NCBI GenBank assembly: GCA_963674945.2 | Contig: CAXXWQ010000003.1 | Span: 1,248,001 to 1,312,000 of the forward strand | DNA length: 64,000 nucleotides | Reading direction: 5' to 3' | From: an uncultured Desulfosarcina sp. | GTDB lineage: Bacteria > Desulfobacterota > Desulfobacteria > Desulfobacterales > Desulfosarcinaceae | In this document: positions 1 to 64,000 of the stretch, piece by piece | Position numbering within the stretch: position 1 is the stretch's first letter | How the letters are laid out: every line of letters starts with the position of its first letter | Program-made: the position numbers and the translations under genes | The notes under the pieces: generated by a model | Database searches by the model: none | The model's input: the letters and a program-made list of their open reading frames with translations, nothing else | What the model was told of the DNA's origin: nothing

Positions 1-30
1 ATTGAAAGCACGAAAAGAGTCTTCAGCAAA

Positions 31-438
31 ATGGCGGACCTGGAGGCTGAATTCAAAGGCGTATATTTTAAAAACAATTTACGAATTTTAGGAGATGTTT
101 CCGGAATTATCGGACTTTCGGGAGAGACGGAGGGAACGGTTGTCATAACGTTTCGGTGGAATCTGGCAAAAAAAGTCGTCTCCAAGGTAATGAGAGTAAA
201 AGAAACCGAAATCAACGCGGAAGCGATTCACGATGGTGTTGGTGAGATCATCAACATGATCAGCGGCGCTGCCAAGAAAACGCTATGCAAGCTTTCATGC
301 AATTTCCAGCTTTCCATTCCAACGATTATCGTGGGTTGGGGCCATGAAGCGGGGTATCCTGATAATGCAACCATAGCGGTACTGTTGTTTGATGTCGGAG
401 ATCAATCATTCGTTTTGCACGTATCGCTGTCCTCGTAA
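31..438 (+). CDS. cheX: CheX-family chemotaxis phosphatase
   Basis: GDVSGIIGLSG, DGVGEIINMISG (ExxN) and FQLSIPTII motifs. The true start may lie at or upstream of the window edge. Confidence 0.85.
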   Translation: MADLEAEFKGVYFKNNLRILGDVSGIIGLSGETEGTVVITFRWNLAKKVVSKVMRVKETEINAEAIHDGVGEIINMISGAAKKTLCKLSCNFQLSIPTIIVGWGHEAGYPDNATIAVLLFDVGDQSFVLHVSLSS

Positions 439-508
439 TCGTGATTGAACCTTCGAAATCGATCGTCCCACTACCACTATAGCAAACGTTCTGGAGCATC
501 CGAGGGGC

Positions 509-2341
509 ATGGACAATAAGGGTACTGGCATTCTGCTGATCAATAAGAAACTGGCGTTGCTTGACTTTGCCGTCGATACGCTGAAGGGTGAGAACTACCC
601 CATCTACACGGCATCGAACATGCGAGATGCATTGGAAACCATTAATCAACAGCCGGTCGGCCTGATTCTCTGTGGCCTGGAATTAGAAGACGTTTCCGGC
701 GTGCAATTTTTATCGTACCTGAAAAAAGATCCGTTGAGAGAATCCATTCCATTCATCTTTTTCGTGTCCATTGAGAACCAGGGGAAATTGAGCCCGAAGC
801 GAGTCATTCTAATGGGAGCGGAAGACCTGATCTTTTTTCCCCTCGACAAATCGACGTTGCTCTCCCGTATTCAGGAATTCGTACAACCACCACAACAAAA
901 CGGCAACGATGATTCGGTGCCGTCTCAACAACGGGACAGCGGACGAAAAGAACCTGTATCCAAGACTGAAGCCAAAAATAAAGCACAAAAAACGGAAACA
1001 AAAACGAGTGCTGTCGCTCCTCCCATCAAACATGAAAATTTTCCCATTCAGGCAAAAGCCTCCAAGGATGGTTTGCTGTGGGTTGACGCCCAAATTACCA
1101 GTTGTGAAACGGGCAGCGCCCATATTCAGACCCTTATGCTGGGAAAACCCGGTGAGGAGATAAAACTCAAGCTCGAACAAGATGGGAGTGATAGCATCGT
1201 TGTTGGACGGATCAAACAGATTGAAATTGAAAACGAAGAAATGCTCGCCCACATTGAAATCGATTTCGATGAAAACAGCGGCTGGTTCCCGTTTTTTTCA
1301 CAATTGTGTGCCATGTCCGATTCGACTTCGGTGGGCAAACGCTTTAGGAAAACACCCCGGGAACAGACCGAAAAAGACAAAACGCCGCCCAAAGGGGACA
1401 AGGACATAACCGACGATATGTGGGCGAAAGGCGTATTGCTTGAGGAAAAAAGCGGCAAGGAACCTGAATTATCGATATCCAAAAACAATCGGAAGGATTT
1501 TGCCGTCATAGGAAAGCGCTTTTATCAAAGCCTGGTCGGCAGAAAAATGGACAATTACGAGGTAGTGTCCTTTATCAGTTCGGGGGCCATGGGAGGCGTT
1601 TTCAAAGGCTTTGATACAGCCCTGGAAAGAGATGTGGCGTTGAAGGTCATTTCTTGGGACCTGGCATCCCAGGAAAAGTTTGTCGAGATGTTTTTTAAAG
1701 AGGCACGTTTTGTTTCCAAACTCAACCATCCGAATATCGCACAGATTTACCATATCGGGAACTCCAATGGAATCGTCTATTATGCCATGGAATTTGTCCG
1801 CGGCTATACTTTTCTCGAACTGAACAAACGCAAACTGCGTTTTGATTTGCGTCAGCTCATCAATTATCTATCCATTGTTTGTCACGCAATGGACTACGTG
1901 TGGGATAATAAAATCATCCACCGGGACCTCAAACCTGCAAATATTATGTTGAAAAGTGATGATACGCTCAAGATCGTGGACTTTGGCGTCGCCAAGTTTG
2001 AGAAAAAAGATAAGAACAAGAAAGAGGCCAAAATCGTGGGCTCGCCCCTGTATTTAAGCCCGGAAGCCATTTGCAATCAGAAAGTCGATCATCGTAGCGA
2101 CATCTACTCATTGGGGGCAACGTTTTATCATATGATTGCCGGCACCCCGCCCTACATGGATATTTCCATGAAAAAAATTTTAGCAAAACACCTGCGAAGC
2201 CCCGTTCCGCAACTCAAAACAAGAGTTCCCGGTGTTCCCGGTTATCTATCTGATCTCATAGAAAAAATGATGGCCAAAAGAGTCAAGGACCGTTTCTCGG
2301 GATATCAAGAGATTATCGAGTGTATTGAAAACTTCCCTTGA
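509..2341 (+). CDS. Hanks-type Ser/Thr protein kinase with N-terminal pseudo-receiver domain and central PilZ-like segment
   Basis: Kinase motifs SGAMGGVF, VALK, HRDLKPAN, DFG and GSPLYLSPE. The N-terminus has a REC pattern with LILCG at the phospho-Asp position. Confidence 0.88.
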   Translation: MDNKGTGILLINKKLALLDFAVDTLKGENYPIYTASNMRDALETINQQPVGLILCGLELEDVSGVQFLSYLKKDPLRESIPFIFFVSIENQGKLSPKRVILMGAEDLIFFPLDKSTLLSRIQEFVQPPQQNGNDDSVPSQQRDSGRKEPVSKTEAKNKAQKTETKTSAVAPPIKHENFPIQAKASKDGLLWVDAQITSCETGSAHIQTLMLGKPGEEIKLKLEQDGSDSIVVGRIKQIEIENEEMLAHIEIDFDENSGWFPFFSQLCAMSDSTSVGKRFRKTPREQTEKDKTPPKGDKDITDDMWAKGVLLEEKSGKEPELSISKNNRKDFAVIGKRFYQSLVGRKMDNYEVVSFISSGAMGGVFKGFDTALERDVALKVISWDLASQEKFVEMFFKEARFVSKLNHPNIAQIYHIGNSNGIVYYAMEFVRGYTFLELNKRKLRFDLRQLINYLSIVCHAMDYVWDNKIIHRDLKPANIMLKSDDTLKIVDFGVAKFEKKDKNKKEAKIVGSPLYLSPEAICNQKVDHRSDIYSLGATFYHMIAGTPPYMDISMKKILAKHLRSPVPQLKTRVPGVPGYLSDLIEKMMAKRVKDRFSGYQEIIECIENFP

Positions 2342-2624
2342 CAAGGGAAGGTAACAAGCCGCTGCCGCCGTCTCAACCATCGCCTTTAAATCACTTTCGT
2401 CTTCAGACGATTTCAATATCTATTTCAAACCACAACGATTCGCTTGTCTTTTTGGGTCATGAAGGCAAATGGATCGCTCATTATATCTTTGCAATCAGTA
2501 ATAGCCGATGGACAGCCGTTTTCTTTTCCTGTACACATGGTTTCATGATGTAGCTGTTGTGGAACCGACGCCCAATATTTCGAACATTCCATTCTTTGTT
2601 GCATTCGACTGAACAGGAGCTGCC

Positions 2625-5051
2625 ATGACAACGAAAAACCAAGTTCCCATCGAAGACCTGCGCTGCACGTGTGATCCGTCCATTTTCGAATTCGAAACCA
2701 CGGCGGATATCACCCCGCTGGACCAGGTAATCGGTCAGGAGCGGGCTGTGCGCGCCATTCATTTCGGCCTGGAGATGAAAAGCGCCGGATACAACATCTT
2801 CGTCACCGGCCCGGAGGGAACCGGAAAAACCACCATCGTCCAGGATATCGTCCGAAAAATGGCCAGAGATCTTCCCGCTGGATCGGATTGGTGCATGGTC
2901 AACAACTTCAAGGACGAATATCGGCCCAAGACCATCGCCATTTCCCCAGGCCAGGCCAGCCGGTTTGCCAAAAGCGTCGGCAGGTTGGTCAGTGACCTGA
3001 AAATCCGGCTGAAAAAGGAGTTTCAAGCCGATTCGTTTCGTGAAAAGGTGGTCGAAATTCAGCATCAATACGACCAGCGAAAAAAAGAGCAAATGGCCCA
3101 GATGGACCGCCTTGCCCAGGAAAAACAACTGAAGGTGGAAAAAACGCCGGCAGGATTCCAGACCATCCCCCTGGACGACGGAGTTCCATTCTCCCAGGAA
3201 CGGTTCGAACAACTCACCGATGAAGAACGCAAAACCATCGAAGAGACCGTCAGTTCTTTTCAGGAAAATGTCCAGACCATTTTGCGGGAAGTGAACCGCC
3301 TCGGCCACGCCCAACAGAAAGAGATCCAGCAACTGGCCGAGCAACTGACCCGTTTCATCGTGAAAAGCCGCATGGACCTTGTGCGGGAGAACTATCCGGA
3401 TGAACCGCAAATCCAACCGTTTCTGGAAGAGATGCAAGAAGACCTGGTGGAAAATGTAGCTCTTTTCCTCCCCGGCCAGTCGGAGAAGGACGAAGGCGGC
3501 AATATGGAGAGCGGGGCCATGAAGCAGGCCATTGACCGGTATACGGTCAACGTTCTGGTGGACCGGTCGGGACTGGTTGGAGCGCCGGTCGTGTTCGAAC
3601 CCAACCCCACCTATCGGAACCTCTTCGGACACATCGAAAAGAAAGCCTTCATGGGCACTCTTGTTACCGATTTTACAATGGTCCAGTCCGGGTCCCTGCT
3701 TGAAGCCAACGGCGGATTCCTTATCATGGAGGTGGAGCCATTGCTCACGAGCGCCCATACCTGGGATTCCCTCAAACGTGCGCTGGTCAACAAGATGCTC
3801 AGCATCGAGGATGCAGCCCATGAGACCGGCCTGGGTGCAGCCTCCTTGCGTCCCATACCGATTCCACTGGATGTCAAGGTAATTCTGCTGGGAGGATACG
3901 AGCCGTTCCGGATGCTTCAAAATTACGATTCCAAGTTCAACAAGATCTTCAAAGTTCGGGCGGACTTCGATTACGAAGTGAATCGAACGAACAAAACCAT
4001 TGAGCTCTATGCCCAGTTCATCGCCCGCGTCTGCAAAGATGAAAATTTGCTTCCGTTTACCGCAGACGGTGTGGCAGCGGTTATCGAATTCGGGAAAAAG
4101 GCCATCGACAGCAAAAACAAACTCTCCCTGCGATTCGGCAGTGTCACCGGCGTGATCAAGGAGGCGGACTATTGGGCCAGGAAAGAAAAGGCGGACCGGG
4201 TGAGCGCAGTACACGTAGTCAAAGCATTCACAGAATACCGATACCGCTATAACCTTTACGAGGAAAAAATTCACGAAAGCTACACGGAAGAAACCATCCT
4301 CATCGACGTGTCAGGAGAAGCAGTAGGGCAGGTGAATGCCCTTGCCGTTTATCAGATGGGGGAGATCGCCTTCGGTCGTCCATCCCGCATCACTGCGGAA
4401 ACCTTCATGGGAAAACCCGGCATCATCAACATTGAGCGCGAATCAAAACTGTCGGGCAATACTCACGACAAGGGAGTTTTAATCCTCTCCGGTTACCTGG
4501 GACGGACATTTGCCCAGCGCTACCCCCTGAGCCTCTCCATCAGCCTTACCTTCGAACAGAGCTACAATGGAATCGATGGGGACAGCGCATCCTCCACGGA
4601 ACTGTACGCCATCCTCTCCAGCCTGTCGGGAGTTCCCATTCGTCAGGGAATCGCCGTCACCGGTTCAGTAAACCAGAAGGGACAAGTCCAGGCCATCGGA
4701 GGAGTAAACCAGAAAATCGAAGGTTTTTTCGACGTCTGTCAGAGCAAAGGGCTGACCGGCAGGCAAGGCGTCATGATCCCATCTGCCAACGTGAAGAATC
4801 TGATGCTGAAAAGAAGCGTCCTGGAGGCGGTCCGCAATAAGAAATTCACCATCTGGCAGGTCGCGACCATCGAGGAAGGAATCGAGATCCTGACGGGAAC
4901 GGATGCCGGTACCGCCGACAGCGAAGGCAACTACCCCCCCGACACCTTGTACGGACTCGTTCAGCAGAAACTTCGCACCTACCTGAATCAAAGCTTGGCG
5001 TTGAAACAAAAATGTGTTTCCATTGAATCGGGGGAACCATTTCATCCGTAG
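2625..5051 (+). CDS. Lon-like (LonC/AAA_32-type) S16 protease
   Basis: IGQERA, GPEGTGKTT, a coiled-coil insert, GSLLEANGGFL, catalytic DGDSASS and IGGVNQKIEGF (Ser-Lys dyad). AGGAG RBS upstream. Confidence 0.92.
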   Translation: MTTKNQVPIEDLRCTCDPSIFEFETTADITPLDQVIGQERAVRAIHFGLEMKSAGYNIFVTGPEGTGKTTIVQDIVRKMARDLPAGSDWCMVNNFKDEYRPKTIAISPGQASRFAKSVGRLVSDLKIRLKKEFQADSFREKVVEIQHQYDQRKKEQMAQMDRLAQEKQLKVEKTPAGFQTIPLDDGVPFSQERFEQLTDEERKTIEETVSSFQENVQTILREVNRLGHAQQKEIQQLAEQLTRFIVKSRMDLVRENYPDEPQIQPFLEEMQEDLVENVALFLPGQSEKDEGGNMESGAMKQAIDRYTVNVLVDRSGLVGAPVVFEPNPTYRNLFGHIEKKAFMGTLVTDFTMVQSGSLLEANGGFLIMEVEPLLTSAHTWDSLKRALVNKMLSIEDAAHETGLGAASLRPIPIPLDVKVILLGGYEPFRMLQNYDSKFNKIFKVRADFDYEVNRTNKTIELYAQFIARVCKDENLLPFTADGVAAVIEFGKKAIDSKNKLSLRFGSVTGVIKEADYWARKEKADRVSAVHVVKAFTEYRYRYNLYEEKIHESYTEETILIDVSGEAVGQVNALAVYQMGEIAFGRPSRITAETFMGKPGIINIERESKLSGNTHDKGVLILSGYLGRTFAQRYPLSLSISLTFEQSYNGIDGDSASSTELYAILSSLSGVPIRQGIAVTGSVNQKGQVQAIGGVNQKIEGFFDVCQSKGLTGRQGVMIPSANVKNLMLKRSVLEAVRNKKFTIWQVATIEEGIEILTGTDAGTADSEGNYPPDTLYGLVQQKLRTYLNQSLALKQKCVSIESGEPFHP

Positions 5052-5116
5052 TGGTTGTCTGGAATATCCCTAAACTGTGCATAGGTCATCGGAAGATACT
5101 CGCGGTCGGAGCCAAA

Positions 5117-6223
5117 ATGAGCTTTCAGCGCAATCGAGTTACTCGTCGGGTGATCACGGACATCAAGAAACGATCGTCCATCGGGATCCTGTTTTATTTC
5201 ATCATATGTGGCCTCGTTCTTCTCCCGGGTGGCTTCCATTCACGACACCCACATTTTTCCCTGCACTTTACCGGGTGGGTCCTCGGCATCGGCATTTTTC
5301 GCATCATCCATCTCATTGTCGCACAATGGATCCCACCCCCCTACGTCCGATTGTCCAACTTGGTTTTTTTGGGTAGCCTGTTGTTGACCTCTCTGATCTG
5401 GGGCATTCTCTTTGCATATTTCATGAATATTCCCGGTGAATACAATTCGGTCCTCCTGATGACCATTTGTACGACGGGGCTCGCCGCAGGGGGGGCAGTG
5501 GCATTCATTCCCAATCTGCTGCTTACCATCTTTTATAACCTGTCCATGCTCCTGCCGGCCAGCTTATGGATGATGCTACACAATATTCACCCGCCCCGGG
5601 TTATGGCAATCTTGATGTTTTCCCTCTATCTGGTGATAATGGCCATTCGGTCCAACCGGGAGTATTGGGATGCACTGGAAAACGAATTTTTGCTGCAGGA
5701 AAAAACGAAGGAGCTGAAAACCCTCAGCCGGATAGATGTTCTCACCGGTCTTTTCAACCGCCGTCATTTCGATGAACGGTTCGCTTATGAATTCAGACGA
5801 TCCATGCGCAATCGTATCCCCGTCACCCTTTTGATCTGCGATATCGATCACTTCAAAAATGTAAACGACACCTATGGCCATCTGGCCGGTGATGAATTCT
5901 TGAAAATGACGGCCGACATCCTGAAAAGCGCCTTCAGGCGCTCGACTGACACCGTCGCCCGATACGGGGGAGAGGAGTTCGTTGTACTCATTCCAAATGA
6001 CAATTCGAAAAGAATTGATAAAAAAGCGGAGCAGGTAAGAAAGAAAGTGTCCGCCACACCCCTTGTGTACAACGGCCAAAAAATCTTTACCACCTTGAGT
6101 ATCGGTATGGCAAGCGCCATCGCCGAGAAACAGGAACAACCAGAAACACTGATTCAAAAGGCGGATGCGGCCCTTTACCATGCAAAGCGGGAGGGCCGTA
6201 ACCGAGTCGTCGTCAACCGGTGA
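5117..6223 (+). CDS. Membrane-bound diguanylate cyclase
   Basis: Multiple N-terminal TM helices; DVLTGLFNRR, DIDHFKNVNDTYGH, RSTD I-site and GGEEF. Start moved to ATG 5117. Confidence 0.92.
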   Translation: MSFQRNRVTRRVITDIKKRSSIGILFYFIICGLVLLPGGFHSRHPHFSLHFTGWVLGIGIFRIIHLIVAQWIPPPYVRLSNLVFLGSLLLTSLIWGILFAYFMNIPGEYNSVLLMTICTTGLAAGGAVAFIPNLLLTIFYNLSMLLPASLWMMLHNIHPPRVMAILMFSLYLVIMAIRSNREYWDALENEFLLQEKTKELKTLSRIDVLTGLFNRRHFDERFAYEFRRSMRNRIPVTLLICDIDHFKNVNDTYGHLAGDEFLKMTADILKSAFRRSTDTVARYGGEEFVVLIPNDNSKRIDKKAEQVRKKVSATPLVYNGQKIFTTLSIGMASAIAEKQEQPETLIQKADAALYHAKREGRNRVVVNR

Positions 6224-6236
6224 GCACCTCTTTTTA

Positions 6237-6490
6237 CCAAATCACTGACCATCCGAAGAGCAAATGGTTTGATGAAGCCCCCTCGAAATGGATTAAAAAC
6301 AGATCGGTGAACGTCGAACACTGAACGTCCAACTTCGAACATCGAATAAGGAATTCTGTCTTTTTTCATACTGTAATCCTTCTTCACTATCGGCAACAAA
6401 TGAAACAAGATATTTTTAAATGACGAAGCGAAGCGATCTCATCATTCGACGTTGGACGTTGGACGTTCGATGTTCGATGTTCAATCTTCG
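6237..6490 (+). repeat. Palindromic intergenic element, family A (TCGAACA-type heptamer arms), full copy
   Basis: Matches 37038-37280 in reverse orientation; 6314-6360 is identical over 47 nt to the reverse complement of 37157-37203. The arms are inverted arrays of 7-mers. Confidence 0.9.
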
Positions 6491-6504
6491 ATGTCCGTAG
6501 AATC

Positions 6505-7620
6505 CTATGCATCCTCACTGCCGGTGGTGTCGGGCATCTCCAACTGTTTTCTCCGCAGGACGAATCCCGTATCGGGCAAAACGTCCGCAAAAGCATGGCC
6601 GTAAATTTCCCATATGGTTACGAAAAGAGCTGCGATGATGGGACCGATGATCACGCCGACGATGCCGAACATGAAGATTCCTCCCAGCGTACCGAAAAAG
6701 ATCATCAGTTCATGCATCTGGGTGTCTTTTCCCACCAATACGGGACGAAGCAGATTGTCCACGCTGCCAACGACAATGGCGCAAAATAGGAAGAGCCCGA
6801 TCCCCTTTCCGACTTGGCCGCTGACGGCCAGGACGATTGCAGTCGGGCCCCAAACGATGGCTGTTCCGACGCTGGGAATGACCGAAAGCACCACCATGAC
6901 CACGCCCCAGAAGGTCGCGCTGGGAATCCCGACCACCCAGAAGGCAATTCCGGCCAGACCTCCCTGGAGGACTCCGATCACCGCACTCCCCTTCAAGGTG
7001 GCGCGGGTGACGGAAGTAAACCGATCCAGCATCTGCTGCTCCTCTTGGTCCTCCAAAGGAAGGTAATAGAGGATTTTCTCGAGCAGTCTCTCCCCATCCA
7101 TGAGAAAAAAATACATGGTATACAGCCAGACGCCTACGATGAAAAGAAAATTGATGGCACCTTTGGTGACCGATGAGAGATTGTTGACCAAAAAATGACT
7201 GATAAAGCCGATCGCCTCGCCGGCTTTTTTCAGGATCAATTCCCTATGCTCCATGATATTGTCGTAAAAAGGCATGTTCTGCAAGAGATCGGTAACGACA
7301 CCTGGCTGTTCCAATTGGGCCCGGACCCACGGCATGGAGGTCTGGCTCAATTTGATGGCCTGCCCGGTCACCACGCCCGCCAGAATGCCCAACGGTACCA
7401 ACACGACGATGCAGATCAGCAGCAGGGTCGCCACGGATGCAAGGCTTTGCCGTCCCTTGAATACCAGTTGGAGCCTCAGGTAAACGGGCCGTGACAAGGC
7501 AGAGAAGATGCCGGCCAAAAAGATGGCCATCAGAAAGGAGCGGATCATGGACAGAAAAATGGCCGATATAAAAATGACCAACAGGATGACCACGAGTTTA
7601 TTAACCCTGTCCGTTTGCAT
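6505..7620 (-). CDS. AI-2E family transporter
   Basis: Hydrophobic protein with DNLLRPVLVG and FGTLGGIFMFGIVGVIIGP motifs. Start taken at MQTDRV. Confidence 0.9.
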   Translation of the reverse strand: MQTDRVNKLVVILLVIFISAIFLSMIRSFLMAIFLAGIFSALSRPVYLRLQLVFKGRQSLASVATLLLICIVVLVPLGILAGVVTGQAIKLSQTSMPWVRAQLEQPGVVTDLLQNMPFYDNIMEHRELILKKAGEAIGFISHFLVNNLSSVTKGAINFLFIVGVWLYTMYFFLMDGERLLEKILYYLPLEDQEEQQMLDRFTSVTRATLKGSAVIGVLQGGLAGIAFWVVGIPSATFWGVVMVVLSVIPSVGTAIVWGPTAIVLAVSGQVGKGIGLFLFCAIVVGSVDNLLRPVLVGKDTQMHELMIFFGTLGGIFMFGIVGVIIGPIIAALFVTIWEIYGHAFADVLPDTGFVLRRKQLEMPDTTGSEDA

Positions 7621-7723
7621 GGCTTTGGCTCCGATTCGTTTTATTATTCGCTTATTCGGCTTGGTTGGCTGATTGTACCGTATCTTCTTTCGTTGCACAA
7701 ATTCGTTTTACGCACCGTTGTTG

Positions 7724-8146
7724 TCAACGGTGCAGTACCGCCATTGTTACCCTCGAAATACAGGTTCTTTTCTCTTTGTCGTCAAACATATGGACCTCCC
7801 AGACCTGGGTCGTCTTTCCCAGGTGAATCGGCTTACACAATCCGGTGACCTTTCCCGAACGGACGGACCGGATATGGTTGGCATTGATTTCCAGTCCAAC
7901 ACAATAGTGGGTCCCCGAATCCACGCAACAGTTGGCTCCGGTGCTGGCCAGCGTTTCTGCCAGAACAACCGAGGCCCCTCCGTGCAAAATCCCGAAAGGT
8001 TGATGGGTGCGATGATCCACCGGCATGACGGCTTTTAAAAAATCTTCCCCAATTTCAATGAAGGTAATGCCCAAATGGGAAACCAGGGTATTTTCTCCGA
8101 ATTGGTTGACCATGTCCAATTCAGGCTTTATAAACCACATGCTCAT
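7724..8146 (-). CDS. Hotdog-fold acyl-CoA thioesterase (MenI/EntH/PaaI-like)
   Basis: HQPFGILHGGASVVLAET and GLEINANH motifs. Confidence 0.92.
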   Translation of the reverse strand: MSMWFIKPELDMVNQFGENTLVSHLGITFIEIGEDFLKAVMPVDHRTHQPFGILHGGASVVLAETLASTGANCCVDSGTHYCVGLEINANHIRSVRSGKVTGLCKPIHLGKTTQVWEVHMFDDKEKRTCISRVTMAVLHR

Positions 8147-8450
8147 AATTTATCACTCCTGTTTTGTCAGCGGCAGACTGCCGAAATCTTCAACGAATCG
8201 GTTATCACAAAAGGGCCGAAAAAGCGATTGCCCTTGAAAAAGGTATTGAAATAATCAATCAAAAGCTTTCGTGCAATATAAAATAACGATTTGCTATTAC
8301 ATTGCAAAGCGGTCATATAATTATTTGGTTTTTGAACTTATGTGCAAATCATGCTTTCCCTGCAATATGATGCCGTTGATAAAGGGATCAGGGAAACCGA
8401 ACAAAAGGAGTCGGGACGGAAATGCGTTGAAATGATAACAGGAGAAGACC

Positions 8451-9380
8451 ATGATGAAAACCGTAGTCCGAAAAGATGGGGGAAAAGGTAGAAGAGGTAA
8501 AAAAGAATTTTTATTGGCAATCGGCATCGTATGTGCCGTCGTCTCCCTGTGCATGGCTGTGCCCTCACATGCCCAGGACATTCTCGAAAAAATCGAGCAG
8601 ACGGGCCAAGTGACCATGGGGTTTCGGGAAGGTTCGGTTCCCTTTGGCTACATGAATGAAAAGGGTGAATGGGTGGGCTTCGGCCTCGATCTCGGGTATG
8701 AAATCGCTGCTGCGCTGAACGAAAAGTTCGGCAAAACAATCGAACTGGTAAAAAAACCGATTAACCCCAAGACCCGTATCCCTCTTGTTATCAACGGTAC
8801 GGTCGATATCGGCATCGGATCAACCACGATTACATTGGCAAGAGAAGAAGTGGTCGATTTCAGTCTTCCCTATTTTCTCACCGGCACGCGGCTGTTGGTC
8901 CCCAAGGACAGCACCATAGAAGACTTTTCCGATCTGGCAGGAAAACGGGTCGGCATGGGCAGCGGATCCACCGCCAATATAAAAGGCATCGACAAGGCCA
9001 TGGCCTCCGGTATAATCAAACCCGCCTGTGAAAAAGTGCTTTTTGAGGAACACAACAAAGGATTTCTGGCCCTCCAGCAGGGTAAAATCCATGCTTATTT
9101 CACGGATGCCAGCATTTTGGCCGGCATGCAGGCCAAAGCGAAAAATCCCGGCGACTGGAAAATCGTCGGTCAATACCTGACCTATGAACCCTATGGCATC
9201 ATTCTCCCGGAAAATCAGGGAGAGTGGCGTGATTTCGTGAATGCCGTTCTTATCAGAACCATCAAAAGCGGTCGGTTTGAACAGATCTACGACAAATGGT
9301 TCGGTCCCAAGGGTGAAGTACCGCTGCCCATGAGCACGGAATACAAGACCTTGCTGCAGGCGTTGAGCTATCCGGACTAA
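8451..9380 (+). CDS. Polar amino-acid ABC transporter substrate-binding protein (GltI-like)
   Basis: Signal peptide; GFREGSVPFGY, STTITLARE and EPYGI motifs; AGGAG RBS. Confidence 0.9.
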   Translation: MMKTVVRKDGGKGRRGKKEFLLAIGIVCAVVSLCMAVPSHAQDILEKIEQTGQVTMGFREGSVPFGYMNEKGEWVGFGLDLGYEIAAALNEKFGKTIELVKKPINPKTRIPLVINGTVDIGIGSTTITLAREEVVDFSLPYFLTGTRLLVPKDSTIEDFSDLAGKRVGMGSGSTANIKGIDKAMASGIIKPACEKVLFEEHNKGFLALQQGKIHAYFTDASILAGMQAKAKNPGDWKIVGQYLTYEPYGIILPENQGEWRDFVNAVLIRTIKSGRFEQIYDKWFGPKGEVPLPMSTEYKTLLQALSYPD

Positions 9381-9454
9381 AAGCCATAGAAAATTCAACA
9401 ATTTTCCTTGTATCTTCGGCAAGCTCGACAATCGCGCAGCTTAGGTAATTGACA

Positions 9455-10183
9455 ATGGGTTTTCTGAGCTACACGTTCGATTGGACGGTTTTGTGGCGTG
9501 AACCCTATGGCGCCATGCTGATCCAGGGGATCTTCACGACCATCCACCTTTCTCTGATAGCGTGGATGCTCGCCCTGATCCTCGGAATTACCATCGGCAT
9601 TTGCAGGGTATCGCCACCGAGACTGGCACGGTTCGCTGGAAGCGCTTATGTGCAGGTCTTCCGGAATACGCCCTTTCTGGTGCAACTTTTTTTCTGGTAT
9701 TTTGCGGCGCCACTGCTTTTGCCCAAACCGGCCCAGGCATGGATGTACGACCATGTACCCGATTATTCCTACTGGGCCGGCGTCATTGCGCTGGGAACGT
9801 ACACGGCCTCACGATTGGCCGAGCAGTTTCGGTCCGGTCTTCTGTCCATTTCCCGGGACCAATACCGCGCCGCCTATTCCACCGGTCTGACCACCTTTCA
9901 AACCTATCGCCATGTCATTGCACCGTACGCCTTCCGCATCATCATCCCCCCCTTTACGACGGAGTTTTTGACTTGTTTTAAAAACTCGGCCCTCACCATG
10001 ACAATCGGCGTCATGGAGATCACCCATACGGCCTATTACATCGATTCGTTTACCTGGCACGGATTGGAGACCACAACGGCAGCCAGCTTGACCTACCTTC
10101 TCATCTCGGCGTGCGTAGTGCTCTTCATGTCATTGATAGAAAAAAGGCTTCCGATTCCGGGTATGATCGCCCGCGGACGATAA
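9455..10183 (+). CDS. Amino-acid ABC transporter permease
   Basis: FRNTPFLVQLFFWYF and an EAA-like loop. Confidence 0.9.
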   Translation: MGFLSYTFDWTVLWREPYGAMLIQGIFTTIHLSLIAWMLALILGITIGICRVSPPRLARFAGSAYVQVFRNTPFLVQLFFWYFAAPLLLPKPAQAWMYDHVPDYSYWAGVIALGTYTASRLAEQFRSGLLSISRDQYRAAYSTGLTTFQTYRHVIAPYAFRIIIPPFTTEFLTCFKNSALTMTIGVMEITHTAYYIDSFTWHGLETTTAASLTYLLISACVVLFMSLIEKRLPIPGMIARGR

Positions 10184-10185
10184 CT

Positions 10186-10842
10186 ATGGATCTATCCGTA
10201 ATCGTCCATAACCTTGACTTCATGCTCGGTGGTCTTGCGCTGACGTTCCAACTGGCCCTGATCACCATCGCAGGTGGCCTGCTGTTTGGCATTTTCCTGG
10301 CCATGGCGCGTCTGTCCTCGAGCCCCTGGCTTTATTACCCGGCCACGCTTTACATCCATTTTTTCCGGGGCCTTCCACTCATCCTGGTAATTTTCTGGCT
10401 CTACTTCCTGTCGCCTGTTATTACCGGAAGATCAATGGACGAATTTTTTGCCGCCGTCGTCTCCTTTATCGTGTTCGAAGCGGCGTATTTTGCGGAAATC
10501 ATCCGCGCCGGCATTCAGTCCATTTCCACCGGCCAATCCATGGCCGCATATTCCAGCGGATTGACATTTTCTCAATGTGCGCGTCATGTCATCCTGCCCC
10601 AGGCGTTGCGCAACATGACGCCGGCGCTGGTGACACAGGCCGTGGTCATTTTTCAGGACACATCACTGGCATACGTGATCGGGCTGAGGGAATTTTTACG
10701 TCGCGTCAACCTTGTGGATGCCCGTGAAGCACGTTCTGTGGAGCTTTATCTCTTTGCCGGCCTGGTATACTTTCTCTTTTGTTCGGCCGGTGCCCTGGCC
10801 AGCCATCGGTTGGAGAATCGTTTGCAAAAGGATCTGGCATGA
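10186..10842 (+). CDS. Amino-acid ABC transporter permease
   Basis: [24 protein letters not shown] and FQDTSL. Start moved to MDLSV. Confidence 0.9.
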
Positions 10843-11567
10843 TTGAAATTAAGAATGTCAGACTATGGTACGGTAACCATCATCAAGCACTCGATGGAAT
10901 CAATGAAATCATAGAAAAGGGACAAACCGTCGTGATTTGCGGCCCAAGCGGTTCGGGAAAAAGCTCGCTTCTCAGATGTATCAACGGCCTGGAACGGTTT
11001 CAGGAGGGAGAAATCATCGTCGACGGCGTATCCGTGCTGGACCCCGCCACAAATATTCATAAACTGCGTTCCAACATCGGCATGGTGTTCCAGCATTTTG
11101 AACTCTATCCACACATGACCGCCATGGAAAATATCACGCTGGCGCCTATCCGGGTTCGCAGGAAAACCAGACCCGAAGCCGAGAAAAAGGCCATGGAAAT
11201 CCTCATACGGGTGGGAATCCCAGAACAGGCGAATAAATATCCGGCGGCCCTCTCCGGAGGGCAGCAGCAGCGTGTGGCCATCGCCAGGGCATTGGCCATG
11301 GAACCTTCCATTATGTTGTTTGACGAACCGACCTCTGCCCTGGACCCGGAAATGATAAAGGAGGTGCTTGACGTCATGATCGATCTGGCCAGTGAGGGAA
11401 TGACCATGGTCGTGGTCACCCATGAAATGGGATTCGCCAGAAAAGTTGCCCATGAGATTATTTTCATGGATAAGGGGCAGGTAGTCGAAAAAGGCACCGG
11501 TCATGCATTTTTTCACCATCCAAAACATGAAAGAACCCGCCAGTTTTTAAATCGCATCCTGATTTAG
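10839..11567 (+). CDS. Amino-acid ABC transporter ATP-binding protein (GlnQ-like)
   Basis: [34 protein letters not shown] and [12 protein letters not shown] overlap with the upstream stop. Confidence 0.95.
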
Positions 11568-11595
11568 GATGGCCGGGATAAAGGAGAAAGTTCCG

Positions 11596-12426
11596 ATGAA
11601 GAAAGAGGTGCGAATTTCCATCTTGTGTGAAGATCAGGCCAGAAAGGGTTTTAAGGACAACATCTTTCTGGCGCAGCATGGTCTTTCCATTTTCATGGAG
11701 GCAGAGCAAAAAATTTTGTTCGATACGGGAGCCACGGATATTTTCGTTCACAATGCCGGCCTTTTGGGCATCGACGTAAACACCGCAGACTGGGTTGTGC
11801 TCAGCCACGGGCATTGGGACCATGCCGACGGCCTCAAAGCGCTCAATGAGAATGCGGCGGCAAGGATGAAGTTGCTTGTCCACCCGGAAGCGTTCGTGGA
11901 CCGGCGCAAGGCAACCGGGCAATACAACGGCATGTTCTACTGCCAGGAGGAGATCGCGCAAAAATTCGATCTGGTTCTATCAAAAGGTCCCCATCGAATC
12001 ACGGACCGGATTTGTTTTTTGGGTGAGATCCCCCGGATCAATGACTTCGAAGCCCAGCAGACGGCATTTTTTCACCTTCAGGGAGAAGACCGGCGTCCGG
12101 ATTTCATCATCGATGATTCGGCGCTGGTCGTTGAAACGAAGAAAGGGTTGGTCATCGTTACGGGCTGTTCCCACGCGGGGATCTGCAATATCGTCGATTA
12201 CGCCAAGAAGGTCACCGGTCAAGACGGCGTGCATGCGGTGATCGGAGGGTTCCACCTGTTGGGAAACCTGTACCAGTTGGAGAAAACCATCGACTACTTC
12301 AAGCGTCAGCCGGTAGCGCACCTATATCCCATGCACTGCACGGACCTGGAGGCCTTATGTGCCTTCTACCGCGCCTTCGGGATTGAAAAACTGTGTACCG
12401 GGGATACAATCGCATTCGAAATGTAG
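11596..12426 (+). CDS. MBL-fold metallo-hydrolase (COG1237-like)
   Basis: HGLS, LFDTG, SHGHWDHADG, TGCSHAG, GGFHL and HCT motifs. Confidence 0.88.
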   Translation: MKKEVRISILCEDQARKGFKDNIFLAQHGLSIFMEAEQKILFDTGATDIFVHNAGLLGIDVNTADWVVLSHGHWDHADGLKALNENAAARMKLLVHPEAFVDRRKATGQYNGMFYCQEEIAQKFDLVLSKGPHRITDRICFLGEIPRINDFEAQQTAFFHLQGEDRRPDFIIDDSALVVETKKGLVIVTGCSHAGICNIVDYAKKVTGQDGVHAVIGGFHLLGNLYQLEKTIDYFKRQPVAHLYPMHCTDLEALCAFYRAFGIEKLCTGDTIAFEM

Positions 12427-12552
12427 ATAAGGATGACAGGTTCAAATTATCCGAAGTTCAGTGGTAATTGGGATATGAGCTTATGTCTGAAGGGTGCTTT
12501 CCAGCAGGCGTGACGTTCTGCACGCTGCTGCAAAAGTCTCGTTATGCACCAG

Positions 12553-13359
12553 CTATATGATTCCCTTTGTAAAAAGTGCATTCATCACCATAAACAAAGC
12601 TGCAAGCCAATTCGTATAAGCAAATAATTGTTTTAGATGTTTCGGTTTTGTTTGTAATGCAAACCGTCCCCCCAGTATCCCTCCGAAAATTGTAATAAAG
12701 GCTAACGGTATTGCCCATGAAGGATTAAAATCTCCCTGGATCGCATGCCCTGTAAACCCCATAAATGCAGTTGTCGCTATTAGTGTGGAAGCTGTACCGA
12801 CCGCTGTATGCATCGGTACGCCACAAGCCAAAACCATTAATGGAACCAGAAAGGATCCTCCTGAAACGCCAACCATCCCCGAAGCAAAACCTGTTAAAAC
12901 AGTAATCGGCAGCGCAATCCATAAATTTACAGTATAAATTGTATTGCCGGATTTAATGCGAATAATCCATAACTTCTTGTTTCTAAAGGTTGTTTCATTC
13001 TCTGAAACAGGTATCAGCATTACTATTCCGGCGATAAACAACATAACGGCAAATATCAATTTTAAAGAAAAGCCGCTAAACAAATGAGAGAAGTAACCTC
13101 CGCCAAGTGCTGACAGAGCCGTGATTATTCCAATTAGGACAGCCAACACCCATGATACAGACTTATTTTTCTGAAAGACGATCATTGCCGCAACAGAAGC
13201 TGAAAAAAGAACAAACTGGCCGGTCGTCGCTGCTTCGTGCATTGGGACATTGGCAATTGCCAGAATTACAACATAGAAATTCCCTCCGCCTTTACCGACC
13301 ATTGTCATGGTAACAGCAACGATGAAAATGAGAGAGCTCACCATAATTAGATTTGTCAT
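12553..13359 (-). CDS. TSUP (TauE/SafE) family transporter
   Basis: GKGGG and SGMVGVSGGSFLVP repeats, about 8 TM helices; visibly AT-richer than its flanks. Confidence 0.88.
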   Translation of the reverse strand: MTNLIMVSSLIFIVAVTMTMVGKGGGNFYVVILAIANVPMHEAATTGQFVLFSASVAAMIVFQKNKSVSWVLAVLIGIITALSALGGGYFSHLFSGFSLKLIFAVMLFIAGIVMLIPVSENETTFRNKKLWIIRIKSGNTIYTVNLWIALPITVLTGFASGMVGVSGGSFLVPLMVLACGVPMHTAVGTASTLIATTAFMGFTGHAIQGDFNPSWAIPLAFITIFGGILGGRFALQTKPKHLKQLFAYTNWLAALFMVMNALFTKGII

Positions 13360-13373
13360 CTAATAATCCCTCT

Positions 13374-13784
13374 TCATTTTTTATTTTTGACGGCCTTGAG
13401 AACCTGTCCCGGCTTCAGGGCTTCTGTCAGAGCAGAATATCCACCGTCAACAATGCGTACCTCCAGGAATCCTTTTGACAACAAATAGGCATAGACAATA
13501 GACGATCTGACATTTGCAGGGCAAAATACACCTATGAATTTTGTTTTTGGAATTTCATCAATTCTGTCGGGAATTTCGTTGATCGGTATGTTTAATGATT
13601 CCACATTGGGGTGATGCTCCAATTTTATGGAGATGGAATCTGATTCTTCTTTTGATCGAACATCCAATAGAAGGCTTCTCTTCATATCAAAGAATTTCGC
13701 CGGTGATATTTTATGTTTTCCATTTCCAAAATAATCTAATGTAAGACTTCTAAGAACTTGCTCCATTTCAATCTCCATTCTCAT
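13374..13784 (-). CDS. Rhodanese-like domain protein
   Basis: LLDVRS, NIP, active-site loop FCPANVRS, DGGY. Confidence 0.85.
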   Translation of the reverse strand: MRMEIEMEQVLRSLTLDYFGNGKHKISPAKFFDMKRSLLLDVRSKEESDSISIKLEHHPNVESLNIPINEIPDRIDEIPKTKFIGVFCPANVRSSIVYAYLLSKGFLEVRIVDGGYSALTEALKPGQVLKAVKNKK

Positions 13785-13869
13785 ATGGACATATTAGGCC
13801 ACGATGGGGCAGCGAGGCCAAAAGGTTTCGGTTAAATAACAACAACGGTCGAAGACAAAAATGCGAAAA

Positions 13870-14100
13870 CTACTTCAGCCAGGATAATACATCCTGCATC
13901 CTGGGAATCTTGCCCACCGATTTCACTTCACCATTGACCACCACAGCAGGCGTTCCGAAAACACCGTAGCCGGCGATTTCCATCATATCGGTGACCTTTT
14001 CGACATCAGCGTCAAGCCCAGCTTCGGCGACGGCCTCTTTGACCACTTTTTCAGTCTTCTTGCATTTCGCACAGCCGGGCCCCAGTACTTTGATTTCCAT
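13870..14100 (-). CDS. Small redox-active disulfide protein (Thioredoxin_3/MTH895-like)
   Basis: MEIKVLGPGCAKC and TPAVVVNG; AAGGAG RBS. Confidence 0.92.
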   Translation of the reverse strand: MEIKVLGPGCAKCKKTEKVVKEAVAEAGLDADVEKVTDMMEIAGYGVFGTPAVVVNGEVKSVGKIPRMQDVLSWLK

Positions 14101-14186
14101 GATAGCACTCCTTTATTTGTTTTTTTGTTCAAGAAGTTTCATATCTTACTCCTGATGGTTTGCTCTGATTTTGGACGGGCAGCCTA

Positions 14187-15302
14187 TCAGACAAAATAAT
14201 TAAAGATGTATCCGACGATCAGGATGCCTGCGCCGACCACTCCGATAAAGGTTGCGATCAATCTTGGTTTGAGAACTTTGCGCAAGATGATCGCCTCGGG
14301 CAACGAAAGAGCGATGACCGACATCATGAAAGCCAACACGGTTCCCAGTGCCGCTCCTTTTTCCAGCAGTGCCTGCACGATGGGAATGATACCGGCTGCA
14401 TTGGAATACATGGGAATGCCCAGCACCACTGATGCCGGCACCGACCACCAGGCGGATTTGCCCATGAACGACGCCAGAAAGCCTTCCGGCACATACCCGT
14501 GGATAGCAGCGCCCACGGCAATGCCGAGCACGACATAGAACCACACCTTGCCCACAATGTCGCGGACAGCATCAAAACCATAGCGGATGCGTTCGACCCA
14601 GCCCTCCGGTCCGCTCTCCGCGGCAACCTGGCCGGCTTGGATCTGATAAACCCACTCCTCGAGATGCCGCTCCATTTTAAGGCGCCCGATCACCCAGCCA
14701 GCAATGATGGCAATGGCGAGCCCGGTGCCCAGGTAGATTGCAGCGACTTCCCACCCAAAAAGTCCGTAAAGCAGCACCAAAGCGACCTCATTGACCATAG
14801 GGGCAGAGATGAGAAACGAAAAGGTCACCCCCAACGGTATGCCCGCGGTGACGAATCCCAGAAACAGCGGCACGGCCGAGCAGGAGCAAAACGGAGTAAC
14901 GATCCCCAAGCCGGCCGCCAGAACGTTGCCGACCGATTCGCGCTTTCCGGCCAGGATGGCACGTGTTCGGGTGGGAGTAAAAAAAGAGCGCACGATTCCA
15001 ACGCCGAATACCACCAGGGTCAACAGCATCAACACCTTTGGGGTGTCGTAAAGAAAAAAGGCGATCGCATGGCCCAGATGACCTTCGGGAGCAAATTCGA
15101 TCCATCGGGACAGCGTCAGGGTGAGAAAGTTGGCCAATGGATTCAGTTGGCCGTAAATCAGCCACCACGCCGCGATCATGACCGATACACCGGCAATATA
15201 TTTGGCGGCAGGTGAGCGCGTCGGTTCGCTCGTAGAATGGATGCTGGTGGCGGCCGCCGCTTGGCTTGTACTGCAGCAGGTATTTTCTTGGAAATTATTC
15301 AT
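14187..15302 (-). CDS. arsP: ArsP-type (DUF318) permease
   Basis: TPFCSCSAVP, FLISAPMVNE, GIPMYSN and ALSLPE motifs. Confidence 0.85.
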   Translation of the reverse strand: MNNFQENTCCSTSQAAAATSIHSTSEPTRSPAAKYIAGVSVMIAAWWLIYGQLNPLANFLTLTLSRWIEFAPEGHLGHAIAFFLYDTPKVLMLLTLVVFGVGIVRSFFTPTRTRAILAGKRESVGNVLAAGLGIVTPFCSCSAVPLFLGFVTAGIPLGVTFSFLISAPMVNEVALVLLYGLFGWEVAAIYLGTGLAIAIIAGWVIGRLKMERHLEEWVYQIQAGQVAAESGPEGWVERIRYGFDAVRDIVGKVWFYVVLGIAVGAAIHGYVPEGFLASFMGKSAWWSVPASVVLGIPMYSNAAGIIPIVQALLEKGAALGTVLAFMMSVIALSLPEAIILRKVLKPRLIATFIGVVGAGILIVGYIFNYFV

Positions 15303-15336
15303 GCGAAAAACTCCGTATCAAGGCTACTTTATTCCT

Positions 15337-15356
15337 ATTTCGCCATATTGTGATAT
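15337..15356. promoter_or_regulatory. Putative ArsR operator upstream of the permease
   Basis: ATTTCGCCATATTGTGATAT, an imperfect 20-bp palindrome resembling the site at 15729-15748. Confidence 0.45.
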
Positions 15357-15373
15357 GATCGGGTTAAAAAAAA

Positions 15374-15718
15374 TCAGCCTCCGCAAATGATTTCACGGCG
15401 GATTTCGGGCAACCGGGCAACCAGTGCTTCCACTTCGGGATCCTCTTCAAGCCAATGTCTTAAATTCCCTAACAGGCTGGCTACATATGGATTTCTATCC
15501 CCATCGGCAAGGCGGTAATTGACCCACAACCCTTCTTTGGAGCAGGTTATCAAGCCGGCATCCTCCAGTATTTTTAGGTGCTTGCTGGCAGTGGACGGGG
15601 CCAGCCCCAAGGACTCCTGAATTTCACATACGCATAGGACACGGCGCTGCAGCAATTTGATCATTTTGATCCGGTTTGTGTCGGATAAGGCTTTCATGAC
15701 CTTTATGAACTCTTTCAT
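15374..15718 (-). CDS. arsR: ArsR/SmtB family metalloregulator
   Basis: KALSDTNR, LCVCEI (alpha3 Cys motif), SKHLKILEDAGL and KEGLWVNYRL; GGAGG RBS. Confidence 0.9.
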   Translation of the reverse strand: MKEFIKVMKALSDTNRIKMIKLLQRRVLCVCEIQESLGLAPSTASKHLKILEDAGLITCSKEGLWVNYRLADGDRNPYVASLLGNLRHWLEEDPEVEALVARLPEIRREIICGG

Positions 15719-15728
15719 GAGATCCTCC

Positions 15729-15772
15729 ATATCGTTCAAATGGGATATAGTCGACCAAATCCATCTTGTCAA
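15729..15772 (-). promoter_or_regulatory. sigma70-like arsR promoter overlapping a putative operator
   Basis: Minus strand: TTGACA (15772-15767), 17 nt spacer, TATATC. It overlaps the palindrome ATATCGTTCAAATGGGATAT (15729-15748). Confidence 0.55.
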
Positions 15773-15980
15773 TCAAAAACAACCAACTGCTTTTGAAAAA
15801 GGCTAAACAAGGAATCTTAAAAAAGAGGATGTAAAAAGTACGAACTATTCAAATCGTCACTCGATCAGATGGGATTACAGGTATCTTATTTTTTATCTCC
15901 TGAAGATTTCCATTTTGCGCTACAGATTTTACTCGCAAATTTTAAATCTTACCGGATTTGTGCTGGCAATCCGTTTTACA

Positions 15981-18110
15981 TTACTTGCTCTTCATCACCC
16001 AGACGCCACGCCAATCGTCGGGAACGGCACCGGCAAGTTCCCGGCACATCCGAGCGTAGGCGTTGGCTGCTGGGTCAACCTCCGCGATTTCGGAGAAGAT
16101 CGATTCCGCCCGGGCCATTTCTCCCTCGTAGAAAAGATCCAGACCCTGGAGAAAAAGGTCGATAATCTTCTCCTTCTCCTGGTAGGCGGCAGGCAACATG
16201 GGTTCGTGGACGGTGACCGGCTCTTTGCGCCCTACGACGGCCAACCGTGCCAATTCCCGCGTCGGATAACGGGGGTGAATGCGATCATATGTAGTCTGGG
16301 AAATCATGGTAAACGTGCCGAATTGTTTGTTGGCCCCTTCCAGACGGGCCGCCAGGTTGACTGCATCGCCGATCATCGTGTAGTCGAATCGTGTATTGGA
16401 TCCAAGGTTTCCCACGACGGCGCTGCCCGTATGAATGCCAATGCGCATCCGCACCTGGGCGCCTGCCCGCTCTGCGTATGCCGGTCGGAGTTGGGCCAGC
16501 CGCTCCTGGCATCGGAGCGCGGCGCGAACGGCCCTGACGGCATGGTCGGCGGCCTCCAGCGGGGCGTTCCAAAAGGCGATGATGGCATCGCCCTCGAATT
16601 TATCGATGGTACCCCCCTCTTCATGGATGATATCGGTCATTTCGGTCAGGTAGTCGTTGAGCAAAAGGATCAGCGATTCCGGGTCCATTCCTTCGGAAAT
16701 GGAGGTAAACCCCTGCAGATCGGAGAAGAAGATGGACAGTTCACGCCTCTCACCACCAAGCTTGAGACGTTCGGGCTGGGCGATCAATTGATCGATGACA
16801 TCGGGACTTAAAAAATGCTTGAATGCAGTCTTGATGAACCGTTTTTGGCGGCCTTCGGTGGTGTAATTGACAATGAGCGTCAGTCCGATGGTCACGATGA
16901 CAGCTGTCTCCTGGGCGACGAGGGGAAGCCAAAATCCTTGGATATAGGCGATCAGGGCCATGGGAATCGGTGCGGCAACGAAAAGGGTGATTGTCCCTGC
17001 ATTGGCGGTGACACTTTTAAAATGGGAAACCGAAAGAGACGCGCCGAAGCTTAACAGAACCATCAGACAAATGGTCATCCAGATGGGGCACAAACGCATG
17101 AAATCGCCGGAGAGCAGATTGTCCAGTAAGGTGGCGTAAATCTCCACGCCGGGATATACCCCTGAAACGGGGGAAGGACGAAGGTCATAGAGCCCCGGCG
17201 CGGAAAAACCGAAAAAGACATACTTGTCTGCAAACGCATCCGGATCGTCGATATTGGGCGCTTCTCCGCCTTGCATCTGTATATACGACTGCAGCACCGC
17301 CGCCGCGCTGTAAGTTTTGTGGGTACCCGAGGGGCCCCGAAATCGCAGGATCGCCCTGCCGTCCGCATCCAGAGGAATTTTTCGTTCTCCCACCGTCAGC
17401 CCATGGGAGACGAGGGAGACCGTCGTCTTTGGATTTGCCGCCAGATACGCCCCCAGTCCCAATGAGGGAACGGCCTGTCCGTCAAAGCGTCCCAACAGTT
17501 CCGCTTCTCTGAATATGCCATCATCATCGGGTCGAAGACTGACGTTGCACAAAAAGGCAGCCGCAGTTGCCAATGGATCCACCGGTAAAGAAACCCGTGC
17601 GAAAGATCTCACCCGCATCCCTTTTTCTTTCTCTCCAACATCCAATCCGTCAACGTTGATTGGCGGCGGGGAGAGAGTCGAAGGCCACCTTATCAGTTCC
17701 CCGGTCTGATCGCCGAAAAATGCCGCCATGGCAACGGCGTCGAATCGGGAGATGGCTTCCGCCAGCGCCATATCATCCGGCACACCGTATTTGGAAGATT
17801 CGGTGAACAAGATGTCCATGGCAATGGCCTTGGCCCCCCTTTGTTGACAAAAGTCGACGATGGCGCCGTACATCTCGCGTGGCCAGGGCCAGGTCAGGGA
17901 ATTCACGTTCTTGGCCCAGTCCAGGCTGTTTTGATCCAAGAGGATCAGGACGATGTCCGATGTGGCCTTACCGGGCCGTGCCAGAAGTCGTGCACGCCAG
18001 TCCCAGGTTTTGGCTTCCCAGGTTTCCATCATCGAAATCGACCAGAGCCCCAAAGTCAGGAGCACGCCGACAACACCCGTGGCGAGCGCCCGGTTCACCT
18101 TGCTCTTCAT
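15981..18110 (-). CDS. CHASE2-domain class III adenylate cyclase with C-terminal TPR-like helices
   Basis: TWPWPR, PDDDG and YPGVEI (CHASE2); 3 TM helices; FSDLQGFT, DKFEGDA and YTMIGDAVNLAARLE. Start is 18110 or 18140. Confidence 0.92.
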   Translation of the reverse strand: MKSKVNRALATGVVGVLLTLGLWSISMMETWEAKTWDWRARLLARPGKATSDIVLILLDQNSLDWAKNVNSLTWPWPREMYGAIVDFCQQRGAKAIAMDILFTESSKYGVPDDMALAEAISRFDAVAMAAFFGDQTGELIRWPSTLSPPPINVDGLDVGEKEKGMRVRSFARVSLPVDPLATAAAFLCNVSLRPDDDGIFREAELLGRFDGQAVPSLGLGAYLAANPKTTVSLVSHGLTVGERKIPLDADGRAILRFRGPSGTHKTYSAAAVLQSYIQMQGGEAPNIDDPDAFADKYVFFGFSAPGLYDLRPSPVSGVYPGVEIYATLLDNLLSGDFMRLCPIWMTICLMVLLSFGASLSVSHFKSVTANAGTITLFVAAPIPMALIAYIQGFWLPLVAQETAVIVTIGLTLIVNYTTEGRQKRFIKTAFKHFLSPDVIDQLIAQPERLKLGGERRELSIFFSDLQGFTSISEGMDPESLILLLNDYLTEMTDIIHEEGGTIDKFEGDAIIAFWNAPLEAADHAVRAVRAALRCQERLAQLRPAYAERAGAQVRMRIGIHTGSAVVGNLGSNTRFDYTMIGDAVNLAARLEGANKQFGTFTMISQTTYDRIHPRYPTRELARLAVVGRKEPVTVHEPMLPAAYQEKEKIIDLFLQGLDLFYEGEMARAESIFSEIAEVDPAANAYARMCRELAGAVPDDWRGVWVMKSK

Positions 18111-18190
18111 GAAATTGGATGATGATATCTCTTTCAGCATTTTCAAACCGGCGCCTATATCTTGTAGACTCGTAAAAAAGTCGGATTTCG

Positions 18191-18314
18191 GACGGCTTCG
18201 TAAAAAGTTCGAGATCAAGGCTTGCGAACCCCGAGGAATGAGGCGTATTAATGATACGTCGCAGTGACGAGGGGTGAAGCGTAACGCCGATATCGGACTT
18301 TTTACGAAGCCGTC
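18191..18314. mobile_element. MITE/REP-like element, family B, with 18-bp terminal inverted repeats
   Basis: GACGGCTTCGTAAAAAGT (18191-18208) pairs perfectly with ACTTTTTACGAAGCCGTC (18297-18314). Second copy at 21461-21676. Confidence 0.8.
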
Positions 18315-19785
18315 ATATCTTGAAGAATGTTTTGATCCGGCTTATTAGCGTCACCGAATTGGCCAGTTCCCCCGCCGCCTGGTTGGCCTTTTGGGAGAGG
18401 TCCTTCTGTCGCTGCGCCATGACTTCTCCCAGCGTTTCACAGATATCCGGATTTGATGCCAAGAGAGTCGAAAAGAGCGCCTTGTCCACCCGTACGACGT
18501 TGGCAAACGGCTGGGCCTTTACCGTCGCGCTGCGTTTCTCACCGGTGAGAAGACTCAACTCACCGAAAAAATCCCCAGTTCCAATGGCGGCCACCTTCTT
18601 CGATGTGCCGTCGGATTGTTCCAAGAGCACGTCGCAACTTCCATCCAATATAACATAGAGGGAATCGCCGGGATCATCCTGCCGTACGATGATCTCACCG
18701 TCACCGTACTCCTGTACGGAGGCTTTCCCGGAAATGGTCTTTCGCTCCTCGTCACAAAGGGCTTCCAGCAAGGGGACACCTTCCAGCATCTGTTGGATCT
18801 TGTCGGAAAGCCGTTTTCGGGTTTCCCTTTTATGGCGCCGCTCGATGTGGGCATGCTGGGTATCCCGGATGGGAAAGGGAATGGTGATGCCGTTTCGCCG
18901 CAGGGCATACCAGAGTTGTTCGTTGATGGCCGCCTTGATTTGGGGCAGAAGAAGGTAGCTGTTGTACCAGAAACGAATCTCATAGTTGATGGAGGAGTCG
19001 TCGAAGCTGATGAGTCGAACCTGGGGCCGGGGGGATTGCAGCACCTTTGAATGTTTATCCAATACGCCCAAGATCACCTCCCGAACCTTGCTGGGCGGAG
19101 CATCGTACTCCAATCCGATGTTGATGCGCCCGACCATTCGCTTGTCCGGCTTGGAGTAATTGACCAGAATTCTGTTGGACAACTCGTTGTTGGGCAGGTA
19201 GATCAAGACATTGTCCCGGGTGACGATACGGGTGGATTTCCAGGTGATACCGACGACCCTTCCGATGTGGGACTCATAGGTAATCCAATCGCCAATGCCG
19301 AACGGGTGCTCCATCTGAAGTACCAGTCCGGAGAAAAAATTGCCCAGGGTGGTCTGGGCGGCCAGACCGACCACCACCGTCAGGGCGGCCGATGTTGTGA
19401 TCAACCCCGCCAGGTCGACATCCCCGCGGGTACGCAAAACAACGAAAAACAGAATCGCATAACACATGAGAAGAATGAAATCCCTGGTGATATTGGGGAT
19501 TTCGATTTTTCTCCACTTTCGCAGGGGCAACTCCACGAACAGGGCGAAACTCAGACGCACCACCGCCCAGGAGAGAAGGACGGTGTACCCGACCCCGATC
19601 CATTTTTCATATTGGACCACGAAGGGGACGTGGCCGACAAACCGATGGATGGCGTAAGTGGCAAAATAGGCGATCAACCATCCCAGGGGAAGGTGCGGCA
19701 AGAAACGGGAGCGGCTGGACAGAAACATGTACCCGCCCAGTATAATGGCGATACCCAGCATGAACAAACCGGTGCTAAATCCCAT
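18313..19785 (-). CDS. MscS mechanosensitive channel with C-terminal cNMP-binding domain
   Basis: GLAAQTTLGNFFSG, PFGIGDWI and GITIPFP; cNMP motif GDFFGELSLLTGEKRSATV. Confidence 0.92.
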   Translation of the reverse strand: MGFSTGLFMLGIAIILGGYMFLSSRSRFLPHLPLGWLIAYFATYAIHRFVGHVPFVVQYEKWIGVGYTVLLSWAVVRLSFALFVELPLRKWRKIEIPNITRDFILLMCYAILFFVVLRTRGDVDLAGLITTSAALTVVVGLAAQTTLGNFFSGLVLQMEHPFGIGDWITYESHIGRVVGITWKSTRIVTRDNVLIYLPNNELSNRILVNYSKPDKRMVGRINIGLEYDAPPSKVREVILGVLDKHSKVLQSPRPQVRLISFDDSSINYEIRFWYNSYLLLPQIKAAINEQLWYALRRNGITIPFPIRDTQHAHIERRHKRETRKRLSDKIQQMLEGVPLLEALCDEERKTISGKASVQEYGDGEIIVRQDDPGDSLYVILDGSCDVLLEQSDGTSKKVAAIGTGDFFGELSLLTGEKRSATVKAQPFANVVRVDKALFSTLLASNPDICETLGEVMAQRQKDLSQKANQAAGELANSVTLISRIKTFFKI

Positions 19786-19809
19786 GGGTCACTCGCAAGA
19801 TGATAGAAA

Positions 19810-20751
19810 TCATATTCCACTGAGCGCTTTCCTGAAACGACGCTGCCTCACCTCGGGTATCGGGCCCGGTCCACCCAATAACGGTCGCACGTCGGCGAGT
19901 CGGCTTTGGGGGGAAGGATGGGTTTTGGCAAAATCGATGTGACCGGGTTTGAGCCGTTTGTCCATCTCCTGCAACATCTCCGCCAGTCCGTTCGGATCGT
20001 ATCCCACCCGTTTCGTAATGGTGATGGCCGCCATGTCCGCCTGGTGTTCCAGTTTCCGGGAATAACCGTTATTAATCAGGGTTTTGGTGATATCGGTAAT
20101 GGAATCCTCGAAGGTTTCGGTCAACTCGGCAAGCTCCTTTCCGCCGAAGGTTTTGGTTCCTTCTACCCCCAACGTTGTCAGGGCCGAGGTGATCCGGGAT
20201 GTCTTGATGGCCTGTAGTCCGTGCCGGTACTGCACATGACCGATCTCGTGGGCGAGTACGGCTGCAACGGCATCTTCGGATTTGCAGCACCGCAAGATCC
20301 CCCGGGTAACGAAGATCAAACCGCCGGGAGCGGCAAGGGCATTGATTTCATCGGAATCCTGAATCAAGAAGTGGTACCCGCCGAAGGTCTCGGGAAGGTC
20401 GGAAGCCCGGGACAAACTTTGGCCGATCAAGTTGATGTAAGTAATGGCGCGTTGATTCTTGTACGGCGCGTACTTTTCGAGAATCTGGGCACCGACGGTC
20501 CTGCCGATGTAGTACTCTTGTTCGGGAGTGAAATCTTCGAAGCTGCGGGCAACGGCCTTTCCACTCTTTTCGATGGACTTGGCCTGGTCCTCGGTTAGCA
20601 CCCCGGTGGCGGCTCCCACCTGGGCGCCGATGGTGCTCACCGTCTCGAGGGTTTTGCATCCGGAAAGGAAGGCGGCAACAGGGAAAAGTCCCAGAGACAA
20701 CCCGGTCATACGACCAACGTCGCGAATAAACGTGCGTCGACTGGTGTTCAT
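19810..20751 (-). CDS. M48 family metalloprotease, predicted Tat lipoprotein
   Basis: SRRTFI Tat motif and LSGC lipobox; NALAAPGG, HEIGH, YSRKLEHQAD and THP. Confidence 0.9.
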   Translation of the reverse strand: MNTSRRTFIRDVGRMTGLSLGLFPVAAFLSGCKTLETVSTIGAQVGAATGVLTEDQAKSIEKSGKAVARSFEDFTPEQEYYIGRTVGAQILEKYAPYKNQRAITYINLIGQSLSRASDLPETFGGYHFLIQDSDEINALAAPGGLIFVTRGILRCCKSEDAVAAVLAHEIGHVQYRHGLQAIKTSRITSALTTLGVEGTKTFGGKELAELTETFEDSITDITKTLINNGYSRKLEHQADMAAITITKRVGYDPNGLAEMLQEMDKRLKPGHIDFAKTHPSPQSRLADVRPLLGGPGPIPEVRQRRFRKALSGI

Positions 20752-21176
20752 TGTATGGCACCTCCCGTGGGACTCACCTGACCATCTTTTAAAAACTGTC
20801 TCATCTGACTGTCGGATATGACGATCTTTTCCATCTGGTCGATCATGGCGAAATCCATTTTCGGATTCTTTTGCTTGTATTCGCGCTCCACCTGCTCGTT
20901 GAACCCCTTACCAGCCAGTGCAATCTCATCCCCCGACGCCGTCTGCTGGACATTTGCCGTTCCTGCAGAAAGCTCGATCTTCTTGGTGGTCAATGCCGAA
21001 TCGTGGATCCAGCCCGATGAAGAACCGTCGCCGGGTTGTACTTTCGACCAGCCGTTTCGACTCTCGATCGACGCCACCCGGTCCCCATAGGCCACCTTGG
21101 CAACAATCTTTCCCATGAAGGAGGGGGTGGAACGAAGAACCCCCTCTTTGACCTGTACACTCTTTATTGTCGACAT
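20748..21176 (-). CDS. SH3b-domain protein
   Basis: LRSTPS..GKIV...YGD....GWSKV....GWIH SH3b pattern and an ALAGKGF tail; overlaps the M48 start. Confidence 0.75.
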   Translation of the reverse strand: MSTIKSVQVKEGVLRSTPSFMGKIVAKVAYGDRVASIESRNGWSKVQPGDGSSSGWIHDSALTTKKIELSAGTANVQQTASGDEIALAGKGFNEQVEREYKQKNPKMDFAMIDQMEKIVISDSQMRQFLKDGQVSPTGGAIQ

Positions 21177-21460
21177 GAAAGAACCTCATACAGAATTTTT
21201 GTAAAACCGAATCATACAGTACAATTATACCGAAATTGACCGGTACGCCGTTAGCTGTTAGCGATTGGCAGCATAATTTTATAGAATTACCAATAAATGC
21301 TCAACATGAAAGATCCAACCGCTTACTGTGGGCTATAGTATAAAATGTAAATCAGGTCAAAGCCGGTGGACCAACGATGCGGAAAAACGTCAATTTGGAT
21401 CGGTCTACGATTTCGATGATCCGAATCATCATTGGTGAACCCGCAAAAAGTCGGATTTCG

Positions 21461-21676
21461 GACGGCTTCGTAAAAAGTTCGAGATCAGGGCTTGCGGGCC
21501 GCGATAGCGAGCGTATGCGAGCGAAATATTAATTGACTTTTTTCCTTTCGGCGAACATTTATGTTCAATCCCGAGAATACCGCTATCGCGGCTGCCGAAG
21601 GCAGCGTATGGTTGGATACGTCGCAGTGACGAGGGATGAAGCGTAACGCCGATATCGGACTTTTTACGAAGCCGTC
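21461..21676. mobile_element. Family B element carrying an internal ~95-bp palindromic insert
   Basis: Same 18-bp TIRs (21461-21478 and 21659-21676). The insert is bounded by GCCGCGATAGCG / CGCTATCGCGGC. Confidence 0.8.
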
Positions 21677-21718
21677 GTTATTGATCCGGCGCACCGTATC
21701 TACTACCAGACATACCAA

Positions 21719-22627
21719 ATGAAGAACAATTCAATGAAAAAAGAGGTACATCCCGCAGCCGGTGCCGTGTGCGCGTTTTTTGCTTTTTTGATCTGGGGCC
21801 TGAGTCCCATCTATTGGCGGGCTCTTCACGGCGTTGGGGCGTTCGAAATCATCCTGCATCGGATTATCTGGTCTTTTTTCTTTTTGATCCCCCTGATTCT
21901 GGCAAAAAGGCAGTGGGCCGCGCTGTATCGGGTGTTTCGATCTCCAAAAATCTTGTCCGTTCTCTTTTCTACCGCCATCCTGGTGGCTTCGAACTGGTTG
22001 GTTTACATCTGGGCGGTCAATAATGAAAGGGTGCTCGAGGCCAGTCTCGGCTACTATATCAATCCGCTGGTCAATATCCTTCTCGGCAGGATCTTTCTTA
22101 ATGAAAGGCTCCGCCATACCCAGGCCCTTGCCGTTCTCCTGGCCGCGATGGGCGTGGTCCTTCTCACCATCGCCTATGGAACTTTCCCTTGGGTATCATT
22201 GGCCCTTGCATTCAGTTTCGGCATATATGGATTAATCCGAAAAGTGGCGGAGGTCGGCGCACTTGTGGGGTTGACCGTGGAGACGCTGCTATTGGCCATC
22301 CCGGCCGGAGTCTGGTTGCTTGTCTTGCACCACCGCAACGAAAGCGCATTTTTACACACCGGAATGGACACGGATCTGTTGCTTGTCGGCACCGGAATTT
22401 TGACGGCGACGCCATTGCTGCTTTTCGCCCTTGGCGCCAAACGTATCACCTTGACCAGTTTGGGCTTCATCCAATATACGGCACCTACCGGTATGTTTTT
22501 ATTGGGCATTACCATCTTCGGCGAATCCTTTACGCCAATCCATGGGGTGACCTTCGGTCTGATTTGGACGGCCCTTGCCATCTATTCCTGGGATATGTTT
22601 CAGAACCAGGTGAAACACACGCAGTAA
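21719..22627 (+). CDS. rarD: EamA family transporter RarD
   Basis: WGLSPIYW, HRIIWS, EASLGYYINPL, YGLIRK and GFIQY motifs. Confidence 0.93.
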   Translation: MKNNSMKKEVHPAAGAVCAFFAFLIWGLSPIYWRALHGVGAFEIILHRIIWSFFFLIPLILAKRQWAALYRVFRSPKILSVLFSTAILVASNWLVYIWAVNNERVLEASLGYYINPLVNILLGRIFLNERLRHTQALAVLLAAMGVVLLTIAYGTFPWVSLALAFSFGIYGLIRKVAEVGALVGLTVETLLLAIPAGVWLLVLHHRNESAFLHTGMDTDLLLVGTGILTATPLLLFALGAKRITLTSLGFIQYTAPTGMFLLGITIFGESFTPIHGVTFGLIWTALAIYSWDMFQNQVKHTQ

Positions 22628-22825
22628 TACAAACGGGTCAAGGATTGCCTTGATCGGCAAAAAACATGTTTTTTCTCCGGCTCACTCCATTCCGCGCAAA
22701 AACCGGGAAAATAATAAAGACAATCGATGATTTTTATAAGAATCCAAATGACTTGACAGGATCAAACACCTTATGATAGCTTTTTCTTTCAATTAAACGA
22801 CGCTGTAAAAAAACGGGGGAAAACG

Positions 22826-23410
22826 ATGAACGATCGCAAGGAATCCGATCTGAATCCGGAAGAGAAGATCGATTTGAATGAAGAAGAGGTTATTGATCTG
22901 ACCAACATCGTAGACGCCGAGGCGGATGAAACGATCATCGAACTCGAGGACGTAATTGAGCCGGCCACACCTGTCACCGACGAATCGGAAGACGAATCCC
23001 AAAACGATGTAATTCCCCTTTTGGATGTCGTTTCCGATGAAGCGGCAGAGGAGCCCGAGCAAGATCCTGGTGAAACCATAATCGACCTGATGGAAGTGGC
23101 CGACGACCTTGCGTCTCAGCCGGTCCCGTCGTTGGAAGAAGAGGTTTCTCCCGAACCGGCGACATCGCCCCCCCCTGCTGTCGAGACAGCAGAGACCTTT
23201 GATGCGACCGGTGAAGATGATACACGGACACCGGTGTCATCCGAGGCGATACCCCTGACGCAGCAGCAGTTGGAGGACGCCTTGACGCGGGTTATCGAAA
23301 AAACATACAAAGAAAAGATCGAAAAGTTGCTCATTCAAACCATCGAAAAGACCGTTTCACAGGAGATCGAAAGAATTAAAAACGCCCTTTTGTCTGACGA
23401 CGCGCCGTAA
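22826..23410 (+). CDS. Acidic, Pro-rich, disordered protein with C-terminal helices (PopZ/RomR-C-like)
   Basis: D/E/P-rich sequence, repeated xIDLxxV motifs, C-terminal IEKTVSQEIERIK; directly upstream of valS. Confidence 0.7.
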   Translation: MNDRKESDLNPEEKIDLNEEEVIDLTNIVDAEADETIIELEDVIEPATPVTDESEDESQNDVIPLLDVVSDEAAEEPEQDPGETIIDLMEVADDLASQPVPSLEEEVSPEPATSPPPAVETAETFDATGEDDTRTPVSSEAIPLTQQQLEDALTRVIEKTYKEKIEKLLIQTIEKTVSQEIERIKNALLSDDAP

Positions 23411-23602
23411 ACGACCGGGAATCGAAGAAACCGCGGTCCAACAACGGCACCGGGCGGAATCCCGCATAGGAACCAAAATACAAAACGAGTCGCAAACGGG
23501 GATTATTGTTAATCCCCTTTTCCATTTTTGCACCCGGTTCGTATCGAAGAAATCGCAAGAACACTTACGACCGGACCATCTTGCACAAGGAGCAACCCCC
23601 CC

Positions 23603-26254
23603 ATGAGTCGCAACATGCTGGACAAGAGCTATTCACCGGAAGCTGTCGAGAGAAAGTGGTATTCTTTCTGGGAAGCGAAAAAGCTGTTTGCCGCGGAAGA
23701 AAAGACCACAAAACCCTCTTTTTCCATCGTCATTCCACCGCCCAATGTCACCGGTGTACTTCACATGGGGCATGCCCTGAACAACACCATGCAGGATATC
23801 CTGTGCCGCTATCGACGGCTCAAGGGGGACAGCGTCCTGTGGATGCCCGGTACCGACCATGCCGGTATCGCTACCCAAAACGTAGTGGAGCGCAAACTTG
23901 CCGATGAAGGTACGGATCGTCACCAACTGGGAAGAGATCGATTCATCGAGGAAGTCTGGAAGTGGCGGGAAAACTCCGGCAGCGCCATTATCAACCAGCT
24001 CAAACGCCTTGGTGCCTCATGTGACTGGGACAGGGAACGATTCACCATGGACGATGGGCTAAGTCGCGCGGTACGAAAAGTGTTCGTCCAACTCTACGAT
24101 GAGGGTCTCATCTATCAGGGAGACTACATCATCAACTGGTGTTGTCGATGTCATACCGCCTTGTCCGACCTTGAAGTGGAACACGAGGAACGCGACGGCC
24201 ATTTTTACCATATCCGGTATCCTTTTGTCGACGGTTCCGGATCGGTCACAGTGGCCACCACCCGGCCGGAGACCATGCTGGGAGACACGGCTGTGGCCAT
24301 TCATCCCGACGATGAACGATATGCCGATCTGTCGGCTTCCGAAGTAATCCTGCCGTTGATGGAACGAAAAATCCCCATCATCGAAGATACGTATGTGGAC
24401 CTGTCAACGGGGACCGGTGCCCTGAAGGTAACACCGGCCCACGATCCCAACGACTTCGAGATCGGCAATCGTCACGACCTGCCGAGTGTCAAGGTGATCG
24501 CCGACGACGGAACCATGACGGAATCTGCGGGCCGATTCGCCGGCATGGATCGGTTTGCCTGTAGAAAGGCCGTAGTCGAAGCCCTGAAAAATCAGGGACT
24601 GTTGGAGCGCGTAGAGGACCACCGCCACAGCGTTGGACACTGCTACCGCTGCAAAACCGTTGTGGAACCGAACTTGTCCCGACAGTGGTTTGTCAGGACC
24701 AAGCCCCTTGCCCAAAAGGCAATTGAAGCGGTGGATACGGGCAAGACCCGCATCATCCCCGAATCCTGGACCAAGACCTATTACGAGTGGATGTACAACA
24801 TCCGTGACTGGTGCATCTCCCGCCAAATCTGGTGGGGCCATCAGATCCCTGCCTGGACCTGCCAGGGGTGCCGCAAGATGATCGTGGCCATGGATGCGCC
24901 CGACATCTGTCCCGACTGCGGTTCCACCGACCTGGTCCAGGAGACCGATGTTCTGGATACCTGGTTCAGTTCGGCCCTGTGGCCCTTTTCCACCATGGGA
25001 TGGCCGGATCGGGCCCAGTTGCTCAAGACCTATTATCCCACGTCGGTGCTGGTCACCGGCTTCGACATCCTCTTCTTCTGGGTGGCCCGGATGATGATGA
25101 TGGGAATCCATTTCATGGGAGAAGTTCCTTTCTCCGATGTTTACGTGCATGCCCTCGTGAGAGACGAAGAGGGAAAGAAGATGAGTAAATCCAAGGGAAA
25201 TGTCATCGACCCCTTGAACGTCATCGACTCCTATGGCACCGACGCATTCCGCTTCACCCTGGCTGCCTTTGCCGCCCAGGGACGCGACGTGAAGATGAGT
25301 GAAAAACGGGTGGAAGGATACCGTCATTTCATCAACAAGCTGTGGAATGCCGCCCGATTCGCCCTCATGCACCTGGATGAAGGATTCGATGCCATTGACA
25401 CGAACCACATCTGCTTGCAGGACAGGTGGATCCTTTCCCGCCTCAACCGGGTGGCGCGGAACACCGAAACGGCCCTTGACGACTATAAATTCAACGAGGC
25501 TGCCAGCGCCGTCTATCAATTCGTATGGCATGAACTGTGTGACTGGTACCTGGAAACCATCAAACCCACTTTGTACGACGAGGCGAAAGGCCCGGAGAAG
25601 AACGCCACCTTGTCGGTACTGTGGCACGTCTTCAAGGACGCCCTGATCCTTTTGCACCCCTTTGCCCCCTTCGTCACCGAAGAAATCTGGCACAGCCTGC
25701 CCGGCACCGAAGGATCCATCATGAAGGCCACCTGGCCCGAACAGACCCTGCCCGGCGATGACCAGGAGGCCGAAGAGCAGATGAAAACGGTGATGGCTGT
25801 GATTACCGGCGTTCGCAACGTTCGCGGGGAGATGAATATCCCGCCGACCACGGCCCTCAACGCAATCGTCAGCCCCGAAGATCCAAGGATCGGCACGATT
25901 GTTACGGAAAACCATGAACTGATCGAGAAGCTGGCCCGTTTGAACGGCCTCGTTATCGATGCCTCAGTGGTCCAGCCCAAGGCTGCGGCTACGGTCCTCA
26001 TCGACGGCGCCACCGTGTTTGTGCTTCTCGAAGGCATCATCGATTTCACCCAGGAGCAGGCGCGTCTCACAAAGGAAATCGGCAAATTGACCAAGGAGAT
26101 TGCCAGCCTGAACAAGAAACTGGGCAATAAGAATTTCCTGGCCAAGGCGCCGGCCGAAGTGGTGGCGGGTGTTCGTGAAAAACACGCCGCTCTTTTGGAA
26201 AAACAGCAGGCACTGGAGGAGACGCTGGCCAGAATCGAAGCCATGCTCGAATAA
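23603..26254 (+). CDS. valS: Valine--tRNA ligase
   Basis: [29 protein letters not shown] and C-terminal coiled coil; AGGAG RBS before ATG 23603. Confidence 0.98.
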
Positions 26255-26380
26255 ATCACCGACCATTCGCATAGCGGGCGGTTTGATGAGGCCCCCTCAA
26301 ATTGGGATAAAATCCAGACCAATAAGCGTCGAACATCGAACGCCCAACTTGGAACTTCGAATAAGGTATTCTATCGTTTT
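26252..26380 (+). repeat. Family A element, left half
   Basis: AAATCACCGACC...GGTTTGATGAGGCCCCCTC...TCGAACATCGAACGCCCAAC...GAATAAGGTATTCT, similar to 6237-6360. Confidence 0.8.
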
Positions 26381-26431
26381 TTATTTAATTAACTGCAATC
26401 ATTTGTACCTTTTACCTTTGGACACAAAAAA

Positions 26432-27262
26432 ATGCACACCACAGAAGAACTCATCGCACTGGCCCTGAAAGAAGATATCGGCCCCGGTGATATCACCACG
26501 GACAATATCGTGAATCCTACGTCTCCCGGAACGGGTGTCATCACGGCAAAAGAGGAACTGGTGCTCGCCGGCATAAACGTAGCCGCGAAGGTCTTCGCCG
26601 CATTAGAACCGGAAATGACCGTTGACCCCAATTATGAAGACGGCGATCACGTGCCAGCCGGCAGCGTGGTGGTCAATATCACCGGCACACTGGCCAATCT
26701 TCTCAAGAGTGAGCGTACCGCCTTGAATTTTCTCCAGCGATTGTCAGGTATCGCCACCCAAACCAGGGCCTACGTTACCGCGGTGGCCGGCACATCGGTC
26801 AAACTGGTGGACACCCGAAAGACCATCCCTGGCTGGCGGACCCTCGAGAAATATGCAGTACGCATGGGCGGTGCCCATAACCATCGCATGGGGCTGTACG
26901 ACGGCGTATTGATCAAGGACAATCACATTGCCGCGGCAGGCGGAATCACCGAGGCGGTGGAACGGGTTCGCCGAACCATCTCTCATCTGGTCAAGGTGGA
27001 GGTGGAGACCACCACACTTGAAGAAGTAAAGGAAGCACTTGCCGCCGGTGCAGACACGATCATGCTGGACAATATGGACACGATCCAGATTCGCAAGGCA
27101 GTCGCACTGATCGACCATCGTGCACTCGTGGAGATCTCCGGCGGCGTTACCAAAAGCCGCCTTGCAGAACTGGCCCGAACCGGTGTCGATATCATCTCCA
27201 TCGGTGCCCTTACCCATTCGGCCGTAGCCGTGGACCTTTCCATGAGAATCGAAGCGACATGA
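26432..27262 (+). CDS. nadC: Nicotinate-nucleotide diphosphorylase (carboxylating)
   Basis: EDIGPGDITT, ERTALNFLQRLSGIAT, DTRKT, HRMGL, LIKDNH and MLDN motifs. Confidence 0.97.
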   Translation: MHTTEELIALALKEDIGPGDITTDNIVNPTSPGTGVITAKEELVLAGINVAAKVFAALEPEMTVDPNYEDGDHVPAGSVVVNITGTLANLLKSERTALNFLQRLSGIATQTRAYVTAVAGTSVKLVDTRKTIPGWRTLEKYAVRMGGAHNHRMGLYDGVLIKDNHIAAAGGITEAVERVRRTISHLVKVEVETTTLEEVKEALAAGADTIMLDNMDTIQIRKAVALIDHRALVEISGGVTKSRLAELARTGVDIISIGALTHSAVAVDLSMRIEAT

Positions 27263-28236
27263 TTTTTCCGATTCGGGACATCACACCGTCCAAGACCTTC
27301 CCCGTGGTCAACAACAGCCTCATCGGCATCAATGTGGTTTTATTTTTGATACAGCTTTCCCAAGGACCGGGACAGGACCATTTTATCTACCTCTACGGCC
27401 TTGTTCCGGCCAAATTCACGATCCCCCAGGTATCGGCCTATTTCTCTACATGGCAGCAGATCCTCTGTCTCTTCACATTCATGTTCCTCCACGGCGGTTT
27501 CATGCACCTGATCGGCAACATGTGGTTCTTGTATATCTTCGGTGACAACGTGGAAGACCGGTTGGGATCGTTGCGATACCTCTTGTTTTATCTATTGTGC
27601 GGCATGGCGTCGGGCCTTGTCCACCTTCTCTTCAATGCCCACTCCAACGTGCCCACCATCGGGGCCAGTGGCGCCATCGCCGGAGTGATGGGCGCCTATT
27701 TTATCCTATATCCCGGATCACGCATTCTCACCATGATCCTCATCATCTTCATCCCCTGGTTTGTGGAGATCCCCGCCTTCTTCTTGATCGGAATCTGGTT
27801 CGTTTTTCAGTTCCTGAACGCAGCGGGAAGCGCGGGACAGGCAGGGGGGGTCGCATGGTGGGCCCACATCGGCGGATTCGTTTTCGGCGTGCTATTCCTC
27901 AAACTCTTCGACCGCCTCCCCTCTTTCGGCGTCTCCGACCGTCTGCGTCAGACCACCGAAAAAAAACGATCCCACCGCTTCCAGGTCGTCAAGACGGGCC
28001 GCGGCGAAACGGAAGGGGATCTTTTCGGTACCCTCACCATCACCCAGTACGAGGCCCTGGTGGGTGCCAAAAAACTGGTTACCGTTCCATGGGGATTACA
28101 AAAACGCCTGTACAACGTGATCATCCCCCAAGGCATCACCGACGGCCAGGTTCTGCGGTTAAGGGGAATCGGCAAGCCCAGGGCCGATGGCAACCGCGGC
28201 GACATGATGCTCAAGATTAAAATCCAGCACGTATGA
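27259..28236 (+). CDS. Rhomboid intramembrane serine protease with C-terminal DnaJ_C-like domain
   Basis: FLHGGFMHLIGNM, GASGA and WWAHIGG; tail ITQYEALVG...IPQGITDGQVLRLRGIG...GDMM. Confidence 0.9.
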   Translation: MIFPIRDITPSKTFPVVNNSLIGINVVLFLIQLSQGPGQDHFIYLYGLVPAKFTIPQVSAYFSTWQQILCLFTFMFLHGGFMHLIGNMWFLYIFGDNVEDRLGSLRYLLFYLLCGMASGLVHLLFNAHSNVPTIGASGAIAGVMGAYFILYPGSRILTMILIIFIPWFVEIPAFFLIGIWFVFQFLNAAGSAGQAGGVAWWAHIGGFVFGVLFLKLFDRLPSFGVSDRLRQTTEKKRSHRFQVVKTGRGETEGDLFGTLTITQYEALVGAKKLVTVPWGLQKRLYNVIIPQGITDGQVLRLRGIGKPRADGNRGDMMLKIKIQHV

Positions 28237-28259
28237 CAAAGGGGCTTGGAACCGGATTA

Positions 28260-28319
28260 ATGAACGTCGAACATCGAACTTCCAACATCGAACGTTGAAT
28301 AAGGAATTCGTTCATTTTT
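28260..28319 (+). repeat. Family A element, heptamer arm only
   Basis: TGAACGTCGAACATCGAACTTCCAACATCGAACGTTGAATAAGGAATTC. Confidence 0.75.
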
Positions 28320-28457
28320 CCAATTAAAAAGGACTTTTTGACTAAAAGCGTTTCCCTCGTTTCCTTCTACCTGCAAAAAATAATATCGAGTTTCTTGCAT
28401 GGGATTGTTTGGCCATATTTGGCCTGGAAAAGCTTTTTGCGAAGCCGTTAACTTGTG

Positions 28458-30908
28458 TCACTGCGCCAGTGCTTCCTTTACCTTGGCCGCCAACCCCTCA
28501 ACGGAAAATGGTTTCTGAATAAATTGCACCCCTTCATCCAAAACGCCCTGATGGGCAATCACGTCATCGGTATAGCCTGACATATACAGCACCCGAATGT
28601 TCGGATATTTTTCGGCAACCTTCATATACAGGTCCCGTCCATTCGTATCGGGCATGACCACGTCGGTCAGCAGAAGGTCGACGGGTCCGTCGTGAGCGGC
28701 CAGGACCTGTAAGGCCGACGAACCGTTCTCCGCGAGAAGAAGTTTGTACCCCAGTCTCTCCAATACCGCTTTCGTCAGCTTGCGCACCTGTTCGTTGTCC
28801 TCCACGATCAGGATGATCTCGGAACCGGTCAACCGCTCCGGGGTGGATTTCGAGTGCTCGGCCCCGACGAAATCTGCATCGGAGACGGGCAAGTAGACGT
28901 CGAATGTGGTTCCTTTCCCCGGCTCGCTGCGGACCATGATATTCCCGCCATGCTGTTTGACGATACCGTAGACGGTGGACAGGCCCAACCCCGTTCCGTG
29001 ATCGCCCTTGGTGGAGTAAAAGGGCTCGAAAATATGCGCCCGGGTCTCATCATCCATGCCGTTTCCGGTATCACGAACCGTCAGCATGATGTATCGTCCG
29101 GCTTTCGTTCCAGGAGACCTCATGGCATCGACGGCATCGATGGTCGCCATGGCGGTTTCAAGAATCAGCGTCCCACCATCGGGCATGGCATCCTGGGCGT
29201 TCACACACAGATTCATGATCACCTGCTCGATCTGCCCCACATCCGCCATGGCGGTTTCCAGGTTGCGGGCTGGAAAAATCTGGATATCGATATCCTCCCG
29301 GATCGTACTCCGAAGAAGCTTCTCAAACCTTTTGATGGTATCGTTCAAATTCAGTGGTTTGTATTCGAGTGTCTGCTTTCGGCTGAAGGCAAGCAACTGG
29401 CGAACCAGGTCCCGTGCCCGGAATCCGGCCTGCACGATCGCCTCGATGGACTCTCCCCTGCTGTCACCCGGGCCGAAATGGTCCATCAGGATTTGACCAT
29501 AACCGATGATGGGGGTAAGCAGGTTGTTCAGATCATGGGCAACGCCGCCGGCCAGCCTGCCGATGGCTTCCACTTTCTGGGATTGGTGGTATTGTTCTTC
29601 CAGCTGCGCCTTTTCCGATTCGAAACGTTTTCGTTCCGTGACATCAATAATGATACCTCTCAGCCCTGAAAAGACACCATCCTTGAAAATGGAATTGGCA
29701 TGAAGGATGATGGGTATCTTCGCCCCGTCCTTTCTTATGGCCTGGTATTCCTGGCCCCCAGGGGCCTCTCCCTTCATCTGTCTGGCGATATTTGCTTTGG
29801 CTCGTTCATGATCTTCGGGTGCGATCAGAGACAGCCCGTTGATCCCCCGGTTCAGGTCATCCACACAATAGTGGAAAAGGTCGAAGGCACACTGGTTGGC
29901 AAATGTCAGGTCGATCTTTTCATCCGTCTCGAAAACCGCCACGGGCAACATGCCCACCAGGCCCCGGAATCGTTCTTCGCTGTTTTTCAGTGCCTCTTCG
30001 GCCAATTTCCGTTGGGTCAGGTCGTGAGCACTGGCGACGACACCGCTGATTTCCCCCGTTTCATCCCGATACGGGCGATAGACCACATCCATGAACCTGC
30101 GCCCGATCCCGGCAAAGCGAAACCATGATTGAAATTGAACCGTTTCTCCCGTAAGGGCCCGATCCAGGTACCCTTTGATCAGATTCTCGAAAATCTCTTT
30201 ACCGGCGAGCGCAACCATGGGAATCCCGACGATTGTTTCCCTCCCCCTGGCATGGGCCTTTTCATATGAAGTATTCACGGCCCGATAAACATAATCCTTA
30301 TCCACGAAGGACATCAGATCATCGCTCGATGAAATGATGTGCTCGTACCGAAGCAGGGTCTCTCTGCTTTTTTTCAACGACTCTTCCGCCCGTTTTCGAG
30401 CGGTAATGTCCTGAAATGTTTCGATGGCGCCTGCAACTCTTCCCGAAGCGTCCGGCAGAGGGGTCGCCGTGAAAAACAGCCATTTGCCGTCTTTTCCCAG
30501 ATTCGGGAAAAAACCCTGTGCTTCGTATGCGCCGTCCACCAATTCCGATTTCGAATAATCATCTCCATAGTATTGGGAAACGATATCAGCCGAAACCCCA
30601 TCGACGATGAGATCGGCAAGAACGGGTCGCTGCTTGGGATAAAAGGCCTTCCAGGCCTTTTGTTTCCCGATCATTTCGGTGGAAGCAATGCCCGTGAGCT
30701 TTTCACAGGCCCTGTTCCAATGGGTGACCACATGGTTGCGGTCGATCACAAATGTGGGGATCGCCGTTGCAAAAATGACATGGGAAAACTCCTTGTCCGC
30801 CTTCGGGCCTTGCTTTTCGACATCCATTCGTGCGGCAAGAGCCTGCTCCAGTTCCCGGACACGTTTTTCCAGATCTTCACAGGATGGTTGATTGACCATA
30901 TCGAACAT
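28458..30908 (-). CDS. Cytoplasmic 3xPAS hybrid histidine kinase with receiver domain
   Basis: Three PAS/PAC units ending DIT, DLT and DVT; GGVAHDLNN, NAQDAM, DTGNGM, FEPFYSTK, GTGLGL; REC LLTDVVMP. Confidence 0.95.
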   Translation of the reverse strand: MFDMVNQPSCEDLEKRVRELEQALAARMDVEKQGPKADKEFSHVIFATAIPTFVIDRNHVVTHWNRACEKLTGIASTEMIGKQKAWKAFYPKQRPVLADLIVDGVSADIVSQYYGDDYSKSELVDGAYEAQGFFPNLGKDGKWLFFTATPLPDASGRVAGAIETFQDITARKRAEESLKKSRETLLRYEHIISSSDDLMSFVDKDYVYRAVNTSYEKAHARGRETIVGIPMVALAGKEIFENLIKGYLDRALTGETVQFQSWFRFAGIGRRFMDVVYRPYRDETGEISGVVASAHDLTQRKLAEEALKNSEERFRGLVGMLPVAVFETDEKIDLTFANQCAFDLFHYCVDDLNRGINGLSLIAPEDHERAKANIARQMKGEAPGGQEYQAIRKDGAKIPIILHANSIFKDGVFSGLRGIIIDVTERKRFESEKAQLEEQYHQSQKVEAIGRLAGGVAHDLNNLLTPIIGYGQILMDHFGPGDSRGESIEAIVQAGFRARDLVRQLLAFSRKQTLEYKPLNLNDTIKRFEKLLRSTIREDIDIQIFPARNLETAMADVGQIEQVIMNLCVNAQDAMPDGGTLILETAMATIDAVDAMRSPGTKAGRYIMLTVRDTGNGMDDETRAHIFEPFYSTKGDHGTGLGLSTVYGIVKQHGGNIMVRSEPGKGTTFDVYLPVSDADFVGAEHSKSTPERLTGSEIILIVEDNEQVRKLTKAVLERLGYKLLLAENGSSALQVLAAHDGPVDLLLTDVVMPDTNGRDLYMKVAEKYPNIRVLYMSGYTDDVIAHQGVLDEGVQFIQKPFSVEGLAAKVKEALAQ

Positions 30909-31109
30909 CCTTTATTGGCGTGACGGAGACGGATATGGTGAAAGTGTCACCGGGGAAGGTGGGAAATCCGTGTTTGGCGAAAAAATTTACGATGAATAGA
31001 GTGGCGTGCGCATTTCGGTGACAACAAAGATTCGGATCGATGGCCGGTTACGAAAAACCGGCCATATTGAAACATTCAACCATCCTGTCTGGGGGATGGG
31101 TGAGGGTTT

Positions 31110-31538
31110 TCATATGCCAAATTTTCTTAGTACCGCGATCACGCGATCCTGGCTCTGTTTCTGAACGATGACCGCCTTTTTGTGGTGCGCCTTCTTGATT
31201 TTCTCGGACAGGGCGTCCAGATCTGCCGGTTTTTCAACGAAATCGATGGCCCCCGCCTTGATTGCCTCGACGCTTTTTTCCACGGTGGCCTGGCCGGTAA
31301 GAAGGATGATCTGCATCTCCGGCTTCCTTTCCTTGATGGCCTTCAAAGCCTGGATGCCATCCATCTCCGGCATCATGAAGTCCATGACCACAGCGTCGAA
31401 GGAATCGGTTTCCATCAAGGACAATGCCTCGGATGCCGATGTGGAGGTGATGACCTCCATGTCTCTTGCGCGCATGCGTTCTGCCATGATGTCCAAGAAC
31501 TCCGCTTCGTCATCAACCAACAATACTCTTTCCTTCAT
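31110..31538 (-). CDS. Single-domain response regulator
   Basis: LLVDDE, MDFMMPEMDG, LTG and EKP. Confidence 0.93.
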   Translation of the reverse strand: MKERVLLVDDEAEFLDIMAERMRARDMEVITSTSASEALSLMETDSFDAVVMDFMMPEMDGIQALKAIKERKPEMQIILLTGQATVEKSVEAIKAGAIDFVEKPADLDALSEKIKKAHHKKAVIVQKQSQDRVIAVLRKFGI

Positions 31539-31570
31539 GGTACACTCCTATTTTCTGGATAGACACGTTT

Positions 31571-32218
31571 CTATAACGATAGAATAATCTCATTTGCTTC
31601 GGGTTCAATGGTAATATGGGCATTTGTCATTCGTGCCACCGTCAACATCCGGGAAGATGGGAAATCATCGAGGACCGACATCGCCTGATCCGTCGTCTGG
31701 CGAAACCGCACCCGGACACCGGTCTGGTCGGACTCAACAATTATATCCACCGCCGGCGCTTCTGTATTTGCCTCCAATGAACGTCGAAGACAGGCCCAAA
31801 CCAAATTTTCAAGAAAAAACCGATTCGTGTCAACCATTACCGGCTTGGACGGCAGGGTAAGGATCGGTTCCACCCCCCTCATTGAAATGAGCCGGGAGGT
31901 CAGATCGATGACAAACCGGATCACCTCGCACACATCCACGGCCTCCTGGGGATGATCGGCACTGTGGGCGAACCGGTTCATATTCTTTACGATCCGATCC
32001 CCCCGCAGGATCTGGCGTTCGATGGCTTCGGCGAGAATTTTCAATCGTTCGAGGGAAGGCGGCATTCCCCTTTCTCCCATGGCGACCAGATCCTTGAGCA
32101 ATCCGGCATTTTCGTTGACGATGGCAAGAACGTTTTTTATTTCGTGGGACACCGAAGCGGACATTTCGCCGAAAAACCGAATTCCCTCGATAGCCAGCTC
32201 CCGGGATGGATCTGTCAT
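31571..32218 (-). CDS. HisKA protein with degenerate ATPase domain (pseudokinase / candidate phosphotransferase)
   Basis: H-box SASVSHEIKNVLAI; no recognisable N, G1, F or G2 boxes. Start moved to MTDPS. Confidence 0.75.
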   Translation of the reverse strand: MTDPSRELAIEGIRFFGEMSASVSHEIKNVLAIVNENAGLLKDLVAMGERGMPPSLERLKILAEAIERQILRGDRIVKNMNRFAHSADHPQEAVDVCEVIRFVIDLTSRLISMRGVEPILTLPSKPVMVDTNRFFLENLVWACLRRSLEANTEAPAVDIIVESDQTGVRVRFRQTTDQAMSVLDDFPSSRMLTVARMTNAHITIEPEANEIILSL

Positions 32219-32440
32219 AATCTTTTTCCTAATCAATATGGGGGTCGTGTTCCTATGGTCAGAAAAATCATCTATCGATCCAACCTCTCGTTCGCGTCTA
32301 TCCAGAAATAGGAAAATTTGGTCGAGATCAAGGCGTGTGAAAAATTTTACCGCAGGTGCCCCGAAGGAAATGCCCTTGGGGTGCATGTGGTTGATATTCC
32401 GAGGATAAAATTTTTCGCGCAACGCCAGATATCGGGCAAA

Positions 32441-34270
32441 TTAGCCATTTCTGGATGGGCACTCGTTTGCGGATGATCCTCCGGGCCGTTTCAGTGGCAG
32501 GGTGATGGTGAATGCACTGCCCTGATTCACCTTGCTTTGGACCTTGATTTTCCCGCCCATCTGAGAAACCATGCCATAGGTGACGGGCAGTCCCAAGCCG
32601 GCACCACCGGCACCGCTGCTCGTGGAAAAGAACGGTTCGAAGACCCGTTTGAGATCCTCCTGTGGGATGCCGAGCCCTGTGTCGGCAACGGTCACGAAAA
32701 TCTCAGATGATCCACGCATCCCCATGGCAACATTCAGACGTCCGCCGTCTTCCATGGCTGCCATGGCGTTGTTAACCAGATTGAGAATGCTCTGCTGGAG
32801 ATTGCCCCGGTCACACTCGATTGTGGGAATTTCACCTTTTATGGCAACGGTAACGGCGATGGATCGCTGCTTCGCCTCTTTTTCCATAAACGCCAGCACT
32901 TCTCTGACGACATCCTCCACGTTCACCGCCTCAATGGACGACTCCATGTGCCGGGCAAAGCTCAACATCCGCTGGGTTACGGCACCGCATCGCTGCACCG
33001 AGGAAAGCACATCGTCCACGAGGCCGGATATTCGCTCGGTATCGAGGCGATCTCGCTGCAGCAAGATGAGATCTTTCATCAACCCGGCCTTCTGACTGAT
33101 GATCGCCAAAGGATTGTTGACCTCGTGGGCCACACCCGATGCCAGTCGCCCGATGGAGGCCAACTTGTTGGCGTAAGCCACCTGATGAAGGGCGCGCACC
33201 CGACGCCGGTCGGCCAGGTGAATGCGGTTGACCATATATGTGGCGGCAATCAGGATCGTGATGAGAATCACGACGATATTGATAAACAGAAAACCGACAA
33301 GCTGCATGCGAGGCATGCGCCAGAGATCCAGGATCCCGATTTGCCGCTGCACCGTGATGAGGGAAAACGGGCTGTCGGAGATGGGGGCGAGACCCAAAAT
33401 CAACCGTCCTTCCTCCGGGTCGGTTATCTCGAATACTGTAGTACCGGCCGCGGCTTCAGGAATGGGCAGGGAAAGTCTGTCGAAACGGTTTCCATGATAC
33501 CGGCTACGGGTCTGCAGGACGCCCCGATGATCCACGATGAAAACGTCCTCTCCCTCGTCGATGAGAAGTTGTGAGAAGAGATCGTCGAAAATACTCACAG
33601 CCAGCGTGGATCGCAGGACGAAGAATCCTCCTTCATCCCGGTCCTGTCGAAGGGCCATGATCAGTCGCCCTTCCTGTTTTGAATCGGACGACACCGCTTC
33701 GCTGATGGCAAACCCGTTAACAGTGACTTGGCGAAACCCATTGTCGTCCATTGCCGGATTCATGGTGGCATCTCCCGGACCGGCGTAAGCCTGGACTCTT
33801 TTATGATCGACGACCACGGCCAGGTCCACGAAGCCGTCCATCACACCCTTGAGGTGGATGAGAACGGCGTCCAGCCGTCCGGGTGCCAACAGTTGAGAAT
33901 AGGTGTTGTCCTGCAGGATAAAGGCCAGGGCCGAACGACGCTGTGACAACGCATGGGAAACACTTCGCCATGTATTGGTAACGATGCGTTCGACTTCCAG
34001 CTTTGCCTCTGTTTCGAAGGAGTGACGGGTCAACCGGTAATCGATCAGGGTAACGATAAGAAGTGGCACCAGTGTGAAGATCGTCATGAAGGCAACGAGC
34101 ATCAGCCATCTGCGTCGATAGCCAAAATGCCGTCTCGTTGGATCCGAGCCAGGCTCTTCGTAATCCCAGAATCGGGGTTTGAACATATATGATCTCCAAC
34201 GGTCAATACCGGATCGTGGGTATGTTCGTGGTGAAACGGAGTCAGGGGTCATCCGTTCGATTCTTTTCAT
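32441..34270 (-). CDS. Membrane sensor histidine kinase (Cache-like periplasmic domain)
   Basis: Two TM helices; GVAHEVNNPL, NLVNNA, DTGLGI, FEPFF and GAGLGL. Start uncertain. Confidence 0.92.
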   Translation of the reverse strand: MKRIERMTPDSVSPRTYPRSGIDRWRSYMFKPRFWDYEEPGSDPTRRHFGYRRRWLMLVAFMTIFTLVPLLIVTLIDYRLTRHSFETEAKLEVERIVTNTWRSVSHALSQRRSALAFILQDNTYSQLLAPGRLDAVLIHLKGVMDGFVDLAVVVDHKRVQAYAGPGDATMNPAMDDNGFRQVTVNGFAISEAVSSDSKQEGRLIMALRQDRDEGGFFVLRSTLAVSIFDDLFSQLLIDEGEDVFIVDHRGVLQTRSRYHGNRFDRLSLPIPEAAAGTTVFEITDPEEGRLILGLAPISDSPFSLITVQRQIGILDLWRMPRMQLVGFLFINIVVILITILIAATYMVNRIHLADRRRVRALHQVAYANKLASIGRLASGVAHEVNNPLAIISQKAGLMKDLILLQRDRLDTERISGLVDDVLSSVQRCGAVTQRMLSFARHMESSIEAVNVEDVVREVLAFMEKEAKQRSIAVTVAIKGEIPTIECDRGNLQQSILNLVNNAMAAMEDGGRLNVAMGMRGSSEIFVTVADTGLGIPQEDLKRVFEPFFSTSSGAGGAGLGLPVTYGMVSQMGGKIKVQSKVNQGSAFTITLPLKRPGGSSANECPSRNG

Positions 34271-35459
34271 GGGCCTTTTTTATCGTATCACTCAATATTT
34301 CCATGTCCACGGGTTTTTGCAGGTAGGCGAATGCCCCTTGCGCCATGCATCGTTTTCGATCCGACTCGTCTCCATGGCCGGTCAGGATGATGACCTCGAT
34401 CGCAGGTCGCATCTCCTTTGTCAACGCGAGTACCGACATGCCATCCATTTTTGGCATCTTGAGGTCCAGAACCATCACTTCGGGTGGATCTTCCCGCACC
34501 ATTTCCAAGGCGGTCTCTCCGTCAAAGGCCACGGCAGAGCCCATGTCACGAAGTTGAAGCCGCTCTGAAAGCGTCTTGACGAATTCTTGTTCATCGTCCA
34601 CCAACAATACCCGGGAGGGATGTTCCATACTGAATCTGTAATAGATCTGCGGTGATGGATTCATCCTTTCCTGTATTACGGCGACCGATTGAACGCCGGT
34701 TACGGCCCCGGCAAGATCGCAAAGATCCTTTTCTAGTAGAGATCGATTCAACACCTGCTTGCCGATGGTCAACACGACCTGACCCCTATCGGCCGAAACA
34801 GAGACGTCGTGACCGGCCCGGTACAATGTCATTTCGACGGTGGCCGAAAGCGCGAAATCATCCAACGCCTGATACAGGGTGTCACCAGACGATTCAGCTC
34901 CGTTTTCATTATGGGCCTTGATCAAGGCAGCCGCCTTTTCCCGATCTGTCTGGTGCATGGAAAGGACGATGTCGTACAGGGATGGATCCCATGGATCATT
35001 TATACCATAAAGGAATTCGGCCCAGGCGGCACTGTCGACATCGTCGGCCCGGATTTGCTGCAAGGCCGACTGTTCGTCCGTTGCGGACTTCGTTTGCGCA
35101 TAAATAATGCGGTAAGATGTCGGCGCTGCAATGCACACCCGATGAATGTCACGGATTGACCGGGGAATGAGCAGGCTGCAAAATCCGTGTACCAAAAGCG
35201 GTGCTGTGCTCAATTCCCTTGCCAGCGCTACCCGTAACGAGGCGATGGAAAACTCCTTTTCGTGGGTAAATGGGTTGAAAACCGAAGTATTGGCAGAGAA
35301 TGCGCACCGAATTTTCTTTACCGGAATACCGGACACGTCTGCTGCTTTTTCGATGAGTTCCTGGTCGGTGATCAGACGGATTCCGGAAGCGGCGACAAGG
35401 TCGTCGACGATTTTGTCTGCGCCACAGTACACCCCACCGAATATGGCAATCCCAGGCAT
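34242..35459 (-). CDS. Cytidylate-kinase-like domain fused to a receiver domain
   Basis: N-terminal Cytidylate_kin2-like pattern (IAIFGGVYCGA, DPWDPSLYDIVL), BON-like middle, C-terminal REC (LLVDDE, LDLKMP, LTGHG, QKP). Confidence 0.8.
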   Translation of the reverse strand: MPGIAIFGGVYCGADKIVDDLVAASGIRLITDQELIEKAADVSGIPVKKIRCAFSANTSVFNPFTHEKEFSIASLRVALARELSTAPLLVHGFCSLLIPRSIRDIHRVCIAAPTSYRIIYAQTKSATDEQSALQQIRADDVDSAAWAEFLYGINDPWDPSLYDIVLSMHQTDREKAAALIKAHNENGAESSGDTLYQALDDFALSATVEMTLYRAGHDVSVSADRGQVVLTIGKQVLNRSLLEKDLCDLAGAVTGVQSVAVIQERMNPSPQIYYRFSMEHPSRVLLVDDEQEFVKTLSERLQLRDMGSAVAFDGETALEMVREDPPEVMVLDLKMPKMDGMSVLALTKEMRPAIEVIILTGHGDESDRKRCMAQGAFAYLQKPVDMEILSDTIKKAHEKNRTDDP

Positions 35460-35740
35460 GGTTACGTTCCTGTGGCGCGATCCTTCAATACAGGATCCTT
35501 GTCCTTGAATTGATGCAAAATCATTGTCGTGGCAACAAAGGCAACACTGAAAAACCGGGCCGTGGCGGCTGCCTGGAACCAGTTTCGTGAAAAGGGCCGC
35601 GTCGCTGCGTCAAAGATTGCATTTGGTAAGGACATGTGTTACCGGTTTGTCAATTCTCGACCAAATAATTGAAAAAGCCGTCCATGATTGGTCGGGAATT
35701 TTTAAATGACTGTTAGGGTATTGTCAATAGGAGACACGAA

Positions 35741-36976
35741 ATGTCCCCCATACCGGAAAAGGCGGAACTGCTCAACACGCTCAGGCAAGGTCAATTTGCC
35801 GTACCGGACTTCATTTATGTGTCCGCACAGGATTTTGAAAATGAGAATTTCTCCCAGCTGGAGTCTTTTTTGCAGAGTCGCCGGGAGAGTTTCAAGGTAA
35901 TCGCCAGAAGCGCCCACCCCCAGGAGCATCGATTCAAGGGGGGCACATTCGATTCCCTGGAGACATACGCGGATGTTGCCGGTATCCGCTATGCTAGAAA
36001 CAAGATGATCAAACTGGCAAAAACCAGCAGGCATCTCTCCATCGCCCGGCAGCAACGGTTCAATCATGCCCCGAAGATCGATCTGGAACAAATGGGGGTA
36101 ATCGTCATGCCATTTATCGACGGATCCAGCGTGATGGCGAAGATGATCGGCGGACATTGGGAATTCGGATATTGCCGGGACCGTATTCACAAAATACAAA
36201 GCGAGCCCTACATTACCCGAACCCCCCACGACCGACGCCTGGTCCAGTTGTCCAAAGATATGCAGCACTATTTGGGGTTTCGGTGTGAAATCGAGTATAT
36301 CATCGCCGCCGATGGCGAGATTCACGTGGTGCAGGCCAAGGACATCTCAGACATCGATACCCTGGAAGAGAAAGAAAGTCGGCGTTCCATCGGCTTAGAT
36401 GGCATCCGACGGATCCGGAAGTGGCGAAGCTACCGGGAACGGCCCTTGTATGTAATGGACAACAAGGCCTTTTACATCGACATCATTTCCCAGTGCGAAG
36501 AGGTGTTTCATTCCAAAAAGAAACCGAGCAGACAGGACATCGTTCCCATTGTCGACTTCGTTTCGGCCTACCAGGCCGATCTCGAGGCCTTTGCATTACG
36601 CCACCAGCGCTATGCCGTATTGGGGATGGCCATCCAGGACCCGGTGGAGTTGTATCAGATTGCCAGCCATTATTTGGACGACACCCCGGAACTGCAAAAG
36701 GAACTGTCCAAGGCTCTCCACAACAACCTTTACCAGATCGACATCTTTCTGTCGGAAGCCGACACGCTTATCGTCAAGGATCGATTCCGGATAAACTTGT
36801 GCAGCCACGACGCCTACGGCATCGATACGGTGAGAAACCCGCTTTGGACGGTCTATTGGCAGGCTGACCGGCATTCGAAGGTGGTCACAGAATTCAAGCG
36901 GGTGGGATTCAAGACCGGCGACACCGTGGGGATCCACATTGACGCGGAAGACAAACCGACTGTTTATCGACTCTGA
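35741..36976 (+). CDS. PEP-synthase/PPDK N-terminal (ATP-grasp)-like protein with unknown C-terminal domain
   Basis: EKAELL..L....FAVP, VIARSA, GGTFDS, MGVIVM and EIEYII...GEIHVVQAK follow the PPDK_N motif order; AGGAG RBS. Confidence 0.65.
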   Translation: MSPIPEKAELLNTLRQGQFAVPDFIYVSAQDFENENFSQLESFLQSRRESFKVIARSAHPQEHRFKGGTFDSLETYADVAGIRYARNKMIKLAKTSRHLSIARQQRFNHAPKIDLEQMGVIVMPFIDGSSVMAKMIGGHWEFGYCRDRIHKIQSEPYITRTPHDRRLVQLSKDMQHYLGFRCEIEYIIAADGEIHVVQAKDISDIDTLEEKESRRSIGLDGIRRIRKWRSYRERPLYVMDNKAFYIDIISQCEEVFHSKKKPSRQDIVPIVDFVSAYQADLEAFALRHQRYAVLGMAIQDPVELYQIASHYLDDTPELQKELSKALHNNLYQIDIFLSEADTLIVKDRFRINLCSHDAYGIDTVRNPLWTVYWQADRHSKVVTEFKRVGFKTGDTVGIHIDAEDKPTVYRL

Positions 36977-37037
36977 TTGCCGTTAAATAAACTTTGGGCT
37001 ATGCCCGATCGAGCCGAAAAGGGTAGGATCGATTTTG

Positions 37038-37280
37038 CGAACTTCGAACATTGAACGTCGAACGTTGAATGATGCAATCGCTTCGCTCCGTCGTCTGATA
37101 AAACGATCTTGTTTTTTTGTTGCCGTCAGTGAAGCAGGGCGGCAAGATTTGGGAACGACAGAATTCCTTATTCGATGTTCGAAGTTGGACGTTCAGTGTT
37201 CGAAGTTCATGGATCGGTTTTCAGTCCCCTTCGAGAAGGCTTCATCAAACCACCTGCTCTTCGGGAGGTCGGTGACTTGG
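37038..37280 (-). repeat. Family A element, full copy (reverse orientation)
   Basis: Reverse complement aligns along 6237-6490. Confidence 0.9.
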
Positions 37281-37283
37281 AAG

Positions 37284-37790
37284 CTACTTCACATCATCGT
37301 CGATTTTCGACAGTGCCTTTAAAAGTCCAAGGGGTGAATGCTGCAACGAAAGTTTGCTGATCGCGGCCATCCGTTTTTCATTGCTCTCGAATTTCTTTTT
37401 CAGTCTTGCCTGATAGGCATCCTTGAGCGATTCCACAAGCTTATCGAAATCGTAGGGTTTCTCCAGGTATTTAAAGGCACCGAGTTTTGTGCACTCAACT
37501 GCCGAATCGACGGTGGCGTGACCGGTGAGCATAATAATCTCGATGAATTTGTGGGTCTGTTTTAGGATGCGCAGCACCTGTTCCCCATCAGTACCCGGCA
37601 TCTGAAGATCCAATACCGCCACGTCAAAGCCGCCTTTTTTTGCCGCCTCGATGGCATCCTCACCATTGGTGGCTGTCTCAACCGTAAAGCCCTTCATCCG
37701 AAGTCGATTCGAAACCGCATCGAGGAATTTGACTTCGTCATCCACCAAAAGAAGTTTAATTTGGTTTTCCGTTTCCATGGTGTCCTCCAC
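37284..37790 (-). CDS. Response regulator (receiver plus short helical tail)
   Basis: LLVDDE, LDLQMPGTDG, LTGH and EKP. Confidence 0.93.
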   Translation of the reverse strand: MEDTMETENQIKLLLVDDEVKFLDAVSNRLRMKGFTVETATNGEDAIEAAKKGGFDVAVLDLQMPGTDGEQVLRILKQTHKFIEIIMLTGHATVDSAVECTKLGAFKYLEKPYDFDKLVESLKDAYQARLKKKFESNEKRMAAISKLSLQHSPLGLLKALSKIDDDVK

Positions 37791-37858
37791 ATGTATGAAG
37801 TGAAATGGTGTTGTCGTCGTATTATGCGGTTTTTATCAGAAACCGATGGTGATTTGTC

Positions 37859-38512
37859 TTATACTATTTTTGTCGGAACATCAATCTCGAGGCGGTCCGA
37901 AGACCGGTCCCAAAGGATGGAAACACCGATGGATGCGGCCATTTTTTTTAAGTCTTCCTCGGGAAAGACCTGGTATTCTTCGGCACTGAAGCCATAAACG
38001 AAAATGCACCAGGTCGAATCGTCTTTGGTCTGGACGAAAATTTCCAACTCGCCCTGGGGACCGGTATGTTGAAATGCCTGAACCACGACCTGGTAAACGA
38101 TGGAGTGCAAAATAAAGGGACAGGTCTCCACGGTGGGCGCTGCATCACCGCTGGAATTCAAACGCGTTTTGCCCGCATAGCTGAGATAACCGGAAAGATT
38201 GCATACCAGGTCCAACACTTCCATCAGATTGACAGTACCAACGGGATGATCGACGCTGTGGGCGAACCGATTCATCTGTCGTATGGTGGAAAATCCCCGC
38301 TGGATTTCTTCGACGATGCTGTCGACGCTGCTGGTAAGCATATCGGTTGGAACGGATTGACCTTCTCCTGCCATTTCGGCCAGATCTTTGAGCAAACCGG
38401 CTGTTTCCGAAATAATGGCCATGACGTTTTTCAATTCATGGGAAATGGAAGCGTTGACCTTTCCGAAAAACCCCAGGCTTGCATAGCCAAACAGGTCGTC
38501 TTGGTTTACCAT
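37859..38512 (-). CDS. Second HisKA protein with degenerate ATPase domain
   Basis: FFGKVNASISHELKNVMAIISE and MNRFAHS shared with 31571-32218; no G boxes. Confidence 0.78.
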   Translation of the reverse strand: MVNQDDLFGYASLGFFGKVNASISHELKNVMAIISETAGLLKDLAEMAGEGQSVPTDMLTSSVDSIVEEIQRGFSTIRQMNRFAHSVDHPVGTVNLMEVLDLVCNLSGYLSYAGKTRLNSSGDAAPTVETCPFILHSIVYQVVVQAFQHTGPQGELEIFVQTKDDSTWCIFVYGFSAEEYQVFPEEDLKKMAASIGVSILWDRSSDRLEIDVPTKIV

Positions 38513-38611
38513 AATCACCTTCTTCGATTTTACGTATGGACCTCATCTGGTATTCCTCATCCGGGCAACGATGAATCGGTACCAGTGAATGACGCAGACC
38601 GTCGTCTCCCC

Positions 38612-38962
38612 TTACTTCAATTGGTTCAAGGTTTCAATCAGATCTTCGATCTTCAGCGGCTTGGGCAGATATTCGTCGGCCTCAATGATACCGGCGTGGT
38701 AATCGGCATCCGAGCCATGACCGGTAAGAAAGACGAATTTCATTTTCGGATTCAATACGGCCAGTTGCCGTCGTAATTCGATGCCACCGATTCCCGGCAT
38801 TTTGACATCCAGAAGTGCCGCGTCGAAAGGTGGTTCCGACTTGACAATTTCCAGGGCATCATTGCCGGTAAAGGCTACCGCTACGGTGAATCCTCTCAAT
38901 TCTAACCGTTTGGCCAGCATAAGTGCAAACTTTTGTTCATCGTCGACAAGCAAGACCTTCAT
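38612..38962 (-). CDS. Single-domain response regulator
   Basis: LLVDDE, LDVKMPGIGG, LTGHG and PKP. Confidence 0.93.
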   Translation of the reverse strand: MKVLLVDDEQKFALMLAKRLELRGFTVAVAFTGNDALEIVKSEPPFDAALLDVKMPGIGGIELRRQLAVLNPKMKFVFLTGHGSDADYHAGIIEADEYLPKPLKIEDLIETLNQLK

Positions 38963-40719
38963 GGTAGATTATCTCTCTCCAGTTGGACGGGAAGGGTGAT
39001 CACGAACGTCGTTCCCTTGCCCGTTTGACTTTGAACCTCTATGTCGCCGTGGAGTTTTTTCACCAGTCCATAGGTAATGGAGAGGCCCAAACCGGTTCCC
39101 TTTCCCTCGGGTTTCGTGGTGAAAAACGGCTCAAACACTTTATTGAGGTGATCTTCCGAAATGCCACATCCATTGTCCTGAATCACGAGGCGAACGCGAT
39201 CGGGAGATGCAATCTCGGCACGAATGGCCACACTGCACCCGTTGCCAATGGCCTGAAAAGCGTTGTTTACCAAATTGAGGATAATCTGCTGCAGTTTCCC
39301 CCGGTCGGTTTCGATAATGGGTACGGTATCGGGGATGTCCATATGAATGGAAATGTTGCGATATTCAGCCTCCTTTTTGTGGAAATTGAGTACATCGGAG
39401 ACGATTTCCTTCAGGTCTGTGGACTGGGTCTTTACGTCGAAACGCCGGGCAAATCCCAGCAATTGGCGTGTGATGATGCCGCAACGATCAACGGCATCGA
39501 TGATCGAATCGATATGCTCCAACAGCTCGGGATCATCCTTATACTGATCCTTTAACTGAAACAGATCGCGCACATAGCCGGCGGTCTCGTTGATCAGGGC
39601 CAGCGGATTGTTGATTTCATGGGCAACCCCGGCAGCCAGTTGTCCAACGGAGGCCAACTGGCAGTTCTGTTCGGCAGCGACCATGGTCTTTGCCTTTTCC
39701 CGATCCGCTTTAAAAATCTTATTGACCATGATCGTGGATGTAAGGGTGATCACCGCAACGACGATCAACGTGCTGACGCCGAGGAACCAATTGATGTTGG
39801 ATCGCATGTCCATCCACACCTTCATCAGTCCCGCTTTTTGTTTGACCACCATGAGGATAAAAGGTGTATCGACAACTTTGGTGTTGATGAATGCATAACC
39901 GACGACGATCTGCTGTCCTTTGGAATCCGTGGACAAAACGGCTTGGGTACGCTCGGAATAGACCGGCGGCATGATCTTCATCCGGTGGTCTTCCCGCTCG
40001 TAGAACGGCGAGGGCGTCTGAAGCAGACCGTTGCGGTTGACGAGAAAGATGTCCACGTGCTGGCCGGTCTCATAGGAGGAAAGGGTCTGGAACAGCTTTT
40101 CCGTCTCCAGGGTGGCGCGAAGAAAGAAATGTCGACCATCCGGCCGGTTGGATTTCACCGCCAGGACAATATGGGGGATGTCACGGTATCCGGAAAAGAT
40201 TTCACTTACACAGGCATCGTGCTGTTGGCATGCCATGAACCAGTCTTGCTCGCCGTAGTATTTTCCTTCCAGGTTGTAAGGGCCGGCGTAGGCGACCTGT
40301 GTCCCACCATCATCGATGACGCTCAGATCGGTCAGCCCTCCGAAACCCAGTTTCAGATTTCGCAATATCTGGGAGAGTGTTTCGGGATGGTTCAACTGTT
40401 CGTATACCATCTCATTGGCGGTAAAGGTCAACGCATCCAGTCGTTCCTCCAGCAGGAAGGTTACCGCTCTCCTTGCATTGGACGTCAGTCGTTCCGTTCG
40501 CAAAATGGATTCGGTATCCATGGAGCGTTCGATCAGCTGGTAGTAGATCATCGTCATGAAGAGCAACGGCAACAACGATGTGGCCATCAGGATAAAAATG
40601 GTCATGACCCAGGTTTCCCGATAGTCCTGAAATGTATAGTATGGATGCAGGTGTTCATCTTCGTCACGATGAAACCGTGGCCACACCGTTCTTCCCAAAT
40701 TGCGGAGAAAACCCATCAT
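38959..40719 (-). CDS. Membrane sensor histidine kinase (Cache-like), paralogue of 32441-34270
   Basis: GVAHEINNPL, NLVNNA, DNGCGI, FEPFFTTK and GTGLGL; shares AYAGP, LQT and ECDRG/ETDRG motifs with its paralogue. Confidence 0.94.
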   Translation of the reverse strand: MMGFLRNLGRTVWPRFHRDEDEHLHPYYTFQDYRETWVMTIFILMATSLLPLLFMTMIYYQLIERSMDTESILRTERLTSNARRAVTFLLEERLDALTFTANEMVYEQLNHPETLSQILRNLKLGFGGLTDLSVIDDGGTQVAYAGPYNLEGKYYGEQDWFMACQQHDACVSEIFSGYRDIPHIVLAVKSNRPDGRHFFLRATLETEKLFQTLSSYETGQHVDIFLVNRNGLLQTPSPFYEREDHRMKIMPPVYSERTQAVLSTDSKGQQIVVGYAFINTKVVDTPFILMVVKQKAGLMKVWMDMRSNINWFLGVSTLIVVAVITLTSTIMVNKIFKADREKAKTMVAAEQNCQLASVGQLAAGVAHEINNPLALINETAGYVRDLFQLKDQYKDDPELLEHIDSIIDAVDRCGIITRQLLGFARRFDVKTQSTDLKEIVSDVLNFHKKEAEYRNISIHMDIPDTVPIIETDRGKLQQIILNLVNNAFQAIGNGCSVAIRAEIASPDRVRLVIQDNGCGISEDHLNKVFEPFFTTKPEGKGTGLGLSITYGLVKKLHGDIEVQSQTGKGTTFVITLPVQLERDNLP

Positions 40720-41087
40720 TCCGATTTCTCTTTGATCTGATTCGCGATCTGAACCAGGCGATCGATGTCCGCCGGTTTATTGAAAAAGGCCAGTGCCCCT
40801 TCGGCCATGCAACGCTCTCTGTCCAGATCCGTTCCGTGACCGGTAAGGATGACGACTTCGGCCGAAGGCCAACGTTTTTTAATCTGAATAAGAACATCCG
40901 TACCATACATGTCAGGCAGTCTCAAATCCAGTATGGTCAGGGGGAAAAATTTCTCGGCAACGGTGTCGACAGCTGTTTGGCCGTCATATCGGACCGTGCA
41001 TTCAATTCCCCGTAATCCAAGCCTTCTGGCCAGCATGTCGGCGTATCGTTGTTCGTCATCGACGATCAGAGTTTCACTTTGTTTCAT
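40716..41087 (-). CDS. Single-domain response regulator
   Basis: LIVDDE, LDLRLPDMYG, LTGHG and NKP. Confidence 0.92.
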   Translation of the reverse strand: MKQSETLIVDDEQRYADMLARRLGLRGIECTVRYDGQTAVDTVAEKFFPLTILDLRLPDMYGTDVLIQIKKRWPSAEVVILTGHGTDLDRERCMAEGALAFFNKPADIDRLVQIANQIKEKSE

Positions 41088-41192
41088 TATGCAACTATCA
41101 TTTGGGTTGACTCTTCGCAAAACTTAATCTATATGAAACATATAGTCGCTTTTGTTTTATTTGTAAACACTTTAATTTGGAGAGTTGGTTAA

Positions 41193-42170
41193 ATGTTAAA
41201 CATTCGAAATGTTCTATCCGGTCGATGGCTGCTTTATCTAATGGTTTCCATCATGAGTTGTCCGGCCATGGCGTTTGCAACGGAAGCCATGACAAGTGGG
41301 GCCGCAGCCAAACCCTGGTGGTTTTGGCCCATTATCCTGTTTTTCTTCTGCCTGGTACTCGGCGTTCTGGCGGTCATGGCGGGCGTCGGTGGCGGGGTAT
41401 TGTATGTACCGCTGGTCAGTGGCTTTTTTCCCTTTCACATCGATTTTGTCAGGGGCATCGGACTCATGGTCGCACTGGCCGGCGCACTGGCGGCCGGCCC
41501 GGGATTGTTGCGACGGAACCTGGCCAACCTCCGCCTGGCCCTTCCCGTGGCACTCATCGCATCGGCCTGTTCCATCGCCGGTGCCATGCTCGGCCTCTAC
41601 CTGTCCCAGTTGAATCCCAACATCATTCAGGCCTGCCTGGGTGGCACCATCGTCGGCATCGCCCTTTTGCTTCTGTTTTCCAAAAATACCGAAAAACCGG
41701 TTGTGACGAAACAGGATGCCATCGGATTGGCACTGGGACTCAATGGGGTGTACTGGGATGAAGGATCACGGGAGAGTGTGGAGTGGAAGACCCACCGAAC
41801 CCTTTTGGGCCTTTTCCTGTTCATTCTGATCGGCCTGCTGGCCGGCATGTTCGGTTTGGGGGCCGGATGGGCAAACGTACCGGTACTCAACCTGCTCATG
41901 GGGGCGCCTCTCAAAATCTCCGTGGCCACCAGCAAGTTCCTTCTTTCCATCACCGATACCTCGGCAGCGTGGATCTATCTGAACCGGGGATGCGTGATTC
42001 CGCTGATCGCCGTGCCATCCATCGTCGGTCTCATGCTCGGTTCCATTCTGGGCGTACGGATACTGGCCTTTGCCAAACCCAAGGCGATCCGGTACATGGT
42101 GATCGGTGTACTTTTCTTTGCCGGATTCAAGGCCCTTGACAAAGGGTTGGGACTGGGAATTTTAGGATAA
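41193..42170 (+). CDS. TSUP (TauE/SafE) family transporter
   Basis: AGVGGGVLYVP and AGMFGLGAGWANVP repeats. Confidence 0.9.
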   Translation: MLNIRNVLSGRWLLYLMVSIMSCPAMAFATEAMTSGAAAKPWWFWPIILFFFCLVLGVLAVMAGVGGGVLYVPLVSGFFPFHIDFVRGIGLMVALAGALAAGPGLLRRNLANLRLALPVALIASACSIAGAMLGLYLSQLNPNIIQACLGGTIVGIALLLLFSKNTEKPVVTKQDAIGLALGLNGVYWDEGSRESVEWKTHRTLLGLFLFILIGLLAGMFGLGAGWANVPVLNLLMGAPLKISVATSKFLLSITDTSAAWIYLNRGCVIPLIAVPSIVGLMLGSILGVRILAFAKPKAIRYMVIGVLFFAGFKALDKGLGLGILG

Positions 42171-42194
42171 CGACTTCGATAGGGAGAAATAAAT

Positions 42195-42623
42195 ATGCAA
42201 GGCATGGACAATCCATCACTCAAACCTTCAAAGGAACAGATCATCTACGCCAACTTGTTGTCCATGGGGATGATCGCTGGTATCATTATCATGGTCGCCA
42301 CGTATATCGTATACCTGACGGGGCTCTTGCCGTCCCATGTCGATCTGGCTACGATTTGTGCCAACTGGGGCAAGGGTATCCATGAATATCTGGAAATCAC
42401 CCACTCTCCCACGGGATGGGGCTGGACCGCCCTGCTGGGCAAAGGGGATTTTCTCAACTATATCGGTTTCGTGCTGTTGGCTTTGATGACGATCTTTTGT
42501 TACATAGTTCTGGTCAGGGGATATTCTCGCAAGAAGGACTGGATCTACGCAGTCATCGCCGTATTGGAGATCATCGTCCTGACCGTGGCGGCCTCGGGTT
42601 TGCTGGGCAGCGGCGGCCATTAA
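42195..42623 (+). CDS. DUF1634-like membrane protein (TSUP partner)
   Basis: Three TM helices, GWGW...GDFLN motif, directly after the TSUP gene. Confidence 0.7.
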   Translation: MQGMDNPSLKPSKEQIIYANLLSMGMIAGIIIMVATYIVYLTGLLPSHVDLATICANWGKGIHEYLEITHSPTGWGWTALLGKGDFLNYIGFVLLALMTIFCYIVLVRGYSRKKDWIYAVIAVLEIIVLTVAASGLLGSGGH

Positions 42624-42683
42624 AATGGCGTTCGGGGGAAAAAGCGAATTTATCACTTCATCACAAGTAAAAGGTAGGTAAAA

Positions 42684-43490
42684 ATGACAAAGAAACAGAT
42701 CAACATCCTGCTGGTGGATGACAACCCCAAATTTCTTGCCTCCGCCGCCGAACGTGCCAAATTGAAGGGGTTTACGGTCTTCACGGCCGAAAATGGCAAG
42801 ACCGCCCTTGAAATCGCCGAGGCCAATCCGATCCATATCGCCGTCGTAGATCAGCAGATGCCGGAGATGGAAGGCCTTGTCGTCATCACGAAACTCAAGG
42901 CCATGAAGCCGGACATCCGCACGGTCCTGTTGACCGGCCATGGTGATGACAAACTCAAGGAAGCGACCCAGGCGCTCAACTCCACCTATTTCGACAAGGA
43001 GGAGATGGGAAGCTTCTGGGATTTTCTTTCCAACCTTCCCCTTGGCAGCATCAACATCCTGCTGGTCGACGACAATGAGAAATTCGTCACGGCGCTGGCC
43101 GAGCGCATTCGACTGAAAGGGTATGACCCCTTGATTGCGTTAAACGGACGGGAGGCCCTGGAAATCGCCCGAAGCAACACGATACAGTTGGCCGTCGTGG
43201 ACCACGAGATGCCGGACATGGACGGATTGGTGGTCATCACCAAACTCAAAGAGATCGACCCCTCCTTGCGAACCTTGCTGCTCACGGGCCATGGCGACGA
43301 AAAACTCAGGGAAGCGACCCGGGCGCTCAATTCCCATTATTTCGAAAAAGAGGAGATGAACAAGTTCTGGAGTTTCATCCGCAGAAATCTCCAACGCTTA
43401 GAGAGACACATGGCTGCGGCGGGGATGGCCACAGGCGGGGATATCGAAGATGCGCTGGAGATTGAACGGCAGCATGATAAAAAACGCTGA
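42684..43490 (+). CDS. Tandem double-receiver response regulator
   Basis: Two similar REC domains (INILLVDDN...AVVD..MP.M.GLVVITKLK...LLTGHGD.KL.EAT.ALNS.YF.KEEM). Confidence 0.9.
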   Translation: MTKKQINILLVDDNPKFLASAAERAKLKGFTVFTAENGKTALEIAEANPIHIAVVDQQMPEMEGLVVITKLKAMKPDIRTVLLTGHGDDKLKEATQALNSTYFDKEEMGSFWDFLSNLPLGSINILLVDDNEKFVTALAERIRLKGYDPLIALNGREALEIARSNTIQLAVVDHEMPDMDGLVVITKLKEIDPSLRTLLLTGHGDEKLREATRALNSHYFEKEEMNKFWSFIRRNLQRLERHMAAAGMATGGDIEDALEIERQHDKKR

Positions 43491-43956
43491 TCATGGTTTG
43501 GGGAAGTTTATCATAAACGTGTAATGCCTTATCGTCAGATACGCCGTGATTCGTTGTGTTCAAACCGGATGCCGTGCACCCGGAACCAACCCGAACGATG
43601 AAAGCACGAATGTGCTTTCGGATATCCGGCCGATGGCCGAATATCCGAGCCCCCCCCCCCCTTGCGGGTGGTCGTTGGCACAACTGAATATACGGCATGC
43701 TGATCGCGGGCATGGCCGAAATCCTCCTTATGGGAAATTGAAGTTTGGAAACGCCACCCATCCTTTATTTTATTTCGGTCATGCCCGCGAAAACCAACCG
43801 CGTCAGTTTTTGCGGAACCGATATACATACATTTGATTTCCGCTGTTGCGCATTGACCTCGTAACAAACGTATCATCGTTATAGAAATTTTTCAGGTCTG
43901 AGATTCGAGTACCGGGCAGCTAAGCGAATGCCTTTGACAAGAAAGAAACATTTCTC

Positions 43957-45408
43957 ATGACAAAAACGGCAAAACAGGTTCTTCTGGTCGACGACGAAGA
44001 AAAATTGCTCAAATCCATTGCACAACGAATGACCGTCTTGGGTTTTGTTCCCCATACCGCCACCAGTGGCATGGAAGCCCTTACGATCGCAACCCAGCAC
44101 GCCATCGACGTGGCGATCGTCGACCTGCAGATGCCGGACATGGACGGCCTGGTAACCATCACCAAACTCAAGGAGATCAAACCCGATTTAAAGACGATTC
44201 TGCTCACCGGTCATGGGAACGAAAAGGTCAAACAGGCGACCGAATCCCTCAACACCGTCTATTTTGAAAAGGAGGAAATGGGGACTTTCTGGCAGTTTGT
44301 CCGAGGTCTCAGTACCGATGGCAATGTGGTCGTCATTCGTCCGGCTTCATCGTCGGACAGTCAAAAAGGGCAGCGCGTTGGCGTGGTGCAAAGTGAAATC
44401 GAAATCCATTCCGGTCGCGACTTTTCAGAAACCCATATCCACAAGGATGCGATTCCTGCTTCTGTTCAAACCGCCGGACTCCGCAAGCAACCGAGAATCA
44501 TCGGTGAAACCCCCGCCATGCAACGATTGCGTAACAACCTCGAACGCATGGCGCTCCTGGACTGTCCCGTTACCCTTCGTGGCGAACCGGGCACCGGCAG
44601 GGAACTGGCCGCCAGGGTGATCCATGGTGCGAGTGGACGCGGCCATCTGCGGTTTTTGGCCATCAACTGCTCCGTCTTCAGCAACAAACAAACCGCCAAA
44701 CAGTTTCTCGGCCACGTTGCCGGCAGTCTCTACGAGGCCATCCTGTCCAGAAGCGGCATTTTTGGTGGTGATCCGGTGGGAACGTTGCTTTTGGATCAAA
44801 TCGAGGCGCTGCCCGACGGCTTGCAGGTTCAACTTCTCCACATCCTCGATGCTGCAAACACGAAACAATATGCCAACACCATGAACATCCGGATCATGGT
44901 TTCCACGGCAACGGATCTCATGCAACGGGTCCGGGCAAAATCCTTTCGAGGGGATCTGTACGATCGCCTTTCCATGTTCGAACTGGTGGTTCCCCCTTTG
45001 CGCGAGCGAAAGGATGACATTCCCACCTTGTGCCAGTATTTTTTCGATCATTTCCAAAAGGAATTCGGCAAGGCGGTAGACTCGGTTTCACCGGAGGTAA
45101 TCGACCTTTTGATCTCATACGACTTTCCCGGAAATGTTCGCGAACTGGAGTATATCATGGAGCGGGCCGTCACCATTGCCGATGGCAGCGTCATCGGCCG
45201 GGAGCATTTGCCCCCACGTTTTCAAAAGGAAACGAAGTCCCAACCATCTTCGGATCCCATGCAGTTTGAGCCTCTGGCACAGATGGAAAACCGGTATATC
45301 CTCAAAGTGCTGGACGCCACCAACGGAAACAAATCCAAGACGGCTGAAATTTTAGGGATCAGTCGCGCGGCCTTGTGGCGAAAACTGAAGCAGATGAACG
45401 CAGAGTAA
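43957..45408 (+). CDS. NtrC-like REC-AAA+-Fis regulator with degenerate AAA+ motifs
   Basis: REC; GEPGTGRE; LLDQIE; FRGDLYDRL; FPGNVRELE; NKSKTAEILGISRAALWRKL; no GAFTGA. Confidence 0.88.
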   Translation: MTKTAKQVLLVDDEEKLLKSIAQRMTVLGFVPHTATSGMEALTIATQHAIDVAIVDLQMPDMDGLVTITKLKEIKPDLKTILLTGHGNEKVKQATESLNTVYFEKEEMGTFWQFVRGLSTDGNVVVIRPASSSDSQKGQRVGVVQSEIEIHSGRDFSETHIHKDAIPASVQTAGLRKQPRIIGETPAMQRLRNNLERMALLDCPVTLRGEPGTGRELAARVIHGASGRGHLRFLAINCSVFSNKQTAKQFLGHVAGSLYEAILSRSGIFGGDPVGTLLLDQIEALPDGLQVQLLHILDAANTKQYANTMNIRIMVSTATDLMQRVRAKSFRGDLYDRLSMFELVVPPLRERKDDIPTLCQYFFDHFQKEFGKAVDSVSPEVIDLLISYDFPGNVRELEYIMERAVTIADGSVIGREHLPPRFQKETKSQPSSDPMQFEPLAQMENRYILKVLDATNGNKSKTAEILGISRAALWRKLKQMNAE

Positions 45409-45819
45409 GAAGCCATCCCCAACGACGTTGCCTGGCCGGCACGACGCCCCCCGGACAACATCTTTTCACAAATCCAAAAACAATTTTGTTGCGGCGCCAT
45501 GTAAAGCGTTGATGATTTCGCTGCGCTGGCATACCCGACCGATAATGCCTCGATAAACGACTGGAACCGGGTATTTCCCTGACCGGATGATCGTCCGTCG
45601 TAAATCATTGGAGACTCACCCCAAAGGACCATCTCCCTTCATTCTACTATCTGAAAGTCAGTATTTGAAAGCATCCTGCTTTTTTTATTTGAGACTTGCC
45701 GCACCTCCATTGTTGACAACCCAGTTGTCGGCAAGGTATCCAAGGCTCGTTTGTCCGACCGTCAAGCCGATTGTTGGTTTGCATTTGCACTGCGATAGAA
45801 ACTTCAGGAGGATCGTTAC

Positions 45820-46833
45820 ATGAAAAAGTACACGCTCGTGTTCGCGATGGTTTTGTCTGTTTTGGGTGTCGGTACCGTTTTCCCCCATTCGACTTTGGCC
45901 GATACAGTCAGACTGACGTACAGCAATTTCTTTCCGCCTACCCATATTCAAAGCCAGTTGGCGGAAAGTTGGTGCCAGGAGGTGGAAAAGCGCACCGATG
46001 GCCGCGTCAAAGTACAATATTTTGCCGGCCAGACCCTGACAAAAGCCAAACAGACCTATGACGGCGTCGTGGATGGTATCGCCGATATCGGTTTTTCGGC
46101 CTTTGCCTATACCCGTGGACGCTTCCCCGTGATGGGAGCCGTCGATCTGCCCATGGGCTATCCGGACGGGGTTACCGCAACGGCGGTGGCCAATACGGTA
46201 TTCGAACGGTTTACCCCAAAGGAACTTGCCGATACGCAAATGATGTACATTCATGCCCATGGTCCCGGCCTGATTCACACCCGTGAAAAGGCCGTGCGCA
46301 AGCTGGAGGATTTGAAGGGGCTGAAGATCCGCTCCACCGGCATCAGTGCGCAGATGGTCAAGGCGCTGGGGGGAACACCGGTCCCCATGCCCATGCCCGA
46401 ATCGTATCAGAGCCTGCAAAAGGGCGTGGTCGACGGATGCGCAAATCCCATCGAAACCAACAAGGGCTGGAAGCTGGGAGAGGTGGTCGACTATGTGAGT
46501 CTGGCCTATCCGGTTGCATACACCACTTCGTTTTTTATCGTCATGAACAAGGACAAGTGGAACGCCATCGATGAAAAGGACCAAAAGGTGATCGAGGCCA
46601 TCAATAAACAGTGGGCAGTCAAGCACGGCCAAGCGTGGGACAGTAGCGATAAAGAGGGATTGGACTTTTTTCTCGCCCAAGGCAATAAAACCATCGAAAT
46701 CGATGCCGACGAGGCGGCCCGATGGGAGGCGGCCGTGGCACCCATGATCGAGGAATATACCGCCGATCTGGACGAGAAGGGCCTGGACGGCAAGGGTGTA
46801 ATCGCGACGATACGTGAAACGCTGAAAAAATAG
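45820..46833 (+). CDS. dctP: TRAP transporter substrate-binding protein
   Basis: Signal peptide; EVEKRTDGRV, DLKGLKIR and ESYQSLQKGVVDG; AGGAGG RBS. Confidence 0.93.
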   Translation: MKKYTLVFAMVLSVLGVGTVFPHSTLADTVRLTYSNFFPPTHIQSQLAESWCQEVEKRTDGRVKVQYFAGQTLTKAKQTYDGVVDGIADIGFSAFAYTRGRFPVMGAVDLPMGYPDGVTATAVANTVFERFTPKELADTQMMYIHAHGPGLIHTREKAVRKLEDLKGLKIRSTGISAQMVKALGGTPVPMPMPESYQSLQKGVVDGCANPIETNKGWKLGEVVDYVSLAYPVAYTTSFFIVMNKDKWNAIDEKDQKVIEAINKQWAVKHGQAWDSSDKEGLDFFLAQGNKTIEIDADEAARWEAAVAPMIEEYTADLDEKGLDGKGVIATIRETLKK

Positions 46834-46880
46834 CGCAACGGAAGAAGAGACGGCAACGGTCCGAAAAAATGTAAGGCCCG

Positions 46881-47396
46881 ATGCCGTATTTTTCGGCCAG
46901 GAACTTTCTGATGGCCAGCATATCGAAATTTATCCAATATTTGTCCAATAAATTGAAACAGGGTGGTGCCGTCTGCCTGACGGGAATGAGCCTGCTCACC
47001 TGTGCCGATGTCGTCGGACGCTTTTTTAAACATCCCATCTTCGGATCGGTGGAGCTGGTCACTTTCTTGGGGGTGCTGGCGGCGGCCATGGCCCTGCCGT
47101 TCACCCACGAGACCCGAGGTCACATCGGTGTGGAGTTCTTCGTGGTCCGGATGTCGGGAAAGCGGCGGCAGATCATCGATGTCTGCACCGGCATCATCAG
47201 CTTCGCCCTGTTCGTCGTGGTGGCCTGGCGAATGGTCCTGTACGGGATCAGCCTGAAGCAATCGGGCGAGGTCTCCATGAATCTGGAACTTCCTGAATAT
47301 CTGATCATCTTTGCCGTGGCCGGCTGTTTTCTGGTGCTCTCCGCCGTAATCGCCAAGGGTGTTGTCGAAGGGTTGAGGCGGCTGAGAAACAAATGA
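46881..47396 (+). CDS. dctQ: TRAP transporter small permease
   Basis: ADVVGR, GSVEL and GHIGVE; four TM helices. Start may be 46908. Confidence 0.9.
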   Translation: MPYFSARNFLMASISKFIQYLSNKLKQGGAVCLTGMSLLTCADVVGRFFKHPIFGSVELVTFLGVLAAAMALPFTHETRGHIGVEFFVVRMSGKRRQIIDVCTGIISFALFVVVAWRMVLYGISLKQSGEVSMNLELPEYLIIFAVAGCFLVLSAVIAKGVVEGLRRLRNK

Positions 47397-48706
47397 GTCC
47401 TACAATCATTGGTGTTGTCGGTATTGTGGTGATGGTGCTGGTCTTTTTGACAAGCATGCCGGTCTCTTACGTCATGGCACTGGTCGGGTTCGCCGGATTC
47501 AGCATCGTGGTTTCGGTCCAGGGGGCGCTCAACCTGCTGGCCAAGGACTTCTATTCGGTCTTTTCCTCCTACGGATTGACCACGGTTCCCCTCTTCATCC
47601 TCATGGGACAGCTGGCCTTCAACAGCGGCATCAGCCGTCGTCTCTACAATACGGCCTACGCTTTTCTGGGCGGCACCCGAGGAGGCCTGGCCATTGCCAC
47701 GGTATCGGCCTGTACCGCCTTCGGTTCTGTCTGCGGGTCCAGTCCGGCCACCGCGGCCACCATGGCCACTGTTGGGTTGCCGGAAATGAAACGCTTCGGA
47801 TATGCCGACGAGTTGGCTGCCGGCGCGGTCGCCTCGGGCGGTGGCCTGGGCATGATCATGCCACCCAGCGTCGTATTGATCGTTTACGGCGTGTTGACCG
47901 AACAGTCCATCGGAAAACTGTTCGTGGCCGGTATCGTACCGGCCATATTGATCACGGTTCTCTTTAGCATCGCCATTTTGATCTGGTGTACCATCGCCCC
48001 CGACCAAGGCCCCCGGGGAGAATCTTTTTCGTGGACGACACGGCTCAAATCGATAAAAGACCTGGGCGAAACCGCCGCGGTGTTTGCCCTCGTGATGGGT
48101 GGACTGTTTTTCGGCTGGTTTACCCCCACCGAGGCTGCAGCGGTGGGCGTGTTGGGTGTCGTTGTGGTTTCGACGGCGCGCCGGCAGTTGAGCTGGCAAC
48201 GTTTTGTGGACGCTCTCGGCGATACGCTCAAAACATCGTGCATGGTGATGATGCTCATTGCCGGTGCCGTGGTGTTTGGCAAATTCATGGCCGTGACACG
48301 CATCCCCTTCAATATCGCCGACTGGATCCAGCAGCTCAACCTCCCCCCTCTCATGATTCTCTTTTTGGTGGTAATGGTCTATTTCTTAGGCGGCTGCTTC
48401 ATGGATTCGTTGGCACTGGTGATGCTCACCGTTCCAATCTTCTTCCCGCTCATCACTCAATTGGGCTATGACCCCATCTGGTTCGGCATCGTCATCGTCA
48501 TGGTAACCGAGATGGGGGTGATCACGCCGCCCGTGGGCATCAATGTCTATGTGGTGTACGGAGTGGCCATGGGTATGAAGGACGCCATTGCACTGGAGTC
48601 CATTTTCAAGGGCATCCTGCCTTTCATGCTGGCAATATTATTGGGGATCGCCATCATCGCGTTCTTTCCCCATCTGGTTCTCTTTCTGCCTGACCTGATG
48701 TATTGA
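47393..48706 (+). CDS. dctM: TRAP transporter large permease
   Basis: VPLFILMG, GSSPATAA, IMPPS, TPTEAA and ITPPVG. Confidence 0.95.
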   Translation: MSPTIIGVVGIVVMVLVFLTSMPVSYVMALVGFAGFSIVVSVQGALNLLAKDFYSVFSSYGLTTVPLFILMGQLAFNSGISRRLYNTAYAFLGGTRGGLAIATVSACTAFGSVCGSSPATAATMATVGLPEMKRFGYADELAAGAVASGGGLGMIMPPSVVLIVYGVLTEQSIGKLFVAGIVPAILITVLFSIAILIWCTIAPDQGPRGESFSWTTRLKSIKDLGETAAVFALVMGGLFFGWFTPTEAAAVGVLGVVVVSTARRQLSWQRFVDALGDTLKTSCMVMMLIAGAVVFGKFMAVTRIPFNIADWIQQLNLPPLMILFLVVMVYFLGGCFMDSLALVMLTVPIFFPLITQLGYDPIWFGIVIVMVTEMGVITPPVGINVYVVYGVAMGMKDAIALESIFKGILPFMLAILLGIAIIAFFPHLVLFLPDLMY

Positions 48707-48935
48707 GTTTCCCGATTATAAATGTCATAAAAAGAACGACAAGCGGCACCCCACCTATCTTCTCACAACAAAGCAAATCAAAATAAAATTTCGCTTGATG
48801 AGTTCTCATTGATATGATATGGGTCATATCTCTTATATTGATATTGGTGTTTTCAATATCGGCTCTGGCCAGGATTGAAATATCAAATATCATTTTCAGC
48901 ACAGAATATATAGCTCCTTCAGCGCATTGACGGCA

Positions 48936-49019
48936 ATCTGTTTCTAAGTTCTCTCGATCTGCTGTTAAGTTCTCTCGATCTGTTGTTAAGCTCTTGCGGA
49001 CCGTTGATAAGCTATGACT
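48936..49019. repeat. Four tandem 21-bp direct repeats upstream of the decahaem gene
   Basis: ATCTGTTTCTAAGTTCTCTCG / ATCTGCTGTTAAGTTCTCTCG / ATCTGTTGTTAAGCTCTTGCG / GACCGTTGATAAGCTATGACT. Confidence 0.85.
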
Positions 49020-49116
49020 TCTCTAAAAAAGAAAACTGCATCAATTTATACCTCTTTTTTTCATTCAATCCTTTATATCTTAGATAATTTTCATTCAAAT
49101 CCAAGGAGTGTTTGTT

Positions 49117-50034
49117 ATGGACAGCAGAAATAGTTGTCTATTTTGCAGACCCATTATCCTGATGGCCGGGATCTGGGCGATGTTGTGCCTTCCCGGGCCG
49201 ATAATGGCTTCTGATGGATATATCGGGGCTGAGACCTGCCTTAGGTGCCACGACACGATGGTGGATAGATTCACCCATACTCTTCATGGAAGGGTCTTTT
49301 GCCAAAACACTCCTTATTACGAAAACCGGTGCGAATGTTGCCATGGACCGGGAAAGGCGCATAAAGAAAATCCAAGCAGCGAGGCCATTGTCACCTTTGG
49401 CAAACGCGCCCTTTCAACTGTCAAGGAGAGAAACGGCCGCTGCCTGGACTGCCACGAAACCGGCAGGGAAATCGCCATGTGGCAGGGCGGCCGGCATGCC
49501 AAACAGGACCTCGCCTGCGACAGTTGCCACAGCGCTCACAAGGGATATGACCCGGTGGACCGATCCCCCGAGGCCTGCTACAAATGCCACCTCAATATCA
49601 AAATCGATGCCCAGAAGCAGTCCCGCCATCCCATCCGGGAGGGAAAGGTAAGATGCGGCAACTGCCACAATCCCCACGGCAGCTTGAGCGACCACATGCT
49701 CTCGGCAGACCATGCCAACGATCTGTGCTTCAAATGCCACGCGGAAAAGCGGGGCCCCTTCATGTTCGAACACGCCCCCGTTGAAGAGAACTGCGGGACC
49801 TGTCATACCCCGCACGGCAGTCGGCATAAAAAGCTTTTAATCCAACGGGCTCCGAGCCTCTGCCAGAACTGTCACATGGACGTCCATACCAGCACCAGGG
49901 CCTGGGACCAGACCGCAGGTTTCAAAGGAACCCGGCCCTCCAGCCATTATTATGGCAGAAGCTGCATCACCTGCCATCCCAATGTCCACGGTAGCCAGGC
50001 CCCCACCACCAGCGGCAGGCTGTTCATGAATTAA
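49117..50034 (+). CDS. mtrA: MtrA/DmsE family decahaem c-type cytochrome
   Basis: Ten CxxCH motifs (CLRCH, CECCH, CLDCH, CDSCH, CYKCH, CGNCH, CFKCH, CGTCH, CQNCH, CITCH); CHAEKRGPFMFEHAPVEENC and HGS family motifs; signal peptide. The symbol is family-level. Confidence 0.93.
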   Translation: MDSRNSCLFCRPIILMAGIWAMLCLPGPIMASDGYIGAETCLRCHDTMVDRFTHTLHGRVFCQNTPYYENRCECCHGPGKAHKENPSSEAIVTFGKRALSTVKERNGRCLDCHETGREIAMWQGGRHAKQDLACDSCHSAHKGYDPVDRSPEACYKCHLNIKIDAQKQSRHPIREGKVRCGNCHNPHGSLSDHMLSADHANDLCFKCHAEKRGPFMFEHAPVEENCGTCHTPHGSRHKKLLIQRAPSLCQNCHMDVHTSTRAWDQTAGFKGTRPSSHYYGRSCITCHPNVHGSQAPTTSGRLFMN

Positions 50035-50067
50035 CCCGGGACATTTACGACGCAAGGGGAGAGTATA

Positions 50068-51954
50068 ATGAGACATTTTAGTATGGTTTTTTTGATTCTG
50101 GCCATCTGCTGCTTTGCCTTCCAGTCTGGAGCAGATGAGGGGGAAATCATGTACTCGTGGCAGGTTGAACTGGGTCTGCGGACTGTTGATCAAAACGGTG
50201 ATGAGACAAAGTTCGAGGAATACCGAGATATGGGAGACGGTCTTTGCGGCAGTGCCCGTGTTCAGGCCGACAAGGAGAATCTTTACTATAAACTGGATGC
50301 CGACCGCATCGGACGGGAGGACCAGCAGTATGAATTCATGGGCGGAAAGTATGGGAAGTTCAAAATTCAAATGTTCTACGACGAGATCCCCCACGCCTAT
50401 GCCCGCGATGCCAAGAGCTATTTCAACGGTGTCGGGTCTGCCGCCCTCGTTGATTCAGGAAACCATGCGGACCCCACGCCCTGGCAGGGATTTGACTATG
50501 ACAAGCAGCAAAAAAACGCCGGGTTCAAGGGGGAGTATAATTTTGATACGCCCTACTACCTGGAATTCGGTGCCAACCGGAAGGATTCCGAGGGAATCTA
50601 TCCCCTGGGCGGACCGGCAGGGACCGAACTTCCGGCGCCTGTGGACTGGAATGAACAGAACTGGTTTTTCGGTGGTGGATACCAAAGCAGGACCATAGTG
50701 GCCTCCCTCAGGGCAGATATCAGCTATTTCGACAATAAAAATGAGTGGATGACATGGGACTCACAAACCACCTCCCTTGCCCCGGATTCGGAGTTCTATA
50801 AGTATTCGGGGAAATTTATCTACAGAAATCCCTTTCTTTCATCCCAGTACAGCGTAAGGGCAAGCCATTCAAGGAAAGAGAATTCCTTTGATTTGACACG
50901 TTTTTATTCCAGCACTCTCGGCACCTTTCGCGGGGAAGTGGTCAATACACGGGTGGATGCATCCTGGGACTTTGTGCCGATATCTTACATGGACATGAAG
51001 CTTTTTGCCGGGTACGCGGATACGGACGATGAGTCAGACATGCTGACTGTCAGCACAGTGGCCACAGTTCCCTATGACCATGAAAAAAGGCGTGCTGGAT
51101 TTGATACCACCCTCCGCTTGCCTTCGGCAAATTTCTTGGATATCGGCTACCGATATGTCGATGCATGCCGCTCCTACAGGACAGACAACGACGAAACCTT
51201 AGATAACCTGACCTTTTTCCAGTACCGTAACCGCTCCTTTGACCGGTTTTCATTCAAGGCCAGATATGAGTACTTGAACCGGGAAGGGGATTACAACGGT
51301 ACCGAAGTCGGGACCCGGCGCTATGATGTGGCCAACCAGGTTAAAAACGAGCTGGCCATGGAAGCAGAATACTTCTTTACGGATCAGCTCTTCGGAGCGA
51401 TTGAATATGCCTGGTGGAACCGGGACTACGGGGATACCATCTACGGTCTGAATGGAACCGAACACCACGAGGCTTATGTTTCGTCAGGGTTCAGCGTTTC
51501 GGATTCACTCTCCGCCACCGTCTACATTGGCTATGAGTATGATGAGAACGAAATGGCTACGAATCAAAACTGGTCCCAGGCGGAAGAGTTCGATACAATC
51601 GCCTACGGGGCGGCCTTGGAATTCCCCGTCATGGACGACCGACTCGAATTCATCCTGTCCTGGGACCATTCCAAAGTGGACGGGAGTGCCGACTTCAAAC
51701 CTTCCACTAACAATTATCTCAACCTGATGTATGTAGATGATTGCACCATTCAGCGCCTTGAGGCCAAGAGCATTTACAACCTGAATAGTGACTGGGACAT
51801 TACGATGGGTTACCTGTTTGAGAAGTTTGACCTCCACGATGGCCAGTACGACGGATATGCCTACCTGCCTCCTGGTGCTACCCTGACCGGTGCCTATGCA
51901 GAGCAGGACTACGATGCCCACGTGGTTTACCTGAGCGCTGTATTCCGGTTTTAG
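50068..51954 (+). CDS. mtrB: MtrB/PioB family outer-membrane beta-barrel
   Basis: Signal peptide; KFEEYRD, YDEIPH, LPAPVDW and RRYDVA; alternating beta-strand pattern; C-terminal DYDAHV...FRF; adjacent to the decahaem gene. The symbol is family-level. Confidence 0.88.
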   Translation: MRHFSMVFLILAICCFAFQSGADEGEIMYSWQVELGLRTVDQNGDETKFEEYRDMGDGLCGSARVQADKENLYYKLDADRIGREDQQYEFMGGKYGKFKIQMFYDEIPHAYARDAKSYFNGVGSAALVDSGNHADPTPWQGFDYDKQQKNAGFKGEYNFDTPYYLEFGANRKDSEGIYPLGGPAGTELPAPVDWNEQNWFFGGGYQSRTIVASLRADISYFDNKNEWMTWDSQTTSLAPDSEFYKYSGKFIYRNPFLSSQYSVRASHSRKENSFDLTRFYSSTLGTFRGEVVNTRVDASWDFVPISYMDMKLFAGYADTDDESDMLTVSTVATVPYDHEKRRAGFDTTLRLPSANFLDIGYRYVDACRSYRTDNDETLDNLTFFQYRNRSFDRFSFKARYEYLNREGDYNGTEVGTRRYDVANQVKNELAMEAEYFFTDQLFGAIEYAWWNRDYGDTIYGLNGTEHHEAYVSSGFSVSDSLSATVYIGYEYDENEMATNQNWSQAEEFDTIAYGAALEFPVMDDRLEFILSWDHSKVDGSADFKPSTNNYLNLMYVDDCTIQRLEAKSIYNLNSDWDITMGYLFEKFDLHDGQYDGYAYLPPGATLTGAYAEQDYDAHVVYLSAVFRF

Positions 51955-52006
51955 GCCGTACTTCTTTATATAGTAATAAAAATAAATACCAGAAAGAGGG
52001 TAACGA

Positions 52007-52636
52007 ATGAAACCAAATAAAATTCTCGTTTTTCTATTTTTTTCATTTTTCTTGTTATCGATGTTCGGGTGCGGTTCAGATGAAACCAAAATGGTCTATA
52101 TCGATATGGGATCGGGTGCTGACAGCGACAACGGTGAGACGGATGATACCGATCCGGAACTTGACCCCGGCGAAATGACAGGTGAAGAACTTTACGACAA
52201 CTACTGCGCGGCCTGCCACGGGTCCAAAGAGAACACGAATATTATAGTAAAGACAGCCGAAGAGTTTAAAAAGCATATAGACCTGGGAACAGGCGGCATG
52301 GATACCGATGCGCTTGCGGCGCTTACGCAAGAGCAGCTTGAATCGATTGCCGACTATCTTACAGACGCAACTGAGACAGACGCCTTTGCCGTAACAACCG
52401 ACTATTATGGTAAAGTCTCTTATAATGCCTACTGCAGCACCTGCCATGGCAGCGGTGAATCAACAACTGCGGACCCTGTGAGTGTTGAGGCAATCACAAC
52501 AGCGATAGATTCAGGCATGGGAGGAACGGATATCTCATCTCTGGATGCTCTCACTGATGATGATCTGCGGGAAATAGCCGATTACCTGAACCAACTCATC
52601 GAGTGCGCCGACGGTTCCAACTTTTCTTTCGAATAA
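52007..52636 (+). CDS. Dihaem class I cytochrome c lipoprotein
   Basis: Lipobox MFGC (Cys22), acidic linker, two repeated domains with YCAACHG and YCSTCHG each ending IADYL. Confidence 0.85.
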   Translation: MKPNKILVFLFFSFFLLSMFGCGSDETKMVYIDMGSGADSDNGETDDTDPELDPGEMTGEELYDNYCAACHGSKENTNIIVKTAEEFKKHIDLGTGGMDTDALAALTQEQLESIADYLTDATETDAFAVTTDYYGKVSYNAYCSTCHGSGESTTADPVSVEAITTAIDSGMGGTDISSLDALTDDDLREIADYLNQLIECADGSNFSFE

Positions 52637-52748
52637 TGCAAGATGTGAAAAAGGAAAGAGATATTTCATTGTGAATACCCTTATCGGTACATTGGACAAG
52701 TACATTTTGATTTGAACAAAGCGGTTTCAATCATTAGGAGAATCTACA

Positions 52749-54365
52749 ATGAGCAAAAGAAAAAAAGAAGCGCGTAATACCGATCTTTCCCGCCGTAATT
52801 TCATGAAAAAACTGAGCAGCCTTGCCATTGGAACCGCCGCAGTAGGGATGATTCCAGGTTGCGAAGGCGACACCAATGTTGAAATTCGCCCATACAGCAG
52901 CGCAGACAACGGTGCCATATCGAACGTTCCCGATGCATGGAATGATTCCGCGGATATCATTATCGTTGGATTCGGCGGAGCGGCTGCCATGGCTGCGATT
53001 CACGCCACACAGACAGCTCCCGGAACAACCGTTCTCATTGTCGAAGCGCAGGGGTCCGGCGGTGGATGCACAGCCATGTGCGGTGGCGGTACGCACCTCG
53101 GTGGAGGCACACAACTTCAGACAGACAGCGGATTCAGTGAAACCGCTGAGGAGTTCTACAACTATGCTCTCGCCACAGCAGGAGAAGGTGCGGATTCTGA
53201 TCTGATCAAAGCATATGCGGACAATGCCAAAGACACGTATGACGCTCTGGTATCCATCGGCATCAGCTATGACGGGTATGATTCCGGCTACCTGTTTTTG
53301 CCCCCCGATGGCAAAAGCCTAATCTACGACAACGCCAGACGCCCTGAAATCCTCGAAGCCGCAGGCCTTTCTCAGGCAGTTCCGCATATGCACTTCGGTC
53401 TGGCGCAAGGCGGCGCAGGCCGTGCGGCAACGATGTGGAATGCTCTTGAAACGGCCACACTGGGCATCAGCACTGTAAACGCTTGCTACAACACGGAAGT
53501 GAAACAGCTTATCGTTGACGGCAACGGCAGAGTTGTCGGCGTTGCTGCCGAAAGAGACGGCGAAACACTGTACTTCAAAGGCAGCCAAGCGGTCCTTCTG
53601 GCCAATGGCGGCTTTATCAAAAACGATGAAATGGTCGAACAGTTTATCCCCCATGCCATGGAATGCGTCCGCCTCGGAAACGCCATGGATCTGGGCACAG
53701 GAATTCAGATGGGCCAGGCCATCGGAGCCGACGTTAAACTCATGGACGCCGCCGAAGACTGGGGGCCGGCATGGAGATCCTCCCCCGCTCTCGTGAAAGC
53801 CATTGCCGTGAACAACCACGGGGAAAGGTTCGCCCCGGAAGATCTGGGCGGACCCGAAATGGGAAGATGGATTGCAAGGATCTATCCGTTGTCCTATATC
53901 GTTTTCGACCAGACCATCATGGACGAAATCGACGCGACAATACAACCCTACTTAAATGCTGATTCTGCAGACGCGATCGAGGAACTGGCCGCACTCATTG
54001 ACGTTCCTGCGGCATATCTCAGGAACACCATAGACATGTACAACGCTTCTGCGGCCACAGGCGTGGACGATCAGTTCCGCAAAGATCCGAACATGGTGCA
54101 GGAGATCAATACTTCCCCGTTTTATGCCCTCACACGAAGGCCGACCGATGTTTACACACTTTCATGCGGCGGGCTCCGCATAAACACGAAAACCCAGGTG
54201 CTACGGCCCGATGGAACCGTTATCCCCGGTCTCTACGCCGCAGGAGCCACCACCGCTCATATCAACGCACAGTACTATCTCGCCGGTGGCGGTACGGCAG
54301 GCGCCTTTGTATTCGGGCGCATCGCAGGACTGGAAATGGTGAATGAAGCGTCCTGGGATGTGTAA
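52749..54365 (+). CDS. Tat-exported lipoprotein FAD-dependent oxidoreductase (FAD_binding_2; ketosteroid dehydrogenase / flavocytochrome c flavin-subunit superfamily)
   Basis: SRRNFMK and IPGC (Cys38); VGFGGAA, LANGGF, VNNHGERF, GGLRIN, PGLYAAG and FGRIAG. Confidence 0.9.
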   Translation: MSKRKKEARNTDLSRRNFMKKLSSLAIGTAAVGMIPGCEGDTNVEIRPYSSADNGAISNVPDAWNDSADIIIVGFGGAAAMAAIHATQTAPGTTVLIVEAQGSGGGCTAMCGGGTHLGGGTQLQTDSGFSETAEEFYNYALATAGEGADSDLIKAYADNAKDTYDALVSIGISYDGYDSGYLFLPPDGKSLIYDNARRPEILEAAGLSQAVPHMHFGLAQGGAGRAATMWNALETATLGISTVNACYNTEVKQLIVDGNGRVVGVAAERDGETLYFKGSQAVLLANGGFIKNDEMVEQFIPHAMECVRLGNAMDLGTGIQMGQAIGADVKLMDAAEDWGPAWRSSPALVKAIAVNNHGERFAPEDLGGPEMGRWIARIYPLSYIVFDQTIMDEIDATIQPYLNADSADAIEELAALIDVPAAYLRNTIDMYNASAATGVDDQFRKDPNMVQEINTSPFYALTRRPTDVYTLSCGGLRINTKTQVLRPDGTVIPGLYAAGATTAHINAQYYLAGGGTAGAFVFGRIAGLEMVNEASWDV

Positions 54366-54520
54366 ATTGAGCGATCAGCCCTTGGCTGTTAGCGTTTAGC
54401 AGAATGATATCAAGAAGTTGCTGAAGTTTTTGATTGCAACCCGATGAGTGGTCATTGAAATACTGATAAATGCCCTATATGATGTTACCGGCAAAAAGCG
54501 AACTGCTCAATCGGGTTTCA

Positions 54521-57500
54521 ATGATTACACAAATAAAATCATTCTCTCCGGCGGTCATCCCGTCAGGTCTTTCCATCGTCCATGGCAGTCACATGGAGGA
54601 TCTGCGACAGGTGGCCATTGGCTGGATCGCGCGTCATCCGCTTGCCCCCCTGGAAAACGAATGTTTCGTGGTCCAGAGCAACGGCATGGCCCAGTGGCTG
54701 AAACTGGCCATGGCCGACGATGAAGGATGCGGCATCAGCGCAGCCGTCGATTTTCAACTGCCGGCCCGTTTTCTGTGGAACGCCTACCGGGCCGTTCTCG
54801 GCGACGATGAAATTCCCGACCACTCTCCTTTCGACAAGGATCGATTGATCTGGCGCCTCATGCGTCTGTTGCCCACCTGGATAGGATCGGACTGGTTCAC
54901 CCCTTTGGCCAATTACCTTTCCGATGATCCGGACCATCGCAAGCGTTACCAATTGTCCCGTCATTTGGCCGACCTGTATGATCAATACCAGGTCTACCGC
55001 GCCGACTGGCTCTCAGAATGGATCCATGGATCGGACCGTTTGTACGACGCCGGCGGCATTCCCATTGACCTGCCGCCGGAGCAGCGCTGGCAGGCGGAAT
55101 TGTGGCGGTACATCCATGCCGATGTGCCGGAAAACGCACGGGATACCAGCCGTTTTCGACTCCACCGGCGCTTTCTCGATGAAATCGGCAACTGCAAGAC
55201 GCGCCCGCCCCTTTTGCCACGAAGGGTGATTGTCTTTGGCATCAGCAGCCTTCCCCAACAGGCCATAGCGGCCATCCATGCCCTCTCCCGGCACAGTCAG
55301 ATACTCCTTTTCGTCCACAATCCCTGCCGGCACTTCTGGGCCGATATCGTGGAGGATCGGCAGCTGCTTCGAATCCACCAGACCCGACACCGGCAAAAGG
55401 CGGGCCTTCCACCGTCGCTGAACCTGGAACGACTTCACCAGCACGTCAATCCGCTTTTGGCCGCCTGGGGGAAACAGGGGCGGGACTACATCGGTCTCCT
55501 CTACGGGTACGACCGACCGGAAAAATACCGGGGACAATTCGGACAGATCGACCTGTTCAGCGACTTTATCCGGATTGATGCGCCCCATCTCCTGCTCCAT
55601 CAGGTACAGCAGGCCATCCTGGATCTGACACCCTTGCCAGGATCCGAGGGAAAAAGGGATGTCATTTCCCCCGACGACCGGTCCATCACCTTTCAGGTGG
55701 CCCACAGCCGCCAGCGGGAGGTGGAGATCCTTCGCGATCAGCTTTTGGCCCTGTTCGACGACGACGCAAAGCTGTCGCCCCAGGACGTGATTGTCATGAC
55801 GCCGGATATCGATCTTTACACATCCCACGTGGAGGCGGTTTTCGGTAACGTGGATGTCGAGGATGCAAGGCATATCCCCTATACCATCGCCGATAGTCCC
55901 GAACGTGCCGGTGCCGCCTTGTTCAAGGCCCTGGACAAGCTCTTTCACCTGCCCACACTGCGGCTTTCCGCCGGCGACCTGTTGGACCTTCTCATGATTC
56001 CCGCCGTTCGCCATCGATTCGGCTGGGAGGAAGGGGACCTGCCCCAACTGCACGACTGGATCTTCGGCTCCGGCATCCGATGGGGCCTTTGTGCCGAACA
56101 TCGAAGATCTCTGGGTCTACCGGAAGGCATCGAACAGAATACCTGGTGGTTTGGCGTAAAGCGCATGCTCCTTGGATATGCGGTGGGGAAAGGCGAATGC
56201 TGGCGGGAAATCGTTCCTTTCGATGAAATCGGTGGATTGGATGCGGCCTTGATAGGCCCCCTGGTCCAGATGATCCAGCGGCTGGAGGCCTACCGGCAAA
56301 CCTTGGCCCGCCCTTCCCCACCCGAGGATTGGGCCCGGCGTCTTGGCCGGTTGCTCCACGATTTCTTTCTGCCTGCCGACGCCTTTGAACAACTGGCCGT
56401 AACCAGGATGGAGACAGTTATCGACGAATGGCTTGAGGCATGTGCCGATGCCGATCTGCGCCAGGCAATCCCCCTGGCCGTGGTACGGGAGGCACTCATG
56501 GGAGCCATGGAAAGGACCAGCGTCAGCCAGCGGTTTCTGGCCGGTCGGGTCAATTTCTGCACACTGATGCCCATGCGTGCGATCCCCTTCAAGGTGGTAT
56601 GCCTGTTGGGCATGGACGATGGGGCCTATCCCCGCAGTCGACCACCCATGGATTTCGACCTGATGGCCGGTGCCGGGCGATACCGACCCGGTGATCGCTC
56701 CCGCCGGGAGGATGATCGGTATATTTTCCTCGAGGCCCTGCTCTCTGCGAGAGAAAAGCTTTACATCAGCTATGTGGGCCGCAACATCCGGGACAACAGC
56801 CGTCTGATGCCATCGGTTCTGGTGGGCCAGCTCAAAGACTACCTGGCCGCCGGCTGGCAGGTGGCAAAAGATCGCAACGGCAGGCAGAAAAATCTGTTGG
56901 ACCAATTGACCTGCGAACACCCCCTGCAGCCCTTCAGCCAGACCTATTTCCAACCCGAACGGTGGCCCGAACGATTTACTTACGCACGAAAGTGGCAGGG
57001 GATTCATGGAGGTAAGGCCGATAAGCCTTCGATCCCGGTGCTGAAGCCGGCCATGGTCGAAGGCAAGCTGAAACTCGCCCCGCTGATTCAGTTTCTTAAG
57101 AACCCCGTCAGGGCCTTTTTCAATCAGCGATTGAAGGTGAACCTCTCGCCCGTGGACGTGATCACCGAAGACACGGAGCCCTTCTTTCTCGATGCCCTTG
57201 CACCGTTCGACATGGGAACACAGCTTCTTGCTGCCGGCTTTTCCGCCAGGCCGGAAGCGCGCATCGATACCGTGCACCGGACCGTGGAGATCCTGAAACG
57301 AAGCGGCCGGCTGCCCATCAATGGCTTCGGTAAAATCTGGGCGGACAGCCTGGCCGAACCGGTGCTGCGGATCCTCGACATGCAAGCCGACCTTTCTTCC
57401 AAATGGAAGGGAGAACCCGAAACCGTCGAATTGCGGCTTTTCCTGCCTCTGGGCGGTGGCGAACAAATCGAGCTGGAAGACTGGCTGGATGGCTTGCAGA

Positions 57501-58027
57501 CCGAGGAGGCCGGCCAGCCGGAATCGAAACGATTCGCCCGTTGGGAATTCTATCCCCTTGCCATCATGGACGCGAAGGGAGAGGTCAGCCGGCTGCACCC
57601 CCTGATCGGCCCCTGGCTCAAGCACCTTTCCGCCTGTGCCGCGGGCTTAGACCTGACCAGTTGTCTGATCGCCCCTGACGGCGTGGCCACCCTGGCACCC
57701 CTGCCACCGGTGAAAGCGCGAAGATGGCTGAGCGAGATCGCCATCCACTGGTTTGTCGGCCTGGCCACCCCCTTGCCCGTAACGGCGAGATCTGCCCTGG
57801 CCTATCTTACGGTCGTAAAAGGGGAAGACGGGCAAAGGGCAAGACATGCGGCGCAGTTGGCCTTTCAGGGAGACGGATTCAACAGACCGGGAGAGTTGGG
57901 GTACGGTGACGGCGTCTATTTGCGAAGATGCTATCCGGACTTCGATGCCCTGTGGCAGGCCGACGACAACCGGTTCGACGATCTGGCCAGGCGACTTTAC
58001 GGGCCAATAGTGGAACACATCGGATAG
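54521..58027 (+). CDS. recC: Exodeoxyribonuclease V gamma subunit
   Basis: VVQSNGMAQWL, NPCRHFW, HSRQREVE, FCTLMPMRAIPF and DDRYIFLEAL. Start uncertain (54470-54521). Confidence 0.96.
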   Translation: MITQIKSFSPAVIPSGLSIVHGSHMEDLRQVAIGWIARHPLAPLENECFVVQSNGMAQWLKLAMADDEGCGISAAVDFQLPARFLWNAYRAVLGDDEIPDHSPFDKDRLIWRLMRLLPTWIGSDWFTPLANYLSDDPDHRKRYQLSRHLADLYDQYQVYRADWLSEWIHGSDRLYDAGGIPIDLPPEQRWQAELWRYIHADVPENARDTSRFRLHRRFLDEIGNCKTRPPLLPRRVIVFGISSLPQQAIAAIHALSRHSQILLFVHNPCRHFWADIVEDRQLLRIHQTRHRQKAGLPPSLNLERLHQHVNPLLAAWGKQGRDYIGLLYGYDRPEKYRGQFGQIDLFSDFIRIDAPHLLLHQVQQAILDLTPLPGSEGKRDVISPDDRSITFQVAHSRQREVEILRDQLLALFDDDAKLSPQDVIVMTPDIDLYTSHVEAVFGNVDVEDARHIPYTIADSPERAGAALFKALDKLFHLPTLRLSAGDLLDLLMIPAVRHRFGWEEGDLPQLHDWIFGSGIRWGLCAEHRRSLGLPEGIEQNTWWFGVKRMLLGYAVGKGECWREIVPFDEIGGLDAALIGPLVQMIQRLEAYRQTLARPSPPEDWARRLGRLLHDFFLPADAFEQLAVTRMETVIDEWLEACADADLRQAIPLAVVREALMGAMERTSVSQRFLAGRVNFCTLMPMRAIPFKVVCLLGMDDGAYPRSRPPMDFDLMAGAGRYRPGDRSRREDDRYIFLEALLSAREKLYISYVGRNIRDNSRLMPSVLVGQLKDYLAAGWQVAKDRNGRQKNLLDQLTCEHPLQPFSQTYFQPERWPERFTYARKWQGIHGGKADKPSIPVLKPAMVEGKLKLAPLIQFLKNPVRAFFNQRLKVNLSPVDVITEDTEPFFLDALAPFDMGTQLLAAGFSARPEARIDTVHRTVEILKRSGRLPINGFGKIWADSLAEPVLRILDMQADLSSKWKGEPETVELRLFLPLGGGEQIELEDWLDGLQTEEAGQPESKRFARWEFYPLAIMDAKGEVSRLHPLIGPWLKHLSACAAGLDLTSCLIAPDGVATLAPLPPVKARRWLSEIAIHWFVGLATPLPVTARSALAYLTVVKGEDGQRARHAAQLAFQGDGFNRPGELGYGDGVYLRRCYPDFDALWQADDNRFDDLARRLYGPIVEHIG

Positions 58028-58107
58028 TAAAAGAAATCATCAGAGGTGATTTCCCTGGAAAGAGGGGATTGCCATGTTTGGGTCAGCTCATAGGAGACAG
58101 AAACTGC

Positions 58108-58236
58108 AGAAGTCAGAATCCAGGAGTCAGAAGTCAGAATGGCAATGTTGTCGCTTCGCTCTGTCGATTAATTAAGATGGATCGAGCCGAAGGCGAGTAC
58201 CTCATTCTGAATTCTGAATTCTGACTCCTGAATTCT
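58108..58236. repeat. Palindromic intergenic element with AGTCAGA/TCTGAAT heptamer arms (family C)
   Basis: 58115-58140 versus 58211-58236 is inverted with 2 mismatches in 26; central TCGCTTCGCTC. Confidence 0.8.
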
Positions 58237-58313
58237 TATAAAAATCATACGGCAGAACCATTTTTTTAACACGGTGTAGAAAACCAGATTCCCTTGATTG
58301 AATAGAGACCACC

Positions 58314-61300
58314 ATGCCAAATCCGCTGAATCCGCTGACCTTTCCCCTACACGGCGACCGGCTGATCGAGGCCAGTGCCGGTACCGGAAAGACCTATACC
58401 ATTGCAGCCCTCTACCTGCGGCTCGTGTTGGGGCACGGCGATGGAAACGGTTTCGGCCGCCCCCTGACGCCTCCCGAAATTCTGGTGGTGACCTTTACCA
58501 ACGCGGCCACGGGTGAACTCAGAGACCGTATTCGGGGGCGGCTCACCCAGGCCGCCGCCTTCTTTCGCGATGATACCGACGGGGACGATCTTTTAGATAG
58601 CCTGCGAGACGCCTATCCGTCCGACACCTGGCTGGACCAGGCCCGGCTCCTGGACCAGGCAGCCCAATGGATGGATGAGGCCGCCATTCATACCATCCAC
58701 GGATGGTCCCAGCGCATGCTGCAGCAACACGCCTTCGACAGTAACAGCCCCTTCGACCTGACATTGGAGCCCAACGACCAGGGGCTTTTGGAAGAGGCAG
58801 CCCGGGACTACTGGCGCACCTTCTTCTATCCGCTGGCACCGGATCGTCTCCGTCAAGCCCTGAATATCGTCGAATGCGATACGCCGGAACAGTGGCTGGC
58901 AAAACTGCGGCCCCTTCTCAAGGAGTCCTTCGGTCAACCCGAACAAGATCCCTTTGCCATGCTCGACGAAATGTCACGGGCCATGGATACGGCCCGGAAA
59001 CGATGGGCCCCGGATCTGGACGAGGCCGTGGACCGATTGTGGGAAGCCAGACACCAAAAGCGGCTGAATGGCAATCAATACCGGGAAAAATCCTTCACCG
59101 ACTGGCTCCATCAGCTGACACAGTGGGTGCGGATGGACGGCCCCCTGCCGGACGACACGGCACGGTTCAAACTTTCCGCGTCGGGACTCGCGGCCGGAAC
59201 CAATAAGAACGCGTCCCCGCCCCTGCACCGGGCGTATGAGATTTTCGATGATCTCAATGACGAATTGGAACGGCTCGATGTGAAAACGGCCTTTCACCTT
59301 CACGGGGCAGTAGAGATCGCCCGGCGATACGAGCAGGAAAAAGCACGCAGGGGCCAGATGAATTACGACGATCTGTTGACCCGCCTGGCCCAGGGACTCG
59401 TACAATCGGACGGTGACCGCCTGGCCCGATCGATCCGCCGTCAATTTCCCGTAGCCCTCATCGACGAATTCCAGGATACCGACCCGGTCCAGTTCGACAC
59501 GTTCCATCACATCTACATGGGCCGGCCGGATACCTGCCTCGTCATGATCGGTGACCCCAAGCAGGCCATCTACCGGTTTCGGGGCGCGGACATCTACACC
59601 TACCTCAGGGCGCGACGGGCCACCAACGGTCGCCACTACACCCTTTCCACCAACTATCGGTCCACTGCCGGCTTGGTGGCTTCGGTAAACCAGATGTTCC
59701 AGTCCCCCGCCACTTCGGACCAGGGGCCTTTTCTGTTCAAATCACAGATTCCCTTCGAACCCGTCGATGCCCATGAAGTAAAAGCGCGGGTCGTCATCCA
59801 TGGACGGCCGGCCGAGAGCATGACCTGGTGGACGCTGTCCCAGACCGAACCCGTTGCCAAGACCACGCAAGAAGGCTACCTGCCGCTGATGGCCGAAGCA
59901 TTTGCCACCCGGATCGCGAATTTGCTGTGTCTGGCCGATCACGATCCGCCCGAAGCCGGCATCCGGGATCCGGACGGACGTATCGTAGCCCTTCGACCGG
60001 AAGACATTGCCGTTTTGGTCAGGGACGGATACGAGGCCGATGCCATCACACGGGCCTTGAATCGACGGGGTGTAAGCAGCGTCTATCTCTCAGACAGGGA
60101 GTCGATATTTCAAACCGAGGAGGCCGCGGATACGCTCTTTTTACTCACTGCTTGCGCCGAACCCTCCCGGGACGGTGCCATACGCGCGGCATTGGTCACA
60201 TCGGTGATCGGCCTGCCCCTGGACCTTCTGGATCGGCTCTTTGAGGATGACATCGCCTGGGAGAACCAGGTGGAGAACTTCCGCCGATACCGGCTGATCT
60301 GGCAACAGCGGGGCGTGCTTCCCATGCTGCGGACCCTGCTGCACGACTTTGGCGTATTTAAACGACTGCTTGCAAGCGAAGATGGAGAGCGCTCCGTGAC
60401 CAATCTGCTCCACCTGGCCGAACTGCTGCAAGGTGCGAGTACAGGACTTACCGGACACCAGGCGCTGATCCGATGGCTGTGTCAACAGATGAAGGAAGCA
60501 GATGGCACCCCCGATGACCAGATCCTGCGGCTGGAAAGCGATGCAGATCGGGTTCGGGTGGTCACTATCCACAAATCCAAAGGGTTGGAATATCCCCTCG
60601 TGTTTCTGCCATTTGTCTGCAGTTTCCGTAAGGTTTCGCCGCGCAACCATTCCATGGTGCAGGTCCACGACGACCAGAACCGGCAAAGGCTCGTCATGGC
60701 ACCCACGGAGGCCGATTATGAAGAGGCGGACCGGGAACGGCTGGCCGAAGACCTGCGGCTGCTTTACGTGGCAGTCACCCGGGCAAAATTGGCCTGCTGG
60801 CTTGGCATCGCCGTGATGGGCAGGTCTACCAAACGTGGCGAAACCACCCAACTTCACCTCTCTGGTCTGGGCTACCTGCTATCCGGGCCGAATCCCATCG
60901 CCACCGGTGACCTTTCCACTCGATTAGAGGCCCTCAAAGGCGATTGCGGAGAAATCACCATCGAATCCCTTCCCGAGGCCGACGACCGGACTTACACACC
61001 CCGGCCGGAAACGATCCCGTTGTCCCCTGCCCGATCCTTTCGGGGCCACATTTCCAAGGACTGGTGGATCGCCAGCTATTCGGGTATCGTCTCCGACGCG
61101 GGACGCACCCTTGCCCCGGACCAGGAAATCGTCCCGGCCTACCCCCTTTCCACCGCAGCCCATTCGGCGACGGAAGATCAGCTGCAGGAGACGAAGGTGG
61201 AATCCTTCGTCCCGTCTCCGCCTGTGGCGCCCGGCCGCTCCATCCACCAGTTTCCCAAGGGCCCCCAGCCGGGCACCTTCCTGCACGACCTTTTGGAATG

Positions 61301-61991
61301 GGCGGCGATACAGGGGTTCGGCGCCCTGGCCCAGAATCGCCAACGGATCATCGACAGGCTCGCGCCATTGTGCCGGCGATATGAATGGGAGCCATGGCTT
61401 GACACCCTGGCCGACTGGTTGCAGCGCCTGCTTACGACCCCGTTCCCCCTCCCGGAGGAGGCACCCCCGGTTTCGCTGAACCGATTGAAGACCGAAGCGT
61501 ATCAGCCTGAACTGGAATTTCTCTTCGCCGCCCATGGTTTGGAAACCGCCATGCTGGATCATCGGGTCACCACCCATACTTTCGGGGGGGCGCCGCGGCC
61601 GCAACTGCAGCCGGCCACGGTCAACGGCATGCTAAAGGGCTTCATCGATCTGGCCTTCTGCCACGACGGCCGCTACTACGTGCTGGACTACAAATCCAAC
61701 CACCTGGGAGAAGACGAACAGGCCTACGTGCAGGATGCCATCGCCCGGGCCATGATGGAACATCGCTACGACCTGCAGTACGTACTCTACACCCTGGCCA
61801 TGCATCGGCTTCTCAAGGCACGGCTGCCGGGCTATGATTATGGGCGCCACATGGGTGGCGGGGTTTATCTTTTTCTGCGGGGCGTCAACGACCAGGGCAG
61901 GGGCGTTTTTGTGGACAAGCCCCCATGGCCGCTGATTCAAACCCTGGACGCCTGGTTTTCCGGTCGAAAGGACCCTACCCATGATGCATAA
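58314..61991 (+). CDS. recB: Exodeoxyribonuclease V beta subunit
   Basis: EASAGTGKT, DEFQDTD, GDPKQAIY, TIHKSKGLEY, LYVAVTRA and nuclease motif GFIDL...DYKSN. Confidence 0.97.
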   Translation: MPNPLNPLTFPLHGDRLIEASAGTGKTYTIAALYLRLVLGHGDGNGFGRPLTPPEILVVTFTNAATGELRDRIRGRLTQAAAFFRDDTDGDDLLDSLRDAYPSDTWLDQARLLDQAAQWMDEAAIHTIHGWSQRMLQQHAFDSNSPFDLTLEPNDQGLLEEAARDYWRTFFYPLAPDRLRQALNIVECDTPEQWLAKLRPLLKESFGQPEQDPFAMLDEMSRAMDTARKRWAPDLDEAVDRLWEARHQKRLNGNQYREKSFTDWLHQLTQWVRMDGPLPDDTARFKLSASGLAAGTNKNASPPLHRAYEIFDDLNDELERLDVKTAFHLHGAVEIARRYEQEKARRGQMNYDDLLTRLAQGLVQSDGDRLARSIRRQFPVALIDEFQDTDPVQFDTFHHIYMGRPDTCLVMIGDPKQAIYRFRGADIYTYLRARRATNGRHYTLSTNYRSTAGLVASVNQMFQSPATSDQGPFLFKSQIPFEPVDAHEVKARVVIHGRPAESMTWWTLSQTEPVAKTTQEGYLPLMAEAFATRIANLLCLADHDPPEAGIRDPDGRIVALRPEDIAVLVRDGYEADAITRALNRRGVSSVYLSDRESIFQTEEAADTLFLLTACAEPSRDGAIRAALVTSVIGLPLDLLDRLFEDDIAWENQVENFRRYRLIWQQRGVLPMLRTLLHDFGVFKRLLASEDGERSVTNLLHLAELLQGASTGLTGHQALIRWLCQQMKEADGTPDDQILRLESDADRVRVVTIHKSKGLEYPLVFLPFVCSFRKVSPRNHSMVQVHDDQNRQRLVMAPTEADYEEADRERLAEDLRLLYVAVTRAKLACWLGIAVMGRSTKRGETTQLHLSGLGYLLSGPNPIATGDLSTRLEALKGDCGEITIESLPEADDRTYTPRPETIPLSPARSFRGHISKDWWIASYSGIVSDAGRTLAPDQEIVPAYPLSTAAHSATEDQLQETKVESFVPSPPVAPGRSIHQFPKGPQPGTFLHDLLEWAAIQGFGALAQNRQRIIDRLAPLCRRYEWEPWLDTLADWLQRLLTTPFPLPEEAPPVSLNRLKTEAYQPELEFLFAAHGLETAMLDHRVTTHTFGGAPRPQLQPATVNGMLKGFIDLAFCHDGRYYVLDYKSNHLGEDEQAYVQDAIARAMMEHRYDLQYVLYTLAMHRLLKARLPGYDYGRHMGGGVYLFLRGVNDQGRGVFVDKPPWPLIQTLDAWFSGRKDPTHDA

Positions 61992-64000
61992 TGGCAAGAA
62001 TCAGGCCGCGGATCTGTGGCAAGCGTTGGACCGATGGCTGGAACACGGCTGGATACGCCCCCTGGACCGTGCATTCGTGGATTTTCTTCGATCCCAGGAA
62101 CCCGATAGCCCCATGCCGGTCCTGCTTGCGGCGGTGCTGGTCAGCCATCAATTGGGCCGGGGACATGTTTGCTTAGACCTCGACGCCTGCCTGGCCCGAA
62201 CCGATGAAACCCTCTCTTTGCCTCCGGAAGGAGTGGTGCCGGACAATCGCTGTCCGGGACCGGAAACACTTTTCCGGGGATTGACCCTCGCGTCGTGGAC
62301 CCAATGTATCGACGAGACCCCCCTGGTGGAAACAAGCCACGGCACCGCCCCCCTGGTCCTGGACGGCAACCGATTGTACATGCGCCGCTTCTGGGTATAC
62401 ACCCGGTATGTGGCCGAAACGATCCTGCACCGGACCCGATTTACCTTACCGGTACCGGCGGATCTGGCGGTTCGCCTGGACAGGCGATTCGAGGCACTGC
62501 GCAGTGCCCCCGAGCGAGAAAAATCCGAAGTGCACTGGCAGAGCGTGGCCGCAGCCCTTGCCGTGAAAAGCGCATTTTGCGTGATTTCCGGAGGCCCCGG
62601 CACGGGAAAGACCACTACCGTGGTTCACCTGCTGGCACTGCTGCAGGAACTGGCCCTGGAGCAGGGAGAAAAACTGCGTATCGCCCTGGCCGCACCCACC
62701 GGGAAGGCCGCGGCCCGGCTCACCGAGTCCATCGGAACGGCCGCGGGTAGCCTTCCCGAGGCCCTGAGAGAGACGATCCCTTTGGAAGCGTCCACTTTGC
62801 ACCGGCTTTTGGGCGGCCGCCCCGGTACCCGGCATTTTTCCCACAACGGGGAAAACCCCCTCCATCTGGATCTATTGGCCGTAGACGAGGCCTCCATGAT
62901 CGACCTGGAGATGATGGCCTCCCTGCTTTCAGCCTTGCCCGAAAAGGCCCGCCTCATTCTCTTGGGGGACAAGGACCAGCTGGCCTCTGTGGAGGCGGGT
63001 TCGGTGCTGGGAGACCTGTGCCGCCATGTAGCGGCAACAGATCATCCGGCCCCTATCGCGCAATGGATCTTTGAAAACACCGGCTATACGTTGCCGGTCT
63101 CAGGTGTTGCACAATCGCCGCTGGCCGCCCATGTTGCCGTGCTGCACAAGAGTCATCGGTTCGACCACAAAAGCGGCATCGGTGAATTGGCCTGCGCGGT
63201 AAACAGCGGAATGCCCGACCAGGTGGCCTCCGTCTGGAATCGAAATTTCGAAGACATTGATACAATCATTTTATCCGGCCCAGATGACCGTAGATTGGAA
63301 AGGCTGGTACTGGATGGTCGCTCTTCGGCATCTGCCGGGGAAGAAAAAATCGAGAAATCGAAAGGCTACCGCCGCTACCTGGAACGGCTGGCTGCCGGCA
63401 TCCCCGACGGCGTGACCGAGGATCGATGGCTGAAACAGATTCTGGATGACTTCGGCCGATTCCAATTGCTCACCCCCTTGCACAAGGGGCCGTGGGGGAG
63501 AGAACGCCTCAACCAAAAAATCGCCGAGGCACTTTTTCGTCACGGGCTTATTGGAGACACCAAAGGATGGTACCCCGGCCGGCCGGTCATGCTCACATGC
63601 AACGACTATAGTCTGGGGCTTATGAACGGAGACACGGGGATTGCGATTCTCGTTGGAAAAGAAAAGACACGGGAAGAAAAAATTCTTAAGGTGGTCTTTC
63701 CCATGGCGGACGGCACCTTGAAAAAGGTGCTGCCGTCCCGTCTCGGTCATGTGGAAACAGTGTACGCCATGACCGTTCACAAATCCCAGGGTTCGGAATT
63801 CGACCACACGGTCCTGGTCCTTCCCGATAGAAGCACCCCCCTGGTGACACGGGAGCTGATCTATACGGCTGTCACACGGTCGAAAACACTGTTCACCCTG
63901 GCCTGCCCCGATGAACGCCTGATGGAAGACACGGTGAGAAGAAGGATCCACCGGGCGTCTGGATTGGGGGATCTGTTGCAATCCTTTGAGAGTGTGGATC
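61981..64000 (+). CDS. recD: Exodeoxyribonuclease V alpha subunit (3' end beyond the window)
   Basis: Not in the ORF track. Spot manual translation from ATG 61981 gives MMHNGKNQ...GWIRPLD, GGPGTGKT, APTGKAA, VDEASMID, LGDKDQL, TVHKSQGSEF, YTAVTR and HRASGL. Confidence 0.95.
   Translation, partial: MMHNGKNQAADLWQALDRWLEHGWIRPLDRAFVDFLRSQEPDSPMPVLLAAVLVSHQLGRGHVCLDLDACLARTDETLSLPPEGVVPDNRCPGPETLFRGLTLASWTQCIDETPLVETSHGTAPLVLDGNRLYMRRFWVYTRYVAETILHRTRFTLPVPADLAVRLDRRFEALRSAPEREKSEVHWQSVAAALAVKSAFCVISGGPGTGKTTTVVHLLALLQELALEQGEKLRIALAAPTGKAAARLTESIGTAAGSLPEALRETIPLEASTLHRLLGGRPGTRHFSHNGENPLHLDLLAVDEASMIDLEMMASLLSALPEKARLILLGDKDQLASVEAGSVLGDLCRHVAATDHPAPIAQWIFENTGYTLPVSGVAQSPLAAHVAVLHKSHRFDHKSGIGELACAVNSGMPDQVASVWNRNFEDIDTIILSGPDDRRLERLVLDGRSSASAGEEKIEKSKGYRRYLERLAAGIPDGVTEDRWLKQILDDFGRFQLLTPLHKGPWGRERLNQKIAEALFRHGLIGDTKGWYPGRPVMLTCNDYSLGLMNGDTGIAILVGKEKTREEKILKVVFPMADGTLKKVLPSRLGHVETVYAMTVHKSQGSEFDHTVLVLPDRSTPLVTRELIYTAVTRSKTLFTLACPDERLMEDTVRRRIHRASGLGDLLQSFESVD

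Follow-up and report, generated by a model that had tools for sequence, protein, structure and literature searches.

A cluster of four genes in an uncultured Desulfosarcina sp. is predicted to encode a cell-surface flavin reductase of unusual, DmsEFAB-like layout, a reading to which we give an even chance. The genes, here called A, B, C and F, lie within a stretch of 64,000 nucleotides (the window; Table 1). As far as sequence comparison goes, the conserved unit is the pair formed by C and F, and the conduit beside it is exchangeable. The pair seems to form a mobile terminal module, joined here to an MtrAB set whose close relatives lack it.

The Gene Cluster and Its Surroundings

An initial annotation had recognized four co-oriented genes for a decahaem cytochrome, a beta-barrel, a dihaem lipoprotein and an FAD_binding_2 enzyme, and the reading frames, haem motifs and protein profiles bear this out. 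The genes are separated by 33, 52 and 112 bp and are probably co-transcribed; A starts with ATG and has AAGGAG upstream. Scans of the locus for promoters and terminators returned chance-level hits only, and no sigma-54 site was found before A, C or F. The upstream neighbor of the cluster is a TRAP transporter, while the downstream reading frames are presumably recC/recB. One unbranched contig of 6.18 kb covers positions 48520-54700 with zero differences in runs X1 and X2, which represent one sample and perhaps the source of the assembly itself. Codon usage of the four genes falls at the 12th-39th percentile of the genome range and thus does not point to recent transfer. The host, which belongs to a sulfate-reducer lineage, encodes DsrA.

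Table 1. Features of the cluster, in window positions.
Feature	Position	Strand	Remarks
Likely operon promoter region	48707..49116	+	AT-rich intergenic, 35% GC; putative role
Direct repeat of 21-bp period, 3 copies	48936-49011		may be a regulator site
A, MtrA/DmsE-family decahaem cytochrome c, 305 aa	49117..50034	+	predicted Sec signal
B, MtrB/PioB-type outer-membrane beta-barrel, 628 aa	50068..51954	+	PF11854
C, predicted dihaem lipoprotein, 209 aa	52007..52636	+	2 CxxCH, lipobox Cys22
F, predicted Tat-exported lipoprotein flavoenzyme	52749..54365	+	FAD_binding_2 superfamily

A Predicted Conduit Across the Outer Membrane

Protein A contains ten CxxCH motifs and scores 251.9 bits with the DmsE-family model TIGR03508 (cut-off 192.2); its sole PDB match at E<=1e-5 is 6R2Q_A (E 1e-63). 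The placement of the barrel in the MtrB/PioB family stands, as B covers positions 2-635 of the 635 in PF11854 (MtrB_PioB) with 195.7 bits against a cut-off of 23. With TIGR03509 it reaches 143.4 bits, under the cut-off of 240, which marks it as a divergent MtrB member, and its profile (A3) finds only 6R2Q_B in the PDB (E 1e-24). B ends in Phe and lacks an N-terminal CxxC. A is likely to be seated in B as a predicted electron conduit.

Neither of the usual terminal modules accompanies this conduit, as had been noted initially. No MtrC/OmcA-type surface decahaem is encoded in the cluster, no large 10-haem lipoprotein occurs in the pattern-based list of multihaem proteins from the whole host genome, and downstream of the barrel a dihaem cytochrome and a PF00890 flavoprotein stand in place of the molybdopterin enzyme DmsA and the Fe-S protein DmsB. 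The missing MtrC is compatible with an arrangement that we consider unlikely, in which C and F are periplasmic and MtrAB, which like MtoAB/PioAB would have no partner on the surface, brings in electrons from an external donor (Fe(II), a metal, an electrode or a partner cell); C would then feed F in the manner of MtoD/PdsA, and the substrate would be reduced in the periplasm. A close MtrAB relative that stands alone (genome G158) and the lack of the CxxC in B also favor such a location; Shewanella MtrB has an essential Cys42 (PMC9048795, in part).

A PgcA-Like Dihaem Lipoprotein

Protein C carries a lipoprotein-type signal, MFG-C22, in which Gly21 and Cys22, together with Asp25, are invariant in 8/8 homologues; signal peptides of these proteins were called from sequence pattern only. 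A lipobox is compatible with either side of the membrane, and so again with a periplasmic location. After Cys22 come an acidic linker, with about 35 acidic residues preceding the first haem, and a pair of monohaem domains that resemble those of PgcA. In domain 1 the methionine of a GGM motif, M98, aligns with that of PgcA; domain 2 has GGT at this position and M171 three residues earlier. A profile built from six such domains matches 8QJ6 and 8QJG over its whole length (E 2e-15), and the next-best match (5e-7) spans 21 positions only. The single sequence of C gives E 6.6e-6 to PgcA, and its L004 orthologue gives 5.6e-12. No match from C was obtained to 8QK0, the bis-His, mineral-reducing domain III.

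The two matched structures are domains I and II of PgcA, a protein that is lipid-anchored and moved across the outer membrane (PMC11520253); these domains hold His-Met haems at -48 and -65 mV (PMC10570954) and recharge domain III within PgcA. Like its counterpart from Geobacter sulfurreducens, C is a predicted lipoprotein whose small monohaem domains sit on flexible linkers, and the two share the GGM methionine. Unlike PgcA, C has two haem domains, lacks the N-terminal secretion domain of about 200 aa (209 aa in total vs about 500) and is always paired with a flavoenzyme; F would replace domain III. The initial proposal that the dihaem protein links the wire to the FAD is supported by this likeness and by the occurrence of the pair beside other porin-cytochrome sets. 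PgcA is also functional when trapped in the periplasm (PMC11520253), which favors the periplasmic alternative, whereas two features of C argue against it: C is far nearer to extracellular PgcA than to other class I cytochromes, and its homologues bear PT-repeat or Thr-rich stalks (PT repeats in the L172 homologue).

A Flavoenzyme With an Invariant Tyrosine

F matches PF00890 with 157 bits and, as first noticed, combines a twin-arginine motif (SRRNF) with a lipobox (IPG-C38), both of which occur in 13/13 close homologues. Its TIGR01813 score of 196.9 lies under the cut-off of 285. Invariant residues are H213, H215, E336, E364, D365 and Y510. Where fumarate reductases have a His and two active-site Arg, F has A335, G368 and Y510, the latter at the site of the C-terminal Arg; E336 is one residue off the His in the alignment. 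In both sequence and fold the closest solved structure is 4AT0 (30% identity, TM 0.78/0.87), a 3-ketosteroid Δ4-(5α)-dehydrogenase from Rhodococcus jostii whose catalytic residues we take to be S468, Y319 and Y466. Its carbonyl-binding Tyr aligns with Y510, its catalytic Ser is replaced by A512 and its second Tyr by G367; at these last two sites Ser is found in 2/13 and Tyr in 0/13 F homologues. The model of F is unreliable at 336-339 and 505-514, with active-site loops at pLDDT < 50, and co-folding of F and C with FAD (score 0.00, controls not folded) speaks neither for nor against contact. A quick tree with midpoint root places F's group on its own branch, apart from signal-less actinobacterial and proteobacterial KstD4-like proteins. 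P0144, pre-assigned to F's group, falls on a sister branch with P0143.

The match to 4AT0 and the shared carbonyl-binding Tyr raise the possibility that F acts at the surface in the oxidative direction, dehydrogenating a bulky external ketone of steroid-like or alicyclic type, with electrons entering via C and MtrAB. Class I cytochromes frequently partner dehydrogenases, and electron transfer from FADH2 to a His-Met haem runs downhill. A typical flavocytochrome FAD lies at about -150 mV; with haems near -50 mV, transfer from C to F would be uphill, which counts against a reductive model. We nevertheless regard surface oxidation as decidedly improbable, given the loss of the 4AT0 Ser and second Tyr, the separation of F from the KstD4-like branch, and the expectation that haems near -50 mV would donate electrons poorly to the decahaem wire and to sulfate reduction.

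Parallels with flavin reductases favor reduction. Three cinnamate-reductase clades (2-4) have a Tyr at alignment position 6, and CirC also needs a Glu (E311) 200 residues upstream of this Tyr (bioRxiv 2022.12.26.521950, in part); the resemblance of E336 to this Glu is drawn from the published description and not from a CirC, CirA or CrdD sequence. Characterized respiratory flavin reductases mostly bear signal peptides (bioRxiv 2022.12.26.521950, in part), and the four other F matches in the host genome have no signal-type N-terminus. Since F lacks the fumarate-reductase Arg residues and the Δ4-dehydrogenase set and keeps the Tyr of gut cinnamate reductases, the most probable reaction is reduction of a C=C bond in an organic molecule, and the predicted substrate would be an enoate or an enone, in which this bond is activated. 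The initial view that the direction of electron flow is unreadable from sequence thus holds only in part: comparative evidence leans to reduction.

The C-F Pair and Its Changing Conduits

Gene C precedes F in 8/8 loci with context, at a spacing of 35-112 bp. These counts leave out the neighborhoods of P0002 (65%) and P0003, the nearest homologues of F; among 159 loci F's group comprises only L001-L004 and L081, the others (<=39% identity) being left out. The initial annotation had counted absence of the arrangement from every other genome among its grounds for refutation, and the synteny survey found no second example: mtrAB adjoins the pair in 1/8 loci, here only, 2/8 loci have some kind of intact conduit next to it, and neither C nor F lies beside MtrB relatives in the 9 neighborhoods fetched (0/9, from 9 of 14 matching genomes). 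The barrel profile matched in 9/300 genomes of the order and 5/30 of the genus. The two closest MtrAB relatives (G158 and G298) have no C or F nearby, the G298 contig ending inside mtrB. With the F profile, no second mtrAB-C-F locus was found in 40 relatives (0/40); 400 genomes of the order gave two matches, both weak, signal-less and without cytochromes, and 400 of the phylum gave none (0/400), with 3-4 candidates scored per genome in these large searches. From the first reading, the family assignments, a conduit that lacks MtrC and DmsAB, and the link through C are supported, and the four-gene layout as a conserved set is not.

At two Desulfuromonadia-type loci the pair adjoins two other, dissimilar barrel-cytochrome sets. 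Downstream of F, L002 encodes a barrel and lipoproteins with 5 and 3 haems; elsewhere this barrel type precedes small haem lipoproteins and a 10-haem lipoprotein of about 1050 aa (two clearly read genomes, the first two barrel copies of G562 being left out). In L171 a gene for a SnoaL-like Tat lipoprotein follows F; next come a barrel gene interrupted by IS21, a hexahaem cytochrome gene, tatA and ribBA. Among the copies of the L171-type barrel fetched from Deferribacterota, the hexahaem gene follows in 17/17, and a DmsA-like enzyme with Tat and lipobox motifs comes next in 16/17, so that the pair fills a "DmsAB slot"; the Shewanella counterpart of these enzymes is extracellular (PMC9048795, in part), which argues against a periplasmic F. 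The L002 and L171 barrels share no significant BLAST similarity and matched no NCBIfam model; they were called from ESM Atlas neighbors, a weak Porin_4 match and terminal aromatic residues. L081 retains a broken remnant of an L002-type barrel directly after F (E 6e-9). There is no conduit at L003 and none near the pair at three Deferribacterales loci (L001, L004 and L172), and PF11854 had no match in the two genomes of the latter that were tested (G423, G425). All three Deferribacterota genomes with the pair carry an L171-type barrel elsewhere, which is weak evidence because such barrels occur in 37/68 Deferribacterota genomes.

Such separate occurrences of MtrAB and of the C-F pair, including the Deferribacterales loci, would also be expected if there were no functional link, that is, if C and F formed a self-contained periplasmic flavocytochrome pair fed from the quinone pool, comparable to the acrylate reductase in the periplasm of Shewanella woodyi, and had landed beside mtrAB in a variable region of the genome. 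Two further points fit this explanation: a weak hairpin at 51946-51958, itself at chance level, and the DNA of 30 congeners, where the matches listed, all but 43 weaker ones, resemble the four genes only in decahaem stretches of about 60 bp. We rate it as rather improbable. The gap between B and C is just 52 bp, the divergent regulator and spacer found upstream in 6/7 other loci are missing here (the regulator is LuxR-type in L003 and of the GAF-sigma54 type in the others that were scanned), and chance would poorly explain why one rare module adjoins three conduits that are dissimilar, with the caveat that L002 and L171 have common operon ancestry.

Proposed Mechanism and Comparison With Known Systems

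In the surface-reductase model, quinol would feed the wire via an NapC-type or NrfD-type complex encoded elsewhere, and electrons would cross the outer membrane via A held in B. The tethered lipoprotein C would take them from A/B and pass them by transient contact to the FAD of lipid-anchored F; F would then reduce an external organic compound, probably at an enoate or enone C=C bond. Type II secretion, by which Shewanella DmsAB and MtrC reach the cell surface (PMC9048795, in part), may deliver C and F; in the host genome GspD scores 526 against a cut-off of 351, GspC and GspN are also above cut-off, and matches to GspK, L and M fall below. Several observations count against the model, namely the loci where the pair stands alone, the IS-broken barrel of L171, the MtrAB relatives without the pair, the dehydrogenase as nearest structure to F, the periplasmic function of PgcA and the missing secretion domain of C.

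The closest precedent is DmsEFAB, the extracellular DMSO/iodate reductase of Shewanella oneidensis, which likewise comprises a decahaem gene, a barrel gene and an exported enzyme with its relay (PMC9048795, PMC11302344, both in part) and shares with this host the presence of type II secretion genes. Here, in contrast, a flavoprotein replaces the molybdoenzyme as terminal enzyme, a tethered c-type dihaem lipoprotein replaces Fe-S DmsB as relay, DmsGH is absent and the host comes from a sulfate-reducer lineage. The flavin reductases Fcc3/FccA, UrdA, CirA-D/CrdD and acrylate reductase share with F the PF00890 fold and an export signal, and clades 2-4 also the Tyr at the equivalent position, but they are periplasmic or sit on Gram-positive membranes, and none was found tied to an outer-membrane conduit. 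F further departs from Fcc3/UrdA in its active site and in its PgcA-like, not tetrahaem, partner, and from the 4AT0 enzyme in its Tat and lipid-anchor signals. Geobacter ExtHIJKL and other Ext/Omc conduits offer a parallel in ending with a non-cytochrome lipoprotein, the rhodanese ExtH, and surface lipoproteins are reportedly often swapped among Desulfuromonadales (PMC6148476, in part); the barrel here is of MtrB type, and the available text of that source describes no flavoenzyme ending. Nor did we find a published porin-cytochrome conduit with a flavoenzyme, in a search that lay outside most subscription journals.

Biological Significance

In the literature consulted, the terminal component of a porin-cytochrome conduit is a multihaem cytochrome, a molybdoenzyme or a rhodanese-like lipoprotein. 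We propose, as a possibility that falls somewhat short of even, that C and F represent a new, mobile class of surface terminal reductase in Gram-negative anaerobes, in which C, as a PgcA-type "haem on a string", swings electrons from any paired conduit to the flavoenzyme F at the surface. Direct testing is feasible, since only four genes are concerned and close F homologues are recorded in the cultured species Trichlorobacter lovleyi, Geovibrio ferrireducens and Seleniivibrio woodruffii. If the model is correct, a flavoenzyme ending would bring stereospecific hydride chemistry, acting on external organic molecules, within the reach of extracellular electron transfer, which would matter for carbon cycling in sediments and for whole-cell biocatalysis driven by electrodes. 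The tethered haems of the PgcA type would gain a partner enzyme and an enzyme-feeding role, and sulfate- and metal-reducing lineages could respire organic compounds outside the cell.

The Four-Gene Cluster and Its Host Genome

The window, at G000:C3:1248001-1312000, contains a cluster of four co-oriented genes, separated by gaps of 33, 52 and 112 bp, for a decahaem cytochrome (A), a beta-barrel (B), a dihaem lipoprotein (C) and a flavoenzyme (F). The gene families named in the initial annotation were borne out for all four, including the assignment of the barrel to MtrB/PioB. PDB searches with A, and likewise with a profile of B, matched 6R2Q, the Shewanella MtrCAB structure, alone. A 6.18-kb unbranched contig spans all four genes, the reads possibly being the assembly's own source. 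The host genome (G000) encodes DsrA, one NapC-type tetrahaem and five NrfD-type proteins. Type II secretion is represented by gspC, D and N, which score above cut-off, and by gspK, L and M. Within this genome C has no paralogue, and an export signal is absent from all four other matches to F.

Coordinates and features of the window and of related loci
Feature	Location	Description
Four-gene cluster	window 49117-54365, + strand	A, B, C, F
A		decahaem, DmsE/MtrA family; 10 CxxCH; TIGR03508 above cut-off
B		MtrB/PioB beta-barrel; PF11854 over full length; TIGR03509 below cut-off
C		dihaem lipoprotein; directly 5' of F
F		PF00890 flavoprotein; twin-arginine and lipobox motifs
Direct repeat	window 48936-49011	21-bp period, 3 copies + partial, TGTTAAG core, ~100 bp before decahaem start; possible regulator site
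Upstream genes	window 41193-48706, same strand	TauE/SafE exporter, response regulators, sigma-54 activator, DctPQM TRAP transporter; no sign of belonging to the cluster
Intergenic element	window ~58100-58260	~150 bp, many copies in G000 and congeners; REP- or MITE-like
Split barrel gene	L171:4540-8513	IS21 (istA/istB) inserted, next to C and F; both halves match intact homologue
Operon end	L171:1944-4059	tatA, ribBA, hemerythrin-like gene
mtrAB pair	L202:10565-19901 (G158)	closely related pair, 44-52% identity, without terminal module; ORFs two genes away presumably qmoB/qmoC
mtrA with long MtrB	L204-L209 (host's order)	MtrB ~920-960 aa with extended N-terminus; large cytochromes of 1-2 and of 10 haems on the flanks; conduit type differs from window's
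Deferribacterota cassette	L247-L260 (G448, G453, G454, G456, G457, G459)	~480-aa unclassified barrel, hexahaem, DmsA-like molybdoenzyme, Fe-S subunit; four in tandem in G448

A Conserved Gene Pair With Variable Conduits

Gene context was read at eight loci: the window, L003, L081, three from Deferribacterales (L001, L004, L172) and two of Desulfuromonadia type (L002, L171). C directly precedes F in all eight. At L002, F is followed by a barrel and then by 5- and 3-haem lipoproteins; 65 of the 141 genomes from the class carry this barrel family, which in the two that read clearly stands before small haem lipoproteins and a 10-haem lipoprotein of ~1050 aa. L081 retains a broken remnant of the same barrel. 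At L171 the genes run F, a SnoaL-like Tat lipoprotein, a barrel unlike that of L002 and split by IS21, a hexahaem, tatA and ribBA, and remnants of ribA lie downstream of F in L002 and L003; judging by gene content, F is accompanied by functions for flavin supply and Tat export. There is no barrel at L003 and none near the pair at the three Deferribacterales loci, whose genomes carry the L171-type barrel at contig ends. On these per-locus readings, a conduit adjoins C and F at four of the eight loci (intact or remnant) and is intact at two.

Searches for MtrB relatives gave 9 of 300 genomes of the order and 5 of 30 of the genus, and F's group was not found in 40 relatives or in 400 phylum genomes searched. 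Recurrence of the layout in other genomes was among the points raised in the initial annotation; mtrAB together with C and F was found in the window alone (one of eight loci), and neither C nor F stood beside any MtrB relative in nine fetched neighbourhoods. Judged by gene order in the genomes searched, the locus is thus an uncommon junction between two modules, each of which is also found without the other. The same distribution would fit C-F and MtrAB being unlinked neighbours, which we consider rather improbable.

The Flavoenzyme

The group around F is small: 12 homologues align over their full length at 44-65% identity, and the next match falls to 36%. When 1.84 billion representatives were searched with a profile, one further close member and a few intermediates emerged. 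The Tat motif and lipobox Cys are kept in all 13 homologues, and the species named among them are Geovibrio ferrireducens and Seleniivibrio woodruffii, of the Deferribacterales, and Trichlorobacter lovleyi. Signal-less KstD4-like proteins branch apart in a quick, midpoint-rooted tree.

By both sequence and fold, the nearest solved protein is the steroid Δ4-(5α)-dehydrogenase 4AT0 (AlphaFold pLDDT 77; Foldseek TM 0.78/0.87). A surface dehydrogenase would suit this kinship and is the least probable of the readings considered; from the catalytic Ser/Tyr/Tyr set of 4AT0, the alignment retains Y510 alone. F likewise has no counterpart in the alignment to fumarate reductase's His and its two Arg. 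One study reports that Tyr replaces the C-terminal fumarate-reductase Arg in three cinnamate reductase clades, and that CirC requires E311 and Y511 (Little et al., bioRxiv 2022.12.26.521950). E336 and Y510 are invariant across F's group, a resemblance in sequence to the CirC residues rather than an established homology.

The Cytochrome and the Proposed Mechanism

The haem domains of C find their best PDB matches in 8QJG and 8QJ6 (E 6.6e-6; 5.6e-12 for the L004 orthologue), and a six-domain profile reaches them at 2e-15, the next match lying at 5e-7. The two entries represent, respectively, domain II and domain I of PgcA from Geobacter sulfurreducens, a lipid-anchored cytochrome reported to be carried across the outer membrane and to have its monohaem domains joined by flexible linkers (PMC11520253), with His-Met haems at -48 and -65 mV (PMC10570954). 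In C homologues, acidic, PT-repeat or Thr-rich stalks precede 1-3 haem motifs; odd motifs, CxCH (CSCH) and Cx4CH, occur in those of L001/L172 and L002/L171.

The likeliest mechanism by analogy, in which we have middling confidence, is a surface flavin reductase on an outer-membrane conduit that reduces an organic C=C bond. Quinol would pass electrons to a periplasmic carrier and on to A, seated inside B; from A/B they would reach the tethered C and then, on the outer face, F's FAD, and F would transfer hydride to the C=C bond. The likeness of the relay C to an extracellular cytochrome supports this surface mechanism. PgcA trapped in the periplasm is reported to be still able to work (PMC11520253), and C has neither the secretion domain of PgcA nor the domain III with which it binds minerals. 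A C-F pair facing the periplasm and fed by inward electrons is considered unlikely.

Relation to DmsEFAB and Other Conduits

Homologues of the L171 barrel were identified in 37 of the 68 genomes of Deferribacterota. Among 17 fetched copies from six genomes, a hexahaem comes next in all and a Tat-lipobox DmsA-like enzyme then follows in 16 (best family dmsA_ynfE, below cut-off). In its layout the cassette resembles an analogue of DmsEFAB whose barrel is not of the MtrB type; no description of it was found in the literature searched, and DmsA-linked barrels go unmentioned in the accessible part of PMC13186404. Nor did that literature, incompletely covered, yield a conduit ending in a flavoenzyme: the text of one survey (PMC8805035) contains no 'flavoprotein', 'flavocytochrome' or 'FAD' and reports frdABCD adjoining some mtrCAB clusters, and a term search of another (PMC4245776) returned no such conduit.

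The main support for the surface mechanism is positional, as C and F occupy places held elsewhere by a DmsAB-type enzyme, for two conduit kinds, or by large haem lipoproteins, for a third. The mechanism is modelled on Shewanella DmsEFAB, in which type II secretion is reported to place DmsAB outside (PMC9048795, PMC11302344); frequent replacement of the surface lipoproteins of such conduits is also reported (PMC6148476). We propose that the locus may work like DmsEFAB, although it is not a member of that system.
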